From a plasmid, in the sequence record LC546831.1: a stretch of DNA of 64,000 nt; one strand, 5' to 3'. This document shows positions 1 through 64,000 of this stretch, piece by piece (positions within the stretch are counted from its first letter, which is position 1; the number at the start of each line of letters is the position of its first letter). The translations under genes were made by a program, and so were the position numbers. Under the pieces are notes generated by a model. It worked only from the letters and a program-made list of their open reading frames with translations. It did no database searches and was not told the DNA's origin.

Positions 1-252
1 ATGTCACAAGCCGCAAGCGTAGTAACTTCCTCATCGAGAACGAAACGTTCCTATCGTAAGGGGAGCCCGTTGAGCGCCGCTGAACGGCAACAAATCTCTC
101 TGGAACGGAAGAAAAGCACACACAAAGAAGTACGTGTTTTTGTTAGAGACTCGCTCAAGCATCAACTTCAAAGCATGTGTGAACGAGAAGGCATTACACA
201 GGCAGAAATGATTGAGCGATTGATTGAGATGGAGTCGACAAGACACATTTGA
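1..252 (+). CDS. copB: Replication regulatory protein CopB (RepA2)-like, 83 aa
   Basis: N-terminus MSQ..., ...KEVRVFV..CEREGITQAE.IE..I resembles IncFII CopB/RepA2; lies directly upstream of the repA gene as in R100/R1-type replicons. Confidence 0.6.
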   Translation: MSQAASVVTSSSRTKRSYRKGSPLSAAERQQISLERKKSTHKEVRVFVRDSLKHQLQSMCEREGITQAEMIERLIEMESTRHI

Positions 253-680
253 AATGCAACGACATCACATTCTTGATCGTTGTAGCAGCGAGTGCTAGAT
301 TACTGATCGTTTAGCAGAATTTTTGGTTGGCCACGCCGCAAGGTGGCAGGGAAGTGGTTCTGAGGCTGTTACCAGAACACGGAAAAGCAAAAACCCCGAT
401 AATCTTCTCATCTTGGCGGAGGGAAAGACTACCGGGGCTCACTTAAAACTGTATAGAAGCGTTGCTCTATGCAGGGAGTATAGAATTGTGCCAAAAAAAA
501 TTCAACTCCTTCTGCGCAACATAAGCGAAGGGCTATTTGAATAGCCAGTTTGCGAATGTTGAGCACAACATCAATGAATCCAGTAGCTCCCGGCGTGGCG
601 AGGCTAATGCGTTGCGGCGCGGGCAACAAAAAATTCATCGTCGCTATACGCCTAATCTGTGCTGCCGGGTGCCGAAGGGC
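253..680. promoter_or_regulatory. Expected copy-number control region (copA/inc antisense RNA, repA leader) between copB and repA
   Basis: Positional inference from IncFII architecture only. I did not map promoters or RNA ends. Confidence 0.3.
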
Positions 681-1628
681 ATGGCAAGCAAAGTAGTTGC
701 TCGCATGAGCAGTCACGACTGGCGGCGTAATGATGATCTGATCGAGCTGCGCCGGCAGGGCTACATCCCTTATACACAGCGAAACAACCCCGACTACCGC
801 CCTAAACCGATGCGCATCGCCGCGCGGTCGGAGAGCCGTGAAGCGCTGACGGTGCTTTCCCTCGTGCTGGGCGCAAACTGCGACTATAACCCGGACAGCG
901 ACTACCCGTTCGAGATAATGCTGCCTTTCGAAGACGTGGCCAAAGCCATGGGAGTGCTGCATGTCTACGAAAGCGGCCGCAAAGCCTATGATGTGGCTCT
1001 GCACGCGCTGTCGGTGCTCGAGCAGTTGGACTATCTCATCGTATCGCGCGGGCAAGATACCGATACCGGCCAGAACAAACCGCTGCGTATCTGGCTGACG
1101 GAGAACTTCTTCACCAGTCGCGGCATCCAGGTGGACGAAATTCGGCAGTGGCTGAACCAATACCGGCTGTGGGCGATTAAAAACGGCCTGACTGAAACGC
1201 TCAGGCAAAAATACGAGCGCCACCTGGTGCGCATCGCGCATCTGGGGATCGACATCGAGCGTAAGCACTCGCTGAAAAACCGGCTGAAAAAGATTCGGCG
1301 GTGGGTGGTGAGTCCCGACCTGCAAAACCTTAAGCGCGGCGCGGAACAGGCGATTGGCAACGAACTGGCCAGGCGGCAGCAGAACGAGCAGCGATTGGAT
1401 ACGCTGCTGGATGACACCGCCGCCGGCATCAAAAAGCTGGCCGCAGCACGTCGCCAGAAGCGGAACGGCTTTTATCAGGCCTGGGTGCAGTGGACGATGG
1501 GCAGCTCGCCGCTGAAGGCGATGGAGCTGGAAAATACGCTCAAACGTGAACAGCCTGGACTGCTGAACAGCGATCCAGAGGCATTCTACCGGCTGCTGCT
1601 GGAGCGTGCCGGCGCCATTCCAGGCTAA
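681..1628 (+). CDS. repA: Replication initiation protein RepA (IncFII-family RepA1-like); start uncertain (ORF opens at 537, Met codons at 681 and 717)
   Basis: 315-aa basic protein following copB; arginine/lysine-rich C-terminal half typical of RepA1-type initiators; followed by a noncoding repeat region (ori). Confidence 0.6.
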   Translation: MASKVVARMSSHDWRRNDDLIELRRQGYIPYTQRNNPDYRPKPMRIAARSESREALTVLSLVLGANCDYNPDSDYPFEIMLPFEDVAKAMGVLHVYESGRKAYDVALHALSVLEQLDYLIVSRGQDTDTGQNKPLRIWLTENFFTSRGIQVDEIRQWLNQYRLWAIKNGLTETLRQKYERHLVRIAHLGIDIERKHSLKNRLKKIRRWVVSPDLQNLKRGAEQAIGNELARRQQNEQRLDTLLDDTAAGIKKLAAARRQKRNGFYQAWVQWTMGSSPLKAMELENTLKREQPGLLNSDPEAFYRLLLERAGAIPG

Positions 1629-1807
1629 TTTCCCGAACATATCGTGCTTTACCCTGCCTGACCCGCGGGGATTTTGTGCTGCCTGTTTCCCGCCGCTGAT
1701 GCCTGGTTGGCCATTGTTCCGGCCTGTTTCGGCAGATGCCGGCATGATTTTCGCGACCGCCGACGTCGATCGGGGACGCAGACAATAGCGATCGACGAGG
1801 AATAACC

Positions 1808-1880
1808 CTTTAACTTCGACATTAACTTCGTAATCTGCATTAACTTCGAAAAGGTACTCAGTAATATGCTTAATTTCGAA
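1808..1880. repeat. Four copies of TTAACTTCG (fourth TTAATTTCG) at 1810, 1822, 1840 and 1870, downstream of repA; candidate ori element
   Basis: Direct reading of the repeats; spacing increases 12, 18, 30 bp; position matches oriR downstream of repA1 in IncFII replicons. Confidence 0.45.
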
Positions 1881-2677
1881 AGTTGTTTCTGAACAAACTA
1901 AGCCCTTTAAAAAGGGAGTAACTCAGCGCACCGGCTGACGCCGGGTGCTGTTGAGTACGTCCCTCGCTTCGCTCGGGCAAAAAACAACATCGCCCTTAAC
2001 ATCCCAATCACACTCAGCAAAACCTGAAGTAGCTCCTGCAGCAATAGCTGCAGGCAGAAGACTCTGCACCCAAGCAAAAACCGTGAAAATTTCTCAGCAA
2101 ACCGAACTCACCAACCTCAGCCCCACAATCCTCCTCACCACCGCTGAAAAGCGCCGCCGCCCCGGCCCAAAGGGCCGGAACAGAGTCGCTTTTAATGATG
2201 GATGTTGTAACTAGAAATTGAGTGGCTTTCAGATGTGTTGCTGAACGTTCTGCTTACACGCCCATAAGCGGCCCTCACGGCCCGCTAACGCGGAGATACG
2301 CCCCGGCGGCGGCTACGCCTTGCCGTGACCACTCCGACGGCGCACACAAAGATACGCATCGCATTTAACGGAACTGGTCTTGCAGGGCGAGGGATGGGAT
2401 AGGCGATACCTATCAGTCCTGGGCGGCTTCGCCGCGCGACCGGCGACCCTTACCAGCTGATGTTCTCTTGTAGACCTGCTGTCGCCTGCATGCGCTGACG
2501 CGCATAAAGAGATTGATTCTTAGTTAACAGTCGGTTCGTTGTGAAAAATCTCAAGAAGAACCATGCTAGGTGAAATTTGATAGTCCAGGGAAAGGAGAGC
2601 GATTTGCGGTCCTTTAACTTTGACCTGTTGGCTGGCTGGCAGTAGCGTGAGGTTTTGGGTTATGAGGGAATAAAACA

Positions 2678-2872
2678 ATGAAGAAGAACGGTCAATTTAC
2701 CGGAATTTGTGTGTTGAGTGCTATCTACCTGGCGGCTACCGCTGGTAAGCTCGACCAGCTGCAAGGAGATGTTCTGGGCTCTGTTCTGTGGGTGTTGGCA
2801 GTGATTCCTGGCGGTATGTGGTTAATCGCACAAGCCCTGGGGGCGATACACAAAACGTTGCTCAGATTGTGA
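2678..2872 (+). CDS. Small hydrophobic protein (64 aa, two predicted TM segments), unknown function
   Basis: ORF with hydrophobic stretches; no recognisable family. Confidence 0.3.
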   Translation: MKKNGQFTGICVLSAIYLAATAGKLDQLQGDVLGSVLWVLAVIPGGMWLIAQALGAIHKTLLRL

Positions 2873-2920
2873 GGAGTACAGCAATTGACGCAATGTTTGG
2901 CAATAAGGCGTGATTTGAAA

Positions 2921-2945
2921 AAAGCCGCCCATAAGAGCGGCTATA
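2921..2945 (-). terminator. Rho-independent terminator read on the minus strand (AGCCGCTCTTATGGGCGGCT followed by TTTTTT); now separated from the toxin gene it probably served by the Tn3-family insertion
   Basis: Stem GCCGC/GCGGC plus T-run on the minus strand; sits immediately outside the transposon IR at 2949. Confidence 0.4.
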
Positions 2946-3095
2946 AACGGGGTCTGACGCTCAGTGGAACGAAAACTCACGTTAAGGGATTTTGGTCATG
3001 AGATTATCAAAAAGGATCTTCACCTAGATCCTTTTAAATTAAAAATGAAGTTTTAAATCAATCTAAAGTATATATGAGTAAACTTGGTCTGACAG

Positions 3096-3968
<873 letters not shown>

Positions 3969-4105
3969 TCAATATTATTGAAGCATTTATCAGGGTTATT
4001 GTCTCATGAGCGGATACATATTTGAATGTATTTAGAAAAATAAACAAATAGGGGTTCCGCGCACATTTCCCCGAAAAGTGCCACCTGACGTCTAAGAAAC
4101 CATTA

Positions 4106-4165
4106 TTATCATGACATTTATTATCATGACATTTATTATCATGACATTTATTATCATGACATTAA
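4106..4165. repeat. Tandem 15-bp repeat (ATCATGACATTTATT, three extra copies) between the tnpR stop and the bla promoter region
   Basis: Sequence ATTATT(ATCATGACATTTATT)x3ATCATGACATTAACC; canonical Tn3 has a single ATTATTATCATGACATTAACC here. Confidence 0.8.
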
Positions 4166-4183
4166 CCTATAAAAATAAGCGTA

Positions 4184-4903
<720 letters not shown>

Positions 4904-7900
4904 ATGCCCGTTGACTTTCTGACCACTGAGCAGACTGAAAGCTATGGCAGATTCACCGGTGAACCGGATGAGCTTCAGCTGGCACGATATTTTCATCTTG
5001 ATGAAGCAGACAAGGAATTTATCGGAAAAAGCAGAGGTGATCACAACCGTCTGGGCATTGCCCTGCAAATTGGATGTGTCCGTTTTCTGGGCACCTTCCT
5101 CACCGATATGAATCATATTCCTTCCGGCGTCCGGCATTTTACCGCCAGACAGCTCGGGATTCGTGATATCACCGTTCTTGCAGAATACGGTCAGAGGGAA
5201 AATACCCGCCGTGAGCATGCAGCGCTGATACGTCAGCACTATCAGTATCGTGAATTTGCCTGGCCCTGGACATTTCGCCTTACCCGTCTTTTATATACCC
5301 GGAGCTGGATAAGCAACGAACGTCCTGGCCTGCTTTTCGATCTGGCGACAGGGTGGCTTATGCAACATCGTATTATTCTCCCCGGAGCCACTACGCTGAC
5401 CCGGTTGATTTCAGAGGTAAGGGAAAAGGCGACGTTGCGCCTGTGGAACAAACTGGCACTGATACCGTCAGCCGAACAACGTTCACAGCTGGAGATGCTG
5501 CTGGGGCCAACTGATTGCAGCCGCCTGTCTTTACTGGAATCACTGAAAAAAGGCCCTGTGACCATCAGTGGTCCGGCGTTTAATGAAGCAATTGAACGCT
5601 GGAAAACTCTGAACGATTTTGGCTTGCATGCTGACAACCTGAGTACACTCCCGGCTGTGCGCCTGAAAAATCTCGCACGTTATGCTGGTATGACTTCGGT
5701 GTTCAATATTGCCAGGATGTCACCGCAGAAAAGGATGGCGGTTCTGGTTGCCTTTGTCCTTGCATGGGAAACGCTGGCGTTGGATGATGCACTGGACGTT
5801 CTGGACGCCATGCTGGCCGTTATCATCCGTGACGCCAGAAAGATTGGGCAGAAAAAACGGCTCCGCTCGCTGAAGGATCTGGATAAATCTGCATTGGCGC
5901 TCGCCAGCGCATGTTCGTACCTGCTGAAAGAAGAAACACCGGACGAATCGATTCGTGCTGAGGTGTTCAGCTACATCCCCAGGCAAAAGCTGGCTGAAAT
6001 CATCACGCTTGTCCGTGAAATTGCCCGGCCCTCAGACGATAATTTTCATGAAGAAATGGTGGAGCAGTACGGGCGCGTTCGTCGTTTCCTGCCCCATCTG
6101 CTGAATACCGTTAAATTTTCATCCGCACCTGCCGGGGTTACCACTCTGAATGCCTGTGACTACCTCAGCCGGGAGTTCAGCTCACGGCGGCAGTTTTTTG
6201 ACGACGCACCAACGGAAATTATCAGTCGGTCATGGAAACGGCTGGTGATTAACAAGGAAAAACATATCACCCGCAGGGGATACACGCTCTGCTTTCTCAG
6301 TAAACTGCAGGATAGTCTGAGGCGGAGGGATGTCTACGTTACCGGCAGTAACCGGTGGGGAGATCCCCGAGCAAGATTACTACAGGGTGCTGACTGGCAG
6401 GCAAACCGGATTAAGGTTTATCGTTCTCTGGGACACCCGACAGACCCGCAGGAAGCAATAAAATCTCTGGGTCATCAGCTTGATAGTCGTTACAGACAGG
6501 TTGCTGCACGTCTTGGCGAAAATGAGGCTGTCGAACTCGATGTTTCTGGCCCGAAGCCCCGGTTGACAATTTCTCCCCTCGCCAGTCTTGATGAGCCGGA
6601 CAGTCTGAAACGACTGAGCAAAATGATCAGTGATCTGCTCCCTCCGGTGGATTTAACGGAGTTGCTGCTCGAAATTAACGCCCATACCGGATTTGCTGAT
6701 GAGTTTTTCCATGCTAGTGAAGCCAGTGCCAGAGTTGATGATCTGCCCGTCAGCATCAGCGCCGTGCTGATGGCTGAAGCCTGCAATATCGGTCTGGAAC
6801 CACTGATCAGATCAAATGTTCCTGCACTGACCCGACACCGGCTGAACTGGACAAAAGCGAACTATCTGCGGGCTGAAACTATCACCAGCGCTAATGCCAG
6901 ACTGGTTGATTTTCAGGCAACGCTGCCACTGGCACAGATATGGGGTGGCGGAGAAGTGGCATCTGCAGATGGAATGCGCTTTGTTACGCCAGTCAGAACA
7001 ATCAATGCCGGACCGAACCGCAAATACTTTGGTAATAACAGAGGGATCACCTGGTACAACTTTGTGTCCGATCAGTATTCCGGCTTTCATGGCATCGTTA
7101 TACCGGGGACGCTGAGGGACTCTATCTTTGTGCTGGAAGGCCTTCTGGAACAGGAGACCGGGCTGAATCCAACCGAAATTATGACCGATACAGCAGGTAC
7201 CAGCGAACTTGTCTTTGGCCTTTTCTGGCTGCTGGGATACCAGTTTTCTCCACGCCTGGCTGATGCCGGTGCTTCGGTTTTCTGGCGAATGGGCCATGAT
7301 GCCAACTATGGCGTGCTGAATGATATTGCCAGAGGGCAATCAGATCCCCGAAAAATAGTCCTTCAGTGGGACGAAATGATCCGGACCGCTGGCTCCCTGA
7401 AACTGGGCAAAGTACAGGCTTCAGTGCTGGTCCGTTCATTGCTGAAAAGTGAACGTCCTTCCGGACTGACTCAGGCAATCATTGAAGTGGGGCGCATCAA
7501 CAAAACGCTGTATCTGCTTAATTATATTGATGATGAAGATTACCGCCGGCGCATTCTGACCCAGCTTAATCGGGGAGAAAGCCGCCATGCCGTTGCCAGA
7601 GCCATCTGTCACGGTCAAAAAGGTGAGATAAGAAAACGATATACCGACGGTCAGGAAGATCAACTGGGCGCACTGGGGCTGGTCACTAACGCCGTCGTGT
7701 TATGGAACACTATGTATATGCAGGCAGCCCTGGATCATCTCCGGGCGCAAGGTGAAACACTGAATGATGAAGATATCGCACGCCTCTCCCCGCTTTGCCA
7801 CGGACATATCAATATGCTCGGCCATTATTCCTTCACGCTGGCAGAACTGGTGACCAAAGGACATCTGAGACCATTAAAAGAGGCGTCAGAGGTAGAAAAC

Positions 7901-7909
7901 GTTGCTTAA
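4904..7909 (+). CDS. tnpA: Tn3-family transposase TnpA (1001 aa)
   Basis: 1001-aa ORF MPVDFLTTEQTESYGRFTGEPDELQLARYFHL... ending 4 bp inside the right IR, as in Tn3. Confidence 0.97.
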   Translation: MPVDFLTTEQTESYGRFTGEPDELQLARYFHLDEADKEFIGKSRGDHNRLGIALQIGCVRFLGTFLTDMNHIPSGVRHFTARQLGIRDITVLAEYGQRENTRREHAALIRQHYQYREFAWPWTFRLTRLLYTRSWISNERPGLLFDLATGWLMQHRIILPGATTLTRLISEVREKATLRLWNKLALIPSAEQRSQLEMLLGPTDCSRLSLLESLKKGPVTISGPAFNEAIERWKTLNDFGLHADNLSTLPAVRLKNLARYAGMTSVFNIARMSPQKRMAVLVAFVLAWETLALDDALDVLDAMLAVIIRDARKIGQKKRLRSLKDLDKSALALASACSYLLKEETPDESIRAEVFSYIPRQKLAEIITLVREIARPSDDNFHEEMVEQYGRVRRFLPHLLNTVKFSSAPAGVTTLNACDYLSREFSSRRQFFDDAPTEIISRSWKRLVINKEKHITRRGYTLCFLSKLQDSLRRRDVYVTGSNRWGDPRARLLQGADWQANRIKVYRSLGHPTDPQEAIKSLGHQLDSRYRQVAARLGENEAVELDVSGPKPRLTISPLASLDEPDSLKRLSKMISDLLPPVDLTELLLEINAHTGFADEFFHASEASARVDDLPVSISAVLMAEACNIGLEPLIRSNVPALTRHRLNWTKANYLRAETITSANARLVDFQATLPLAQIWGGGEVASADGMRFVTPVRTINAGPNRKYFGNNRGITWYNFVSDQYSGFHGIVIPGTLRDSIFVLEGLLEQETGLNPTEIMTDTAGTSELVFGLFWLLGYQFSPRLADAGASVFWRMGHDANYGVLNDIARGQSDPRKIVLQWDEMIRTAGSLKLGKVQASVLVRSLLKSERPSGLTQAIIEVGRINKTLYLLNYIDDEDYRRRILTQLNRGESRHAVARAICHGQKGEIRKRYTDGQEDQLGALGLVTNAVVLWNTMYMQAALDHLRAQGETLNDEDIARLSPLCHGHINMLGHYSFTLAELVTKGHLRPLKEASEVENVA

Positions 7910-7984
7910 CGTGAGTTTTCGTTCCACTGAGCGTCAGACCCCTAAACCTTACGGTTTTACCAGCTTTCGCCGGCTCCGGAACCC

Positions 7985-8056
7985 TTACAGGAACCAGTTG
8001 ATCAGTTGCAATACAGCCGCAACTAAGGTCAGAATCGCGATAATCAGCTCAATCAT
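7985..8056 (-). CDS. Candidate TisB-like type I toxin, 23 aa MIELIIAILTLVAAVLQLINWFL (upstream in-frame ATG at 8071 would give 28 aa MEVRG...)
   Basis: Short all-hydrophobic ORF preceded by GGAGG with 7-nt spacing; core AILTLVAAVLQLI resembles TisB IAILILKLIVAALQLL; about 270-nt leader; a perfect antisense partner lies upstream (next entries). Confidence 0.4.
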   Translation of the reverse strand: MIELIIAILTLVAAVLQLINWFL

Positions 8057-8141
8057 CCCCCGCACCTCCATCTCTGTGGCGCGTAGGTTACTAGGCAGTC
8101 ACCTTTCCTCTAATCCGCCCATCCGGATATGCCATTCACTT

Positions 8142-8165
8142 CGCTAAAAGAAGAATTTCACCACG
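8142..8165. repeat. 24-bp perfect direct repeat CGCTAAAAGAAGAATTTCACCACG, copy 1, inside the leader of the candidate toxin mRNA, 86-109 nt upstream of its start codon
   Basis: Identical 24-mer occurs again at 8400-8423. Confidence 0.9.
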
Positions 8166-8365
8166 CTGCCGCCCAGGCCGCCGGGGGCTAACCCGGACAG
8201 AGGGCTTGCACCACTCTCACAACCTAAATTATGAAATTGGCACTGTTTCACTACATATTCAGTTTCTAAGGAGAACATAATGGCTACTGAATAGGACGGT
8301 TCCACGGGTGTTTCAACTCCAGCTGCATGATTATAAGCAGAAAAATGGATTGATCTACAGCTTGT

Positions 8366-8394
8366 TTGATTCACTGTGAGATACGGCGTATAAT
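8366..8394 (+). promoter_or_regulatory. Near-consensus sigma70 promoter TTGATT-17 bp-TATAAT driving a plus-strand small RNA
   Basis: TTGATT at 8366-8371, 17-bp spacer, TATAAT at 8389-8394; predicted TSS near 8401, the first base of repeat copy 2. Confidence 0.5.
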
Positions 8395-8400
8395 TAAGCC

Positions 8401-8491
8401 GCTAAAAGAAGAATTTCACCACGTTGTATGTATGCTGCCCTCGCTAAGTAGCTTACTACAGAGTAAAAAACCCGCATACTTGCGGGTTTTT
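8401..8491 (+). ncRNA. Candidate IstR-1-like antitoxin sRNA of about 90 nt. Its 5-prime 23-24 nt are perfectly complementary to the toxin mRNA leader, and it ends at a strong intrinsic terminator
   Basis: Promoter at 8366-8394; the transcript begins with repeat copy 2 (8400-8423), which equals copy 1 on the same DNA strand, so the RNA is antisense to the minus-strand toxin transcript; the terminator hairpin CCCGCATACTTGCGGG plus T6 lies at 8470-8491. Confidence 0.4.
8464..8491. terminator. Bidirectional rho-independent terminator (AAAAAACCCGCATACTTGCGGGTTTTTT) serving the minus-strand umuC operon and the plus-strand sRNA
   Basis: GC stem with A-run and T-run on either side, located 7 bp after the umuC stop. 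Confidence 0.7.
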
Positions 8492-8497
8492 TACTTT

Positions 8498-9760
8498 CTA
8501 AGTCAGTTTAGCCACCGGTATATCCTGAATTCTCGTTGTGTAGCAGGGGGATAATAACTCGCGGCGCATCGCCCAGGTTGTATTGCGTCCCTGGCCGGCA
8601 AACCAAACTTTCCCCAACCCGGACTGGTTTATACCATCGATAACCGTCATCAGTTGTTCACTGCCGGCGCGCGGCGGCTGTTCGTCGAATAGGTCTATCT
8701 GGCCGGGCTTGTCGCAGAAATCGTTCAACATGATCCCCACTTTTTGATAGCGAAACCCGTCACGCCAGATCGCATCGAGGGCTTTTACTGCTGCTGCAAC
8801 AATGTCGCGCGTGTCTTGTGTGGCCAGCATGAGCTGCACGCTGTGGCTGTTGGCGTAATAAGGCTCATGAGGTGCAAAGGGGCTGGTTCGCGCAAACACC
8901 GAAATGTGCCGGCAGTATTGCCTCTCGCGGCGCAATTTCTCGGAAGCGCGCTCTGCGTATTGGCACACCGCCTGGCGCATGTCCTGCAGCTGCGTGACGC
9001 GCTGGCCAAATGACCGGCTGACGATGATCTGCTGCTTTGCCGGCAGCGCATCGATCGAGATACACGGCACACCGTTCAGTTCACGCACGGTGCGCTCGAG
9101 CACAACCCCGAACGTCCTGCGTATCAACGCCTGATTGCTGTCGGCAAGCTGCAGTGCAGTCGTGATCCCCATCGCAGCCAGCTTTTTGGTCAACTGGCGC
9201 CCACATCCCCAAATTTCGCTGACCGGCAGTAACGCCATCAACCGACGTTGTCTATCCCGGTTTGTCAGATCAACGACGCCACCGGTAGCCGGCCAGGTTT
9301 TAGCGGCGTGATTGGCGAGTTTGGCCAGGGTCATTGTCTGAGCAAGGCCGATCCCGCAGGTGAGCCCGGTTTGCTGAAGCACCGTATCACGGACTCGGCG
9401 CCCGTAGTCTTCGAATGACTCTGTGGCATCGATGCCGGCAACGTGAAGAAATGCCTCGTCGATGCTATAGATTGTCATCGCCGGCGCGAGGGATTCTAAA
9501 ATCGTCATGCAGCGTGCCGACATGTCGCCGTACAAGGCATAATTGCTTGAAAAGACGGTTACATTTTGATTTTTAATGATTTCCTTGGCCTGGAAAAACG
9601 GCATGCCACGTTTGAGACCGAGCTTTTTCCCCTCCCGGTTGATCGCCACCAGGGCACCATCATTATTCGAAAGCACGGCGACCGGTCTGCCTTTCAGATC
9701 TGGCCGGAAGACCTGTTCGCAGGCACAGTACATCGAATTGACGTCAGCCAGCAAAAACAT
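8498..9760 (-). CDS. umuC: Error-prone DNA polymerase V subunit UmuC/MucB/ImpB family (Y-family polymerase); start likely MFLLADVNSMY (9760), track ORF begins at 9766
   Basis: Strong similarity to UmuC along the whole length (MF..CDVN..Y..CE.VFRP.L.G.PV.VLSNNDG..., SIDEAF, TLAKLANHAAK). Confidence 0.9.
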   Translation of the reverse strand: MFLLADVNSMYCACEQVFRPDLKGRPVAVLSNNDGALVAINREGKKLGLKRGMPFFQAKEIIKNQNVTVFSSNYALYGDMSARCMTILESLAPAMTIYSIDEAFLHVAGIDATESFEDYGRRVRDTVLQQTGLTCGIGLAQTMTLAKLANHAAKTWPATGGVVDLTNRDRQRRLMALLPVSEIWGCGRQLTKKLAAMGITTALQLADSNQALIRRTFGVVLERTVRELNGVPCISIDALPAKQQIIVSRSFGQRVTQLQDMRQAVCQYAERASEKLRRERQYCRHISVFARTSPFAPHEPYYANSHSVQLMLATQDTRDIVAAAVKALDAIWRDGFRYQKVGIMLNDFCDKPGQIDLFDEQPPRAGSEQLMTVIDGINQSGLGKVWFAGQGRNTTWAMRRELLSPCYTTRIQDIPVAKLT

Positions 9761-9762
9761 GA

Positions 9763-10188
9763 TCACCTCACGAACGAGTGCAGGGCATGGATTACGACCC
9801 CGAAAATTTCCAGTTCTTCGGGGTAAATAGGGCTATAGGCAGGATTCATCGGCGCCAGACAAACCCTGGGTGTCAGCAGCAGCCGCTTGACAGTAAATTC
9901 ACCGTCGACCGCAGCGATAACGATGCTGCCATGTACAGGTTTCTCCGCGCGATCGACGATCAGTAAATCCCCTGAAAGTATGCCGCCATCACTCATTGAC
10001 TCTCCCGTTGCGCGGATAAAATACGTGGCTGCCGGATGTCGGATAAAATCATTTAAATCAATCGACTGCTCAATATAATCGTCGGCAGGGCTGGGGAAGC
10101 CTGCCGGGCATGGCGTCCCGTAGAGTGGGAGTTTGATCGGTTGGCCTGGTGAAAAAAAATACAATTCGCGCGTGTTCATAATAGGCAT
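9763..10188 (-). CDS. umuD: UmuD/MucA/ImpA-like LexA-type self-cleaving protein (141 aa), abutting umuC
   Basis: S24 peptidase-like C-terminus ([15 protein letters not shown]); Ala-Gly cleavage site in CPAGFPSPA; LexA box immediately upstream. Confidence 0.88.
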
Positions 10189-10195
10189 AATTTAT

Positions 10196-10211
10196 CTGTA
10201 TATATATACAG
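10196..10211. promoter_or_regulatory. Canonical LexA (SOS) box CTGTATATATATACAG 8 bp upstream of umuD
   Basis: Perfect CTGT-N8-ACAG palindrome read directly. Confidence 0.85.
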
Positions 10212-10375
10212 TAAATCATAAACGAAACGTGCAGCCATGCAAGCCTGAAACCGGGTCTCGTAGCGCGATCCGACGTAATATAATAATTTTCTGAGTGATT
10301 TTCTCTGCAGCTTTTGACGTTGTTCGTGTGTGTTTGCACACATGATATCCACCAAAACTGTGGATAACGCGCCGC

Positions 10376-11062
10376 TCAGACCGTTGGTGCCTCGATGGCC
10401 AGGATGAGTGAGGGATTGTCATTGCGAACGGCACCCACAGCTGGCGAGACTGGTTGCCAGGTGAAATCCTCCGCTTGCAGGCTGTACACGTCAGCCTGCA
10501 TATGGCCAGAGGGCGGAACTAAGCGGGTATCGAGCCAGTCGCGCGCGGCGGCCGGCGGCAGCGCCAGAGGGCGCCTGTCATGAATATCCGCCAGGCCGGC
10601 ATGACTGGCGGCCGTGATAATGACAACGCTGCCGCCGCTGTCGCTGTCTGCTGCGTACAGCGCCGCAAAGAACAGCGGCTGGCGATCGGCGCCACGGATA
10701 AAATAGGGCTGCTTCAGCCGCGGATTGTCCGGCGACTTTTTCCATTCGTACCAGCCCGATGCCGGCACCAGCGCGCGGCCATGCTTCCAGAGCGGGGAGA
10801 ACATCCGGCTGTGCTCTGCGGTTTCAACGCGGGCATTGATGAGCGGCGGTTTTCCCTGTTCGCGCCACCATGCCGGCGCATAGCCCCAGTTAACCGGCGT
10901 CAGCTGCAACTGACCATCGTGGTGATGAAACACCGGCACTGGCGTGCCAGGGGCTACGTTATACCGTGCATGCCAGTCACCGGCGGTGCTAACTGGTGTA
11001 TCAGGCGCCAGGGCGGCGAGAAATTCGTCGCGGCTATGGAATTGTGCAAAGCGGCCACACAT
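10376..11062 (-). CDS. SOS response-associated peptidase (SRAP, YedK/DUF159 family), abasic-site DNA-protein crosslink protein
   Basis: N-terminal MCGRF with catalytic Cys2 and the overall SRAP signature; sits upstream of umuDC on the same strand. Confidence 0.8.
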   Translation of the reverse strand: MCGRFAQFHSRDEFLAALAPDTPVSTAGDWHARYNVAPGTPVPVFHHHDGQLQLTPVNWGYAPAWWREQGKPPLINARVETAEHSRMFSPLWKHGRALVPASGWYEWKKSPDNPRLKQPYFIRGADRQPLFFAALYAADSDSGGSVVIITAASHAGLADIHDRRPLALPPAAARDWLDTRLVPPSGHMQADVYSLQAEDFTWQPVSPAVGAVRNDNPSLILAIEAPTV

Positions 11063-11263
11063 AGGCAGGTGCTCTTGTTGTCGACATGGCCAAAGTATAG
11101 CTTCAGCGTCGTAGCAGGAGTTTACGCCAAGATATAAATATGTAACTTATTGAAAATGTTAAAAAAGTACAGATAATACGCATTATGTTAAATTGAATTC
11201 ACTGCTGATGGAAACAACCCTTGGACGTTGATTACGTCGCCAAAGTGAAGTCCGCTGACGGTC

Positions 11264-11593
11264 TTAACTGATCTCATTACCAGGGCAACTGTCAGGCAAA
11301 TGGATACCCATCAGGTGCAGAATAAAGCCGCGCCACCCCCGGTTAACCTGACGGTTATAGTTATACAGGTCAGCATTCTCTTTTTTCAGCTTTGACCATT
11401 CATGCATGAGTGTTGGCGCATCGAGATCGGTGATGTGCTTCACTTCACCGCCGATACGTACCGTGTTAATGCCTGTTCCCGTCATGATGACTCCCTCCTG
11501 TGATATCTGTTTCAGATTAACGTTGTTGTGATTTTTGCTGTACGACACTGCATTGATAACGGGTTTATCTGATTTCCGCGTAGTGTTCGTCAC
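11264..11593 (-). CDS. Hypothetical protein (109 aa) whose 5-prime end is fused to a vapC C-terminal remnant
   Basis: ORF with GTG start; upstream in-frame codons VLRSGANDTAIAGHVIAAGSILVTNTTR match the VapC C-terminus GPNDTAIAGHAIAAGTILVTNNTR. Confidence 0.3.
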   Translation of the reverse strand: MTNTTRKSDKPVINAVSYSKNHNNVNLKQISQEGVIMTGTGINTVRIGGEVKHITDLDAPTLMHEWSKLKKENADLYNYNRQVNRGWRGFILHLMGIHLPDSCPGNEIS

Positions 11594-11650
11594 CAGAATG
11601 GAGCCGGCGGCGATGACGTGGCCGGCAATCGCCGTGTCGTTCGCGCCTGA
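11576..11650 (-). pseudogene. vapC: Remnant of the 3-prime end of a vapC (PIN-domain toxin) gene, about 80% nt identity to vapC at 14640-14710
   Basis: Nucleotide alignment CGCGTAGTGTTCGTCACCAGAATGGAGCCGGCGGCGATGACGTGGCCGGCAATCGCCGTGTCGTTCGCGCC versus the intact vapC; a stop codon lies just upstream and the N-terminal 100 codons are missing. Confidence 0.55.
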
Positions 11651-11718
11651 CCGTAGGACATTGACTCATGAACGAATTTCCGCAGCTTTACGCTGAATGT
11701 CAAGTATTTCAGCACCGC

Positions 11719-12321
11719 TCAATTGCCTTCGTTCACCTGGATCTGCACCGGCAGTCCGGCATCATACGCGGCCTGATACCCGTCGGCGATCTGCAGCGCG
11801 TCCCCCTCCACCCGCACGACCGTGCCGTCCGCGCGCCACAGCTGCAGGCAGGTCGTGCCATCGAGCCGTACCACAAACGCTCCACGGCAGGCGGTATAGG
11901 TGATGCCGGCGATCACCAGTTCCTGGTCGGCCAGGGTATCGGCCGGGCGTACCGGCAGCACGCGCACGTCCTCCCGGCGCTGCTGTTCGTGCGCGGCGGC
12001 CAGTTCGTCTGCCAGCAGCGGCGTGGCCACCGCCCGGCCGGCGTCCGTCAGCTCGACGGCCAGCTGCATGTTCGGGGCGCGCAGGGTGCGCAGCCAGCCC
12101 GCGGCTTCCATACGCCGGCAGGAAGCGCGCAGGTTTGGTCCGTATACCGGGACGTCCCCGCCCTGCGTCAGCAGCCGTTCAATATCTCTTGTCGCCACCG
12201 GCCCTGGACGTTTCGCATCGAGGGCGGCCAGCACTATCAGCACCCGCCGCTGCAGCGGCGACGGCCGGCGAACGTTAACCGTTGTCACACTGTCAGCCCT
12301 CTCTCTTATTGATGAGGGCAT
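11719..12321 (-). CDS. Hypothetical DNA-binding protein (winged-helix-like segment RRVLIVLAALDAKRPGPVATRDIERLL); start uncertain
   Basis: Coherent protein-like ORF on the minus strand; the opposite-strand ORFs here look like GC-driven artefacts. Confidence 0.45.
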   Translation of the reverse strand: MPSSIRERADSVTTVNVRRPSPLQRRVLIVLAALDAKRPGPVATRDIERLLTQGGDVPVYGPNLRASCRRMEAAGWLRTLRAPNMQLAVELTDAGRAVATPLLADELAAAHEQQRREDVRVLPVRPADTLADQELVIAGITYTACRGAFVVRLDGTTCLQLWRADGTVVRVEGDALQIADGYQAAYDAGLPVQIQVNEGN

Positions 12322-12538
12322 GCAGGCGCTGCCGGTCGGCATCAACACGTTCATCCATTGTTGTGCCCGGATAACCCTGCAACGCCAGACCGTACCAGAA
12401 ACTCAGAATGGCTCTGGCCTTGGCCGACTCGCTGATGTATTTGGCGCCCTGGCTGTCCAGCTCGCATTCACGGATATGTTCTTCCGCTTCCCGGGTCAGC
12501 TGCTCATAGCTGAGTGAAAAATTCAGTTCCTGATCCAT
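12293..12538 (-). CDS. Hypothetical protein (81 aa), first gene of a minus-strand operon
   Basis: ORF preceded by an AT-rich promoter/operator region. Confidence 0.4.
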   Translation of the reverse strand: MDQELNFSLSYEQLTREAEEHIRECELDSQGAKYISESAKARAILSFWYGLALQGYPGTTMDERVDADRQRLHALINKREG

Positions 12539-12544
12539 CCTGCA

Positions 12545-12720
12545 CGCTCCATCTGATAATTTCCGGTTAAGTGAAAAATCATATCACGAATGGTTTACTT
12601 CTTATCTGATAATCATCATATCAAATATGATTTTATTTTTAATGAAAATTATCATATCAAATATCATTTTGTTTGCGTTCTAATATAATCATATTAAATG
12701 CCTGTTTTCCTCCGAGCAGA
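12545..12720. promoter_or_regulatory. AT-rich promoter/operator region with direct repeats ATCATATCAAATAT(G/C)ATTTT and TGATAAT motifs
   Basis: Repeats at about 12614 and 12649; TGATAAT at 12546 and 12606. Confidence 0.3.
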
Positions 12721-13008
12721 TCCGTTTTCTGGCAGAGTCGAAAGACAGCGCACTGCGCTAAACCTCAGCCAGCAGAGTTGAACAGAATCACCTGAGTGAC
12801 GAGAGCAACAGGCGTAAAAAAGGCCGCTGAAGCGGCCTGATTAGACGACACGGCATCGTCAATCCAGGCCGTTGCTAAACACCGCTGCTTAAAAACAGAC
12901 CTAACTTAGGATGTTTTCCCTTTTGCACGCGCCCCCTGTAAAATTGGCTCGCGAGACAAGGATTTAGAGGGCGTGAAAGACGCCGTATGGAATTATGGAG
13001 ATATTTCA

Positions 13009-13386
13009 ATGAATTTTTTGAAGATAGTACTGACTGCCGCTGTGTTTGTCGCTGCGCCCACATGGGCGGGAGATTTGACTGGGCCTCAAAAAAATGCCGC
13101 TAGATCTGCGAAGCAGTATCTCAGTGTGGCGGGCTTTTCACGGGACGGACTGATTCAGCAACTCTCATCGGATGCAGGAGATGGTTACGAGATTTCTGAC
13201 GCTACGGTAGCCGTGGACAGCCTGAACATTGATTGGAACCAGGAGGCGGTGAAATCTGCCAAGCAGTATCTCAGTATGATGGGCTTCTCGTGCAAAGGCC
13301 TCATTCATCAACTTTCCTCAAGTGCCGGAGACAAATACACCGTTGACCAGGCAACCTACGGTGCAAAACAGGCAGGTGGCTGCTAA
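13009..13386 (+). CDS. Ltp-family repeat protein (two Ltp domains, signal peptide ending TWA-GD); phage-type surface/superinfection-exclusion family
   Basis: Two repeats of SAKQYLSxxGFSxxGLIxQLSSxAGDxY (Lipoprotein_Ltp motif); N-terminal signal peptide MNFLKIVLTAAVFVAAPTWA. Confidence 0.7.
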   Translation: MNFLKIVLTAAVFVAAPTWAGDLTGPQKNAARSAKQYLSVAGFSRDGLIQQLSSDAGDGYEISDATVAVDSLNIDWNQEAVKSAKQYLSMMGFSCKGLIHQLSSSAGDKYTVDQATYGAKQAGGC

Positions 13387-13660
13387 AACACGGCGTGGCT
13401 CAAACGATGGTGACACTTGAGCCACTGAATTCCATTGTGCCGGTGTTTGCTCCCTCCGCATGCGGGCAGTCATTCGTGACGCTTTACCATCGATATGCTG
13501 ATCGAGTCCGCCAGGGCTGGGCGGTGGTTGTACTGACAAAGGTGGAAGGCGAAACTTACACTGCGCTTAGCCAGAGATATACCGGGCGCGCCGAACGCCA
13601 GTGGTGATCACTGGCGTGTCGGAGCTCAGGACGGTGAGTAAATCATTTCGACTATTCATT

Positions 13661-13969
13661 TTAATTAGGTCGCCAGCCACTTTTAAGCAGAACTTTCCCT
13701 TTTCGTACATTGATTTCATGCTGACAAACGGTTTTAGTCGTTTGCATATCGTTTTTGTTTTCCTTACCGAGCGTTTCATCATTCAGCTGAATGTTGATTA
13801 GGGTTATCATATCCTCACACTCTCTAATAGACCGCTTATTAGAAACATAGTTAGACAAACGGCGAACGCAAAAAAACATCAACATGAATACAAATAACGT
13901 TAGTGTGAATTTAATAATCACTTCCATTTTTATCCCCTGGCTGTAATCAATTCTTGATGAATAACTCAT
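13661..13969 (-). CDS. Hypothetical small membrane protein, low-GC
   Basis: ORF with one TM segment in an AT-rich islet. Confidence 0.3.
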   Translation of the reverse strand: MSYSSRIDYSQGIKMEVIIKFTLTLFVFMLMFFCVRRLSNYVSNKRSIRECEDMITLINIQLNDETLGKENKNDMQTTKTVCQHEINVRKGKVLLKSGWRPN

Positions 13970-13990
13970 TGCTGCGAGTGACTTTCCTTG

Positions 13991-14524
13991 TTAAAAAACT
14001 ATACTCGCCGCCGCCATTTTCTTACTTAATACTTTGATATCCTGCTCGTTTTTATCCTTTGAAATAAGGTTTTTTACAGTCCTTTCATGTGAATAATTCA
14101 TGGGGATACCTTTGCTAATGATGTCACAAAGGTAATTAATACCAGAACGAGGGGCATCATCCGGCAGCATCATTTCATCGTAGGCTTTCATGCTTTCATT
14201 ACAGAGATCTTGAATGTAAGTAGAACTGAGTAAAGGTTTTAATTTGGGTAGCTTGCAAAGGAAGAACAGAGCACCAAAACCGTAAACCCCAAAAAACCCA
14301 CCAATTGAAATAGCTAACCAATGATAGGCTGCTTGCTCCGTCTCGCCGAGAGTTACGGGTTTAGTAATCAACCACATTGAACCCATAACTATCACTACAA
14401 ACGACACAATCAAGATCTTGGGAGAGAACAACCCCAGCATGATGTCGGTAAATTTATTGGCAAGGTACTTATCTTGGCGTTGCAGATAGAGTTTCATAAC
14501 GGAATGATCTATTTTCATTATCAA
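13991..14524 (-). CDS. Hypothetical membrane protein (177 aa, 2-3 TM), low-GC
   Basis: ORF in an AT-rich islet, hydrophobic segments. Confidence 0.4.
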   Translation of the reverse strand: MIMKIDHSVMKLYLQRQDKYLANKFTDIMLGLFSPKILIVSFVVIVMGSMWLITKPVTLGETEQAAYHWLAISIGGFFGVYGFGALFFLCKLPKLKPLLSSTYIQDLCNESMKAYDEMMLPDDAPRSGINYLCDIISKGIPMNYSHERTVKNLISKDKNEQDIKVLSKKMAAASIVF

Positions 14525-14577
14525 GTTTCCTGTTCGAGTTTAGATTAGACGTTCTTTCGATTACTGAACATAGTGGC

Positions 14578-14994
14578 TTATTTCACCCAGTCTTCAAGTG
14601 CCAACCCCGCTACCCGCTCAAATTCCCGCGTATTATTCGTCACAAGAATGGTGCCGGCGGCAATGGCATGGCCAGCGATCGCTGTGTCGTTCGGGCCGAT
14701 CGGTGTCCCGGCCGCTGCCAGGGCGGCCTTGATCTCGGACGTGGCCTCCACGGCTGTCCGGTCCCAGGGCAGGATGGCATCGAGGCGGGCACAGAACGCG
14801 TCAACTAGCTGCGCGTGGCGCGGAGAAGCTCTCTTGCCGATCGCTCCAAAACGCATTTCGGCATATGTGATGGCCGAGATCACGATGCGGTGGTTACGCA
14901 GCACCGCCTGCTCTAGACGTTTAATGACGGCTTCTGGCTGCTCGCGCATGATGAACGAGCAGATGTTGGTGTCGAGCATATAGGTCTTGTTCAC
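14578..14994 (-). CDS. vapC: VapC PIN-domain ribonuclease toxin
   Basis: MLDTNICSFIMREQP... PIN signature, 138 aa, 4-bp overlap with upstream vapB. Confidence 0.9.
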   Translation of the reverse strand: MNKTYMLDTNICSFIMREQPEAVIKRLEQAVLRNHRIVISAITYAEMRFGAIGKRASPRHAQLVDAFCARLDAILPWDRTAVEATSEIKAALAAAGTPIGPNDTAIAGHAIAAGTILVTNNTREFERVAGLALEDWVK

Positions 14995-15221
14995 AGGTCA
15001 AATCGTCCTTCGTCGCTGACCACGTCCGCACGCTCCGCCATAAAGTCCGGGTCGGCCTTATCCAGCTGCGCGAACGAACCCCAGGTCGGGCGGACGGGGC
15101 GCAGGATTATATTATCCCCTTCCCTGACGATCTCGAGCTCACTCACCCCCTCAAAGTCCAGATCGCGGGGCAGACGGATGGCGCGGTTGTTGCCGTTTTT
15201 AAAAATGGATACGGTTCGCAT
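14991..15221 (-). CDS. vapB: VapB antitoxin (AbrB/SpoVT-type), start likely MRTVSIFKNG
   Basis: MRTVSIFKNGNNRAIRLPRDL swapped-hairpin motif; overlaps vapC start. Confidence 0.85.
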   Translation of the reverse strand: MRTVSIFKNGNNRAIRLPRDLDFEGVSELEIVREGDNIILRPVRPTWGSFAQLDKADPDFMAERADVVSDEGRFDL

Positions 15222-15264
15222 GATGTCCTCCTGGTTTATGGCCTCATGGCCCATCTACATAGGC

Positions 15265-15335
15265 TAAGTATATGCCGATGCATAGCATATGTATAGGACA
15301 AGGATATGCAGATGGCTGGCATATGGATATGTTTG
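15265..15335. promoter_or_regulatory. vapBC promoter/operator with inverted ATATGC...GCATAT repeats
   Basis: Two ATATGC-N10-GCATAT-like inverted repeats directly upstream of vapB. Confidence 0.35.
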
Positions 15336-15506
15336 CCCTATCCTTGCCTTCTTCTTTTTCAGCCAAGATCCGTTTTCTGCTAAAGCCGGATGCTAACTAT
15401 CTAAGGTGAAGGTGACTATGTGTTTACGCTGGCAGCCAAGCAACCTGAATGGTTTATCGTGATGTGCTCCGGCATACGTAAATCCTACACCGGAGCTAAG
15501 GAGTGA

Positions 15507-16439
15507 TTACTCCTGAAGGTGCAGCTCCTTCAGATTCGTTTCAAAGTAATCAACATAAATTCGCTCATTTTTGGGCTTCATTATCAGCTGAATACCGTTG
15601 GGAACGGGCGGACATGAGGCCCGGTAGGCGAACATCTCATCCTGGATATTCCGGAGCGTATAACCCAGTTGCTCTTCTTCTGCCCTTCCGGACACCCTGA
15701 TGCCGGATAATTCCTTCTCAACGTACTTTTTCAGCTTCTCGCTTCTTTTCATACTGCTGCGATTATCCAGAAACTGAAGCAAGAAATAGCGGATGACCGG
15801 CAGTGTGAACACCACATAGAAGAGGATCTCATTCAGCCCGGATTTCATGGAGATGCCGTAAACAAGCATCGCGACAGGCGAGACAATAAAAGCTGAAAGA
15901 TAAAACACGTGCAGCACCTTCCTGAGCGATTTGTCCCAGCCGAGGTTTTTTCCGTGGCACAGGAGCGCCATTACGGCCAGCGGCGCGTCATACACCTTAC
16001 TGACGTACCATCCCTCTTCGCCAAATCGCTTTCGTGCTTTTTCCGGACTGTCCCTGAAATAGGCAGCTGCCCGGATGATGTCATCCCGTGGGATCTCCTC
16101 CACCTTCAGGTCATTGCGCCGGATGCCCAGTACCCGGCAGTCGTACATTTCCTGGATTGAGGCTGCCTTCCTGCGCAGTGCCGCGATGTGTCCGCTGATG
16201 ATAATGTTAAAAGTAAGCACCAGGAGTCCATACAACCCCAGCAGTGAAGACAGCAGCTCTGAATCGACAAAGCCCCGGCTCCGGTTGTATACGGTAACGA
16301 GCGAAAGCAGGAGCGGCACGATGATGCTGAAGATAAAATTCAGCCTGTTCCAGTTTTTTACCCTGTCGTAAACACGGGCCTGCGCATACAGTAAATCCAG
16401 GTTTTCTCTGGTCGACTGGTTCGTGTAAATGGCATTCAT
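15507..16439 (-). CDS. SLATT-like multi-pass membrane effector (310 aa), downstream partner of the nucleotidyltransferase
   Basis: Two N-terminal TM helices (FIFSIIVPLLLSLVTVY, LLGLYGLLVLTFNIIISGHIAAL) and two more later; tightly coupled 3 bp after the SMODS gene. Confidence 0.55.
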   Translation of the reverse strand: MNAIYTNQSTRENLDLLYAQARVYDRVKNWNRLNFIFSIIVPLLLSLVTVYNRSRGFVDSELLSSLLGLYGLLVLTFNIIISGHIAALRRKAASIQEMYDCRVLGIRRNDLKVEEIPRDDIIRAAAYFRDSPEKARKRFGEEGWYVSKVYDAPLAVMALLCHGKNLGWDKSLRKVLHVFYLSAFIVSPVAMLVYGISMKSGLNEILFYVVFTLPVIRYFLLQFLDNRSSMKRSEKLKKYVEKELSGIRVSGRAEEEQLGYTLRNIQDEMFAYRASCPPVPNGIQLIMKPKNERIYVDYFETNLKELHLQE

Positions 16440-16442
16440 GGT

Positions 16443-17438
16443 TCACCCGTAAACAGGAAATAACGGCCCGAACACATCGCGCCATTTATTGATGGATTTT
16501 TCATACTCTTTGTTCTCCTCAAACCATCTCGCCTCCGATACCTTCTGCGCATCGAGATAACATCTGTCCGAAATCGCCTTACGCGCCTCGGCTGAAAGAG
16601 AGTTGATATCTCCCTGTATGCCTTTGGGATCGTTGACGGAGAACTGTACGTACAGACCGAGATGGCGGAAAAGCGCTTCCAGCTCCATATCGACAAACGA
16701 TGAGCAGGCTGACCTGCCGGCGTAATAGTCCAGAATCAGCGTCTCCAGCAGGTAGGAACTCATGGAGGGCATCGTCGGTCGCCGCTGCCAGTACTTGACT
16801 GCTCTGATGACATTCAGCACATTGCCGTCATTCTGCACATTGACAGTTGTGACTCTGTCCCTGTCTTTGCGGGGGTCGGTAAACTTCCAGTGGCCTTTGC
16901 CGTCGGGGATCAGATAGTAAGTCCGTCCAAAGGCATCTTCGCTGGTAATAAAGCAGGGTACGATGTCAAAATTCCAGTCCTTGCTGACCAGTTTCAGCGT
17001 GACGGCTTCCTGGTTACGCCTGATATCAGCTTGGGCGTATTGGGCAATGTCCTGCAGGCGGTTTTTAAAGGCATTCAGAATTCTGACGGAGCAGATAGTG
17101 TCAGCTCCGGAATGCCGATACCCGTGCAGGCGCGACCCCTCGCCGGAAGAGGTCAGAGTGATCCGGTCACTCAGAACGTTATAGGTGGCACTCTGCGCGG
17201 ATAAGCCGAACATCAGATCGATATCGTCCAGAGGACGGATTTTGGTTCTTCTGGCAAAGGATCCAAAGGCAATATGGATCGCTGGATAACTCACCGGAAA
17301 TTTATCGTCCTTCTCAAAATCATTCATCTTACCGATAAGCCAGTCGCGACTTGCACGCGCGTCATCGGTATCTGCCTTTTTGAGATTCACGGTATCTTTC
17401 ATAAATTCGTTAAAGGCAGCTATTACTGTGGTCGCCAT
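16443..17438 (-). CDS. SMODS-type cGAS/DncV-like nucleotidyltransferase (CBASS cyclase-like), 331 aa
   Basis: Pol-beta NTase motifs GSFARRTKIRPLDDIDLMF (GS...DxD) and third acidic NFDIVPCF; size and order (cyclase then TM effector) typical of minimal CBASS / SMODS-SLATT pairs. Confidence 0.6.
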   Translation of the reverse strand: MATTVIAAFNEFMKDTVNLKKADTDDARASRDWLIGKMNDFEKDDKFPVSYPAIHIAFGSFARRTKIRPLDDIDLMFGLSAQSATYNVLSDRITLTSSGEGSRLHGYRHSGADTICSVRILNAFKNRLQDIAQYAQADIRRNQEAVTLKLVSKDWNFDIVPCFITSEDAFGRTYYLIPDGKGHWKFTDPRKDRDRVTTVNVQNDGNVLNVIRAVKYWQRRPTMPSMSSYLLETLILDYYAGRSACSSFVDMELEALFRHLGLYVQFSVNDPKGIQGDINSLSAEARKAISDRCYLDAQKVSEARWFEENKEYEKSINKWRDVFGPLFPVYG

Positions 17439-18452
17439 GTTCAGTCCTTTAATTATTTATTGCAAAAGGCGCAGGGCTCTGACGTACATCTGCACACTCC
17501 AGTGCCCTGAAAGGGTCGAGACAGTTTATTCTTAGTTCCGCAAGTTCACTACCGTCTCGCTTTCTACAAGGCCTTGTAATTTACATGGGAAATAAGAGCC
17601 TCGCTCTTTTATTGAATTTAATGCAAGTGTTTTCAATTTTTAATGCCAAAAAAGCAATAATGCGATTATGTTTAAAATCAATCATTAGTATTGCATTATC
17701 AGCACAAATCCTTCTGCATTCCTCCTGAGATCCGAAAACTCCCAGAGACGGATCTTCCTGAACTCCTCCGGCGTACAGCTGCACGGAAACACAAGATGTA
17801 GCGGTGTTTACAGCTGATGATGACGCTATATGTTGTGTTCTCCCCCTGCCCCGTGACCCGGCGTGCGGCAGCGGATTTTGGTGCTTTGCTTATTTCCCCG
17901 GCGTGGTACACTTCCGGAAAGTTGTTATATGCCAGAAAGTCGGATCACACAGGAAAGGTGAATAGGTAATTTAATGGCGTGGTTATATGGCTGCTTATTA
18001 TCATCTGGGTGATTTTTACTGTATGGAACTGCGAGGGCGATCATCGTCACTGGCGTGATTGCGGGATGTGATAATTTCAATGGGGGTTTATGTGCAAGTC
18101 ATGTGATATTGACGCTAATTATTTTCACTCGGTTTATTGTGTGTATGACCATCTCGCAACTACTCACCACGTTTTATGGCTGCGCGATTCATCGAGAATT
18201 CCAAGCGGTTTGCTATCGAGGAATCTCCTTTCTTCTGCAGGTGATGTATTGGCCATATGGAATGCCCCTCCAGGAAAAGGATGGGCGCTTCGTATCCACG
18301 ATAATGAAGCCATTGACGAACGGCCAGACCCGCAGCGGGGGGATTTTGTCGATCTCAGTGATGAGGCAACAAGGTTTCAGATTCTTTTAGACCTTGGATG
18401 TTGACGTTTATACAAGAGCTGGGCGGGATTTTGCACTTAATAAGGAACATAC

Positions 18453-19163
18453 ATGGGTGACTGGTTTATTGCCACCGAGGGCGTGAAAATCGTCAAAGAC
18501 AGTCCAGGCCTGTGGCCGCAGATCATTACGGGGTTTGCGGCGTTGGGCGGCGTGTACCTGGCCCACTACTTAACCCGCTGGCGTGAGGAAAGAACGGCGG
18601 CGGCGAAGCAGGCCAGTGAGCGTCTTTTTATCGCCACGGAGCTGGTCTTTTTGCTGGAGCAGTTTGCCGAGGGTTGTGCCCAGGTAGCCACGGACCAGGG
18701 CGAGCCCGATCAGCAAGGTGAGTATTCCCCAGCGGTAAAGGCGCCTGAGCTGACTGTCCTGGATGTTTCGGGGGACTGGCGCACGCTTCCTCCGCTGATC
18801 ATGTACCGGATTCGTGAGCTGCCCATACTGCAGAGCGAAGCCCGTCGGGATATTGCTGCAGCTGCAGAGCATAGTTGGGCTCCCTATCACAAAGAAGGTT
18901 TTCAGGAGCGTCAGTACCAGTATGCGCGCCTCGGGCTGAAGGCCCTGCTCCTCTCACGGCGCCTCCGCAAACTGGCCGGTCTGCCCGACACCCGCCTTGA
19001 TGCGACGGAATGGTCTGCCCAGCCTGTCCTCTGGAAGGCGTGGCGGGAGGAGCGTAACAGACGTTCGGTTCAGGCAAGGCTGCGGCGGCAAACTATCGCA
19101 CAGATGAATGTTGCCCTGCAGCAGAGCATAAAAAATAACAGCCTGTCGGGGAGGACGCCGTGA
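18453..19163 (+). CDS. Hypothetical protein (236 aa, one N-terminal TM), overlaps the recombinase gene start by 4 bp
   Basis: ORF translationally coupled (ATGA) to the downstream tyrosine recombinase. Confidence 0.45.
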   Translation: MGDWFIATEGVKIVKDSPGLWPQIITGFAALGGVYLAHYLTRWREERTAAAKQASERLFIATELVFLLEQFAEGCAQVATDQGEPDQQGEYSPAVKAPELTVLDVSGDWRTLPPLIMYRIRELPILQSEARRDIAAAAEHSWAPYHKEGFQERQYQYARLGLKALLLSRRLRKLAGLPDTRLDATEWSAQPVLWKAWREERNRRSVQARLRRQTIAQMNVALQQSIKNNSLSGRTP

Positions 19164-19933
19164 ATTTGCCAGCCCAGTATACCCAGCCCCCGGCTTTACA
19201 GTTACCAGTGGCGATTGATTATCCTGCTGCGCTTGCCCTGCGTCAGATGGCTCTTGTCCATGACGAACTGCCCAAATACCTGCTGGCGCCGGAGATCAGC
19301 GCCCTGCTCCACTACGTACCGGACTTGCACCGTAAACTGTTGCTGGCCACCCTGTGGAACAGCGGCGCCCGGATCAACGAGGCACTGGCGCTGACGCGCG
19401 AGAATTTCTCGCTGGCGCCGCCCTACCCGTTCGTGCAGCTGGCCACCCTCAAGCAGCGCACGGAAAAGGCGACCCGCAGCGCCGGCCGGTTGCCGGCGGC
19501 CAGCACGCCGCCGCGCGTGGTGCCGCTGTCCGATCCGCAGTACGTGGCGCAGCTGCAGATGATGGTGGCCACGCTGAAAATTCCGCTCGAGCGCCGCAAC
19601 GCGCGCACCGGCCGGATGGAAAAGGCGCGGCTGTGGACGATCACCGATCGGACGGTGCGCAGCTGGCTGGCGGAGGCGGTGGACGCCGCGGCGCGCGACG
19701 GGGTTACGTTCTCGGTGCCCGTCACTCCGCACACCTTCCGCCACAGCTACGCGATGCACATGCTGTATGCCGGCATTCCGCTCAAGGTACTGCAGGCGCT
19801 GATGGGGCACAAGTCGATCAGTTCGACGGAGGTCTACACCAAAGTCTTTGCGCTGGATGTGGCAGCGCGGCACCGGGTACAGTTCTCGATGCAGGAGACT
19901 GACGCGGTGGCAATGCTTAAAGGATTGAACTGA
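19160..19933 (+). CDS. Tyrosine site-specific recombinase (phage integrase family; plasmid resolvase/shufflon-type), 257 aa
   Basis: Catalytic R...HTFRHSYA...LMGHKSISSTEVYTKV (R-H-R-Y tetrad pattern). Confidence 0.85.
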   Translation: MNLPAQYTQPPALQLPVAIDYPAALALRQMALVHDELPKYLLAPEISALLHYVPDLHRKLLLATLWNSGARINEALALTRENFSLAPPYPFVQLATLKQRTEKATRSAGRLPAASTPPRVVPLSDPQYVAQLQMMVATLKIPLERRNARTGRMEKARLWTITDRTVRSWLAEAVDAAARDGVTFSVPVTPHTFRHSYAMHMLYAGIPLKVLQALMGHKSISSTEVYTKVFALDVAARHRVQFSMQETDAVAMLKGLN

Positions 19934-20095
19934 ATAGCGTCGATTTTTAGTTTCATGCGGTTTGTGGCGATTTGCACCCGTTTAGCCTCAATTGCTAAGC
20001 GCACCACGGGAAAAAGAGGAATGGAGCTGGTTGCTACCGCCTTTCGTCGGAGGTATCGAATTTTCCGCAATTAGTGATAGTGTCGAGATAATCAG

Positions 20096-20111
20096 GTTTC
20101 GCATGCGAAAT
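20096..20111. promoter_or_regulatory. Palindromic operator copy 1, GTTTCGCATGCGAAAT (one mismatch)
   Basis: Member of a 7-copy family of the 16-bp perfect palindrome GTTTCGCATGCGAAAC. Confidence 0.6.
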
Positions 20112-20131
20112 TTATTATGAAGGAGATGATG

Positions 20132-20326
20132 ATGATTCAACCCCATCTTGGTCGTTATTCAACGGTCTGTTTGGTCTGTGCCATAATTAACGGATGTACC
20201 GTAGCTTACAATGGATTTTTCCGCTCAGGAGAGATGTCCATAGTTCTGAACTCACTTTTGGCTCTATCTTGTGTTGCATTGGTGTATGTCGGTATTGGCT
20301 TGGAAAAGGTGAGCAAATCGAATTGA
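20132..20326 (+). CDS. Small membrane protein (about 64 aa; the upstream ATG at 20117 lacks a good RBS)
   Basis: AAGGAG RBS then ATG; two hydrophobic helices. Confidence 0.4.
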   Translation: MIQPHLGRYSTVCLVCAIINGCTVAYNGFFRSGEMSIVLNSLLALSCVALVYVGIGLEKVSKSN

Positions 20327-20330
20327 TGAC

Positions 20331-20346
20331 GTTTCGCATGCGAAAC
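20331..20346. promoter_or_regulatory. Palindromic operator copy 2, GTTTCGCATGCGAAAC
   Basis: Perfect 16-bp palindrome. Confidence 0.6.
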
Positions 20347-20392
20347 TTTTCTAAATGCATTTGGTAGTGGAATTTACAAGGAGGATGTACGA

Positions 20393-20581
20393 ATGGAGAG
20401 ATTACATTCAGCGGTGTTTTCTGTACTGCTATTGATTATGGCATGTTTGTTTTTTGGTCTGTATTGGTACGGCGATGATAGTCTGCGCCCTTCCCTGATA
20501 ACGATAGTATTCGCCGTCATCAGTCTCACTGGCGGAGTTCTAACCATGATCAGCTATGCGTTGTCTGCAAGGAAAAACTAG
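20393..20581 (+). CDS. Small membrane protein (62 aa, two TM)
   Basis: GGAGG RBS; hydrophobic. Confidence 0.4.
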   Translation: MERLHSAVFSVLLLIMACLFFGLYWYGDDSLRPSLITIVFAVISLTGGVLTMISYALSARKN

Positions 20582-20596
20582 TTTCGCATGCGAAAC
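20581..20596. promoter_or_regulatory. Palindromic operator copy 3, GTTTCGCATGCGAAAC
   Basis: Perfect 16-bp palindrome. Confidence 0.6.
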
Positions 20597-20734
20597 CTCT
20601 ATTGTGACGAGAAAGCTATGTTGGAGTATCCTGCTCCTTTACTGGTTTAATGACTAACGCGCTGCGCTTGTTAACTGCGGCACGCCTGCGAAATGATTTC
20701 GCCAGGCTTTTCCGCAGTATCCCCTCTTCCTAAA

Positions 20735-20750
20735 GTTTCGCATGCGAAAT
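20735..20750. promoter_or_regulatory. Palindromic operator copy 4, GTTTCGCATGCGAAAT (one mismatch)
   Basis: 16-bp palindrome family. Confidence 0.6.
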
Positions 20751-20871
20751 TCCTCCATATTTTTAAATATCTTTATTGATATTTGATTTATTGTGAGCTA
20801 TATTCTCTGTACTGATAGTGGAAAGCCACTATCGACTCTCTGGCGCAAAGCCATACTCAAAGGAGAATGTC

Positions 20872-21213
20872 ATGCAACACAATGCACTCGTTGGTCGACT
20901 GATCACTCAGCCTGTCTTTGTAGTCAAAGACGACACACGGTTCTGCCGTTTCACCGTAGCTGAACTGAGAAAACGCAGTGGTAACCAAACCAAAATCGAA
21001 TTCACCGCTTTTGATGCCGTAGCCTCGCATATTGCCGATAAGTGCCTGGTCGGCGATACCGTTTCCATCAATTTCACCATCACCAATGCTGTCTATGAGT
21101 CGGATGGTGTTAATCATCATGGCTATCGGTTTCAGGCGACGTTGGTTGAATTCGTTGCCGCCGGCAAACAGCGCCGTGAGCAAGTGAGTCAACGTATTGG
21201 ACAAGGTCGTTAA
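20872..21213 (+). CDS. SSB/PriB-like OB-fold single-strand DNA-binding protein, divergent (113 aa)
   Basis: N-terminus MQHNALVGRLITQPVFVV...RFTVAE... and beta-rich pattern resembling the SSB OB fold; AAGGAG RBS. Confidence 0.4.
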   Translation: MQHNALVGRLITQPVFVVKDDTRFCRFTVAELRKRSGNQTKIEFTAFDAVASHIADKCLVGDTVSINFTITNAVYESDGVNHHGYRFQATLVEFVAAGKQRREQVSQRIGQGR

Positions 21214-21220
21214 CTTCCCG

Positions 21221-21236
21221 GTTTCGCATGCGAAAC
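21221..21236. promoter_or_regulatory. Palindromic operator copy 5, GTTTCGCATGCGAAAC
   Basis: Perfect 16-bp palindrome. Confidence 0.6.
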
Positions 21237-21262
21237 TGACCTAACTACCAGAGGTCGAGTTT

Positions 21263-21529
21263 ATGTCGATTTATATGGAATTACGCTGCGAACTCCGAGG
21301 GGAGTTACCAATTAACGAGTCAAAATGTTGGTCAGAAGTTGACCGCAGCCTGTGGGCAATGGCATTAAACACCCATGAGTCTACAGAACAGACCACAACA
21401 GAACTTTTAAGCAAGGCCACCCATGCCGGTTGGCAAAGTATTAATGGTGATTGGATATGCCCTGGCTGCCAAGAAAATCTGGCATTAACAGAGCAGATGC
21501 AGGCAGTCGCCGAAAGGCATGACCAATAA
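21263..21529 (+). CDS. Hypothetical protein (88 aa) with a CxxC pair (CPGC)
   Basis: ORF between two palindrome copies. Confidence 0.35.
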   Translation: MSIYMELRCELRGELPINESKCWSEVDRSLWAMALNTHESTEQTTTELLSKATHAGWQSINGDWICPGCQENLALTEQMQAVAERHDQ

Positions 21530-21537
21530 CAGTCTTA

Positions 21538-21553
21538 GTTTCGCATGCGAAAC
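21538..21553. promoter_or_regulatory. Palindromic operator copy 6, GTTTCGCATGCGAAAC, 20 bp upstream of parA
   Basis: Perfect 16-bp palindrome. Confidence 0.6.
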
Positions 21554-21573
21554 TTTTGAAGAGGATTTCTAAG

Positions 21574-22416
21574 ATGACAGCGAAAGTAATCACGATTTGT
21601 TCACAAAAAGGTGGCATCGGTAAGACCTTTGCCACAACGGAAATAGCGGCAGAGCTGCAGCGTCGCAGCTATCGGACATGTGCAGTTGATGGGGATTGGA
21701 TGAGCGCGCTGACGTCGCGCCAATTCCCCGATGGCCTGCCGCTGGAAATCGATGCCAATCCTTCAGGGCGCGTTCTTACGCCGGGCACCGCACACGTCAA
21801 TCGCATCTATGGGGAAGAACCCTTTGAGCCGCTGCGGCTGCATGATGGCCGTGGATTTATGGGGGCGACGGAACAGCTGAACGATATCAACAACCGCAAC
21901 TCCGATTGTATCTACGATTTCCGCGCCCGCTTCGCGGAGCTGCGCGACCAATTTGACTATATCCTGATTGACTCGTCGCCAGTCTGGTCAAACTTGCTGA
22001 TGGCCAATCACCTGGTCGCCGATTATCTGTTGATCCCAACGCTGTTGGAAAAAACATCCCGCCTCGGCGCCGAAAAACACCTGCGCACGTTGAAGAAAAT
22101 CAAGGAGCGGTATAACCCAGACCTCAAACTGCTGGGGATCGTGGTTACTCAGGCGACGGTGGCCAACTATAAGAAAGAAGTGCTGGGTGGTCGTTATGCG
22201 AGTGTCGATACCGAGAATCTCAAGATGTTGCTGGAGATCCTGGAAGAGAATGGTTTCGGGCCGGAGCATTTGCTGGAGATTATTCCCTATGTTCAAACCA
22301 AGGTCCGTGAAGCCATTGAGTTGAACTACACCATGAAAGAATACGCGCCGGACAGCCCATTGGTGGCTCGTTATGACGCGCTGGTTGACACTATCATTGC
22401 ACGGACAGGGGGCTGA
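21574..22416 (+). CDS. parA: ParA/Soj-family partition ATPase
   Basis: Deviant Walker A KGGIGKT in MTAKVITICSQKGGIGKTF. Confidence 0.85.
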   Translation: MTAKVITICSQKGGIGKTFATTEIAAELQRRSYRTCAVDGDWMSALTSRQFPDGLPLEIDANPSGRVLTPGTAHVNRIYGEEPFEPLRLHDGRGFMGATEQLNDINNRNSDCIYDFRARFAELRDQFDYILIDSSPVWSNLLMANHLVADYLLIPTLLEKTSRLGAEKHLRTLKKIKERYNPDLKLLGIVVTQATVANYKKEVLGGRYASVDTENLKMLLEILEENGFGPEHLLEIIPYVQTKVREAIELNYTMKEYAPDSPLVARYDALVDTIIARTGG

Positions 22417-22420
22417 CACG

Positions 22421-23557
22421 ATGGCCAAAAATTTCAAAGCCCAAATGCGTGAAAAGCGCGAAAAGGCCGCTTCACCGCAAACGCAGGTTGAAACTCCCGC
22501 AGTCGAACGCGAACTGGCGTTACCGCGTAATGACCTGAACCAGAACGAGCTGAAGGTCAACCGGGCTGAGCACGAGGACCCTGCGGGTCAGATAATTCGT
22601 GTTCCAATCGATGATGTCTACGCTATTGACCAGGTTCGCCCCGAAGACGACTTTGATGATGAAGTTATCGACGGGATGAAACAAACCTACGGCGACTTCG
22701 GCATTTTATCACCTCCTCGTTGTTTCCCCCGCGATAAGCGCGGATATCGCATTTGGTTGGGTGAAACGCGAGTGCGTTCTGCAAAGAAAAAAGGGGATTT
22801 GTTCATCGACATTTATGTCGGCCTGCCGCCTGAAAATGAGAAGAAGCGCATCTATGGGCAGCTGATCGAAAATCTTCACCAGTCTGGGTTAAAACCGTTA
22901 GCCACAGCAATACAGCTGCAGGCACTTCGCGATGTGCATGGTGAAACTCAGGAGTCGATGTCTCGTATTTTGGGTAAACCCAAAACGTTCATCAGTAAAC
23001 ACATGCGGTTGATTGATGCGCCGGCGCCGGTCATCGCTCTGCTGAAAGAAAAGGTGACCAAAGATGTCGACCTGGTCTATACGCTGTGCCAAATCAACGA
23101 TATCAGTCCAGAGAGCGTTGATAAACTGGCCAAACTGGTTCGGGATGGGAAGCTCACGCGCCAGGGAGCGATTAAAGAGCTGAACGTCCTGAAGGGCAAG
23201 CCGCCAAAGAACCCGCCGCCTCCGGCGCCATCAACCAACTCCGGGACAGAAACTCAGGAAGAGAACCGTAACAAAGATGTATTGACGGAACATCCGGGAA
23301 CTTCGACGAATCAAACCGGCAACACCGCCGGCGAACAGCAGAATGCCGGCAACGAACAGACCCATAAGACGCAACCGCTACAGGGCGAGTCTAACGTCAA
23401 AATCACTCGTGTCATGGTGAAGTTTGAGGGGGGGGAAGGCTATTTGCTGACTGACCGGATACCCGAGGAATATGGCCAGGTTTGGATAGCGCTGCCGTTA
23501 GGTGAACTGTGCATCGATGCCGCAGAAATATCTATCCTGGGGATCAAAGAGGTATAG
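22421..23557 (+). CDS. parB: ParB-family protein (N-terminal ParB/Srx domain with a GETRVRSA box-II-like motif), 378 aa
   Basis: Located 4 bp after parA; ParB box motifs; likely binds the parS-like GTTTCGCATGCGAAAC sites. Confidence 0.7.
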   Translation: MAKNFKAQMREKREKAASPQTQVETPAVERELALPRNDLNQNELKVNRAEHEDPAGQIIRVPIDDVYAIDQVRPEDDFDDEVIDGMKQTYGDFGILSPPRCFPRDKRGYRIWLGETRVRSAKKKGDLFIDIYVGLPPENEKKRIYGQLIENLHQSGLKPLATAIQLQALRDVHGETQESMSRILGKPKTFISKHMRLIDAPAPVIALLKEKVTKDVDLVYTLCQINDISPESVDKLAKLVRDGKLTRQGAIKELNVLKGKPPKNPPPPAPSTNSGTETQEENRNKDVLTEHPGTSTNQTGNTAGEQQNAGNEQTHKTQPLQGESNVKITRVMVKFEGGEGYLLTDRIPEEYGQVWIALPLGELCIDAAEISILGIKEV

Positions 23558-23995
23558 ATGAGTAAAGCGCTGTTTGCAGACCTGGCGGAGCAGTTTTTAT
23601 CCGTCGCAGTCAAAACCTGGGTGATACGTTCAGAATTACCGGCCGCTGCTGCGGCCGATGTTTTGCTTACCACTGCAATCCAGCAGGGCTTCCTGGAAGA
23701 CCGTGGACGCCCTTTATTGGGTAATACACTCAATGAGTGGGGGAAGAACAAGAAATACCCGCGATGGGCCATACAGAGCGCTATGGCTCTCCTTTTGGCT
23801 GATGGGTGGAAACCCGTCACCCATCCTGAATGGGCTGCCTATGCGGCTATACACGTTCAGTCTAAAAAGGGGGGATCGCTCACCCAACTCCTCGATGTTT
23901 TGCCGGAAGGGCTGGACATTGATGTGGCGGCAGGTTGGATCTGCGCGGCGACGGAAGACGCTGCCAGATATCATGATAGGAAAAAGCTGCGATGA
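23558..23995 (+). CDS. Hypothetical protein (145 aa)
   Basis: ORF immediately after parB. Confidence 0.4.
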   Translation: MSKALFADLAEQFLSVAVKTWVIRSELPAAAAADVLLTTAIQQGFLEDRGRPLLGNTLNEWGKNKKYPRWAIQSAMALLLADGWKPVTHPEWAAYAAIHVQSKKGGSLTQLLDVLPEGLDIDVAAGWICAATEDAARYHDRKKLR

Positions 23996-24312
23996 CGTTT
24001 TCTGATATTGAGGCCGCACTGTCCAGTACCGGGCGGCGTGCTTACGCCGGCGTCATTTTAGCTTTCCTGCTTGATGCTCACGATCGTGGTGCTGGTCTGG
24101 TCGAGAAGCACACTGTGGTGGAGAATGTCGGGATCACCGACACCAATGTTTCGGCGGTGGCGCGGCGCCTGGAGGAACAAGGGATAATCGAGATCCTCTA
24201 CTGGGATACAAAATCCGAGAGTCCCACATGGTCCAGCCTACGGAACGGTGCTTGGTCAGCCCCCGGATATCGTCTGCTGCCAGCTGTACTGCAGTTGTAT
24301 CGTCGTTGCTGA
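23992..24312 (+). CDS. Hypothetical protein (106 aa), possible winged-helix fold
   Basis: ATGA-coupled to the upstream gene. Confidence 0.4.
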   Translation: MTFSDIEAALSSTGRRAYAGVILAFLLDAHDRGAGLVEKHTVVENVGITDTNVSAVARRLEEQGIIEILYWDTKSESPTWSSLRNGAWSAPGYRLLPAVLQLYRRC

Positions 24313-24320
24313 ATGACAAG

Positions 24321-24336
24321 GTTTCGCATGCGAAAC
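24321..24336. promoter_or_regulatory. Palindromic operator copy 7, GTTTCGCATGCGAAAC, 35 bp upstream of the 442-aa gene
   Basis: Perfect 16-bp palindrome. Confidence 0.6.
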
Positions 24337-24370
24337 TCACCTGAGGACACAGATACGTAAAGGAACCCGT

Positions 24371-25699
24371 ATGAAACTGGTAACGAAGAAATCACCCAGA
24401 GGTCGACTGTTCGATGAGTTATCGCCTGAACAGGCGACGGCGGTAGGCAACGTTTGTGGCAAAGGACGCGTTACTTCGCTGGTTGAAAAACAGTTGGCTG
24501 AAGAGGTGCTGAGAAGCATGCGTGATAATGATCTTTGGCTGTCTTGCGGTTGCCGCACGACTGCAGAAGATCGGCCACTTAACACCGTCTGTAACCGCGA
24601 CGGATCTTTGTTCCTGGTGAATTTCAGCGGAGAGCACAGCTCGGATTGTCCGCTGTATCGTTCAAAGCGGGGTGATGATGGCACAGGGCAGGGCGGCGGG
24701 CGCCGAACAGCCGGCGCCGTGCGCATTGATTTTCGCTCTTTCTTGCCGCGAGACGATAATGGGGCTCGTATCGCTGGGCCGGCGAAGACAAACAGTCATG
24801 GCAAAGACAAAACAAGTCGGCGCCGTATACCCGCGTTGGCACGCCTGCTGCTGACCTTGATCGAGGCCGCTGGGCTTAATCGCATCGAACCGGTTTACCC
24901 TCAGCCAGGACAAACCAAAACGCAGGCGCTCAATGCGGTGAAGTTGGTTACCGAGATGGAGCACTTTGCCCAGGGTCGTCCTCTGAGCGAGATTGTATTC
25001 TTCGACCCCTGGCTGAAACAAGAACGGCTCGATGCGCGCATGCGTGAACTTGAAAACGAGGGTAAAGCCTGGCCTGCAGGGAGAGCACGAACTTTCTACC
25101 AGATCCTGTTCTCTGAGCAGGTGACACAAGATGAGGTCGTTTTCAAAAGTAAGTTCGGTGAGACAATATTCCGGCCCGAAAAGCGAGTGAGCATCAACGG
25201 CGAGGTTGATGGTCATCGGGAGAAATACTGGGTGATCCTGATGTACCGGCGCAATGATGCTGGTACGGTCGTTTGCCGCGATGCTTATGCGCATGCGCTC
25301 TTTGATTACGCCTGCCCGGTTCCGGTCGACAGTAACCTTGAACGTGAAACCATTAACTCCATCATTACTGGGGGGAAGTGGCTGCAGAGTTCAGGCTATG
25401 AGTTATCCCTTAACAAACCGCTGTTCGATATCACTGTGGACCTTGATGGCGAGGAGCGTTTTGTTTTGCCTGACTTCCTTTTGACTGTCAAACACCCTGG
25501 GCGGGTGCGAACGTCGGAGCTTGTTATCGAGACGATGGGGTATACTGATGATGACTACGTCGAACGCAAAGCGAATCAGCATAAGGGTATGAGGGAATTG
25601 GGGTTGTTGCTGAAAGATCCCCCTTATTGGCCGGCACCGGCCGATAAGCGTGATGCATTTGCACGGTATTTGTATGGGCGAATTTCGCACTTAAAATAG
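24371..25699 (+). CDS. Hypothetical 442-aa protein with an N-terminal Cys cluster (SCGC..C..C) and a C-terminal region suggestive of a nuclease-like fold; plasmid-associated family
   Basis: Long ORF with its own palindrome-associated promoter; no confident family assignment. Confidence 0.5.
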   Translation: MKLVTKKSPRGRLFDELSPEQATAVGNVCGKGRVTSLVEKQLAEEVLRSMRDNDLWLSCGCRTTAEDRPLNTVCNRDGSLFLVNFSGEHSSDCPLYRSKRGDDGTGQGGGRRTAGAVRIDFRSFLPRDDNGARIAGPAKTNSHGKDKTSRRRIPALARLLLTLIEAAGLNRIEPVYPQPGQTKTQALNAVKLVTEMEHFAQGRPLSEIVFFDPWLKQERLDARMRELENEGKAWPAGRARTFYQILFSEQVTQDEVVFKSKFGETIFRPEKRVSINGEVDGHREKYWVILMYRRNDAGTVVCRDAYAHALFDYACPVPVDSNLERETINSIITGGKWLQSSGYELSLNKPLFDITVDLDGEERFVLPDFLLTVKHPGRVRTSELVIETMGYTDDDYVERKANQHKGMRELGLLLKDPPYWPAPADKRDAFARYLYGRISHLK

Positions 25700-25726
25700 A
25701 AATTAATATTTAAATAAGGATATCGA

Positions 25727-26158
25727 ATGATGAAAAAGCTATCGGAAAAAATGCTTGATTTTGCATTGGCACGGCCATACATGTGTTTAACTCTCAGCAT
25801 AGTGTTTTTATTTTTGTGTGCTGCCAAAGGGGTAGAGTATATGGTTAATGGAAGACATTTAACACCATTGCTAATATCCATTTTGGCATGTGCAATTGGT
25901 GGGCTATTTTTCGTTTACTTTTATATGCGCCATACTTTAGCAATGAGTAGAACTTATAACTTTTTGTTAAATAATAGGAATTCTATTGCGGAGGGAGTTG
26001 CGGTGGACCACCTAAGGGCATTGGCAAAGAGTCATGCTGTTGAGAAAGAATTCGATGATTATTTTTCGTCGAAGAAACACCCTCAAAAAATTGAAGTTTT
26101 CGTGAATAAGATAAGCGAATTCGCCATGAAAAAACTCAAAGATAATTCACGTTCTTGA
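25727..26158 (+). CDS. Hypothetical membrane protein (143 aa), low-GC
   Basis: AT-rich ORF with two TM. Confidence 0.35.
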   Translation: MMKKLSEKMLDFALARPYMCLTLSIVFLFLCAAKGVEYMVNGRHLTPLLISILACAIGGLFFVYFYMRHTLAMSRTYNFLLNNRNSIAEGVAVDHLRALAKSHAVEKEFDDYFSSKKHPQKIEVFVNKISEFAMKKLKDNSRS

Positions 26159-26772
26159 TATGCACCAAAATGCTACATGTCTCTTTTTAGAGACATTGCA
26201 GATATTAACGAACGCTTTATGATGACGCGAACAACCTTACTTTGAGGCCTTCGTATGAATCATTACCCCGCTGAATATGCAGAAAATATCAATGCCCTGA
26301 AAAACGGGCAGGGCGTTGTTCGAATCGAATCATGGATGCCCGACGAGGTTATTGGGAAACTCATCCGCCGAAAACTGGAACAGGCGGAGGGCGCCGATAT
26401 TACGGTGACGTATACGGTGATCACGGATGAAATGCAGCAGGCGGCCCACAATTTCTGACCACTCTCCTCTGAATAAGGCCGTCGCTGCGCTCCGCTCTTT
26501 TCTGATTCCGCCTGGCGGCGGCCACCTCCCGAACACCGTCATATCCCTATAGCGGGCCTGCAGCCCGATGACATCTTGCCATACCCCGGCCTTGGCGGGG
26601 CGACGGCATGCCGTCTTCAAGCGGCTTTCGCGGCATATCCTTGCCGCGCGCGGCGGCGGTATTCCACGTCCGCTTGACCCGCGGCGGTGCCTGGCCGCGC
26701 TGACATCGGGCCGCAGGGAACGGGTGCCGCACCGGCACCCTCCTGCCGTCCCTTGTCAGACGAGGAACGCTT

Positions 26773-27417
26773 ATGTCCCGCTATGTGTTGGGTGACTCCG
26801 TACAAGTCATGTCTTCTTTCCCTGCCGGCAGTATCGACTTTATTCTGACCGATCCTCCATACCTGGTTGGTTTTACCGATCGCTCCGGGCGCTCGATCGC
26901 CAACGATACGAACCCTGACTGGGTGCTGCCGGCGAGCCGGGAAATGTTTCGGGTGCTCAAACCCAATAGCCTGATGGTGAGCTTCTATGGTTGGAACCGC
27001 ATCGATGCCTTTGTCGGCGCCTGGAAGGCCGCTGGCTTCCGTATCGTTGGCCACCTGGTGTTTACCAAGCAATATGCCTCGAAATCCGCGTTTGTCGGCT
27101 ATCAACACGAGAGCGCTTATATCCTGGCGAAAGGTAGGCCGGCACTGCCGGCACAACCTCTCGCTGATGTGCAGAGTTGGCAATATACCGGCAACCGCCA
27201 CCACCCGACCGAGAAACCCGTTTCCAGCCTGCGACCGCTGATCGAGTCCTTTACCCAGCCTGGCGCCATTGTTCTCGATCCGTTCGCCGGCTCCGGTTCG
27301 ACCTGCGTCGCCGCTGCCTTGTCCGGGCGCCGCTATATTGGCATCGAGCTGTTACCTGACTACCACGCTACGGGCTGTCGTCGCCTGGCTGCGCTGCGCG
27401 GCCGGCGCGCGGCATAA
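26773..27417 (+). CDS. Orphan DNA N6-adenine/N4-cytosine methyltransferase (beta-class, motif order IV then I)
   Basis: DPPY motif near the N-terminus and LDPFAGSGST motif I near the C-terminus; no adjacent restriction gene. Confidence 0.85.
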   Translation: MSRYVLGDSVQVMSSFPAGSIDFILTDPPYLVGFTDRSGRSIANDTNPDWVLPASREMFRVLKPNSLMVSFYGWNRIDAFVGAWKAAGFRIVGHLVFTKQYASKSAFVGYQHESAYILAKGRPALPAQPLADVQSWQYTGNRHHPTEKPVSSLRPLIESFTQPGAIVLDPFAGSGSTCVAAALSGRRYIGIELLPDYHATGCRRLAALRGRRAA

Positions 27418-27431
27418 GGGGAGGGATACCG

Positions 27432-27653
27432 ATGAACTATCAGGGCCATGAGAAATTACGCGCCGACGTGGCGGCGCTGTCAAACGACATGTGGGAGCTG
27501 CATTTGCGATTGAGGGAACTGGTCAGCACGCATTTCTGGAACAGCGATGTATTGGCCGATCGTCTGGCCGGCCACATTCTGCGTGATGCGCACGATCGCT
27601 TCCTTGAGGTCTGCAAAGCTGTCAACGAACTGGATCACCATTTCAGGGAATAG
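27432..27653 (+). CDS. Hypothetical protein (73 aa)
   Basis: ORF 15 bp after the methylase. Confidence 0.35.
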   Translation: MNYQGHEKLRADVAALSNDMWELHLRLRELVSTHFWNSDVLADRLAGHILRDAHDRFLEVCKAVNELDHHFRE

Positions 27654-28074
27654 TGGAAAGCAATACCGGGCGGGCAAGGGAGCCTGCCCGGATCACCAGG
27701 CGGTATCACGGTCGGCCGCCGCAGCGTATCGAACGCCGCCCGACCGTGATACCGCCACGCGGCAATTGCCGGCGTCGCCGGCGCCGCAAAGGGCGCAGGC
27801 TGGGCCTGCCTACACCTCTCTAAATCCACTTCCTCTGCCGCTGCTGCGTAGTGACGGCCTGTGCCGTCCCCAAACGCTAGTCCGGCTCGGTTGTGTTCAA
27901 GCGCCGCGGTGCTCGCCGTCGGCACCCGTTCGCACCCGTTACGGGCATTCAGCCGCGCAACGGGCTTGCGCTGCGGCTTTGACGGCGCCCTTGACCACTG
28001 CCCTCAAGGCCGGCCTTTCGAATGGGTACGGCACCGGCCGGTGTCGCAAACCCTGAAACTGTGGAGGTAGTCCC

Positions 28075-28500
28075 ATGCAACATGCTCATTCCGTCAACCT
28101 GCAGGTGTGTGAAGCCGATCGTCTGTCATTCCTGCCGTACCTGTTCGACGGCGATTTCCTGCGCGCTGAAATGCAAATTTACGCCACCGCCGATCGCTAC
28201 TTGTCGGGTTACAACGGTGGGTTCTGGCATTTCATCCGCCTGCCGAATGGCGGCGGGTATATGGCGCCGGATATTGATCAGGTGACGTTGAGCAATGCCG
28301 ATAACTGGTTCGAAAAAACCATCAGCGGCGATGCCGCCGGCATTATCTTGACGTCGCTGGTCATTAACCGCCGCTGCTGGTTCCATCACGACCGCGGCAA
28401 TGCCGGCATGGTGCAAATGTATATCCAGCGGGAAGACCAGTTGAAAACCTACATCGATACGCACCCGGAACGGGCTGATATCTGGCGCGCCCTGGACTGA
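28075..28500 (+). CDS. ArdB/KlcA-family antirestriction protein (141 aa)
   Basis: GGFWHFIRLPNGGGYMAPD matches the KlcA/ArdB core GG.W..Y.L.NGG.FMAP. Confidence 0.7.
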   Translation: MQHAHSVNLQVCEADRLSFLPYLFDGDFLRAEMQIYATADRYLSGYNGGFWHFIRLPNGGGYMAPDIDQVTLSNADNWFEKTISGDAAGIILTSLVINRRCWFHHDRGNAGMVQMYIQREDQLKTYIDTHPERADIWRALD

Positions 28501-29139
28501 CTGAAGGCGGCGGGTCTGTTTGCCCCGCCTTGAACAACAACACAGAAACCCGAGGTTGCCCATGAAACTGGATGAAGAAACCCAAAAACGTCTGCGTCGA
28601 TACCAGGCGATCATCAATGAAGACCGTCTGCAATATGGATTATCCCCGCTGACATTACCGCAAGTGGTCGCCGCCGTTTTTGAATATCTGGCAGATCAGC
28701 CGTGCATCTTCTTGCGCGGGGTGTTTATTCGACAGTAATGCTGGACTTGCCGTGTAGCCTTACATCAGTGGGGCTACCTGACGCCGCGGGAAAAACCCTG
28801 TCACCTGCGGTGACTGGCAGAAGAGAGCGGCGGCGATGCCGCCGCCTCCAGCTGCCAACAATGACTGCATACCCGTGCTGCAGCAGTGAGGCATCTACCG
28901 AGGTAAGAAAGATTGATGAAGGGTATCCACTATGAAAAGGAACACGTCTTCCGGTTATAAAAGGAATAACTGCTTGTTTATAAGAACAGTGTTTGGAAAG
29001 TAGTGGGTGGCCACCCTTCTATTGCCATAACACATCACATTATCGGGATAGTTGGACAAAGGGGGGAGAGGGGAAAAAAACGAGGGCTTGGGGCAATGGC
29101 CGGTCGAATGACCGTCCAGCAGACCTACTCAACCAAGAC

Positions 29140-29420
29140 GCCCGTATGCGGGCGTCAGGTTTCGCCGAACCCGCACGCGGTTTCGGCCTGTCGGTTAGGG
29201 TCTCCAAGCCAACGGCAACACCCGCGCTTGCTGCCGGCGTCGCCGGCGCCGCTTTCACTGCTCGTCGTTCGGACGACGAGCGCTAAGGTCGCCCCAGCGT
29301 TCGCTGCCGCGCCCGCTGTGTCGGGTTGATCCGTGTTCAACCTTCCAGAGTGCTTTAGCCGCAGTAAGTCTTCCCGCCGCAACTGATAACAGCACAACGC
29401 CTCGCTTAAACACCAAGGGG
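29140..29420. repeat. Degenerate copy (R0) of the Frpo/ssi-like leading-region repeat, upstream of the MAQQNV gene and the ParB-like operon
   Basis: Segments GGTTTCGCCGAACCC..GGGTCTCCAAGCC..GCTGCCGGCGTCGCCGGCGCCGCTTTCACTG..CTAAGG.CGCCCC align with copies R1-R3. Confidence 0.5.
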
Positions 29421-29573
29421 TGTATGAACTCCGCCAAAAACTTTTTCCTCCCTTCGGTCAAAAAAACTTTTTGTCTCCGCCCCTTGGTGCCGCTCTTCGC
29501 CGTGCTGAATCAGTTTATTGCGACGGCGAATACTCACAGCGGCATCAGTTATCACCCCACGGAGGATTTCAAC

Positions 29574-29867
29574 ATGGCTCAACAAAACGTCAAAGGCGCG
29601 ACATCGAAGCCTACAGCAGCATCAGCACTTAAAAACGGCGGTCGTTCTGACCTGCAGGTGTATGAGCTGTTTCTCGCTGTGCAGCGCGCCTGCGGTGGCC
29701 GTTCAACCGGCACGAGTGAGCCGCCGTCCGTACCGGCTGATGCCGAGTATCTGGTCATCGATCAGGGGGAGTTTGACTCTCTGGCCGTTTGGCTGGTCGA
29801 GGGGGTTCCGGTCGCCGCCAGCGATGAAATGAACCTGACGCACTGGGTGATCAGCGCAGGGCAGTAA
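29574..29867 (+). CDS. Hypothetical protein (97 aa), N-terminus MAQQNVKGATSK related to the MNTQNV leader family
   Basis: GGAGGA RBS; follows repeat R0. Confidence 0.4.
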   Translation: MAQQNVKGATSKPTAASALKNGGRSDLQVYELFLAVQRACGGRSTGTSEPPSVPADAEYLVIDQGEFDSLAVWLVEGVPVAASDEMNLTHWVISAGQ

Positions 29868-29952
29868 AAAGCAGGGTTGCCCCTGCTCCTAACCGCCGGT
29901 CTGGACGCCAATCTGACCGGTTTGACAGTAATAACTATTGGAGAGAAATCAC

Positions 29953-32031
29953 ATGTCTGACATCGATACTAAAGCACCTGCAAAACCAAAATCAACCGCC
30001 AAGAAAAGCCCGGCCAAGGCTGCATCAGCCAAAACCGCAGCGGCGAAGTTTGTTGAAGCTGCGCTGGACAAGGCTGAGCGTAAAAATCTCATGCTCAAAG
30101 AGATCACCTTTACTGATCAGAATGCGCGTATTACCCCTCGCACTCAGGACGAGATCGAGGAGATGGCAACCAGTATCGAGGCCACAGGCCTGTTGCAGAA
30201 CCTCGTCGTACACCGCATGGCGGATGGTCGATACGGTGCGGCTGCCGGTGAGACCCGCCGCCTTGGTATGGATTTGTTGATGGTGCAAGGGCGTTCAGCT
30301 GCTGGCGTACCGGTAACGCCGGAGTTTATCGTCCCTGTTTTAGTCGTCGATGAGCAGGACGCCTATGCGATTTCTGTTGCGGAGAACGTGCGCCGCACCA
30401 ATCTGCAACCTGCCGATCAGCTCGAAAATATGCGTAAGCTGGCTGAGAACGGAACCCCGGCCGAACAGATCGCTGCCATCCTCGGCTTCAGCACCCTGCA
30501 TGTTAAAAAATGCCTTAAGTTGACAACCGTAGCCCCTGCGCTGCTGGAGCTGCTGAAAACGAATCAAATCAATTTTGACCAGCTGGCGGCGCTGGGTGCG
30601 ACGGATGATCATCTGCGCCAGATTCAGGCATGGGATAAAGGTAAATATGACGACCACTTCCGCACACCAAAGGCGTTACGAAAAATAGTGCTGGCCGACG
30701 AGGTTTCGGCCGCAGACAGCCAGTTGGTTAACTTTGTTGGGATTGATGCCTATCAAGCAGCAGGCGGTGAGATCCGCGAGGAGATGTTCGTTGACGATGT
30801 CATTCTAACCGACCCATTGAAGCTGGAAACGCTGGCGATCGCCAAGCTGCAAGCGGTGGCGGATGATGTGGCGAAAAATGAAGGGTGGGCATGGGCTGTT
30901 GGCCGTACTCGTGAGGCGCAACGTTATACCGACGATGAGAAGACATTCGTAGTCCCTTGGGTAACCACGAGGCTGACCAGCGAGCAGCAGGCAGAAATGG
31001 ATCAGCTGCTCGCTGAGCAAGAATTGCTGGATGACATGTTTGATACTGCTGAACTCGATGCAGACGATGAATGGGAACATGCGCCACGCGTTGAGCAGAT
31101 TGAGACGCGTATCAACGAAATAAACGCAGCTGCAGAACTCAACAACTGGCCGTCAGAAGTTCGTGCGACGGCAGGCATAATCGCTTATCTGAAAGATGGC
31201 CAGATCCAAATCCAACGTGGCTTGATGAAAGTGGAGGACATCAAGCAACAAGAGAAAGCCAACCGCGAAGAAATCAAGAAGAACACCCCACCGTCAGAAA
31301 AGGGGCTGTCCCAAGTCTTGGTGAGCAGTTTATCCGCCGAACGCACTTTAGCCGTGTCAGCGGCGCTGGCGCAGAACACCAACGTCGCGATTGCACTCCA
31401 TACGTTCACGCTGGCGCGGCGGGTGTTCGACGCGGGATATTTCTATGTGTTGCACACCTCTGTAGAAAGCATGCGCAGCGGCTGCTTATCCCAGTCAGAA
31501 GAGGCTGGTAGCGCGAGTGGCATCGCCAACCTGAAACTGAACGAGATGCATGAGAGCTGGCTGAACCAATTCCCGGATAATTGGAGCGAAAGTTTTGAGT
31601 GGCTGCTGGCGTGGCCACAGGGTGACGTTCTCGGGTTATTGGCATACTGCGTTTCCCACGGCCTCGATGGCCGAGACAGTTATCTCAAGGATAAGCGGGT
31701 TGGCACCAAGCTGGATTCGGTAGAAAAAGCCCTCGATTTCCAGATCGGGGAATGGTGGAAACCGACTGCCGCGAACTTCTTCTCACGGATCGGCAAAGAC
31801 CAAATCGTGGACGCCCTCAATAGCGCCGGTGAAATCGGGAAGGCAAAAGATGCCGAGGGTATGAAACGTAAAGAAGCCGCCGAATTCGCCGCTGCGGTGT
31901 TGAGCGAAACAGGTTGGTTGCCGAGCTGCATGGCACCGCAGCCGCAGGCCGAATCGGAAAGCCGGGCTGATGCCACTGCCAGTGCCACGAACGCCAACGA
32001 TACTGACGCTGACGACAGCGCTGCCGCCTAA
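29953..32031 (+). CDS. Large ParB-like nuclease-domain protein of plasmid leading regions (692 aa)
   Basis: N-terminal ParB/Srx-like domain (ITFTDQNARITPRTQDEIEEMATSIEATGLLQNLVV); acidic C-terminal tail; position upstream of psiB as in F-like leading regions. Confidence 0.75.
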   Translation: MSDIDTKAPAKPKSTAKKSPAKAASAKTAAAKFVEAALDKAERKNLMLKEITFTDQNARITPRTQDEIEEMATSIEATGLLQNLVVHRMADGRYGAAAGETRRLGMDLLMVQGRSAAGVPVTPEFIVPVLVVDEQDAYAISVAENVRRTNLQPADQLENMRKLAENGTPAEQIAAILGFSTLHVKKCLKLTTVAPALLELLKTNQINFDQLAALGATDDHLRQIQAWDKGKYDDHFRTPKALRKIVLADEVSAADSQLVNFVGIDAYQAAGGEIREEMFVDDVILTDPLKLETLAIAKLQAVADDVAKNEGWAWAVGRTREAQRYTDDEKTFVVPWVTTRLTSEQQAEMDQLLAEQELLDDMFDTAELDADDEWEHAPRVEQIETRINEINAAAELNNWPSEVRATAGIIAYLKDGQIQIQRGLMKVEDIKQQEKANREEIKKNTPPSEKGLSQVLVSSLSAERTLAVSAALAQNTNVAIALHTFTLARRVFDAGYFYVLHTSVESMRSGCLSQSEEAGSASGIANLKLNEMHESWLNQFPDNWSESFEWLLAWPQGDVLGLLAYCVSHGLDGRDSYLKDKRVGTKLDSVEKALDFQIGEWWKPTAANFFSRIGKDQIVDALNSAGEIGKAKDAEGMKRKEAAEFAAAVLSETGWLPSCMAPQPQAESESRADATASATNANDTDADDSAAA

Positions 32032-32072
32032 CTGACAAGGAGCTGCCGCCCTCGGGCGGCAGAATAAGCATC

Positions 32073-32537
32073 ATGAAAAACCAAAAATTGAGCCTTTCGC
32101 AGTTAGCCGTGATGAGTGCCTTTGAGCTGGAACAGTATCGTGATCGGGGCAGTGAGGCGCGGCGGCAGCTGAACAATATTGTGCTTGGCCAGATTGAGCT
32201 GCCGGATGGGTGGAGCGCCGTTGCGGAGGAGGCAAGCGAGTTTTGCGGGCAGGTGCCTGTTGTTTGCCGGATCAGTCCACGGGGGGATGACAATCTGGCC
32301 ATATTCCTGTGCAGTGCCGGGAATGAAGTGCCGGAATGGTCAGCTTTTCTCCCATTCCAGGAAACAACAAATGAGGCAGACCAGGGCAATCGCGTCGCCT
32401 GGTTACACACTGCGGAGAATTTTGACCCGGATACGGTCAACAAGGTGTTGGCGACTGTCGGCGATTACTATCGGCACGGGTTTAACCAGCCAGCACAGCT
32501 GGCCACCGCGCTGCGGATGGGAGGGCTGTGCGTATGA
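32073..32537 (+). CDS. psiB: PsiB, plasmid SOS inhibition protein B
   Basis: Similarity to F PsiB (..GSEF.G..PV..R..P......LA..LCS.G..). Confidence 0.8.
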   Translation: MKNQKLSLSQLAVMSAFELEQYRDRGSEARRQLNNIVLGQIELPDGWSAVAEEASEFCGQVPVVCRISPRGDDNLAIFLCSAGNEVPEWSAFLPFQETTNEADQGNRVAWLHTAENFDPDTVNKVLATVGDYYRHGFNQPAQLATALRMGGLCV

Positions 32538-33271
32538 TCCCGAACAGTCACGCTCTGGTATCGATCAATGAATATCAGCATGCCGCCGTCCATGCCGTAG
32601 CATTGGTCGAAAGTAAAAAAAAGAGGGGAAAGCGGCTCGCTGAATTTCCGTATGCCAAAGCCTTTTTCAAGGTGTTGAACAACGGGCGGGGGCAGATTCT
32701 ATCAACCGACATTCGCCTCATTTCATCCAACTATTTTCCTGATGAGCGGGGCGGCGCATCCATTGCGCAGTATGTTGCGGCACTGGACACGTTGATCGAA
32801 AGTGGTGGCCAATACAACCCGCTTCCTCTGTCTGGGGATGTCGCTGCCAAGCTGTTTCCGGCCTACGGTGCTCTTTGCCGCGAACGGCGTGAACGTCAGT
32901 GGGATATGAAATCCGAGCGTAAAGAACGCCGGCGCTCACGGGAAGAACAGCAAAAGCGCCGGCGATACCAAAACCGACTTGCGCAAGCTGACGTCGAGCT
33001 GGCGTTTGTAACGCCGAGTACAGTAGGGGCATGGTATACGCGCTGGAGTAAACAGGACATTTACGAAGACGATCTGGTCGAGAGCGTGCTGGTATGGATT
33101 GAACAGTTCCCGTGCATGGCAGAAAGCGGGCTTCAGCGCCACAAAAGTGACGCTTTGTGGAGAGTCATTGAGCGGTTGACTCAGGTCGAAACTAACTTTA
33201 CCGAGACTGAACGTGTTTTTAATTCTCTGATCATTCCAAACAAGTTACGGGCATTTGATTGCGATGCCTAA
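32528..33271 (+). CDS. psiA: PsiA
   Basis: Overlaps psiB end; EFPYAKAFF versus F PsiA EYPYAGAFF. Confidence 0.75.
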   Translation: MRMIPNSHALVSINEYQHAAVHAVALVESKKKRGKRLAEFPYAKAFFKVLNNGRGQILSTDIRLISSNYFPDERGGASIAQYVAALDTLIESGGQYNPLPLSGDVAAKLFPAYGALCRERRERQWDMKSERKERRRSREEQQKRRRYQNRLAQADVELAFVTPSTVGAWYTRWSKQDIYEDDLVESVLVWIEQFPCMAESGLQRHKSDALWRVIERLTQVETNFTETERVFNSLIIPNKLRAFDCDA

Positions 33272-33329
33272 ATAAAGGTAATGTAGTGTATATCGGGTGT
33301 TAATATAATAAATTATTTGGGGGCGTAAT

Positions 33330-33713
33330 ATGTTAGGGTTTATTGTAGCTGTTTTGATAATGTCATGCGCTATTGCTTTTGTGACAAAACAGGCAAAAAA
33401 TGGTGCATTTACTAGATTTAACAAGCGATTAAGTGCTATATGCAATGTTGGCTTGTTGTATTCTGGACTAATATTTATTTTGGTGTCTGTTGTATTTAAC
33501 GCATTTTATGGAGCGGAAAATACTCCTGTGGAAACTCTGAATTCGCCTTTCTCAAACGTTGTTAGCGGAATGGGTGAGATGGCCTCTCAGTTGTCCAATG
33601 TATTGATGTATTTGGGAGTTTTTTGTTCGGTTGCTTCCTTTCCATTGAAACTATTGATTAATAGGGATGGAAGTAGCGGTGATGATGATAAACAAGATGA
33701 GGGGGCATTATGA
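33330..33713 (+). CDS. Hypothetical membrane protein, low-GC
   Basis: AT-rich ORF, three TM. Confidence 0.35.
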   Translation: MLGFIVAVLIMSCAIAFVTKQAKNGAFTRFNKRLSAICNVGLLYSGLIFILVSVVFNAFYGAENTPVETLNSPFSNVVSGMGEMASQLSNVLMYLGVFCSVASFPLKLLINRDGSSGDDDKQDEGAL

Positions 33714-33928
33714 ATAATTTAGAAATTGACCGGAGTGTCACGGGGGATCTGGTCACTGAGTTAAAGAAATATGGCAGTAAAACAGTGACTGTTATGCAAT
33801 CCTACGATGAACTAGCTGACCGTCACTACAAGCCTCGCCCCGCGTTCCGTGACTGGGTGCGTCGGTTGAAAGAAGGTGAGCGATTGCCCAGGGGCCGGTA
33901 TTTTAACGGGCCAAAAAAGAAAGCATAG
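33710..33928 (+). CDS. Hypothetical protein (72 aa), followed by a terminator hairpin GGCGCCTGGCGGCGCC-T5
   Basis: ATGA-coupled ORF; intrinsic terminator at 33937-33960. Confidence 0.3.
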   Translation: MNNLEIDRSVTGDLVTELKKYGSKTVTVMQSYDELADRHYKPRPAFRDWVRRLKEGERLPRGRYFNGPKKKA

Positions 33929-34151
33929 TAATAACAAGGCGCCTGGCGGCGCCTTTTTCTTGTCTGCTTATTGACCTGGCCCCTTTCCGCTCGTTAGGAA
34001 GCTTATCCACTCGGTGCGATGTGCATTCATTAGTGTCGGGAATTCGCTGCGTGTTTAAGCTGCGGGGTAGCATCGGGTCTTTTCCTGGTTGGATTCGGCG
34101 TTTTCCTCGTTTTGAATACTGTGCCAACAGCTGCAAAAAACAATACGCCAG

Positions 34152-34660
34152 CTGGCGCTTCCTTCGGTGGCAGGCCGCAAGCGTCCAGCCATCAAGCCCT
34201 ACTCGACTAATCGCCCGCCGGCGGGCGCCAAGTCTCGCCGAACTCCTTCGGGTTTCGGGCCGGCCGGCTAGGGTCTGAAAGCCAGGGTCAACAACCTGCG
34301 CTTGCAGCCGGCTATGCCGGCGCCACTTTCACTGTTCGCCGCTGTGCCGGCGATCGCTAAGGGCGCCCCGGCGTTTCGCCGGGTCGGGTATGTTCCTGCT
34401 CATCTCACCGTTGGTTATCTCTCATCGGCCTCACGCGGCCGCTTTTGTAGCACCGTCGCCCGGTTGCCCGCAAGGGAGGATAAATCGCCGCAAGCGGCGC
34501 CCTTGCTGTCCCCCGTTCGCCGTCGCTACTTCCGCTTTTTCGCCGCGCAAGGTTCCGACGAGAGATAGATAACCCACCCAGCAAGGAGAACAGCATGAAC
34601 ACACAGAACGTCAACATCAACGTCAACACCGCCACGAAGGAACACTCTGGGAGATATGAA
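34152..34660. repeat. Frpo/ssi-like leading-region repeat, copy R1 (about 510 bp) including the RBS and first 20 codons of the downstream gene
   Basis: More than 80% identity to 38216-38725 and 41494-42000. Confidence 0.8.
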
Positions 34661-35041
34661 ACGGCGGGATTGTGCGAACCAGAGGCCCCGGAGCCTTGGG
34701 AAAAGCCCGGCGTGCAATATCCTGCTGCCGTGCGCGCGTTGGAAATGGAGTTTATTTACTTAGACGACCTGAATGAACTGTATGCGCAAAGCAGCACGTC
34801 ACCCGACGAGCTGGAGCAGGCTCTCTATGTGATTTTCGGCCGAATGACAGAGCTTGTCCAAAGCTGCGGGGCTGATTATAAGCAGCCTGACAAGCCGAGG
34901 GTTTCATACGAGATGGCCAAATACTGGATCAGGGGGCAACGGGTAGCGCAGCAATGTTTCGGGGAAATCGGTCAGCGCGCCTGGGAGCATGCACGTTACA
35001 GACTGGCGTTCGAGTTGGCGGTGGAGTATTCGTACAACTGA
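34595..35041 (+). CDS. Hypothetical protein (148 aa), MNTQNV-leader family, paralog A
   Basis: N-terminus MNTQNVNINVNTATKEHSGRYE shared with two other genes; C-terminal region DKPRVSYEMAKYW homologous to paralog B. Confidence 0.5.
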   Translation: MNTQNVNINVNTATKEHSGRYETAGLCEPEAPEPWEKPGVQYPAAVRALEMEFIYLDDLNELYAQSSTSPDELEQALYVIFGRMTELVQSCGADYKQPDKPRVSYEMAKYWIRGQRVAQQCFGEIGQRAWEHARYRLAFELAVEYSYN

Positions 35042-35137
35042 CCAGCTTAAAGATATTTTTATCAAAAAGACCTGTTAACAGGTCTTTTGGGTGATATAAT
35101 AAGACCTGTTAAGTGGTCATATTAAGTCGAGGATACT

Positions 35138-35389
35138 ATGCCAAATATCATTCTGAGTGACACAAGTGCGAGCATCAGCGAGCTGAAGAAAAACCCTATG
35201 GAAACCGTTGGCGCCGGTGCCGGTTTTCCAGTGGCCATCCTGAACCGCAATCAGCCTGCATTCTATTGCGTGCCGGCGGCGCTCTATGAGCAAATGCTCG
35301 ATGCCCTCGATGATCAGGATCTGGTGAGATTGGTCAATGAGCGCCGTAGCGAAGCGCTGGTTGATATCGATCTGGATCAGTTCGCATGA
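35138..35389 (+). CDS. stbD: Phd/YefM-family antitoxin (StbD-like)
   Basis: 83 aa, N-terminus and size typical of YefM/Phd; ATGA overlap with the downstream RelE-like gene. Confidence 0.75.
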   Translation: MPNIILSDTSASISELKKNPMETVGAGAGFPVAILNRNQPAFYCVPAALYEQMLDALDDQDLVRLVNERRSEALVDIDLDQFA

Positions 35390-35673
35390 CGTATACGGTC
35401 AAATTTCGTGAATCCGCGCTGAAAGAGTGGGGCAAGCTGGACAAGTCGCTACAGCAGCAGTTCGCTAAAAAGCTGAAAAAATGCTGCGAGAACCCGCATA
35501 TACCCTCGGCAAAACTACGGGGGATGCCGGGGTGTTACAAAATCAAGCTGCGCGCCTCGGGTTTTCGTCTGGTTTATGAGGTGATCGACGATTGCCTGAT
35601 TATCGCGGTGGTTGCCGTTGGCAAACGTGAGCGCGGTGATGTGTACCAGTTGGCCAGCGAACGTCTTAAGTGA
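35386..35673 (+). CDS. stbE: RelE/ParE-family toxin (StbE-like)
   Basis: 95 aa; RelE-like C-terminus FRLVYEVIDDCLIIAVVAVGKRER. Confidence 0.75.
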   Translation: MTYTVKFRESALKEWGKLDKSLQQQFAKKLKKCCENPHIPSAKLRGMPGCYKIKLRASGFRLVYEVIDDCLIIAVVAVGKRERGDVYQLASERLK

Positions 35674-35679
35674 ACAGAT

Positions 35680-36003
35680 GTGCCTAAGCACAAGAGCTAT
35701 TCAAATGAGGTGAGGTTAATAACAATGCTGGTATTGGGATTAGTTGGTTTCTTGGTGTGGATGCTTTCAATTCTTTATATTGGATTTTCAGCAACCATAC
35801 TTTGGTCGTGGTTTATTGTGCCTTTTGGCATAACGCCTATCAATTTGGCGTGGGCTATCGGCCTAGCTTGCCTGTTTGGATTGGGAAGGGGAATTCCCCG
35901 TTCGTCAGAAGATAATGATAAATTATTTTCAGAATTGCTGATGCCGTATATAAGTACAACATTACTTCTTATTATTGGGTATATTTCGCATATTTTTATG
36001 TAA
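35680..36003 (+). CDS. Hypothetical membrane protein (107 aa, 3 TM), low-GC
   Basis: ORF. Confidence 0.3.
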   Translation: MPKHKSYSNEVRLITMLVLGLVGFLVWMLSILYIGFSATILWSWFIVPFGITPINLAWAIGLACLFGLGRGIPRSSEDNDKLFSELLMPYISTTLLLIIGYISHIFM

Positions 36004-36008
36004 ACAAT

Positions 36009-36497
36009 ATGATAGGTGAAAAAATGAAGACGATCAGACCGGAAATTTTTGAGAAGCTTCGAGACAAGTCAACCGCGGCGAAATACCTGCAGCCCGGCAA
36101 ATGTGGTTTTCATACTGCGACAGGTTCCCGCCGATTGTTCATCGGGGAGACAACTCGCCAATACTGGACGCGCGAAAAGTATGAAAGCCCCGAGGTCGGG
36201 AACACGGAAGCCTATGTAAACTACAGACTCGACCAGGCATCAGGTGATCTTGCTCCGGAGGAAAGAGAGGTTCCCGTTTGCCTGAAGGGGGAGGAAGGGG
36301 ATGAGCATACGCCGGTGCTTTGCTATATGACGTTGCCGGTGAAAAAGAAGGGGGTTACTACTGAGGAATTCCTGGCGGAAGTCGAAGACAAGCTGACACT
36401 GACGCTGGCCGTTCAGTATGTCTATGATTGCCTGGAGGCTGAACGGCGAGAGCGCGCTACCGGCGGGTCTGATGAGATTATCATCAATGACTTCTGA
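36009..36497 (+). CDS. Hypothetical protein (162 aa; alternative start 36024)
   Basis: ORF. Confidence 0.35.
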   Translation: MIGEKMKTIRPEIFEKLRDKSTAAKYLQPGKCGFHTATGSRRLFIGETTRQYWTREKYESPEVGNTEAYVNYRLDQASGDLAPEEREVPVCLKGEEGDEHTPVLCYMTLPVKKKGVTTEEFLAEVEDKLTLTLAVQYVYDCLEAERRERATGGSDEIIINDF

Positions 36498-36511
36498 TAG
36501 GGAGGTATAGA

Positions 36512-36865
36512 GTGGGGAAAAATGTCTTTACTATTAAACATGAATACTCAAATATCGACTTCTCCGCACTGACTGATTCAGAGTTGACGGAGTTGATAAA
36601 ACGCGCAATGACTGAATTTCAAAACAGACTGAATAATCCTGTATTTGAAAATAGAAGAGAAGAAAGGAAGGTTGTATATTCACCTTCGGCGCGACAATTG
36701 ACATTTATAGAAAATTGTCTTTCAGGTGGATATGTTCACGCATCAATGAAAGACGAGTATAAAGCATTAGCTAAAGAGTTTTCGGAATGGTTCACGAGTA
36801 AGGGATACCCTACAGATTTACGGGGTTCTGATTTTGAGCGCTGGAAACGCTATTACCAAAAGTGA
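36512..36865 (+). CDS. Hypothetical protein (117 aa), low-GC
   Basis: ORF. Confidence 0.35.
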   Translation: MGKNVFTIKHEYSNIDFSALTDSELTELIKRAMTEFQNRLNNPVFENRREERKVVYSPSARQLTFIENCLSGGYVHASMKDEYKALAKEFSEWFTSKGYPTDLRGSDFERWKRYYQK

Positions 36866-37076
36866 GTATGTAATCTTTACACTGCCGAACAGGCAGCTTA
36901 GAAACTCTGGGTTAATAACGAAAATATACTGCCGTACAGGCAGATGCATCAATATTCAGCGAGTATATTAACAACAAAAAAAAGCACCTGATGGGTGTTT
37001 TTTTGGTTTTCATGTGCACCTGTTAGGTGTATTATTGCATTGTTGTTAAGCAGATGACAATTTTCAATAAAAGAGG

Positions 37077-37325
37077 GTGAAGAATATGTCTAAATATCAA
37101 CTCCGTAAGCTAAATGTAAACTCTTTAGCGGTTTCCTACGATACCAAAAAAGAGTTCGATAATTTTTCTACACTGCGTGACGCAATTAATGCTGATAAAA
37201 GTCTGTTCTTTGGGAAAGGCTTCCATGTGTTGGACACAGATAACAATATCATCTTCGATGATAAGGCTGTGGAGCATTTAGGCGCTCAATTTACGCTGAA
37301 GCAGGCAATTTTTAACTATAGCTGA
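37077..37325 (+). CDS. Hypothetical protein (82 aa)
   Basis: ORF. Confidence 0.35.
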   Translation: MKNMSKYQLRKLNVNSLAVSYDTKKEFDNFSTLRDAINADKSLFFGKGFHVLDTDNNIIFDDKAVEHLGAQFTLKQAIFNYS

Positions 37326-37334
37326 GGTGAGAGT

Positions 37335-37865
37335 ATGAACGCGGACGAGTTTAAAAGAATTGTCCTGCAGAATGGGCCGGTATTGCAAGCGTGTAAAAAG
37401 CCTAAAACCCTTGTAGAAGCGATGACCTCCAATTTTGCATTGGCGAATAGTGACATTAATTGGAAATTTCATAGCGGATTGGCTTTTGCCTGGCTTATGG
37501 GGAGCACGGTTGCCGCTTCTAGACTGAATCGTCTAAACAAGAATCGTCGATCGACAGTGCCCTTTTGTGAGGCGTGGGGCAGGGTGGCCAAACGGGATAA
37601 CGGAAAGATCCATATTAATGAACGACGATTCACGCGCTGGTTATCGGTCGCGACGAACGACCTGGAAAAGTTTTATCAGGAAACCCTGAGAGCAATCGAT
37701 GCGATGGATACCTATTCCTCCCCGTTTTCGGTCGCTTCGTTGTATGAGCTCGCTCAGGATCTGGATAACGACTTCTATTACCAAAATAGCGAGCTTGAGC
37801 AAAAAGCCGTTGAACGCTTTCGGGTGATCGCTGCAGAGCAATTCCTCAATGGCCAGGGTGCCTGA
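37335..37865 (+). CDS. Hypothetical protein (176 aa)
   Basis: ORF. Confidence 0.4.
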   Translation: MNADEFKRIVLQNGPVLQACKKPKTLVEAMTSNFALANSDINWKFHSGLAFAWLMGSTVAASRLNRLNKNRRSTVPFCEAWGRVAKRDNGKIHINERRFTRWLSVATNDLEKFYQETLRAIDAMDTYSSPFSVASLYELAQDLDNDFYYQNSELEQKAVERFRVIAAEQFLNGQGA

Positions 37866-37876
37866 ATGAGCTGTAT

Positions 37877-37924
37877 GTTCCCCACGTCAGTGGGGTGAGT
37901 GTTACGTTCCCCGCGACAGTGGGG
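37877..37924. promoter_or_regulatory. Two 19-bp hairpin-forming repeats GTTCCCCACGTCAGTGGGG and GTTCCCCGCGACAGTGGGG, 14 bp upstream of the XRE regulator gene; candidate operators
   Basis: Direct reading; each repeat is internally palindromic (CCCCAC..GTGGGG). Confidence 0.4.
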
Positions 37925-37937
37925 AGGAAATCGTATT

Positions 37938-38165
37938 ATGCATAATGAAATATTGTCTGAAGCCCAGGCTGCTCTGGGCCTGAACAAGCAGGATATGGCG
38001 CGCGCCCTGGGCGTTCATTACAACACCTACGGAAAGTGGTCGCGCGGTGAGCAAAATCCGCCGGCGGCCGTTTATACCGCAATTAACATGCTTCTTTTTC
38101 TTAAAGAAAAACAGCTTGTTGCGGAGTGGCTTTACAGGAATGAATCTTTCAAACAGATTCGGTGA
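37938..38165 (+). CDS. XRE-family HTH transcriptional regulator (75 aa)
   Basis: HTH LNKQDMARALGVHYNTYGKWSRGE. Confidence 0.6.
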   Translation: MHNEILSEAQAALGLNKQDMARALGVHYNTYGKWSRGEQNPPAAVYTAINMLLFLKEKQLVAEWLYRNESFKQIR

Positions 38166-38215
38166 TCTGCCGATCGCCGGTGCCTATCAAAATACCTTTC
38201 TTAAACTTCCTATGA

Positions 38216-38725
38216 GCTTCCTCCGGTGGCCGGCCGCAAGCGTCCAGCCATCGAGCCCTACTCGACTAGCCGCCCGCGCGCGGGCGCCAAGTCTCACCGA
38301 ACCCGCGTAGCGGTTTCGGGCCTGCCGGCTAAGGTCTGAAAGCCAACATCAACAACACCAAGGTCAACAGCATGCGCTTGCTGCCGGCGATGCCGGCGCC
38401 GCTTTAACTGTTCGTCGCCTGGCGACGAACGTTGAGGACGCCCCGGCGTTTCGCCGTGTCGGGTGTGTTCCTGCTCATCTCACCGGTGGTTATCTCTCAT
38501 CGGCCCTTACGCGGCCGCTTTTGTAGCACCGTCGCCCGCGTGCCCGCAAGGGTGAAATGCACGCCGCAAGCGGCGCCCTTGCGTTCCCCCGTTCGCCGTC
38601 GCTACGTCAGCTTTTCGCCGCGCAAGGTTCCGACGAGAGATAAATCAACCACCGAAGAGGGATACCAGCATGAACACACAAAACGTCAACGTCAAAACCG
38701 CCACGAAGGAACGCTCTGAAAGATA
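38216..38725. repeat. Frpo/ssi-like leading-region repeat, copy R2
   Basis: Aligned with R1 and R3. Confidence 0.8.
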
Positions 38726-39092
38726 TGGGTGGACGGAAGCCTATGGTTGGGGCTTGTCGCCTGCTGAACGCATTTCTGAGCAACAGGGCTATCTGAAAGA
38801 GCTGCGCCATTTTAACGATCAGTGGAAACCGGAAAGAGCGCAGCGGCTGATGGAACTGCTGATGACCATCGCCGATAACGTGCTGGACTCGGTGACGAAC
38901 TGGAAAGACGTGGGCGCTTTTGGTGATAAACCCCGCGTTCCTTACATGATCGTTCGTTGCTGGCTGGACGCGATGGCGTTGGCGCCAGAGATGTGCGGCG
39001 AAATGGGCAGCAACGCCGTGGCGTATGTGCTCGAAAAATTGGAGGGGAAATTTGAGTTTGAATGCGCGATGACCCGGATGGATCACCCATAA
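38670..39092 (+). CDS. Hypothetical protein (140 aa), MNTQNV-leader family, paralog B
   Basis: N-terminus MNTQNVNVKTATKERSERYG; DKPRVPYMIVRCW region homologous to paralog A. Confidence 0.5.
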   Translation: MNTQNVNVKTATKERSERYGWTEAYGWGLSPAERISEQQGYLKELRHFNDQWKPERAQRLMELLMTIADNVLDSVTNWKDVGAFGDKPRVPYMIVRCWLDAMALAPEMCGEMGSNAVAYVLEKLEGKFEFECAMTRMDHP

Positions 39093-39151
39093 ATTTTACC
39101 GGCCGGGCGGCGGTGCTGCTGCCCGGCCTATCACGAGAAGGAGATAAGACT

Positions 39152-39568
39152 ATGAAACAGAGCATCAACACCGCCGCCAAAGGATCGCCTGATGATTGGG
39201 ATGTAAAAGCCTGCCTGTTCGTTACTCAAGAGATCGGCCGCTTTTCTGTCAAATTCTCGGCGCCTTGCATCGGGGGCACTGTGAACCTGAGTTGCAGCCA
39301 CATCACCAACGCCTGCAATCCATTTGATGCAGTAATGCGATTTGCGCACGAAACCAGCGCGAAGGGCTGCACGGTGTACGCCGTGGAACAGGTCGAGCCT
39401 GTGCGCCCTGTTTGCCTGAGCACAGCCGGGTATCGCTTTATGCAAAAAGGCTTCATCTGGCTGTGTCTTGATACCGGCGTGATCGTCGAAGTGTCAGAGG
39501 ATGGCCGGATGCGGCGCGGGGATGATGGCTGCACGTTGCCGTACTACGGCACGTTAACCCGCATTTAA
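39152..39568 (+). CDS. Hypothetical Cys-rich protein (138 aa)
   Basis: GAAGGAG RBS. Confidence 0.4.
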   Translation: MKQSINTAAKGSPDDWDVKACLFVTQEIGRFSVKFSAPCIGGTVNLSCSHITNACNPFDAVMRFAHETSAKGCTVYAVEQVEPVRPVCLSTAGYRFMQKGFIWLCLDTGVIVEVSEDGRMRRGDDGCTLPYYGTLTRI

Positions 39569-39603
39569 CCGATGGAAAACCACCCTAACAGAGGAGAAAA
39601 ACG

Positions 39604-39951
39604 ATGTATCAGACCGAAATCAGCACTGAAAACCGCATGTTGTGGGATGCCAGCACCGAGGCCTCTTATTGGCAGCTAAGGGAGCAAGAAGCACGCACAG
39701 AAATCGTGGAGATCACCCTGACGGAGTTTATGGACGCGATCGCGGTGTTGTACCCGAAAGACTGGGAGGGAGACGCACATAGCGAAACTTTCAAGCTGGC
39801 CGAAATGTACTGCGGGGACGTTACCTACATTTTCGCCAAAGTCGGCGATCGCTATTTTAAGTTCCGTGACGTGGTGACGTTATCGCATAGCGCCATTTTG
39901 GCGCGGATCAATAAGGAGGTGCTAAACCGGGAAACGAAGACTCAGAAATGA
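39604..39951 (+). CDS. Hypothetical protein (115 aa)
   Basis: ORF. Confidence 0.4.
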   Translation: MYQTEISTENRMLWDASTEASYWQLREQEARTEIVEITLTEFMDAIAVLYPKDWEGDAHSETFKLAEMYCGDVTYIFAKVGDRYFKFRDVVTLSHSAILARINKEVLNRETKTQK

Positions 39952-40040
39952 AAAAAGCAGCGTTTCCGCTGCTCTCTCATGCCGGTTTACCCCTGAGAAA
40001 GCTAGACCGGCGTTCTATCAAACTACATGGAGTATCGACC

Positions 40041-40304
40041 ATGAAATCGAAAGACCCGAGCATCATGACAGTAACTGACGAGTATGTAAAGCGCCTGCAG
40101 GCAGAGTGCGATCATGTGAAGCGCCAGCGGCGGATCGCGCGCGGCGATATAGCCGCCGCCGACGTCGATCCGGATCTGCGGTCGTTCGGGCGTCATATCG
40201 CCGGGTGTGTCCGCAAGGGCAAATCAGTCCGGGTGCCGTCGATGCGGGGCAGTGAGTGGGGGCACGTTCTGCGTGCGCTGGAGTTAACGCGGGCAATGGC
40301 CTGA
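40041..40304 (+). CDS. Hypothetical protein (87 aa; longer ORF from 39948 possible)
   Basis: ORF. Confidence 0.3.
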   Translation: MKSKDPSIMTVTDEYVKRLQAECDHVKRQRRIARGDIAAADVDPDLRSFGRHIAGCVRKGKSVRVPSMRGSEWGHVLRALELTRAMA

Positions 40305-40356
40305 TAACGCGAGCCGCCCCGAAACCGGGGCGGCTATTCACTGACCCGGAGGTTAA

Positions 40357-41157
40357 TTGATGTCACAACTCTCTTTTGATGCCCTGTTTTCTGTGCCCGT
40401 CGATGCGGTGCGCCCGGCGGAAAAGAACGTCAGGGCTGATGCTTTAGAACAGCCAAAACCCGCCGACCCTGTACCAGGACGGAAACGGACAATCACCGGC
40501 GATGATCCGCGGAAGGCGTTTTTGAGTACGTTTCGTGAAACGGCGCGTAATCACCATCGGTACGAGGTTTTCAGCGATTTCGTGAAGTTGGCGGCCTGTG
40601 CTTTGGAGAATGCCTGTTTAAAGTCGCCGGATATCGAGGCGGAGTATATGGCCACAATACAACGCTATGAGAAGGCAGACGCGCAGCGCATGGCGCAGCT
40701 GCTTTCGTGGCTGGTCATCGGGCTGGAGCAGAATATGGGGGATTTTCTCGGCTCACTGTTTATGGAGCTGGAGCTGGGCAGCGGCCACATCGGCCAGTTT
40801 TTCACGCCGTTCCATCTTTCTGAGCTGATGGCGGGACTGGTGGCCGGTGATCGGCTGGCGGCGCTGGAAAATGAGCCGTATATCACGCTGTCCGAACCGA
40901 CCAGCGGCGCGGGCGGGATGGTGATCGCGTTTGCCAAAGTGATGCTGGCGCGCGGCTATAACCCGCAAACGCAGCTGCGCGCCGACTGCGTGGACATCGA
41001 TCCGGTGGCGGCGCGGATGTGTTACATCCAGCTGTCGCTGTTGGGTATCCCGGCGCGCGTGGTGATCGGCAACAGCCTGACACTGAAGTATCAGCGCGAG
41101 ATGTATACACCGTTTTGGTATCGCGTGACGTCCACGCGCTGGCCGATGTATCGCTAA
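40357..41157 (+). CDS. HsdM-like / N6-adenine methyltransferase-like protein with an apparently degenerate catalytic motif (266 aa)
   Basis: Motif-I-like LSEPTSGAGGMVIAFAKVM (AdoMet-binding G-loop), but the expected (D/N)PP(F/Y) position reads VVIGNSLTLK. Confidence 0.45.
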   Translation: MMSQLSFDALFSVPVDAVRPAEKNVRADALEQPKPADPVPGRKRTITGDDPRKAFLSTFRETARNHHRYEVFSDFVKLAACALENACLKSPDIEAEYMATIQRYEKADAQRMAQLLSWLVIGLEQNMGDFLGSLFMELELGSGHIGQFFTPFHLSELMAGLVAGDRLAALENEPYITLSEPTSGAGGMVIAFAKVMLARGYNPQTQLRADCVDIDPVAARMCYIQLSLLGIPARVVIGNSLTLKYQREMYTPFWYRVTSTRWPMYR

Positions 41158-41493
41158 CAACAGAGGCGGGCAGGGGGATCCTGCCCGATAACGCATGGCA
41201 GAAGAAAATGAAACGCCGGCGTTACTGGGCGAATTGACCGACCGGGGCGGGAACCGCTAGGCACTGTGCAACTCGACGCCTGAAGGATGCGGTGCACTAT
41301 TACGCGTGAGCCTGGCAGCAAAGAGGGTGCCGGTACAAAAGGCAGAATAAGAACAGAGTACGGCGCCTGCGGCGCCGTTCTTATTCCTCATTCCCGTTCT
41401 GAGTGTGCCCACTTGTTATGTCGGCATGTACTTGTTTGTCGTCCTACCACTCTTATTTCCCCGCACCAGGTGTAAAAAACCATTCCACAAGAA

Positions 41494-42000
41494 CTGGCGC
41501 TTCCTTCGGTGGCCGGTCGCAAGCGCCCAGCCATCAAGCCCTACTCGACTAGCCGCCCGCGCGCGGTCGCCAAGTCTCGCCGAACCCCTTCGGGTTTCGG
41601 GCCAGCCGGCTAGGGTCTGAAAGCCAACATCAAGGTCAACCCCCTACGCTTGCAGCCGGCGATGCCGGCGCCGCTTTAACTGTTCGTTGCCTGGCAACGA
41701 ACGCTAAGGACGCCCCGGCTTGTCGCCGTGTCGGGTGCGTACCTGCTCATATTGCCGGTGGCTATCTCTCATCGGCCCTTACGCGGCCGCTTTTGTAGCA
41801 CCGTCGCCCGGTTGCCCGCAAGGGTGAAATGCACGCCGCAAGCGGCGCCCTTGCTGTCCCCCGTTCGCCGTCGCTACGTCAGCTTTTTGCCGCGCAAGGT
41901 TCCGACGAGAGATAGATAACCCACCCAGGAAGGAGAACAGCATGAACACACGAAACGTCAAAGTCCAAACCGCCACGAAGGAACACTCTGAAAGATACGG
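41494..42000. repeat. Frpo/ssi-like leading-region repeat, copy R3
   Basis: Aligned with R1 and R2. Confidence 0.8.
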
Positions 42001-42226
42001 GGAAAAGATCATCGCTGATTTGGATTCGTTGCTGCAGAAAACAAGCCGGGCGCTGTTTAAGTTTCAGAAAAATGCGAACAGAAGTGCACTCGGCATTCAA
42101 ACAGCTGCGCTGAGCCAGGAACTTGAAATATTGGTGAAGGGAGTACCGGCCATCCCGGATATTCAGGAAAGAGTGAATAAGGTGGCCGAACTGCTGCACA
42201 TTATGGAAGATTTTTCGGCCCAATAA
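41942..42226 (+). CDS. Hypothetical protein (94 aa), MNTQNV-leader family, paralog C, unrelated C-terminal body
   Basis: N-terminus MNTRNVKVQTATKEHSERYG. Confidence 0.45.
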   Translation: MNTRNVKVQTATKEHSERYGEKIIADLDSLLQKTSRALFKFQKNANRSALGIQTAALSQELEILVKGVPAIPDIQERVNKVAELLHIMEDFSAQ

Positions 42227-42310
42227 TAACAGTGGCCATTTAATTAGTGAGTAAGGCTGGTTAATCCAGCTATTCACCGCACACATACATCAGAAAGAAA
42301 GGAGAATATC

Positions 42311-43138
42311 ATGCGTCTGACTTCCCGTTTCGGCCGTTATAACGCCATCCGTAAAGACCGCCCGTTAACCAACGACGAATTAATGAACGTGGTGCCGAGC
42401 GTGTTTTCTGAAGATAAACACGATTCGCGCAGTGACCGTTATACCTACATCCCCACCATTACGCTGCTGGATAAATTACGTGAGGAAGGTTTTCAGCCGT
42501 TTTATGCCTGCCAGACACGCGTTCGGGATGAAAGCAAACGCGGCCATACCAAACACATGCTGCGGCTGCGCCGGGAAAATATGATTGCCTCCGGCAATAA
42601 GGAAGTGCCCGAAATCGTATTGTTGAACAGCCACGACGGGAGCAGCAGTTACCAAATGATCCCCGGCATGTTCCGCTATGTCTGCGCCAACGGCATGGTA
42701 TTTGGTCAATCGTTCGGTGATGTCAGAGTGCCGCATAAAGGCGACGTAGTCGGGCAGGTGATTGAGGGGGCTTATGAAGTGCTAGGTATATTTGACCGCG
42801 TCGATAATGATCTCGATACCATGAAATGCATTTCACTGACCGAGCGCGACCAGGAATTGTTTGCGCGGGCGGCGTTAAGTTATCGCTACGAGTATGAAGA
42901 TAAATCCCCAATCAAGCCGTCCCAGGTTTTGCGTCCGCGTCGGCGTGAAGATTACGGCAATGATTTATGGACGACATTCCAGCGCGTTCAGGAAAACATG
43001 ATTAAAGGCGGATTACCCGGTAAAAGCGCTACCGGGAAAAATACCCGGACTCGGGCGGTCAACGGTATCGATGGCGATATAAAACTGAACCGTGCGTTAT
43101 GGTTGATTGCGGATGAATTCAAAAACCGAATGAAATAA
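42311..43138 (+). CDS. DUF932-family protein (YfjQ/YafZ-like), common in leading regions and CP4-type prophages
   Basis: MRLTSRFGRYNAIRKDRPLTNDELMNVVPSVFSE... characteristic N-terminus. Confidence 0.65.
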   Translation: MRLTSRFGRYNAIRKDRPLTNDELMNVVPSVFSEDKHDSRSDRYTYIPTITLLDKLREEGFQPFYACQTRVRDESKRGHTKHMLRLRRENMIASGNKEVPEIVLLNSHDGSSSYQMIPGMFRYVCANGMVFGQSFGDVRVPHKGDVVGQVIEGAYEVLGIFDRVDNDLDTMKCISLTERDQELFARAALSYRYEYEDKSPIKPSQVLRPRRREDYGNDLWTTFQRVQENMIKGGLPGKSATGKNTRTRAVNGIDGDIKLNRALWLIADEFKNRMK

Positions 43139-43239
43139 CAGAGTGCCCCGGTAATGACGCCCATCAATACCGGGGCCGAACACTGCTACAGAACGTACAG
43201 TTAACACAGCGCGGACAGTATGAAATAACGAGGTGAAAG

Positions 43240-43536
43240 ATGCAAACGGAAAATTTACGGGTATGCAGTACGGCGCATTTTACATCGGAAGATAACGAGC
43301 TGTTAGCGACAATGGCAGGGCAGGCGGCTTTTAGTTCCTGGGTGGTTAACATCCAGTACGGTTATATTCTGGTGCTGACGGATTATCGCTGGCGGCTGCG
43401 GGTATTAAAGTCACAAGGAGCGTCAAAGGCGCTGAGGTGGTTTTTAATTCATCAGATAAAATATCACCGTATAGGCTACATCCATTTTGATTGTGATGCG
43501 CCCATTCTCCCCGGTCACGAAGTTTTTGAATGGTAG
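43240..43536 (+). CDS. Hypothetical protein (98 aa)
   Basis: ORF. Confidence 0.35.
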   Translation: MQTENLRVCSTAHFTSEDNELLATMAGQAAFSSWVVNIQYGYILVLTDYRWRLRVLKSQGASKALRWFLIHQIKYHRIGYIHFDCDAPILPGHEVFEW

Positions 43537-43821
43537 CGCGCTGATAAGAGCCGTCCCCATCGAGGGGGCGTCTCTTATTCTCCCCGCCCGCCCAGCGGGA
43601 AATAAATTTCCCGCTCCCGCTGCCCCAAAGGGGCGCCCAGGTTAGCACCAAAAAACGGTAACGTTTTTTGGTGGTGTCCGTTAACTCTGCGATCCGCTTA
43701 CCCACATCTACACAATCGACGTTATTTCACCTTCACCCGGTGAAATAACCGCTCCCGTTCGTTTCCCATTAAGGTGATGGGAAACTTCACTGGCTTTGTC
43801 TTATGTGCATATGTGGATAAA

Positions 43822-44292
43822 CTACGGGTTCTGGACGAGGAGGGGTTGCTGCTTGCTGGCTTTTATCGCCCGGTAGGTCTTTTCGATTTTGCTTGCATAC
43901 TTATAACGTCGTTGCGCCTGCTTAGGCGAATCTTTAAATCCTGCATTATAAGCACCTACTGCCTGCCAGGTCGCTCCCCACTTCTTAAAGGCAATCGCGA
44001 GATAATAAGCACCGGTGTAGATGTTCATGCACGGATCTTGCTTCAGGTGCCGTTCTGAAACCCCTATCGATGAGAGCGAGTTAAAGTGCTGGGAGTCAAT
44101 TTGCATTAACCCCACGCCGTACCCTGTTGTAGGATTTGGACCGATAGCCACGGGATTAAACCGTGACTCGTTCCATGAAATAGCACGTAGCAGATCCGGG
44201 TCGATGTGATAATCACGACCCGCCATGTCAAAACAATCAGCCATAGCGGCCGTTGAACTGAATAGCATTAACACTGCGATGAGGTTCTTCAT
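43822..44292 (-). CDS. Lytic transglycosylase (F gene X/orf169, R1 P19 family) with signal peptide
   Basis: SLT-domain motifs [11 protein letters not shown]...GLMQI...YNAG; sits next to oriT. Confidence 0.85.
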
Positions 44293-44299
44293 GTTATCC

Positions 44300-44720
44300 T
44301 TAAAATCCCTAGCCCTGGTGAAAATCTAGCCTTTTCGGGATCTCGAGTCAACAAATTCGCGCTCTTTGGGTTAACAGCATCACACCCCACGCAAAAATTC
44401 TTTTTGCAGATAATTCCATTATAAACAATGTGATAGCGTTATTTTTAAAGATATGGTTTGAGTTAATGAACTTTAAGTGAATCGCTTGTGATTTACTGGT
44501 GATTCGTATAAAAATCATATTTGGATTCGCATGTGATTCATTCTATAAAATACAGTAAGTTATATGATAAATTGTGAAACAATTGCAGAAAGTGATTCGT
44601 CTATGAATTGTGTAATCACTTGTTAATATGGCTAAAAACTGATATATGAATCGTCAGTGAATCATTATTTGCGATTCGAGAATTCAAAATAACTTATCGT
44701 GATGGAGTGAAAAGTAACCT
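44300..44720. promoter_or_regulatory. oriT: oriT region, with the putative nic site on the minus strand between 44381 and 44382, within ...TTTTTGCGTGGGGTGT^GATGCTG... Downstream AT-rich traM promoter region carries 10 or more TGATTCG/CGAATCA motifs (candidate TraM/IHF binding sites)
   Basis: Reverse complement of 44375-44397 closely matches the F nic region TTTGCGTGGGGTGT^GGTGCT; repeats read directly. Confidence 0.55.
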
Positions 44721-44722
44721 AA

Positions 44723-45103
44723 ATGGCTAAAGTTCAAATTTATCTTTCAGATGAAACTTATAAGGACATAGAGCAACAGCTTATCACACATCGAGGAGAA
44801 AAGGGGCGTCAGGAGTCATTCTCTTCTTTTTCATCAATGTTGTTAGAACTTGGATTGAGAGTTTATAAAGCTCAACGAGAATCCGTTGCAGACCCATTTG
44901 ATCAAACGTCATTTAATAAAACTCTATTAGAGAATGTGTTGCTCACCAGTTTTACTATGTCAAAACTTCTGGGTATTAACTCTCACAATACTGAAATACA
45001 AGGGTTGTCACACTTTGTGATGAGAGACATGGTTAATGATATTAAAACGAAGACTTCTGATGAAATGTTAAAAATATTTACAGTGAAAGACGAATTTGAG
45101 TGA
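44723..45103 (+). CDS. traM: TraM (relaxosome accessory protein)
   Basis: MAKVQIYLSDETYKDIEQ... similar to F TraM MAKVNLYISNDAYEKI...; ...ASMLLELGLRV conserved; 126 aa. Confidence 0.85.
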   Translation: MAKVQIYLSDETYKDIEQQLITHRGEKGRQESFSSFSSMLLELGLRVYKAQRESVADPFDQTSFNKTLLENVLLTSFTMSKLLGINSHNTEIQGLSHFVMRDMVNDIKTKTSDEMLKIFTVKDEFE

Positions 45104-45113
45104 TAACTAGGGG

Positions 45114-45129
45114 GGCGTCGCCCGACGCC
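45114..45129. terminator. Hairpin GGCGTCGCCCGACGCC between convergent traM and the histidine kinase gene
   Basis: GC stem 11 bp after the traM stop. Confidence 0.35.
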
Positions 45130-45134
45130 TTCCC

Positions 45135-46847
45135 TTATAAAATCTCGTTTATTTTACTATTAATTTCTGATGTTCGTACCGGTTTAATAAGAACTGGCAC
45201 ACCATCAATTTCCTTTTCATTTGAGTAGGCAGTAATAAATATAAATGGTGTGTGCTTATTAGGTCCTTCCTCTCTTCTTATATATTTGAATAATTGGTCT
45301 CCGTTCATCATTGGCATTTGTAAATCCGATAAAATAACATCATAAGGCTTTCGCATTAACTTCTCTATTGCTCGATTTACTGATGATATTGACTCTCCAC
45401 GATACCCACAGCTGTTTAGAGTGGATGTCATCACGGAACAAGTTAACTCATTATCATCAATAAACAATATATTTATACCTTTATGCATCGCTTCAATTGT
45501 GTTATCACTTAGAACAATATCGCTAACATCAACATTTGATATTTCGACTGGGAGCTGAACTGTAAAGGTAGTCCCTATGCCTAGCTCACTGCTCAAGTGG
45601 ATATTACCGTTCATAGCTCGTATAACACCCTCAACTATAGCCAACCCCATGCCTGAACCAGGTATCCGAGATGTAGGGTTATCTATCCGTATGAATGGTT
45701 GGAAAATAGTTTTAAATTTCTCTTTAGGGATACCTATGCCAGTGTCAGATATCTGTATCGTAAGTGTGCTATTCTTATGTGATTTTGTTATTTGGCATGT
45801 AACCGTAATTAACCCTGCTTCCGTATACTTGAATGCATTAGTTAGCAAGTTTTCAACTACTTGTGATATTCTTGCAGAGTCACTTTTTATAAATACGTTG
45901 GGGCACTCTACCAAACTTGCTTTTAGATTATCTGATTTGTATTTCGAGTTGCAATCTGAAACTATGTTGCTTATAAGTGCTGCTATATTAAAATCGGATT
46001 TGTTTATTTTTACTGCGCCATTATCGATCTGAGCATACTCTGACAGATCACTCATTTGTCTCTCAATTTGAGTGGCAGCGTTTTCTAGTCTACGTATTAC
46101 TAGTTCATCGACTTTCTTATCTTTCGTGTTCATTATTAATTCAATTGAACCCACGATAGCTTGTAATGATGTTCTTAGTTCATGGCCAAGTTTCCCAAGG
46201 AATGCATTTTTATTATTGAATGATTTTTTCTCAGAATCTAACTGTTTATTAATAAGAATGATTTGCCTAAAAGATAGAGATACCATAATAAGCAATAAGA
46301 GATATAAGGTGATAATCGGTATCTTTATTGAACTCCATTTGTTCAGGTAGTCCTCATGAAGGATAGTTCTTTGCCTAACTTCGGCATGATCTGATATAGC
46401 GATCAGGTTTTTGTTCTCAATACTTATATCTTCAATATCTTTCAGGATGATCTCGTAATTCGTATTTTGTGAATTTAGCTCTTGGTCAATTTCATTCAAT
46501 ATGCTGTTGATTTTCGAAATTGACTCCGCATACCCTTGCTCCTCGTATAGGTAACGAGTTGACATGCTCTTGTTTAGTAACACATTGGACCCAGAAAATA
46601 GTAAGTCCAGGTCTTGTTGTAAACCCTGCTTATCATCAATCTTTAGACGCAATTGCCTTTCTGTCCTGGCACCGAAAGCTGCAAGCCGAATTGAAAATTT
46701 TGCAATCGCCCATGCGTAGTTTTCCTGTGGGCCAGCAGAGTTAATATTGTGCATTGATGAGAAATAGCGGTCATACATCCAGAAAAATGCCGAACTCAGT
46801 ACGACCAAAACAACAATGTATTGTGTTATGATACGTTTCAGTTTCAT
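45135..46847 (-). CDS. Hybrid sensor histidine kinase (two TM, periplasmic sensor, HisKA, HATPase_c, C-terminal receiver; no HPt), low-GC
   Basis: H-box LGKLGHELRTSLQAIVGSIELI; G-boxes DTGIGIP and GSGMGLAIV; receiver ILFIDDN...ILSDLQMP...LIKPV. Confidence 0.8.
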   Translation of the reverse strand: MKLKRIITQYIVVLVVLSSAFFWMYDRYFSSMHNINSAGPQENYAWAIAKFSIRLAAFGARTERQLRLKIDDKQGLQQDLDLLFSGSNVLLNKSMSTRYLYEEQGYAESISKINSILNEIDQELNSQNTNYEIILKDIEDISIENKNLIAISDHAEVRQRTILHEDYLNKWSSIKIPIITLYLLLLIMVSLSFRQIILINKQLDSEKKSFNNKNAFLGKLGHELRTSLQAIVGSIELIMNTKDKKVDELVIRRLENAATQIERQMSDLSEYAQIDNGAVKINKSDFNIAALISNIVSDCNSKYKSDNLKASLVECPNVFIKSDSARISQVVENLLTNAFKYTEAGLITVTCQITKSHKNSTLTIQISDTGIGIPKEKFKTIFQPFIRIDNPTSRIPGSGMGLAIVEGVIRAMNGNIHLSSELGIGTTFTVQLPVEISNVDVSDIVLSDNTIEAMHKGINILFIDDNELTCSVMTSTLNSCGYRGESISSVNRAIEKLMRKPYDVILSDLQMPMMNGDQLFKYIRREEGPNKHTPFIFITAYSNEKEIDGVPVLIKPVRTSEINSKINEIL

Positions 46848-47332
46848 TTTGGATCTACCGTTATATGTTCTACTTGCCATACAAATCGCGAGTAAAAAAT
46901 AGGTTTGTTAAGCTCTTCATAATGTTCATCTAAAGGATATATTACGAAGTAGGGACCAAAGTCGCGCACTTTTAACGGGGTATCATTTCTTTTGCTTGCA
47001 AGGATAATGTTGTACTTATCAACATCACTCATCGGAATGTCTACCCAATAGTCGTTTAAGGCATGGACTCGTACTATTTTTCCCGTTATGCCAACTTCTG
47101 TGAGTATGTCTTTGAAGCTTGTCCCGGTAAATTTTTCTTTCGGTGTCCAGGCAGTTGACGTCGTTATTGATGTCTTTGGTAGGGCATCCATCATAGCTTT
47201 CGTTAAAGTGACCGTGGTTTGTGTACTCCCATCAGTTACTCTCAGGTCACCTATCGGACGATCCTCTGCTTTCGTAATTATTGAGAAAAGACCAATAAAC
47301 ATAATTGCAGCATATTTTTTAAGCGTTTTCAT
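46844..47332 (-). CDS. Periplasmic protein with an oxidoreductase molybdopterin-binding-like fold (YedY/MsrP-like core, no Cys); signalling accessory
   Basis: Signal peptide; FTGTSFKDIL...IVRVHALNDYWVDIPMSDVDKYNIILASKRNDTPLKVRDFGPYFVIYP follows the sulfite-oxidase-family Mo-domain pattern; overlaps the kinase start. Confidence 0.45.
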   Translation of the reverse strand: MKTLKKYAAIMFIGLFSIITKAEDRPIGDLRVTDGSTQTTVTLTKAMMDALPKTSITTSTAWTPKEKFTGTSFKDILTEVGITGKIVRVHALNDYWVDIPMSDVDKYNIILASKRNDTPLKVRDFGPYFVIYPLDEHYEELNKPIFYSRFVWQVEHITVDPK

Positions 47333-48308
47333 AATAGCTCTCAAATTTCTTTTCTATGTATTGAATTAGTGACGGATTGTTGCTTTCATGCATCCCATTG
47401 ACTTTTTCACTGCCAATATAAACGGAGGTGCAGTTATTATAGTATTTGCTACGTAACTCTGGCTGTATTGATGTGAAAATGCAAAATGTAGGAATGTTGT
47501 AGCCAGCAGCTACATGTAGAGCAGATGAATCGCAAGTGTATAGGTATGATGAGTTAGCAATCATTTCTATGTACTGTCTTGTACTTTTACACATGCTTGT
47601 TACATTAAAGTATTTAGAATGATTCGATATTCCAAACCCGTATACTGGTAATCTAAATTTTTCATAAAGCATCGTGACAATTTTGTCATGATGCTTCTCA
47701 GGGATCGATCTGAGCTTAGTGCTGGCATACGGGCAGAATAATATATATTTGCTTTTTTTATTCTGAGGGATGGCTCGCTTTAACCAGGTGTTTCTCTTCC
47801 AGTCTTCATCTATTGAGTTATAGTCTAACCCTATGGTTTTCATGAAAAAATCATGCATTTCTAGTTCATTGAAGTCCTTCCAATACACCTGATTACCAAT
47901 ATCTACATTGGTATCATTTGGAGATATGTCCTGCAATGAAAATGGCATGTATTCTATTTTGCTTATGATTTCCTTAGCTTCATAGTATATGTCGTTTACA
48001 TATTTTGCGCAGTTTTTTGGCCGAATTACCCGGATTCTAATCTGGTCATTAATTTTTTTTATTGCTTCTAATGCACTGATGCCTATGATTGAATCACCAA
48101 GCGTAACACCCATTCCGTTTATTATCGTTAAGTCACGCGTCAATCTGTAGTCTATCGTGAAGTTTCTCAATGCACTGTTTAGTACCAAGCTACTGTTCAG
48201 CTTGGTCAGTTCACGTTCAATGGGACTGTATATTAAATCGAATGCAGAGACTATATCTGTTGAATTCAATAATAAACTGCCATTGTTTTGTGAAATGTCA
48301 ATGTTCAT
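47319..48308 (-). CDS. Glycosyltransferase family 9 (heptosyltransferase)-like protein, low-GC
   Basis: C-terminal TCDSSALHVAAGYNIPTFCIF resembles the GT9 motif G.DSG.MHLAAA.G.P.V.LF. Confidence 0.55.
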   Translation of the reverse strand: MNIDISQNNGSLLLNSTDIVSAFDLIYSPIERELTKLNSSLVLNSALRNFTIDYRLTRDLTIINGMGVTLGDSIIGISALEAIKKINDQIRIRVIRPKNCAKYVNDIYYEAKEIISKIEYMPFSLQDISPNDTNVDIGNQVYWKDFNELEMHDFFMKTIGLDYNSIDEDWKRNTWLKRAIPQNKKSKYILFCPYASTKLRSIPEKHHDKIVTMLYEKFRLPVYGFGISNHSKYFNVTSMCKSTRQYIEMIANSSYLYTCDSSALHVAAGYNIPTFCIFTSIQPELRSKYYNNCTSVYIGSEKVNGMHESNNPSLIQYIEKKFESYYENA

Positions 48309-49162
48309 GGTCTACTTGAAAAGTATTTGTCTACTAGAGCTTGAATCGAGTTAATCCTTAGCGGTTTACTATATGGTCCAAGGACATCGAAATCATTAAC
48401 GGCAGATGCAATTTCCCTATCTATATTTTCACCCACTTGGCCAGTGAGTATGATGATCATTGCATTTGGCTTTTCTGATTGTCGGATTTTTTGAACTAGA
48501 TCGTAGACTGAATGGTCTCTAACGACCCAGTCTAAAATGTAAGCGTCATATGGTTTTGTTACTGCAGATTTAAGCAAGCTATCAATATCGACGAAGATAT
48601 CAATATGATACTCTTTTCCCTGCATTATCCCTCTAATGCTTTCAACTATCGCAACATCATCATCAAGGATAGCTATCCTGGGATGCTTTCTTGTGAGCAC
48701 TGTAGAGTCGATGGATATCATGCTAACCCCACGCTTTGACTCCATGTAGAGCTGGTTCTCTTGAATTTCCTCTGTCTTAAAAACGTGCCATATGTCATTT
48801 ATTTTTACTGCGGAATAGGTTCTGGGTTCGTCCTGCCCGACACCCAAAAGATATGCTTCGCACTCTATCTCTGCACTGTTGATGTCCAGAACGGCACTAA
48901 CCTTATCAGCAAAGCCTGACTCGATAATCATGTAGAACTGACTCATCGTGAGACCTACTGAAACCACAACGCTTTGGAGTTGGGAGACTTCCCACTGAGC
49001 TTGCCCCTTTAGTTTTTTATGGGCTTGAGATGGGGATATTGATAGCACGCTTCTTACGTGGTCTACGTGCTTATGCTTTGCGATCCCCTGCATGTTAAGC
49101 ATCAGCGAAACAACATCCCCTATATTTGAACCACTTATGTATTTCTCGTTGGCTTCGCTCAT
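48305..49162 (-). CDS. Atypical response regulator: N-terminal putative HTH (VRSVLSISPSQAHKKLKG) and C-terminal receiver domain with an intact phospho-acceptor set; divergent from traY
   Basis: REC motifs IAILDDD...YDAYILDW...IIILTGQ...YSKPL; first gene of a 4-gene minus-strand operon with ATGA overlaps. Confidence 0.6.
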   Translation of the reverse strand: MSEANEKYISGSNIGDVVSLMLNMQGIAKHKHVDHVRSVLSISPSQAHKKLKGQAQWEVSQLQSVVVSVGLTMSQFYMIIESGFADKVSAVLDINSAEIECEAYLLGVGQDEPRTYSAVKINDIWHVFKTEEIQENQLYMESKRGVSMISIDSTVLTRKHPRIAILDDDVAIVESIRGIMQGKEYHIDIFVDIDSLLKSAVTKPYDAYILDWVVRDHSVYDLVQKIRQSEKPNAMIIILTGQVGENIDREIASAVNDFDVLGPYSKPLRINSIQALVDKYFSSRP

Positions 49163-49344
49163 TTTATGCTCTCTGAATTACATTCTTGTTCTTTTGGCAA
49201 GTCTAATAAAAGCGAAGAAAAAGGCAATAAAAACAAAAACTTTAGTGCAGTTTGCCTTCCAAAAAATGTCGTATTTGGATTGAAAATATATAAAGATTTC
49301 CTTAAACAACATAAAATATCTTTACATGTTGCTTCTCGATAGTG

Positions 49345-49388
49345 CATGATTGCGTCTAACGATAATCTTCTCTGCCATGATTGCGTCT
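49345..49388. promoter_or_regulatory. Two direct repeats CATGATTGCGTCT (49345-49357 and 49376-49388, 31-bp pitch) in the divergent promoter region upstream of traY
   Basis: Direct reading; about 85-125 bp upstream of the traY start codon. Confidence 0.4.
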
Positions 49389-49470
49389 GGGGAATCGATT
49401 CTTCGCTGGTGTTTGTAGGTTAGGTTGCTTTTGTTTGAACCAACAATATTAGCCATTAGGTTGATTTTTA

Positions 49471-49866
49471 ATGAAAAATCAAAAATCAAAATCAGAACAT
49501 GAATATCCGGCGATCCGCATAACCATAGATATATCGTCGGACACGAACAGAAAGCTCTCCTTATCCGCCAAACGGTCAGGTAGAGCTAAACGTCAGGAAG
49601 CGGGGATACGCCTATCCGACCACTTGGATAGCTTCATTGATATCTCGACTGACGCAATACAGCTTTCTAAGCTTCAACTGGAACCTGACGCTGAATATCC
49701 AGCGATTAGTATAACTGTCGATATATCGTCTGAAACAAACAGAAAACTCTCTTTATCGGCCAAGCGATGGGGTAGAGCGAAACGTCAAGAGGCGGTAATA
49801 CGGTTAGATCATCATTTAGATATCATTACAGATATTGCTACGGAGGGTAAAAGATTTCTGAGGTAA
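49471..49866 (+). CDS. traY: TraY (tandem ribbon-helix-helix relaxosome protein)
   Basis: Internal duplication EYPAIRITIDISSDTNRKLSLSAKRSGRAKRQEAGIRL / EYPAISITVDISSETNRKLSLSAKRWGRAKRQEAVIRL; 131 aa as in F TraY. Confidence 0.8.
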   Translation: MKNQKSKSEHEYPAIRITIDISSDTNRKLSLSAKRSGRAKRQEAGIRLSDHLDSFIDISTDAIQLSKLQLEPDAEYPAISITVDISSETNRKLSLSAKRWGRAKRQEAVIRLDHHLDIITDIATEGKRFLR

Positions 49867-50013
49867 CAACGCCAACACCAGGGGAACTACTAATCATAAT
49901 TTATTAACTTCGATGCAATTGAAAGGAGGTGAATACACAAGAAAGTTCGTGAATATCAGTTCTATATGCAAAACACACGTTTTCTGAATGTTAATTTCAA
50001 AAGGATATATGCA

Positions 50014-50379
50014 ATGAATGCTTCATTAAGCGCTCAGGGTTCTGCTATTGCCCAACGCCAGGGAATCTCACTAAGCAAGATGTTCTCACGTCAACGAGTG
50101 GTGAATTTCCTCAAACTGGTTCTGCCTTTTGCTGTGCTGACCGCGTTGTTCCCGCAACTGGCCCTGGCAGCCGGGGCTTCCGGTGACTTGCTTAAAACGG
50201 GTGACGATACCGTTAAGCAGACAGCCGGCAGCGGCTCCACCATGTACAAGTGGATCATCCTCGGTGAGGTCGTGACCGGGCTGTGCCTCTATGTCTTCAC
50301 GCACAGCTTCAAGTTCCTGTTCGGCTTCATCATCCTGTCCATCATCGGCAACGTCGGCATGAAGGTCGCCGGCTACTGA
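50014..50379 (+). CDS. traA: TraA propilin (F-type pilin)
   Basis: MNASLSAQGSAIA...FPQLALAAG...(G/A)S.....G.. matches the F propilin leader and mature pilin pattern. Confidence 0.85.
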   Translation: MNASLSAQGSAIAQRQGISLSKMFSRQRVVNFLKLVLPFAVLTALFPQLALAAGASGDLLKTGDDTVKQTAGSGSTMYKWIILGEVVTGLCLYVFTHSFKFLFGFIILSIIGNVGMKVAGY

Positions 50380-50388
50380 GGAGGCATT

Positions 50389-50694
50389 ATGTCGGGAGAC
50401 GATATCAATCTTTACCGTTTCCCGAAAACACTGAACAACCAGGGCCGCTGGTTTGGTTTAACCCCTGACGAATTAATTCCCATTGTGCTTTCTGCCTGCT
50501 GGTTCTTTTGGCAGGGCAAACAGATTGCGGGAATTATCGTGGCGGCTCTGGTTTATCTGGCAATACGCAAGGTTAAAAAAGGGAAGGGCAGCGTCTGGTT
50601 GCGCGATTTGGCGTACTGGTATCTGCCCACCTTTATGTTGCGTGACCTTTATAAAAAAGTGCCGCCTTCGTGTTTTCGGCAATGGATTAAATAG
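50389..50694 (+). CDS. traL: TraL
   Basis: Size, position and F TraL similarity (YRFPKTLN..RWFGLT.DEL). Confidence 0.85.
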   Translation: MSGDDINLYRFPKTLNNQGRWFGLTPDELIPIVLSACWFFWQGKQIAGIIVAALVYLAIRKVKKGKGSVWLRDLAYWYLPTFMLRDLYKKVPPSCFRQWIK

Positions 50695-50703
50695 GGTGAG
50701 GGA

Positions 50704-51270
50704 ATGAAACATTCAGCCAGACTTAATTCCAACAGGATTATCGCCCTGAGTTTCGTGTTACTCGGTGTGCTGTTATTCCTTAGCATTGTTTCTAACGTCA
50801 TTCTCTCCGTAACCAATTACAAACTGCAGGGTGATCGTCAGGTCGTCGCCGTACCCATGTTGTTCAAGGCGCCGTTTGCGATTTCAGAGAACAGTATGGA
50901 CGCCGGCTATCTCGAGCAGATGGCGCTGAGCTTTGTCTCACTTCGTCTCAACGTCTCCCCTGAGACGGTTGATGCCTCGCATCAATTTCTGCTCACGATG
51001 GTCAAACCCGCCGCACAGAAGGAACTCAAGCTGACGATGGCCAAGGAGGCCAACCAAATCAAAAAGAATGACGTTAATGCGGCGTTCTTTAAAACCGGTG
51101 TTCGCGTCTATCCCGCAGAAGGCCGGGTCGATATCCGCGGTGAACTCAAAACCTGGTTCGGCGACAGCAAGCCGGACTCGGTGCTCAAGCATTACGCCCT
51201 CTATATCGACAGAACTGACGGCGTGACCTGGCTGGCCAAATTTGTCGAGGTATCCGATGAAAACAAATAA
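50704..51270 (+). CDS. traE: TraE
   Basis: 188 aa, N-terminal TM, F TraE-like. Confidence 0.88.
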   Translation: MKHSARLNSNRIIALSFVLLGVLLFLSIVSNVILSVTNYKLQGDRQVVAVPMLFKAPFAISENSMDAGYLEQMALSFVSLRLNVSPETVDASHQFLLTMVKPAAQKELKLTMAKEANQIKKNDVNAAFFKTGVRVYPAEGRVDIRGELKTWFGDSKPDSVLKHYALYIDRTDGVTWLAKFVEVSDENK

Positions 51271-52003
51271 CCCCGTCCACGGATGGCTGATTGCCTGTGC
51301 GCTAACCGCTGCCGGCACTGCACAGGCCGGCACGGTGCTGGCGCCGGTCACCATTCCTTTGCAGAACGGCAGTCAGGCGGCCGTGGCGCTCAGCAACAGC
51401 GAACCCAACCTGTTCAACGTCCCCGGCGACAGTGTGCTGGCAGTATCCGGCGTTGACGAGAACCTGGTGCGGTATGAACCGACCGCCAACGGCGGGTTGG
51501 TGCTCAGTACGCTCAACAAAAAGCCTTTCACCTTCGTCATTGAAACCGAGCGCGGGATGAATTTCTCCATTCGCGCAGTCCCACGCGCCGGCAGTGGCCG
51601 CACGTTCCAGCTGGTCAGTGGTGATCGTGGCGTGTCCGAGCCGGCCCGGATCTGGGAACAGTCACAGCCGTATGAGTCGATGCTGGTCGACCTCAACCGG
51701 TCACTGATGGAAGGGCGGTTGCCGGTAGGTTATGGCCAGGTGCCTGTGACCGCCGAGCAGCTGGCAGCGCCTTACGGCCTGCGTGCCGAGGCTGCCCAGG
51801 TCTGGAAAGGCCACAACCTCAAGGTGGTGCGCTTTACCGTCAGTAATCCCGGCACGTCCCCGCGCTGGGTGAACGAGCACGATTTCTGGACGGCGGGAGT
51901 GCGTGCGGTGATGTTCGACACGCCAACCCGCCAGATTGTTGCCGGCGGTCGTGCAGGTGTGTGGATCACCTTCTCCGGGGAGGCAGCCGATGGCCAACAT
52001 TAA
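51257..52003 (+). CDS. traK: TraK (secretin-like periplasmic ring protein)
   Basis: Position and similarity; signal peptide. Confidence 0.85.
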   Translation: MKTNNPVHGWLIACALTAAGTAQAGTVLAPVTIPLQNGSQAAVALSNSEPNLFNVPGDSVLAVSGVDENLVRYEPTANGGLVLSTLNKKPFTFVIETERGMNFSIRAVPRAGSGRTFQLVSGDRGVSEPARIWEQSQPYESMLVDLNRSLMEGRLPVGYGQVPVTAEQLAAPYGLRAEAAQVWKGHNLKVVRFTVSNPGTSPRWVNEHDFWTAGVRAVMFDTPTRQIVAGGRAGVWITFSGEAADGQH

Positions 52004-53387
52004 TGTCATCGTCAAACGCAAACAGTTCCTGTGGGCTGGCGGCGTTGCGCTGGCGCTTGCAGCGGCCGTTGGCGTGGGCTGGTACGTCTCGCAGGACAGT
52101 GAGAGTGAACCGACGCAGGCCAGCGAACCGGCCCCTGACATGACCGGGGTGGTTGACAACACCTTCGGCGAGCGGGCGACCGAAAACGCCATCACGCAAA
52201 CCCAGGTGGCGCAGGCCGAAATCAACAAGCAGTTCTCCTCGCTGCGTCAGGAGATCGACATGCTGAGTAAGGCGCACCAGGAAGACCAGAAGCGCATCAG
52301 CACACTGGAAGACGAAAACCGCAAGCTCAATAACCAGACAGGTGGCGACGGGAGCCCAACACCAGGGAGCACCACGCCCGGCGCCACCGCCATTCCCCCT
52401 CTTGCTGCCGGTGTGACGCCGGAAGGTGAGCCGATGCCGTCAGCTTTCCCTCCGGCGCCAGGCGGCCCGGTGCCGCCGCCAACCGCCTTCTATCCGGGGC
52501 GCGGCGCGGTTCCTCCGCCGGTGGTGGACTACACGCCTGTTCCGGTGCCGGGCCAGCTGTATCGCAAGGTGCTGCGCCCGAAAGACGCCGGGAAACCAAA
52601 GAAAAAGTACCCCTATATCCCGACCGGCAGCTTCGCCAAATCGATCCTGATTGAGGGGGCGGATGCCAACGCATCGGTAACTGGGAACACTGCCACGGTG
52701 CCGATGCAGGTGCGGTTGACCGGCCGGATCGAGATGCCGAACAGCAAGACCTACGACGCGACCGGCTGCTTTATCAGCATGGAGGCCTACGGTGACGTCT
52801 CCAGCGAACGTGCCATCGTGCGCACCCGCAAAATCAGCTGCATTCGGGGGGACGACATTATCGATCAGGACATCGACGGTCATGTCAGCTTTATGGGCAA
52901 GAACGGCGTCAAGGGCGAGGTGGTGATGCGTAACGGCAAAATCCTCGGCTTTGCCTGGGGCGCCGGATTCCTTGATGGGTTAGGTGAAGGTGCCGGCCGG
53001 GCGGCGCAGCCGACCGTTGGCCTGGGCGCAACGGCCAGCATGGGCGCTGGCGACATTGCCAAATCGGCCCTGGGCGGGGGCGCCAGCAAGGCTGCATCGA
53101 CCCTCAGCGACTACTACATCAAGCGCGCCGAACAGTATCACCCGGTTATTCCGATCGGTGCCGGCAATGAGGTCACGGTGGTGTTCCAGGAAGGCTTCCA
53201 GATGAAAACCATCGAGGAAGTGGCGGCGGAAAAAGAGAGCCGACAGCAGGCGCAGACCGACGGGGGCGATCAGTCCAAGTCCGGGCAGAACCTGAACGGC
53301 TTCAACACCGATCAGATGCTGAACCATCTTGGCAAGGTTGATCCGGCCCAGTTCGGACTAGGCACATCAACAACAGGAGAGCGGTGA
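51990..53387 (+). CDS. traB: TraB (VirB10-like)
   Basis: N-terminal TM, Pro-rich linker, C-terminal VirB10 domain. Confidence 0.9.
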   Translation: MANINVIVKRKQFLWAGGVALALAAAVGVGWYVSQDSESEPTQASEPAPDMTGVVDNTFGERATENAITQTQVAQAEINKQFSSLRQEIDMLSKAHQEDQKRISTLEDENRKLNNQTGGDGSPTPGSTTPGATAIPPLAAGVTPEGEPMPSAFPPAPGGPVPPPTAFYPGRGAVPPPVVDYTPVPVPGQLYRKVLRPKDAGKPKKKYPYIPTGSFAKSILIEGADANASVTGNTATVPMQVRLTGRIEMPNSKTYDATGCFISMEAYGDVSSERAIVRTRKISCIRGDDIIDQDIDGHVSFMGKNGVKGEVVMRNGKILGFAWGAGFLDGLGEGAGRAAQPTVGLGATASMGAGDIAKSALGGGASKAASTLSDYYIKRAEQYHPVIPIGAGNEVTVVFQEGFQMKTIEEVAAEKESRQQAQTDGGDQSKSGQNLNGFNTDQMLNHLGKVDPAQFGLGTSTTGER

Positions 53388-53391
53388 CACC

Positions 53392-53928
53392 ATGAATAAC
53401 AACGATAGACCCACTATCCAGCATTTCGATGACTTTCCCTTTACGGGGGGCGTTTCTGCAGAAATCGGGAACCTCGTCGTCTGTGGCCGAACCGGCGCGG
53501 GGAAAACAACGCTGATGCAGTCCATCGTGGATAAATACAGCGCGGATGCCGTGCGAATGACGGGGTTATATGTCTTTTTATTGCTGGCCTGGTGGGGTGG
53601 TTGGCTTGCGCTCGATGCGTGGCGCATTGAGAACCTGCTGACCGATGCCGACAAGTGGGCCGGTTTTCGGCGTGACATCCTCTGGTGTGCGGGGTCGGCG
53701 GCGCTCTCCTTAATTTTCTTAATGACGGGTCCCAACAAAAAATCCTCTGTTTACGCACTGTCATTATGCCTGGCACTGATAGTGCCCATCTCGGTCGCAA
53801 TCGTTGCCGGGAGTTCTTTCATTCACTGGGAATTTGATGTGCCGGCGTTCTTGATGGCGCATACGTGCGCCGGATGGGTAATGACTCTGGCTGTACCGTT
53901 AGTGACTTTTTTCTCTGTCAGGATTTAA
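53392..53928 (+). CDS. TraP-like inner-membrane protein (positional call), with an N-terminal Walker A-like GRTGAGKTT motif
   Basis: 178 aa, four TM; occupies the traP slot between traB and traV. Confidence 0.4.
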   Translation: MNNNDRPTIQHFDDFPFTGGVSAEIGNLVVCGRTGAGKTTLMQSIVDKYSADAVRMTGLYVFLLLAWWGGWLALDAWRIENLLTDADKWAGFRRDILWCAGSAALSLIFLMTGPNKKSSVYALSLCLALIVPISVAIVAGSSFIHWEFDVPAFLMAHTCAGWVMTLAVPLVTFFSVRI

Positions 53929-53937
53929 GGAGACTCA

Positions 53938-54492
53938 ATGAAAACGCACATCATGAAATCACTGCTTTTACTCCCCGCCTTGGGTGGCGTGCTACTGCTG
54001 GCCGGTTGTGCCGGCGTCAGCAGCGAGTTCGGCTGTAACGCCACCACCTCCGACAGCTGCATGACGATGGAGCAGGCCAACGAGAAAGCCAAGTCACTGG
54101 AAGAGGGCGGCGGAGCAAAGCCGGCTGCAGCCGCATTGCCTCGCCTGGCTGACGGCGACTTTGCGGCGATTGGTCGGGATACCGGCCCGGTGCCGGTTGC
54201 GGTCGGCCGTTCGTCGCGCTTGCTGCCCCGTCAGGGGGCAGCCTCCCCGGCACCAATGGTGCCTGCGTATCCGGCGATCGCTGCGCCGGCCTCCATCGTG
54301 ACGACCGTCAGCACCTGCACCTTACCACGCTGTGCCGGTGTCGGTAGCACCCGCCCGGCCCGCCAGGCCGAGCAGACCGCACAGTTGTGGATCGCGCCCT
54401 GGATTGACAGCCAGGACGTCTATCACCAGCCGGGCAAGGTGCTGTTCGTGGTTAAACCGGCCGTCTGGGGCAAGCCCCAGTCAGTGTATTGA
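53938..54492 (+). CDS. traV: TraV lipoprotein
   Basis: Lipobox LLAGC; CAGVSSEFGCNATTSDSCMTMEQANEKAK nearly identical to F TraV. Confidence 0.88.
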   Translation: MKTHIMKSLLLLPALGGVLLLAGCAGVSSEFGCNATTSDSCMTMEQANEKAKSLEEGGGAKPAAAALPRLADGDFAAIGRDTGPVPVAVGRSSRLLPRQGAASPAPMVPAYPAIAAPASIVTTVSTCTLPRCAGVGSTRPARQAEQTAQLWIAPWIDSQDVYHQPGKVLFVVKPAVWGKPQSVY

Positions 54493-54504
54493 CAGGAGCC
54501 CTTC

Positions 54505-57135
54505 ATGAATTTGCTCGACAAGGTCACCCATACGGCCAACAGCCTGCTGTCGGCGCTCAAAATGCCCGATGCGTCCAGTCAGGCTAACCAGCTGCTCGGC
54601 GATATGCGTTTCCCGCAGCTGAGCAGCCTGTTGCCTTATCGTGATTATGATGAAAGCTCGGGGCTGTTCATCAATGACGGCTCTATCGGTTTCATGCTGG
54701 AAGTGCAGCCGCTGACCGGCGCCAGCCCGACCGAGGTGCTGGCGATTGAGAGCCTGCTGCGTACCAAACTGCCGCGCGGCGTACCGCTGTCCATCCATCT
54801 GATGTCCAGCAAGCGCGTGGGCAACCATATCGAGTCCGGCCTGCGTGATTTCTCCTGGTCAGGACGGGATGCCGACAAGTTCAACGCCATCACCCGCGCC
54901 TATTACCTGTCGGCGGCCGAAGATCGCTTTTCCTTGCCGCCTGGTGTCGATATTCCGTTGACCCTGCGTAATTACCGGGTATTCATCTCGATGTGCATCA
55001 AGGCCAAGAGAAATAACAAGGCGGCCTTTGTGCAAATGGAGAACCTGGTCAAGGTGCTGCGCGCGTCATTGATGGGTGCAAAGATGCCTACCCGAACCGT
55101 TGATGCGGATGACTTTATCAACGTGGTCGGCGAGATGATCAATCACGACCCCGATCAGCTGTATGACACGCCGCGTACCCTCGACCCGTACCAGGATCTG
55201 AACTTCCAGTGCATCGACAACGGCTTCGGTATGAACGTCTATCCTGACTGCCTCAAGATAAATTTGCGTAGTGCAGGCAGAGAAAGCGAGAGCGTGGCTC
55301 GCGTGATGAATTTCCAGCTGGAAAAGAACCCCGATATTGCGTTCCTGTGGGCCAGCGCTGACAACTACGGCAACCTGCTGTATCCCGAGCTGTCGATCGC
55401 GTGCCCGTTCATCATCACGCTGACGATGGTGGTCGAGGAGCAGGAGAAAAATCAGTTCGAAGCTAACCGCAAATACCTCGACCTCGAGAAGAAATCCCGC
55501 ACGTCATACGCCAAGGTGTTCCCTAACGTGGTGGAGGAGGCCAAAGAGTGGGGGGACTTGCGCCAGAGACTCTCTACCAACCAGACTGCGCTGGCCTCTT
55601 ACTTCTATAACGTCACGGTATTTTGCGAAGACAACGATAACGTGGCGCTGCGCTGTGAGCAGGATGTGATCAATACCTATCGCAAGAACGGTATCGACTT
55701 GATCGCCCCACGTTTCAAGCAGCACTGGAACTTCCTCGCCTGCCTGCCATTCATGGCCCATCACGGTGTACTGGACGACCTGCGCAAGCACGGCGCGGTA
55801 CATCGGGCAGAGACGCTGAACGTGGTCAATCTGATGCCGGTGGTGGCCGACAACCGCCTGGCGCCGGCCGGGCTGTTGGCGCCCACCTACCGTAACCAGC
55901 TGGCGTTTATCGATATCTACTCTGAAGTCATGGACAACACCAACTACAACATGGCGGTATGTGGCACATCCGGCGCCGGCAAGACCGGGTTGATCCAGCC
56001 GATGATACGCAGCGTGCTTGATACTGGCGGTGTGGCCTGGGTCTTTGATATGGGCGACGGTTACAAATCGCTTTGCGAGAACATGGGCGGGGTCTATATC
56101 GACGCACAGACGCTCAAATTTAATCCCTTTGCCAACATCGTGGACATTGATGAATCCGCCGAGCGTGTTCGCGACCAGTTGTCTGTTATGGCCAGCCCTA
56201 ACGAAAAGTTGGGTGATGTCGCTGAGTCCTTGCTGCTGATGGCCGTCAAAGCTGCATGGATAGCCAAATCGACGCATGCGCGTATCGATGACGTAGTGGA
56301 CTTCCTCAAGGAGTCTATGGACGACAGCGAATTAAGCAAAACCCCAGAGGTACGCAGAGATTTACATGCAATGGTCATTCTGCTCGACAAATATACCCAG
56401 GATGGCATTTACGGTGATTTCTTCAATTCCGACGAACCAACGTTACGTGACGACGCCAACATGGTGGTACTGGAGTTGGGTAGCCTGAAGTCGCGCCCTA
56501 ATCTTCTTATTGCCGTTATGTTCTCGCTCATCATCTATATCGAAGGACGAATGTACCAGTCTTCCCGCTCGGCCAAGAAACTGTGCGTGATTGATGAAGG
56601 TTGGAAGTTACTCGATTTCAAAACCGAAAAAGTGGGTGACTTCATCGAAGAAGGCTACCGCACGGCACGCCGCCATTATGGTGCGTACATCACCATTACT
56701 CAGAATATCAAGGATTTCGAGTCTGAGTCTGCGAGTAAGGCTGCGAAAGCTGCCTGGGCCAACTCTTCCTACAAAATCATCCTGATGCAGGAAGCACAGG
56801 CCTTCAAGAAATATAACCAAGAATATCCGGATAACTTCAGTCAGCTGGAGAAGGATGTCATCGCTCGGTTCCAGTCAGCCAAGGATCAGTGGTTCAGTTC
56901 ATTCATGTTGATGGTCGCGGGTCGCAGTTCCTGGCACCGACTGTTTGTCGATCCACTCAGTCGGGCAATGTACTCCTCGCAAGGCAAAGACTTTGAGTTT
57001 ATCCAGAGCCGCCGTGAGCAAGGGGTATCTGTGCACGATGCCGTTTACGCGCTGGCGCAACGCAACTTCGCCGAAGAAATGGCCCGGTTGGAACAGTGGG
57101 TCGAACTGCAGGCTAACCGGAGGATGGCGGCATGA
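54505..57135 (+). CDS. traC: TraC (VirB4-family ATPase)
   Basis: 876 aa; Walker A GTSGAGKT. Confidence 0.95.
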   Translation: MNLLDKVTHTANSLLSALKMPDASSQANQLLGDMRFPQLSSLLPYRDYDESSGLFINDGSIGFMLEVQPLTGASPTEVLAIESLLRTKLPRGVPLSIHLMSSKRVGNHIESGLRDFSWSGRDADKFNAITRAYYLSAAEDRFSLPPGVDIPLTLRNYRVFISMCIKAKRNNKAAFVQMENLVKVLRASLMGAKMPTRTVDADDFINVVGEMINHDPDQLYDTPRTLDPYQDLNFQCIDNGFGMNVYPDCLKINLRSAGRESESVARVMNFQLEKNPDIAFLWASADNYGNLLYPELSIACPFIITLTMVVEEQEKNQFEANRKYLDLEKKSRTSYAKVFPNVVEEAKEWGDLRQRLSTNQTALASYFYNVTVFCEDNDNVALRCEQDVINTYRKNGIDLIAPRFKQHWNFLACLPFMAHHGVLDDLRKHGAVHRAETLNVVNLMPVVADNRLAPAGLLAPTYRNQLAFIDIYSEVMDNTNYNMAVCGTSGAGKTGLIQPMIRSVLDTGGVAWVFDMGDGYKSLCENMGGVYIDAQTLKFNPFANIVDIDESAERVRDQLSVMASPNEKLGDVAESLLLMAVKAAWIAKSTHARIDDVVDFLKESMDDSELSKTPEVRRDLHAMVILLDKYTQDGIYGDFFNSDEPTLRDDANMVVLELGSLKSRPNLLIAVMFSLIIYIEGRMYQSSRSAKKLCVIDEGWKLLDFKTEKVGDFIEEGYRTARRHYGAYITITQNIKDFESESASKAAKAAWANSSYKIILMQEAQAFKKYNQEYPDNFSQLEKDVIARFQSAKDQWFSSFMLMVAGRSSWHRLFVDPLSRAMYSSQGKDFEFIQSRREQGVSVHDAVYALAQRNFAEEMARLEQWVELQANRRMAA

Positions 57136-57563
57136 CAGGCAGTGAACTGCAGGTGATTGAGCAGGGGAGCGCGGGCGGACAACGGTCAGACCGCCAGCTG
57201 GCGCTATGGGGCAGCGGCGCGGTGGTACTGGCCGTGCTGCTGAGCAGCCTGGTGGCGCTGTGGCTGGTGCAGCGCCAGCCGGTGATTGTCACGTTCAACA
57301 TGAAGCAGACCATGGAAGCGTTCTATGAGAGCGCTGGGAAAAAAGCGCTGCCCCCGGAACAAAGCAAACAACTGGCAGAACGGTTTACCGGTGCGCTGGA
57401 GGCCAGTATCACGCACTACCAGCAGCGCAACAACGTGATCATTCTGGTATCGCCGGCGGTTGTGGGCGGGGCTAAAGACGTGACGCGCGAGTTGCAGCGG
57501 GATATTGCTGCCCGCATGCAGCAGGGCAATATCGTCCGGGTAGGTAAGGAGGCAAACCTATGA
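57132..57563 (+). CDS. trbI: TrbI
   Basis: Position after traC with ATGA overlap; single TM. Confidence 0.75.
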   Translation: MTGSELQVIEQGSAGGQRSDRQLALWGSGAVVLAVLLSSLVALWLVQRQPVIVTFNMKQTMEAFYESAGKKALPPEQSKQLAERFTGALEASITHYQQRNNVIILVSPAVVGGAKDVTRELQRDIAARMQQGNIVRVGKEANL

Positions 57564-58390
57564 ATAGTTCAGCAATAAGTTTTATGGCGGGCTTTATTCT
57601 TTGTTTAATAGTCATGTTCGCTTCGAGCCGGTTGATGGTTCAAACGCCAGCCACCATTACGGCGGCTCCAGTGGTGTTTACCCCGGCGCAGCAGGAGGCT
57701 ATCGGCTCGCTTGCCCGCGATTACCTGCTGGCGCACCCGGACATCCTGCTGCAGATGAGCGAGAAGCTGGAGGCACAGCAACAGACCGCGGCCAATCGCA
57801 CGGTGCAAACCGCGTTGACCACGCAGCCGGAACTGCAGGCGACGTTATTGCACGATCCTGCGACGCCGGTAGTGCATCCTGACGGCGGCGTGACCGTGGT
57901 GCAGTTTTTTGACTATCAGTGCATCTGGTGCGCGCGTATGGCGCCGGTGGTGGCCGACTTTGTGCGAGACAATCCCGATGTGCGTTTCGTGTTCAAGGAA
58001 TTCCCCATTTTCGGCAGTCGCTGGCCGATGTCGGTGCAGGCGGCACGCACCGGCCTGACGCTGTGGCACCTTAAGGGTGGTGACGCCTATCTGGCCTACC
58101 ACAATGCGGTGTTTGCTTCCGGTGAGAACGAAGGTCGGTTGTCGCAACCCACGCTTAATGCGGCACTCCTGGCGGCCGGCACCGCGCCGATGACCGTACT
58201 GCCCGAGACGGAGAAAACGCTGCTGGCCACACGCGAGCTGGCCCAGCAGCTGAATATCAGCGGCACCCCCGCCTTTATTGTTATGCCGACCCGTGATGCG
58301 CAGGCGGAGCAGGTGACGCCGCTGTACGGCGCCGTGGATGTGAAGGCGTTGCAGTCTGCGGTCGCACAGGCAAAAGCAGGAGGCCACTGA
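57560..58390 (+). CDS. DsbA-like thioredoxin-fold thiol:disulfide oxidoreductase (CIWC active site) inserted between trbI and traW
   Basis: CxxC motif FDYQCIWCARMAP and DsbA-family C-terminus (ISGTPAFIV). Confidence 0.7.
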   Translation: MNSSAISFMAGFILCLIVMFASSRLMVQTPATITAAPVVFTPAQQEAIGSLARDYLLAHPDILLQMSEKLEAQQQTAANRTVQTALTTQPELQATLLHDPATPVVHPDGGVTVVQFFDYQCIWCARMAPVVADFVRDNPDVRFVFKEFPIFGSRWPMSVQAARTGLTLWHLKGGDAYLAYHNAVFASGENEGRLSQPTLNAALLAAGTAPMTVLPETEKTLLATRELAQQLNISGTPAFIVMPTRDAQAEQVTPLYGAVDVKALQSAVAQAKAGGH

Positions 58391-59025
58391 TGCGCGTTGT
58401 CTGCCTGGTGTTCTCCTTATCACTGCTGCCTTGCATGGCGGTGGCCAAAGACTTCGGCACCTGGGGCGACCTGTACCCGGTTGCCGAGCCGGACATGCTG
58501 CAGACCATTCACGAACGGCTGACCGAATTGCAGCGCAGCGGCCGTTGGGATGAGGAAATGACGGCGTTCAAAGAGCGCACCGTGAAGCACAGCCAGCGGC
58601 CTGAGCCGGTCGCCGGCATCGGCAAGACCGAACGCTATGCCGAACGCTTCTTCGATCCGAGCGTACAGCTCTCTTCTGACCTGAAAGACGACAAGGGGCG
58701 AGTCTTTGCCCGCAAGGGCGACGTTATCAACCCGCTGGCCACCGTGCCGTTCGCGCAGACGCTGTATTTCATCGACGGCGACGATCCGCAGCAGGTTGCC
58801 TGGATGAAGGCGCAGCAGCCAGAGACCCTGATGGTGAAGATCATTTTGGTCAACGGCGACGTTCCCAAAACCTCTGCCGCGCTGGACAGCCGTATCTACT
58901 TCGATCAGGGAGGGGCGCTGTCGCGCCGGTTCGGGCTGACGACGGTACCGGCGCGCATCACGGCGGCGCCGAGCGGCCTGCGGCTGCGTATCGAATCCAT
59001 TCCTGCCGCCGGCAGCACGAACTGA
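58390..59025 (+). CDS. traW: TraW
   Basis: Strong similarity to F TraW (DLGTWGDLWPV.EPDML..I..RL..L...G...........ER). Confidence 0.88.
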   Translation: MRVVCLVFSLSLLPCMAVAKDFGTWGDLYPVAEPDMLQTIHERLTELQRSGRWDEEMTAFKERTVKHSQRPEPVAGIGKTERYAERFFDPSVQLSSDLKDDKGRVFARKGDVINPLATVPFAQTLYFIDGDDPQQVAWMKAQQPETLMVKIILVNGDVPKTSAALDSRIYFDQGGALSRRFGLTTVPARITAAPSGLRLRIESIPAAGSTN

Positions 59026-59036
59026 AGGGGAACAAT

Positions 59037-59414
59037 ATGTTTGTGACACGTAAACGTTTTATTGCGACCGAGAATCAGCTGCAGAGCTGTCGCCAATTGC
59101 TGGCCGCGCGCCACGGCGAGTTGATGGCCATCCGCCAGGCGGCATCGGCAAAGGGGGGGATCTACAAATGCATTCTTGAGTGCCGTGAGGTCGCCCACGA
59201 GCTGCGTGAACAGCTGCCTGCCGAACAGAACGGTCATGGCCCTTATCTGTTCGACAAGCTGGCGCTTATCGATAGCTTGCTGAGCACCCTGGCTGCGTTA
59301 TTGCCGCCGCAGGATGAAGCACGTCCCACCGCCCGGATGGTTGCCGCCGGTGATGTGCAAGAGATTTACCGGGGAACGCAGTGGGCGACGCATTGCCAGG
59401 AGCATCGCGTATGA
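59037..59414 (+). CDS. Hypothetical protein (125 aa) between traW and traU
   Basis: ORF, 4 bp overlap with traU. Confidence 0.35.
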   Translation: MFVTRKRFIATENQLQSCRQLLAARHGELMAIRQAASAKGGIYKCILECREVAHELREQLPAEQNGHGPYLFDKLALIDSLLSTLAALLPPQDEARPTARMVAAGDVQEIYRGTQWATHCQEHRV

Positions 59415-60409
59415 CCCGGTGCTGGCTCTCGGCGTTGCTGGTCGTGGCAGGCCTGTTTTCGGCACCGTCTCAGGCAGCGGATGCGGCCTGTCAGGGGCGC
59501 TTTGTTAACCCGATCACCGATATCTGCTGGCGCTGCATCTTCCCGCTCTCGATTGGGAGCATTCCGGTCGGGAAAGGGGATTTGCCGGATACCAGTAATC
59601 CGGGCAGCCCTATTCAGTTTTGCCCGGCACCGCCGCCGATTTTTCAACGTATCGGGATGGCGATGGGGTACTGGGAGCCGATGGCCATGACTGACGTGAC
59701 CCGTTCGCCGGGCTGCATGGTCAATCTGGGCGGCTTTAGTATCAATCTCGGCAAGATTGGCACCGGCACGGGGGGCAGCAGTGGTAAAGGGGACGTGACC
59801 ACCGCGTTCTATCACGTCCACTGGTACAAGTACCCGCTGACCTACTGGCTGAACATCATCACGTCAGTGGGCTGCCTGCAGGGTGGCGACCTGGATATTG
59901 CCTATCTGTCGGAAATCGATCCGACCTGGGTGGACAGCAGCCTGACCACCATTCTCAATCCGGAGGCGGTGGTCTTTGCCAACCCACTGGCGCAGGGAGC
60001 CTGCGCGGCCGACGCCATTGCCAGCGGCTTCCATCTGCCGCTCGACGCATTGTTCTGGTGCGCCGGCAGTCAGGGGTCGATGTACCCGTTCAACGGCTGG
60101 GTCGCCAAGGAAATCAGTCCGCTGCAGTCGTCAGTTCTGGTCTCGGAAAAGATGGCGTTCAAGCTGCACCGCCAGGGACAAATCATGGAGTCCATCGGCA
60201 AAGACCGGGCGGTCTGTTTCGAGTATCCGTCACCGATCATGCCGAAAGAGCGCTGGCGTTATCAGATGGTGAACATGTACCCGGACAGCGCCCGCTGTCA
60301 CCCGATGGGGCGCAGCGTGATGCGCTGGGAGGTGGGCCACAACTCACCGGCCAGCAAGAAGAACTTCGGCTACGTCATGTGGCGCAAGCGCAACTGCGTC
60401 TTTTTATAA
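59411..60409 (+). CDS. traU: TraU
   Basis: Signal peptide; Cys-rich mature protein like F TraU. Confidence 0.9.
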   Translation: MTRCWLSALLVVAGLFSAPSQAADAACQGRFVNPITDICWRCIFPLSIGSIPVGKGDLPDTSNPGSPIQFCPAPPPIFQRIGMAMGYWEPMAMTDVTRSPGCMVNLGGFSINLGKIGTGTGGSSGKGDVTTAFYHVHWYKYPLTYWLNIITSVGCLQGGDLDIAYLSEIDPTWVDSSLTTILNPEAVVFANPLAQGACAADAIASGFHLPLDALFWCAGSQGSMYPFNGWVAKEISPLQSSVLVSEKMAFKLHRQGQIMESIGKDRAVCFEYPSPIMPKERWRYQMVNMYPDSARCHPMGRSVMRWEVGHNSPASKKNFGYVMWRKRNCVFL

Positions 60410-60419
60410 GGAGAAAGTC

Positions 60420-61094
60420 ATGACGACATACAGCAAGGCGACAGGGCTGCTGACAGTGCTCCTGACGGGGGCAACCGTACCGATGATCGCTGTCGGGCAA
60501 ACGGCGGCAGATCCTGTTGCTACCGCACAGCAGCAGGCGACCGTCCAGGTGGACAGCAACCGGGCATGGCTGCGCGAGCAGGAAAAACGCTCGGCTGACT
60601 TGCACCAAAACACCCCGGTGCCGGAGTTCCTGCGTAATCAACCGCCGCGTTCTCTGGCACAGGACGACCAGTCTTTTATTGACCAGCTGGCAGCAAAGCA
60701 GCGTCAGGACGCCGCCGAACAACCGGCCGAGGGCGCGCTGTACTTCGTGTCCTTCGCTATTCCCGAGGAAGGTATGCGCCGCATGCTGCAAGAGGCGCGT
60801 CGTTTCGGTATTCCGGCCACGTTGCGCGGCATGGTGAATGGCGACATGCGCGTAACGGTGCAGCGGGTGCAAAAACTGGTGGAAGCGGGCGGCATCGACG
60901 GCGTGCAAATCGACCCGCAGCCCTACAGCCAGTTCGGCATCACCGCCGTGCCAGCGCTGGTCGTGCGCTGCGCGGCCGGCTTCGATGTGGTGCGCGGCAA
61001 TCTGCTGATGACGCAGGCGCTGAAGAAGGTCGCCAAAGACGGCGATTGTGCCGCCACGGCTCAGGCGCTGCTGGACAAGGAGAGCGGAAAATGA
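60420..61094 (+). CDS. trbC: TrbC
   Basis: Position, signal peptide, F TrbC similarity. Confidence 0.8.
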   Translation: MTTYSKATGLLTVLLTGATVPMIAVGQTAADPVATAQQQATVQVDSNRAWLREQEKRSADLHQNTPVPEFLRNQPPRSLAQDDQSFIDQLAAKQRQDAAEQPAEGALYFVSFAIPEEGMRRMLQEARRFGIPATLRGMVNGDMRVTVQRVQKLVEAGGIDGVQIDPQPYSQFGITAVPALVVRCAAGFDVVRGNLLMTQALKKVAKDGDCAATAQALLDKESGK

Positions 61095-62995
61095 CCCACC
61101 TGGTGAAGTCACTGCCCGGACTGCTGGCAACACATGCCCTGGTGCTGGGGACGTTTATCTTCGCCACCGGCGATTGCCGGGCGGAAGGTGATGACGTGTT
61201 CCAGACCGGCAGCGAGTTTGCCAAACAGATCGCCGGTCAGGGTACAGGTACGCTGCAGAACACCAACCCGGCGAACGTGTTGCCGAACTACACCGACAAC
61301 CCGAAAGAAAAAGGCTATTACGGCGGCGTGACGGCCGGGGATGCCAACAATCTCAAGACCGACGGCGGCACCGCATGGGGCCAGACCGAGGTCGGGCAGG
61401 CGGTGACCGATTCGGTGCTCAAGAACCCCAAGGAGCCGATTTCTCACGATGCGCCCTTTATTCAGGCTGGCAAGGAGATTGAAGGCAAGGCCGAGAGCAT
61501 CGTCGGCAAGACCGGCCCGGACTGCAAGGCCGAACAGGTAACCCGCAGTGAGTTCACCCGGCATGTGTGCGAGCGTGATACGGCGGTGATGCGTACCTGC
61601 GAACGTGCCACCGACATCGGTGGCCACTATGAGACCCGTTATGAAGACCGTAACGCGCACATCGACAAATCGATGATCCGTTGGTGGAAAGAGGGCAACC
61701 GCATTCACGGCACCTTTACGGCGCCGTTTACCGGCAAGCTCACTACGGGTTCGATATACCTCGAGCTGCAGGACGATCTGCACAGCTATGGCGTGCCGCT
61801 GGCCTTTTCACTGCTGGGGAATGAGGTGCGCTATGGGCGTCAGGACTGGGGCAGTCGGCCGCTGAACGTCGGTAACGTCACGCTCACGCAGGGTCAGCAG
61901 GTCGATATATTCCTCACGATGGACCCCGGTGGCCACCTGGATACCTTTCTGGATGCGATGGTCAGGCAGCTGAGCGGCGGCGGGGGCGGCTCGCCGATGG
62001 TGTTCTACGTGAAGTTCGACGGCAGTTCGTCGGTGCAGGTTTGGGTGCCGACCACGTCGACGCCGGCCGACTGTCCACTGGCACAGGAAGCCGGGGCGGT
62101 GAAGGTCAATACCGTCTGCAGTGAGCCGGGCGGCGAGCGAACCGTTACGGTCAACGGCCAGACCTATCCGGTGTGGGCCAGCTGCTGGCGCTTTACCGAT
62201 ACCTATCGGTTGCAGGAGGCCGGCCAGGGCAGCTGCGACGCCTATGCCAACAATCCGGCCTGTACCATCGCTACGCACGGCTGCGCCTTCTCTGATGAGT
62301 ATGGCCAGTGCCTGCACGAGAACGTGACCTACTCCTGCGAAACCCGCACCACCGGTAACGTGATGCTGTGCGGTGGCCAGATGTACTGCCTGGACGGGGA
62401 GTGCGACAAGGCGCAGAAGGGCACTCAGGGTAACGACTTTGCGCACGCCGTTTCCGAGCTGGCCGCGGTGGCGGCCGCCGGCAAGGACGTGGCGGCGCTG
62501 AACGGTATCGATGTGCGCGCCTTCACCGGTAAGGGACAGTCCTGCCGCAAGGCATTTGCCGGTTTCAGCGACTGCTGCAAGGACTCCGGGTGGGGTAACA
62601 GCGTCGGGTTGGCGCACTGCGACAGCGAAGAGAAGGCGCTGGGCAAGGCGAAAGAGAACAAATTGACCGTCAGCGTCGGCGAATACTGCAGCAAGAAAGT
62701 GCTGGGTGTCTGCCTGCAGAAGAAGCGCAGCTACTGCCAGTTCGACAGCAAGCTGGCGCAGATTGTTCAGCAGCAGGGGCGCGCGTGGCAGCTGGGTATC
62801 GGCTTTGGCGCCGCAAAATCACCGGACTGCCGGGGTATTACCGTAGATGAGTTGCAGCGCATCAACTTCGACCAGCTGGACTTCGCCAATTTCTATGAAG
62901 ACCTGATGAAGAACCAGAAGGTGCCCGAAGACGCGGCCCTGCTGGAAAAGGTGAAGAAGCAAATTGCAGATCGCATGACGGAGGCAGCCAAGTGA
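61091..62995 (+). CDS. traN: TraN (outer-membrane mating-pair stabilisation protein)
   Basis: Large Cys-rich protein; ATGA overlap with trbC and traF. Confidence 0.9.
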   Translation: MTHLVKSLPGLLATHALVLGTFIFATGDCRAEGDDVFQTGSEFAKQIAGQGTGTLQNTNPANVLPNYTDNPKEKGYYGGVTAGDANNLKTDGGTAWGQTEVGQAVTDSVLKNPKEPISHDAPFIQAGKEIEGKAESIVGKTGPDCKAEQVTRSEFTRHVCERDTAVMRTCERATDIGGHYETRYEDRNAHIDKSMIRWWKEGNRIHGTFTAPFTGKLTTGSIYLELQDDLHSYGVPLAFSLLGNEVRYGRQDWGSRPLNVGNVTLTQGQQVDIFLTMDPGGHLDTFLDAMVRQLSGGGGGSPMVFYVKFDGSSSVQVWVPTTSTPADCPLAQEAGAVKVNTVCSEPGGERTVTVNGQTYPVWASCWRFTDTYRLQEAGQGSCDAYANNPACTIATHGCAFSDEYGQCLHENVTYSCETRTTGNVMLCGGQMYCLDGECDKAQKGTQGNDFAHAVSELAAVAAAGKDVAALNGIDVRAFTGKGQSCRKAFAGFSDCCKDSGWGNSVGLAHCDSEEKALGKAKENKLTVSVGEYCSKKVLGVCLQKKRSYCQFDSKLAQIVQQQGRAWQLGIGFGAAKSPDCRGITVDELQRINFDQLDFANFYEDLMKNQKVPEDAALLEKVKKQIADRMTEAAK

Positions 62996-63786
62996 AAACA
63001 CGCGGGACTTCAAATTTCAATTTGGCGGCACGCGGGTTGGCCAACCGCAGGGCGGCAGCGTTGTTGGGTATGAGCCTGCTGGGCGCGGCGTTCACTGCGC
63101 AGGCCGGCGGCTGGCAGTGGTATGAGCGGGAGGCCAAACCCGCTGACGAAGATATACCACTGCCGGCTGCAGCCCCGGCCGCACCGGCCGGGGCACTGGA
63201 AAAGCTGCAGCTGCTGCAGCAGTCGCTCAAGGAGAAGCTGGCGGACGCCATCCTGTACCCCAGTACCGAGAACTTCGTGAAGTTCTTCCAGATGCAGAAC
63301 TACTTCACCCAGCAGGCGGGACTATTTGAGCGCTCCGCTCAGCGCGCGTTCCTAGCGCACCCGGAGCTGGATTACAACCTGAAACACAGTCATTACAACG
63401 GCACGGTAAAGAGCCAGTTGGCGGCCGATTTCGCTGCCCAGCGCGAGGCCATCGGCCAGCTGGCGCAGCGTTATGGCGTGATGCTGTTTTATCGCGGCGC
63501 CGAGCCTATCGACGGCCAGCTGGTGAGCGTGGTGAAGGGCTTTCGGGATAGCTACGGGCTGTCGGTGGTGCCGGTGACCGTTGACGGGGTGGTTAACCCT
63601 GCGATGCCGGAGAGCCGGCGTGATGCGGGGCAGGCGCAGCGGTTGGGTGTCAGTCACTTCCCGGCACTGATGCTGGTTGATCCGCGCAGCGGGGCGGTCA
63701 AGCCGCTGGCCTACGGCTTTATCAGTCAGGACGACCTGGCGCGGCAATTCCGCGACGTGTTAACCGATTTCAAACCGAACTATTAA
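62992..63786 (+). CDS. traF: TraF (thioredoxin-fold, no CxxC)
   Basis: F TraF similarity (FFQMQNYFTQQAG..). Confidence 0.88.
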   Translation: MKTRGTSNFNLAARGLANRRAAALLGMSLLGAAFTAQAGGWQWYEREAKPADEDIPLPAAAPAAPAGALEKLQLLQQSLKEKLADAILYPSTENFVKFFQMQNYFTQQAGLFERSAQRAFLAHPELDYNLKHSHYNGTVKSQLAADFAAQREAIGQLAQRYGVMLFYRGAEPIDGQLVSVVKGFRDSYGLSVVPVTVDGVVNPAMPESRRDAGQAQRLGVSHFPALMLVDPRSGAVKPLAYGFISQDDLARQFRDVLTDFKPNY

Positions 63787-63796
63787 AGGAACGTGA

Positions 63797-64000
63797 ATGC
63801 GTAAATTCAAATTTCCCCAGGTTGACGTTGCCGGCATGTGGATGGTCGGGCTGGGTTTGTGGTGCAACATGATAGCGGGCTGCGTCTGGTCTTTGCCTGA
63901 TTTTGCCTGGGGGCTGGCCAAGCTGTTAGCCGTCAGCCTGATAGTTATCGGCGGCTATCGCATTCTGGATGCTATTGCGACCCGCGTGGCGGATGAAAGG
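63797..64000 (+). CDS. traQ: TraQ (pilin chaperone), 5-prime partial at the window end
   Basis: MRKFKFPQVDVAGMWMVGLGLW... resembles F TraQ ...LPRLDVPGMWVFSLGVWFHIVARL.. Confidence 0.6.
   Translation, partial: MRKFKFPQVDVAGMWMVGLGLWCNMIAGCVWSLPDFAWGLAKLLAVSLIVIGGYRILDAIATRVADER

Follow-up and report, generated by a model that had tools for sequence, protein, structure and literature searches.

The Serratia F-like plasmid LC546831.1 carries a four-gene sensor–regulator cassette on the minus strand in the traJ slot, between traM and traY, of the stretch analyzed here (64 kb; the window). The features of this locus are listed below.

44723–45103, plus strand: traM, encoding a relaxosome protein; left neighbor of the cassette (Pfam Tra_M, E = 4.5e-32)
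45114–45129, no strand assigned: GC-rich hairpin GGCGTCG-cc-CGACGCC, read from the sequence
45135–46847, minus strand: hybrid sensor histidine kinase (Pfam HisKA, HATPase_c and REC; hydropathy and motifs)
46844–47332, minus strand: PruR-family periplasmic pterin-binding protein, Oxidored_molyb-like (profile and fold matches)
47319–48308, minus strand: GT9-family (heptosyltransferase-like) GT-B glycosyltransferase (Pfam Glyco_transf_9, 23.0 bits; cut-off 22)
48305–49162, minus strand: BetR-HTH + REC response regulator (Pfam BetR, E = 3.1e-15; Response_reg, E = 1.7e-8)
49200–49236, minus strand: predicted regulator-operon promoter (−35 TTGCCT, 49222–49227; −10 TAGACT, 49200–49205; hexamers read by eye)
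49321–49388, plus strand: predicted traY promoter and repeats (promoter scan: −35 TTTACA, 49321–49326; 18-nt spacer; −10 CATGAT, 49345–49350)
49471–49866, plus strand: traY, first gene of the transfer operon (Pfam TraY, E = 8.7e-30, two stretches)
49966–50379, plus strand: traA (pilin), right neighbor (Pfam TraA, E = 3.4e-26)

The open reading frames and Pfam matches agree with the original prediction that four minus-strand genes fill the interval, divergent from traY, and Pfam supports its calls of an HTH-REC regulator, a GT9-like enzyme and a hybrid kinase; the regulator start, placed about 300 bp from traY, lies 308 bp from the traY start. The predicted absence of traJ also holds: tblastn and phmmer searches of the window with F TraJ gave best E values of 0.2–1, compared with 2.5e-25 for TraM and 7e-5 for TraY as positive controls. 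FinP or traJ-leader RNA gave no match at Rfam thresholds, and neither traJ nor finO is annotated anywhere on the complete plasmid NZ_CP027301.1, which is 99.4% identical. The statement that the interval has no plus-strand ORF does not stand, as shadow ORFs of up to 151 aa (45577–46032) run antisense to the kinase gene; five of these were scanned and gave no hit to any NCBIfam family, nor to its TraJ models. The hairpin sits in the 31-nt gap that separates the convergent traM and kinase stop codons and may stop transcription from both sides, closing off the cassette on its left; a scan for consensus terminators did not report it.

All junctions between the cassette genes overlap (ATGA, 14 nt, ATGA), and the genes are therefore read as a single, translationally coupled operon, in which all four are predicted to be co-transcribed. 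The 285-aa regulator, encoded by the first gene, has a BetR-type HTH at its N-terminus and a receiver at its C-terminus. Asp167, Asp168, Asp211, Thr240 and Lys266 are invariant in eight homologues, and the receiver domain is judged intact on these residues. The kinase has 570 aa from the start codon annotated in NZ_CP109825.1, the ORF running on to 46880, and consists of TM1 (residues ~6–24), a periplasmic loop of ~148 aa, TM2 (~173–199), HisKA (His222), HATPase and REC (Asp508). NCBIfam places its core closest to TorS-like kinases (E = 2.3e-58, short of the cut-off of the model), and no Hpt domain was found by Pfam in the kinase or elsewhere in the cassette.

The GT9-like protein (329 aa, cytoplasmic; AF2 model pLDDT 93.5) has its best Foldseek matches in WaaF (1psw), WaaC (2h1h, 6dfe) and TibC (4rap), with E values of 1e-8 to 1e-6. 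It shares with these enzymes the GT-B fold, an N-terminal G-D motif and a C-terminal D-S-x-x-x-H motif; Gly71-Asp72 and Asp260…His265 are invariant among homologues, and the D-S-x-x-x-H stretch aligns with its WaaF counterpart. However, it is only 9–13% identical to WaaC, WaaF and TibC (TM ~0.5), differs from GT9 heptosyltransferases in an extra N-terminal segment of ~55 aa, and scores 21.7 bits with the NCBIfam heptosyltransferase II model, far below the cut-off of 134.6.

The small third protein had been described as a periplasmic Mo-fold accessory protein. The periplasmic location and the fold are upheld, and its identity can be refined to a PruR-family pterin-binding protein: a profile of its family matches the solved PruR structures 7kos and 7kou (E = 1.5e-46), 7rkb (E = 3.5e-44), 7kom and 7kp2. 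The 162-aa protein has a signal peptide and lacks cysteine, as do 8/8 homologues compared. Its AF2 model (pLDDT 89.5) superimposes on PruR structures in Foldseek with a target-normalized TM of 0.82–0.90 and an rmsd of 1.7–3.0 Å. Leu92, Asn93, Tyr95 and Trp152 are invariant among homologues and are equivalent to Leu-Asn102, Tyr104 and Trp160 of Agrobacterium tumefaciens PruR, which are experimentally important (PMC11194511). Because this protein belongs to the PruR family, the signal of the cassette is probably a pterin and is thus not wholly obscure, contrary to what had been supposed. The periplasmic domain of the kinase lacks WX7E, the motif by which DcpA-type PruR partner domains are recognized; here QENYAW is followed by seven residues and then Arg, Gln or Lys (with Trp replaced by Phe in one clade), and contact between the PruR-family protein and the kinase is therefore assumed.

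The genes on either side of the cassette differ in their affinities. TraM is of the classical F type, as judged from 44% identity to F TraM and 43–48% to TraM of classical F-like (pSLT/IncFIIK-type) plasmids. From traA onward the predicted Tra proteins are again of the classical F type: TraA is 45% identical to F TraA, and TraL, TraE and TraK are 56–58% identical to F compared with 30–42% to other cassette-bearing F-type plasmids (56–64% and 30–44%, respectively, when SLT is included). By contrast, TraY groups with the TraYs linked to cassettes. Its two halves are 75% identical in protein and 80% in DNA, and each is 45–60% identical to cassette-linked TraYs, with 51–60% for the C-terminal half against the cassette-adjacent TraYs of loci L002, L003 and L004; F TraY gives no more than weak local matches, of 36% over 47 aa with the N-terminal half and 52% over just 21 aa with the C-terminal half. 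By these comparisons, traY of the window is an internal tandem duplication of the cassette-linked type. Because the neighboring Tra proteins are closest to F but TraY groups with cassette-linked TraYs, the cassette, the divergent spacer and traY probably moved as one unit. By recombination, the cassette, the intergenic region and a cassette-specific traY would have entered a tra region that is otherwise F-like, at the place between traM and traA that in F holds traJ and the F traY. Replacement of traJ by the cassette is plausible on the same grounds, since TraL, TraE, TraK and SLT resemble those of traJ-bearing F. In p75 of S. plymuthica, a related Serratia backbone, the slot holds just a small Arc-family gene, and the slot is therefore regarded as a swap point for regulators.

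Within the divergent spacer, a conserved box, TTGTTTTTATTG (49225–49236), overlaps and precedes the regulator −35 hexamer. F-type, VirB+TraY-type and I-type contexts all have it with 0–1 mismatch, at −74 to −80 relative to the regulator start codon, and the window contains it exactly once in perfect form. The 8-mer CAATAAAA occurs in 5/7 spacers, a number reached by 0/200 shuffles. On the transfer side, two exact 13-bp direct repeats, CATGATTGCGTCT (49345–49357 and 49376–49388, 31 bp apart), are a candidate operator, and the relative from S. proteamaculans (L003) keeps part of the traY −35/−10 region. Except for the box at the regulator's own promoter, no motif common to the transfer-side promoters was found in the spacers compared.

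Regulator relatives occur in 480 PLSDB records. Identity to the I-type representative is 90% or more in 219 records; at 95% or more, 134 match the VirB/MOBC representative and 41 the Klebsiella F-type representative; the window type occurs in four. Among close matches, 361/419 (86%) are typed as conjugative. In about 400 enterobacterial plasmids the cassette lies divergently at the head of transfer operons of F-type, VirB-type or I-type systems, a count extrapolated by clade from the gene context of one to three representatives each. The contexts inspected include F-type operons (K. pneumoniae, S. proteamaculans), TraY + VirB operons (K. pneumoniae pNY9_5, Serratia sp. Ag1), VirB-type MOBC plasmids (Shigella, Kluyvera, Pseudocitrobacter, Enterobacter) and an I-type MOBP plasmid (K. 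pneumoniae). The cassette also lies next to the relaxase (TraI_2, MOBH-type) and integrase of an island integrated at tRNA-Phe in S. plymuthica and S. ureilytica. A related regulator gene of Burkholderiales points away from virB1–virB4 and has kinase and PruR-like genes beside it, with no GT9 gene. Other relatives lie away from transfer genes: that of Rhizobium pTi1078 (beside repC) and loci L018, L023, L026 and L030.

A chromosomal counterpart was found in Serratia (L019), in which GT9-like, PruR-like and hybrid kinase genes are convergent with a BetR+REC regulator gene and the flanking genes, judged by eye from ORF translations, look chromosomal rather than mobile. Many Serratia species have an orthologue of this regulator on a contig of Mb size, and in S. 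marcescens forms of it are truncated, in agreement with the published description of the BetR-Reg1-Reg2 (EepR/EepS) locus (PMC7618870). By homology the whole cassette is a paralogue of this locus (regulator, 28.5% identity; glycosyltransferase, 34%; PruR, 47.7%; kinase, 35%).

We favor, with moderate confidence, the reading that a portable sensory cassette in the slot controls transfer-gene expression in place of TraJ. This control is inferred from recurrent synteny, and the wiring of transfer genes to the sensor is strengthened because the same divergent position recurs beside F-, VirB- and I-type operons and an island relaxase and integrase. In the proposed mechanism, PruR would inform the kinase, via the periplasmic domain of the latter, of how much pterin is present in the periplasm or outside the cell, or of its redox state. 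The kinase would then determine whether the regulator is phosphorylated, and the regulator would act within the 308-bp AT-rich divergent spacer, at its own promoter and putatively at the traY promoter, and would thereby gate expression of the transfer operon and assume the role of TraJ.

The cassette might instead be cargo, a plasmid-borne BetR/EepR lifestyle switch that mainly reprograms host genes (motility, secretion, adhesion) from an AT-rich site tolerant of insertion and does not control tra; this we consider unlikely. The chromosomal BetR locus controls the T6SS, motility, secondary metabolites and many host genes unlinked to it (PMC7618870), and the plasmid copy therefore could too; certain relatives are not adjacent to T4SS genes, and no regulator site was found at transfer-side promoters. 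However, divergent placement is repeated at no fewer than four unrelated transfer-gene sets and at Burkholderiales virB operons, a recurrence of orientation and position too frequent to be expected from chance insertion. In F-type and VirB-type systems alike, the cassette is accompanied by a specific TraY type, and the predominance of conjugative plasmids among the close matches (86%) also speaks against mere cargo.

Less probable again is that the GT9-like enzyme is the main output, the sensor and regulator only autoregulating while the enzyme adds heptose to the LPS core or to a surface or pilus protein and so affects the formation of mating pairs, exclusion or susceptibility to phage, and not the transcription of tra genes. 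Retention of the GT9 gene within the operon in plasmid, island and chromosomal Serratia versions fits this, as do its catalytic-type motifs, the TibC-type protein heptosyltransferases among the nearest folds, and the conserved box at the cassette's own promoter. Yet the Burkholderiales and Rhizobium versions lack GT9, the former still standing beside virB operons; homologues of the enzyme occur singly, with no sensor at all; and the placement of the cassette at the head of transfer operons is left unexplained.

Low GC had been taken as the mark of an island peculiar to this plasmid. The cassette, claimed at ~33%, has 37.6% GC, and the claimed ~60% of the flanks is attained (~62%) only from traK onward, the left flank past oriT having ~50%. 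The neighbors are also low in GC (oriT-side spacer, 32.8%; traM, 34.6%; regulator–traY spacer, 33.4%; traY, 42.7%). As low GC is thus not specific to the cassette, the contrast is no mark of an inserted island, and the 480 PLSDB records with regulator relatives do not fit a feature of one plasmid. The literal form of the original prediction, a recent foreign low-GC island of one lineage that replaced traJ and senses an unidentified signal, is very improbable: the cassette does occupy the slot of an absent traJ among F-like Tra proteins, and F has traJ, but oriT, traM, the spacer and traY are low in GC as well, the cassette is both old and widespread (28–60% protein identity between versions), and the sensor protein comes from a family with a known ligand class. 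Its one-off and unknown-signal parts are contradicted by the PLSDB and synteny census and by the PruR matches, respectively.

One of the closest described systems is BetR-Reg1-Reg2/EepRS (PMC7618870), all of whose proteins are homologous to those of the cassette: a BetR-HTH + REC regulator, a hybrid kinase and a periplasmic partner. Hpt is missing from both, and a GT9-like gene also lies directly upstream of reg1 at the chromosomal locus, although the word glycosyltransferase occurs nowhere in the text of PMC7618870. The chromosomal locus differs in being genus-core, with its regulator convergent to the other three genes, whereas the cassette regulator is first in a single operon that is mobile and paired with transfer genes.

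With the pterin-responsive PruR-DcpA and PruR-DTB systems (A. tumefaciens PruR: Greenwich et al., 2024, PMC11194511; reviewed in PMC13259868), the cassette shares a small secreted SUOX-fold protein that keeps the pterin-site residues and has no Mo-ligand cysteine. Also shared is the placement of the pruR-type gene just ahead of the one that encodes the two-TM sensor (periplasmic loop of ~148 aa, TorS-like kinase core, receiver), with a response-regulator gene adjacent, as noted for DTB clusters (PMC11194511). The cassette differs in the missing WX7E motif, the GT9 gene in the operon, and its residence on plasmids and islands, where it heads transfer operons; neither PruR paper (PMC11194511, PMC13259868) mentions plasmid carriage or conjugation. 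E. coli is stated to lack PruR (PMC11194511), yet 57 E. coli plasmids in PLSDB carry the cassette.

The F traY promoter is under TraJ, ArcA and H-NS control, with the host response regulator ArcA taking part in activation, according to PMC7303359 and to Lu et al. (2019; cited in PMC12491478). The cassette resembles this system in the traM–traY slot, the AT-rich promoter region and the downstream operon. It differs in that TraJ, FinP and FinO are lacking here, that the regulator gene is divergent where traJ is co-directional, and that, unlike ArcA, the regulator is plasmid-encoded with its own sensor. TraJ-less F-like groups that also lack FinO, with other small DNA-binding proteins in the slot, were described in "Five shades of F" (PMC5102898), the data set from which p75 comes. 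The F-type tra region of the window likewise lacks TraJ and FinO, but its Tra proteins are nearer to those of F than to those of the divergent F-type plasmids in that study, which reports no two-component system in its text and two supplementary files. The cassette had been called a replacement not described for F-like systems; its component families are in fact known, from PruR-DTB (PMC11194511) and BetR-Reg1-Reg2/EepRS (PMC7618870). The link to conjugation does appear new, in that no paper describing control of transfer genes by the cassette was found in the literature searched.

Mobile-element two-component systems that switch on T4SS or conjugative transfer are exemplified by VirA/VirG (with ChvE) of Ti plasmids and RteA/RteB of CTnDOT. 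VirA, also of the hybrid type, cooperates through its periplasmic domain with a binding protein in the periplasm. The signals are phenolics and sugars for VirA/VirG and tetracycline for RteA/RteB, and the regulator families differ from that of the cassette. In general description, the cassette resembles both as a mobile-element sensor system linked by position to transfer. Neither VirA/VirG nor RteA/RteB is known to extend beyond a single element family, whereas the cassette is found across several T4SS classes. Its position at the head of the transfer genes of many plasmids suggests an undescribed environmental switch for plasmid spread.

The interval between traM and traY in the window, where the gene order (traM, traY, traA-L-E-K-B) is of the classical F type according to Pfam matches and gene arrangement, is occupied by four minus-strand genes, as stated in the original prediction.

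Features of the traM-traY interval
44723-45103, plus strand: traM (Pfam)
45114-45129: GC-rich hairpin in an AT-rich stretch, within the 31 nt that separate the convergent stop codons of traM and the kinase gene
45135-46847, minus strand: hybrid histidine kinase with HisKA, HATPase_c and REC domains (start as annotated in relatives)
46844-47332, minus strand: 162-aa protein with a weak Oxidored_molyb match (Pfam)
47319-48308, minus strand: 329-aa protein with a Glyco_transf_9 match (23.0 versus a Pfam cut-off of 22)
48305-49162, minus strand: 285-aa regulator with a BetR-type HTH and a receiver (Pfam)
49225-49236, minus strand: 12-bp box TTGTTTTTATTG, 74-80 nt upstream of the regulator ATG
traY side of the spacer 49163-49470: predicted traY promoter, TTTACA-18-CATGAT (promoter scan)
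49471-49866, plus strand: traY (Pfam)
downstream of traY: traA (Pfam)

The four genes (hereafter the cassette), of which the regulator gene is first, overlap by 4, 14 and 4 nt and therefore constitute one translationally coupled operon, divergent from traY, with 308 bp between the regulator and traY starts. The hairpin at 45114-45129 is a candidate for both a bidirectional terminator and the cassette boundary. The claim that traJ is missing from this slot, for which a tblastn search had been proposed, holds: with F TraJ as query, neither tblastn nor phmmer finds a TraJ homologue in the 64-kb window (best E 0.2-1), whereas F TraM and F TraY, used as positive controls, give matches at 2.5e-25 and 7e-5, respectively. 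The interval had also been described as free of plus-strand ORFs, which is incorrect as shadow ORFs of up to 151 aa exist there; five were scanned and matched no NCBIfam model, including five TraJ models that all match F TraJ (5/5). No FinP or traJ-leader RNA family reaches the Rfam gathering score in the window, and neither traJ nor finO is annotated (PGAP annotation) in the complete, 99.4%-identical plasmid NZ_CP027301.1.

Four Serratia marcescens plasmids, including NZ_CP109825.1 (pSMBC31-93K), are 99.2-99.5% identical over 73-100% of the region length and are typed as conjugative, MOBF and MPF_F. The MOB-suite replicon label of the relatives is 'IncI1'; a CopA-like antisense RNA in the window (385-470; Rfam RF00042, 76.8 bits) indicates IncFII-type replication control. 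The window also contains a Tn3-family transposon with blaTEM (3096-7909), the genes of which are not annotated in the corresponding stretch of NZ_CP027301.1.

Genes of the Tn3-family transposon
3096-3956, minus strand: TEM beta-lactamase, blaTEM (NCBIfam, 663.7 bits)
4184-4810, minus strand: serine resolvase
4904-7909, plus strand: Tn3 transposase

An Rfam CRISPR-DR4 match (36877-36904, 37 bits; within 36877-36953) is followed about 49 bp downstream by a second, degenerate CTGCCG-N-ACAGGCAG stem-loop. This pair is surrounded by anti-restriction, psiB and ssb-type genes of the leading region; no cas genes were seen. It is possibly a solitary-repeat RNA anti-CRISPR or a mini-array. A CBASS-like oligonucleotide cyclase gene (16443-17438, minus strand; E 1e-32, below the model cut-off) is followed by a gene for an unassigned 310-aa partner (15507-16439, minus strand), and the two possibly form a plasmid-borne anti-phage defence pair.

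The earlier domain assignments (regulator, GT9-like glycosyltransferase, hybrid kinase) are upheld, but the small protein previously assigned a Mo-fold belongs to the PruR family and has no cysteine. A profile of 38 of its homologues matches the Agrobacterium tumefaciens PruR structures 7kos/7kou with E 1.5e-46, Klebsiella pneumoniae 7rkb with 3.5e-44, and two Vibrio structures, 7kom and 7kp2. Its AF2 model (pLDDT 89.5) gives target-normalised TM scores of 0.82-0.90 in Foldseek against 7kom, 7kp2, 7kos and 7rkb. PruR proteins are small, secreted and nearly all SUOX fold, and the window protein has 162 aa and a signal-like N-terminal segment. L92, N93, Y95 and W152 lie within ALNDY and WQV, two segments of the alignment with 7kos. 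They are invariant in the 38 homologues and correspond to residues important in A. tumefaciens PruR as determined by mutagenesis (LN102 (L101/N102), Y104 and W160; PMC11194511). The signal-like N-terminus and the lack of any cysteine, and thus of a Mo-ligand cysteine, are common to all versions compared (8/8). A Mo-dependent oxidoreductase is ruled out by this lack and by the closeness to PruR. As judged from homology and modelling, the small periplasmic protein is a homologue of PruR-family pterin-binding proteins, not a molybdoenzyme, and its ligand class is likely to be pterins.

The GT9-like protein is modelled by AF2 with a confident GT-B fold (pLDDT 93.5), for which the best Foldseek matches are WaaF, WaaC and TibC. 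The GT-B fold, a D-S-x-x-x-H nucleotide-sugar motif and an N-terminal G-D place it in GT9; G71-D72 and D260...H265 are kept in its family, and the latter lines up with the WaaF motif for ADP-heptose. Its score against the NCBIfam heptosyltransferase II equivalog is far below the cut-off. A disguised Hpt or receiver is ruled out by the confident GT-B model and the GT9 motifs. The enzyme might modify pterin, LPS or protein; glycosylated pterins are known, as is the excretion of pterins (PMC13259868). Stand-alone chromosomal homologues with 33-40% identity, lacking sensor genes nearby, occur in Cedecea, Mycetohabitans and Paraburkholderia (loci L011, L012, L036 and L037).

In the kinase, a periplasmic loop (about 148 aa) lies between transmembrane segments at about residues 6-24 and 173-199. 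The protein also has H222 and D508, and TorS is the best NCBIfam match of its cytoplasmic part. In the regulator, receiver residues D167, D168, D211, T240 and K266 are all invariant. None of the four cassette proteins contains an Hpt domain detectable with Pfam or NCBIfam.

Relatives of the regulator are found by translated search in 480 PLSDB records, which include 263 from Klebsiella, 57 from Escherichia, 35 from Salmonella, 25 from Serratia, 15 from Shigella and others; among close matches, 361/419 are typed as conjugative. In every enterobacterial context examined, the same four genes in the same order are transcribed divergently from the gene that opens a cluster of transfer genes.

Contexts of the cassette
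F-type operon: K. pneumoniae pHNGS471-3 and an S. proteamaculans plasmid
TraY plus VirB-type operon: the 39-kb K. pneumoniae plasmid pNY9_5 and Serratia sp. Ag1
VirB-type MOBC plasmid: Shigella flexneri, Kluyvera, Pseudocitrobacter and Enterobacter
I-type MOBP: an 87,095-bp K. pneumoniae plasmid
Chromosomal island: S. plymuthica and S. ureilytica, with a small gene, a TraI_2 relaxase gene and an integrase gene by tRNA-Phe

The I-type representative has 219 PLSDB records at least 90% identical to it, the VirB/MOBC representative 134 and the Klebsiella F-type representative 41 (both at least 95%), and the window-type cassette is present in 4; gene context was examined in one to three members per clade, from which these clade counts extrapolate. 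A genome scan for regulator relatives with a single narrow peptide pattern gave 19 loci, a sample rather than a census. In the I-type, VirB/MOBC and island contexts, the first divergent gene has no similarity to traY by Pfam or hhalign. Burkholderiales of the genera Xenophilus, Variovorax and Caldimonas have a related regulator gene that is divergent from virB1-virB4, with kinase and PruR-like genes alongside and no GT9 gene.

A chromosomal counterpart is present in Serratia sp. H1w (locus L019), where GT9-like, PruR-like and hybrid-kinase genes are convergent with a BetR+REC regulator gene, among flanking genes of chromosomal rather than mobile appearance (ORF translations judged by eye). Orthologues of this regulator occur on Mb-sized contigs across many Serratia species, with truncated forms in S. 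marcescens. This distribution fits the published BetR-Reg1-Reg2 (EepR/EepS) system, a core locus of the genus that is frequently inactivated in clinical isolates (PMC7618870). The GT9-like gene (L019 13143-14177) lies 23 nt upstream of reg1, and Reg1 is a homologue of PruR-type pterin-binding proteins; neither glycosyltransferase nor pterins occur in the text of PMC7618870. The window proteins are all homologous to those of this locus (regulator 28.5%, glycosyltransferase 34%, PruR 47.7% and kinase 35% identity). These comparisons make the mobile cassette a paralogue, not an orthologue, of the chromosomal locus as a whole.

TraY of the window differs in its affinities from the neighbouring Tra proteins. 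Identity to F is 44% for TraM, 45% for TraA, 58% for TraL, 56% for TraE, 56% for TraK and 64% for SLT; SLT, TraL, TraE and TraK are 30-44% identical to those of other cassette-bearing F-type plasmids and of S. plymuthica p75; in these plasmids, TraM and TraA are largely undetected. The best local matches of window TraY to F TraY are weak (N-terminal half, 36% over 47 aa; C-terminal half, 52% over only 21 aa). Its halves are 45-60% identical to the cassette-adjacent TraYs of the S. proteamaculans relative (L003) and of two further loci (L002 and the VirB-type L004), with which it has a C-terminal DIATEGKRF motif in common. The combination of F-like neighbours and a cassette-type TraY indicates that the unit that moved is the cassette, spacer and traY together. 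This unit sits between F-type traM and F-type traA, where F carries traJ and traY. Plasmid p75, the leading and maintenance backbone of which has 70-89% nucleotide identity with the window plasmid, carries in the same slot only a gene for a 99-aa Arc-family DNA-binding protein (L039 22838-23137, minus strand), with no TraJ, annotated TraY or two-component genes, which marks the slot as a swap point for regulators. This agrees with the regulator diversity reported in 'Five shades of F', where no two-component system is listed (PMC5102898).

Residues 11-62 and 75-126 of window TraY are 75% identical (80% over 111 nt of DNA), as found by direct self-comparison and missed by a tandem-repeat finder, and the protein is the product of a recent internal tandem duplication. 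Cassette-linked TraYs of relatives are single 67-aa units. F TraY is likewise duplicated, but its duplication is older, and that of window TraY appears to be independent.

The box TTGTTTTTATTG, which is unique in the window and overlaps a plausible -35/-10 pair, is kept with 0-1 mismatch in the F-type, VirB+TraY-type and I-type versions. Its 8-mer core is present in 5/7 spacers, a number reached in 0/200 shuffles. On the traY side, two exact 13-bp direct repeats CATGATTGCGTCT, 31 bp apart, are located on and just after the predicted -10. When seven spacers were compared for a regulator-binding motif shared by transfer-side promoters, only the regulator-promoter box stood out; CGATA-type cores were unconvincing as a shared site.

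The original description of a low-GC island does not stand. The cassette has a GC content of 37.6%, and the oriT-side spacer (32.8%), traM (34.6%), the divergent spacer (33.4%) and traY (42.7%) are also AT-rich, with about 62% reached only from traK onward. Low GC thus belongs to the whole control region, not to an inserted island, and is ruled out as a mark of recent foreign origin.

With the part identities, operon structure, paralogy and recurrent placement beside transfer genes established, the most likely mechanism is a regulatory one. The PruR homologue would report periplasmic pterin status to the kinase, which would set the phosphorylation of the regulator; the regulator would act on the divergent promoters, thereby gating transfer-gene expression in place of TraJ. 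Less probably, the cassette is cargo, a lifestyle regulator that plays no part in transfer, or a self-contained unit, the real output of which is the glycosyltransferase. Both explanations lose strength because the cassette recurs in the same orientation beside transfer systems that are unrelated, and because a TraY travels with it. A literal one-off island is contradicted by the distribution of the cassette and the GC data.

If the cassette does control transfer, conjugation would be gated by one and the same sensory module in hundreds of the clinical plasmids that have been sequenced. Those in PLSDB include about 219 I-type plasmids of K. pneumoniae, about 134 of the VirB type from E. coli, Salmonella and Shigella, and F-type plasmids of Klebsiella and Serratia. 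TraJ would then be swappable for a complete signal-transduction module with its own TraY, pterins would be a so far unexamined environmental or community cue for conjugation, and the large, output-less family of PruR-DTB (pterin-responsive) systems would gain a first candidate output. Because sulfonamide or trimethoprim perturbs pterin pools (PMC13259868), there would be a concrete reason to ask whether these drugs alter the transfer of resistance plasmids, such as that of the window with its blaTEM. A more far-reaching idea, to which we assign a slim chance, is that the cassette is a pterin communication device of mobile elements: GT9 would glycosylate an excreted pterin (e.g., monapterin) to yield an element-specific signal, which PruR and the kinase would read in the periplasm, so that plasmids and islands of four T4SS classes time conjugation by donor density or by community pterin/folate and redox state. 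Were this true, antifolate drugs, by rerouting pterin pools, would modulate resistance-plasmid spread.

A search of a full-text library containing few subscription journals found no paper that connects conjugation with the cassette or with PruR or BetR systems in general. Neither conjugation nor carriage by plasmids is mentioned in the PruR papers (PMC11194511; PMC13259868), and E. coli is said there to lack PruR (PMC11194511). The cassette resembles the PruR-DTB systems in that pruR is directly upstream of the kinase gene (4-nt overlap) and the partner is a two-TM sensor with a TorS/BaeS-like kinase and a periplasmic domain of similar length (about 138-150 aa in PruR-DTB systems; PMC11194511). 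However, the WX7E motif that is invariant in the periplasmic domain of PruR-DTB partners is absent from the cassette kinase loop, in which, by comparison of motifs only, a conserved QENYAW-x7-R/Q/K takes its place, with W replaced by F in one clade (L006). Unlike a canonical phosphorelay (hybrid kinase to Hpt to regulator), the cassette encodes no Hpt, a lack likewise noted for the chromosomal BetR-Reg1-Reg2 system (PMC7618870). Like that system, the cassette encodes a BetR-HTH and REC regulator, a hybrid transmembrane kinase and a periplasmic partner together; it differs in its gene order and in its location on plasmids and islands, whereas BetR-Reg1-Reg2 lies on the chromosome, is core to the genus and controls T6SS and lifestyle genes. 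Some mobile elements carry two-component systems by which a T4SS or transfer is switched on, as in VirA/VirG and RteA/RteB. The component families of the cassette are already known, and the new part would be their link to conjugation.
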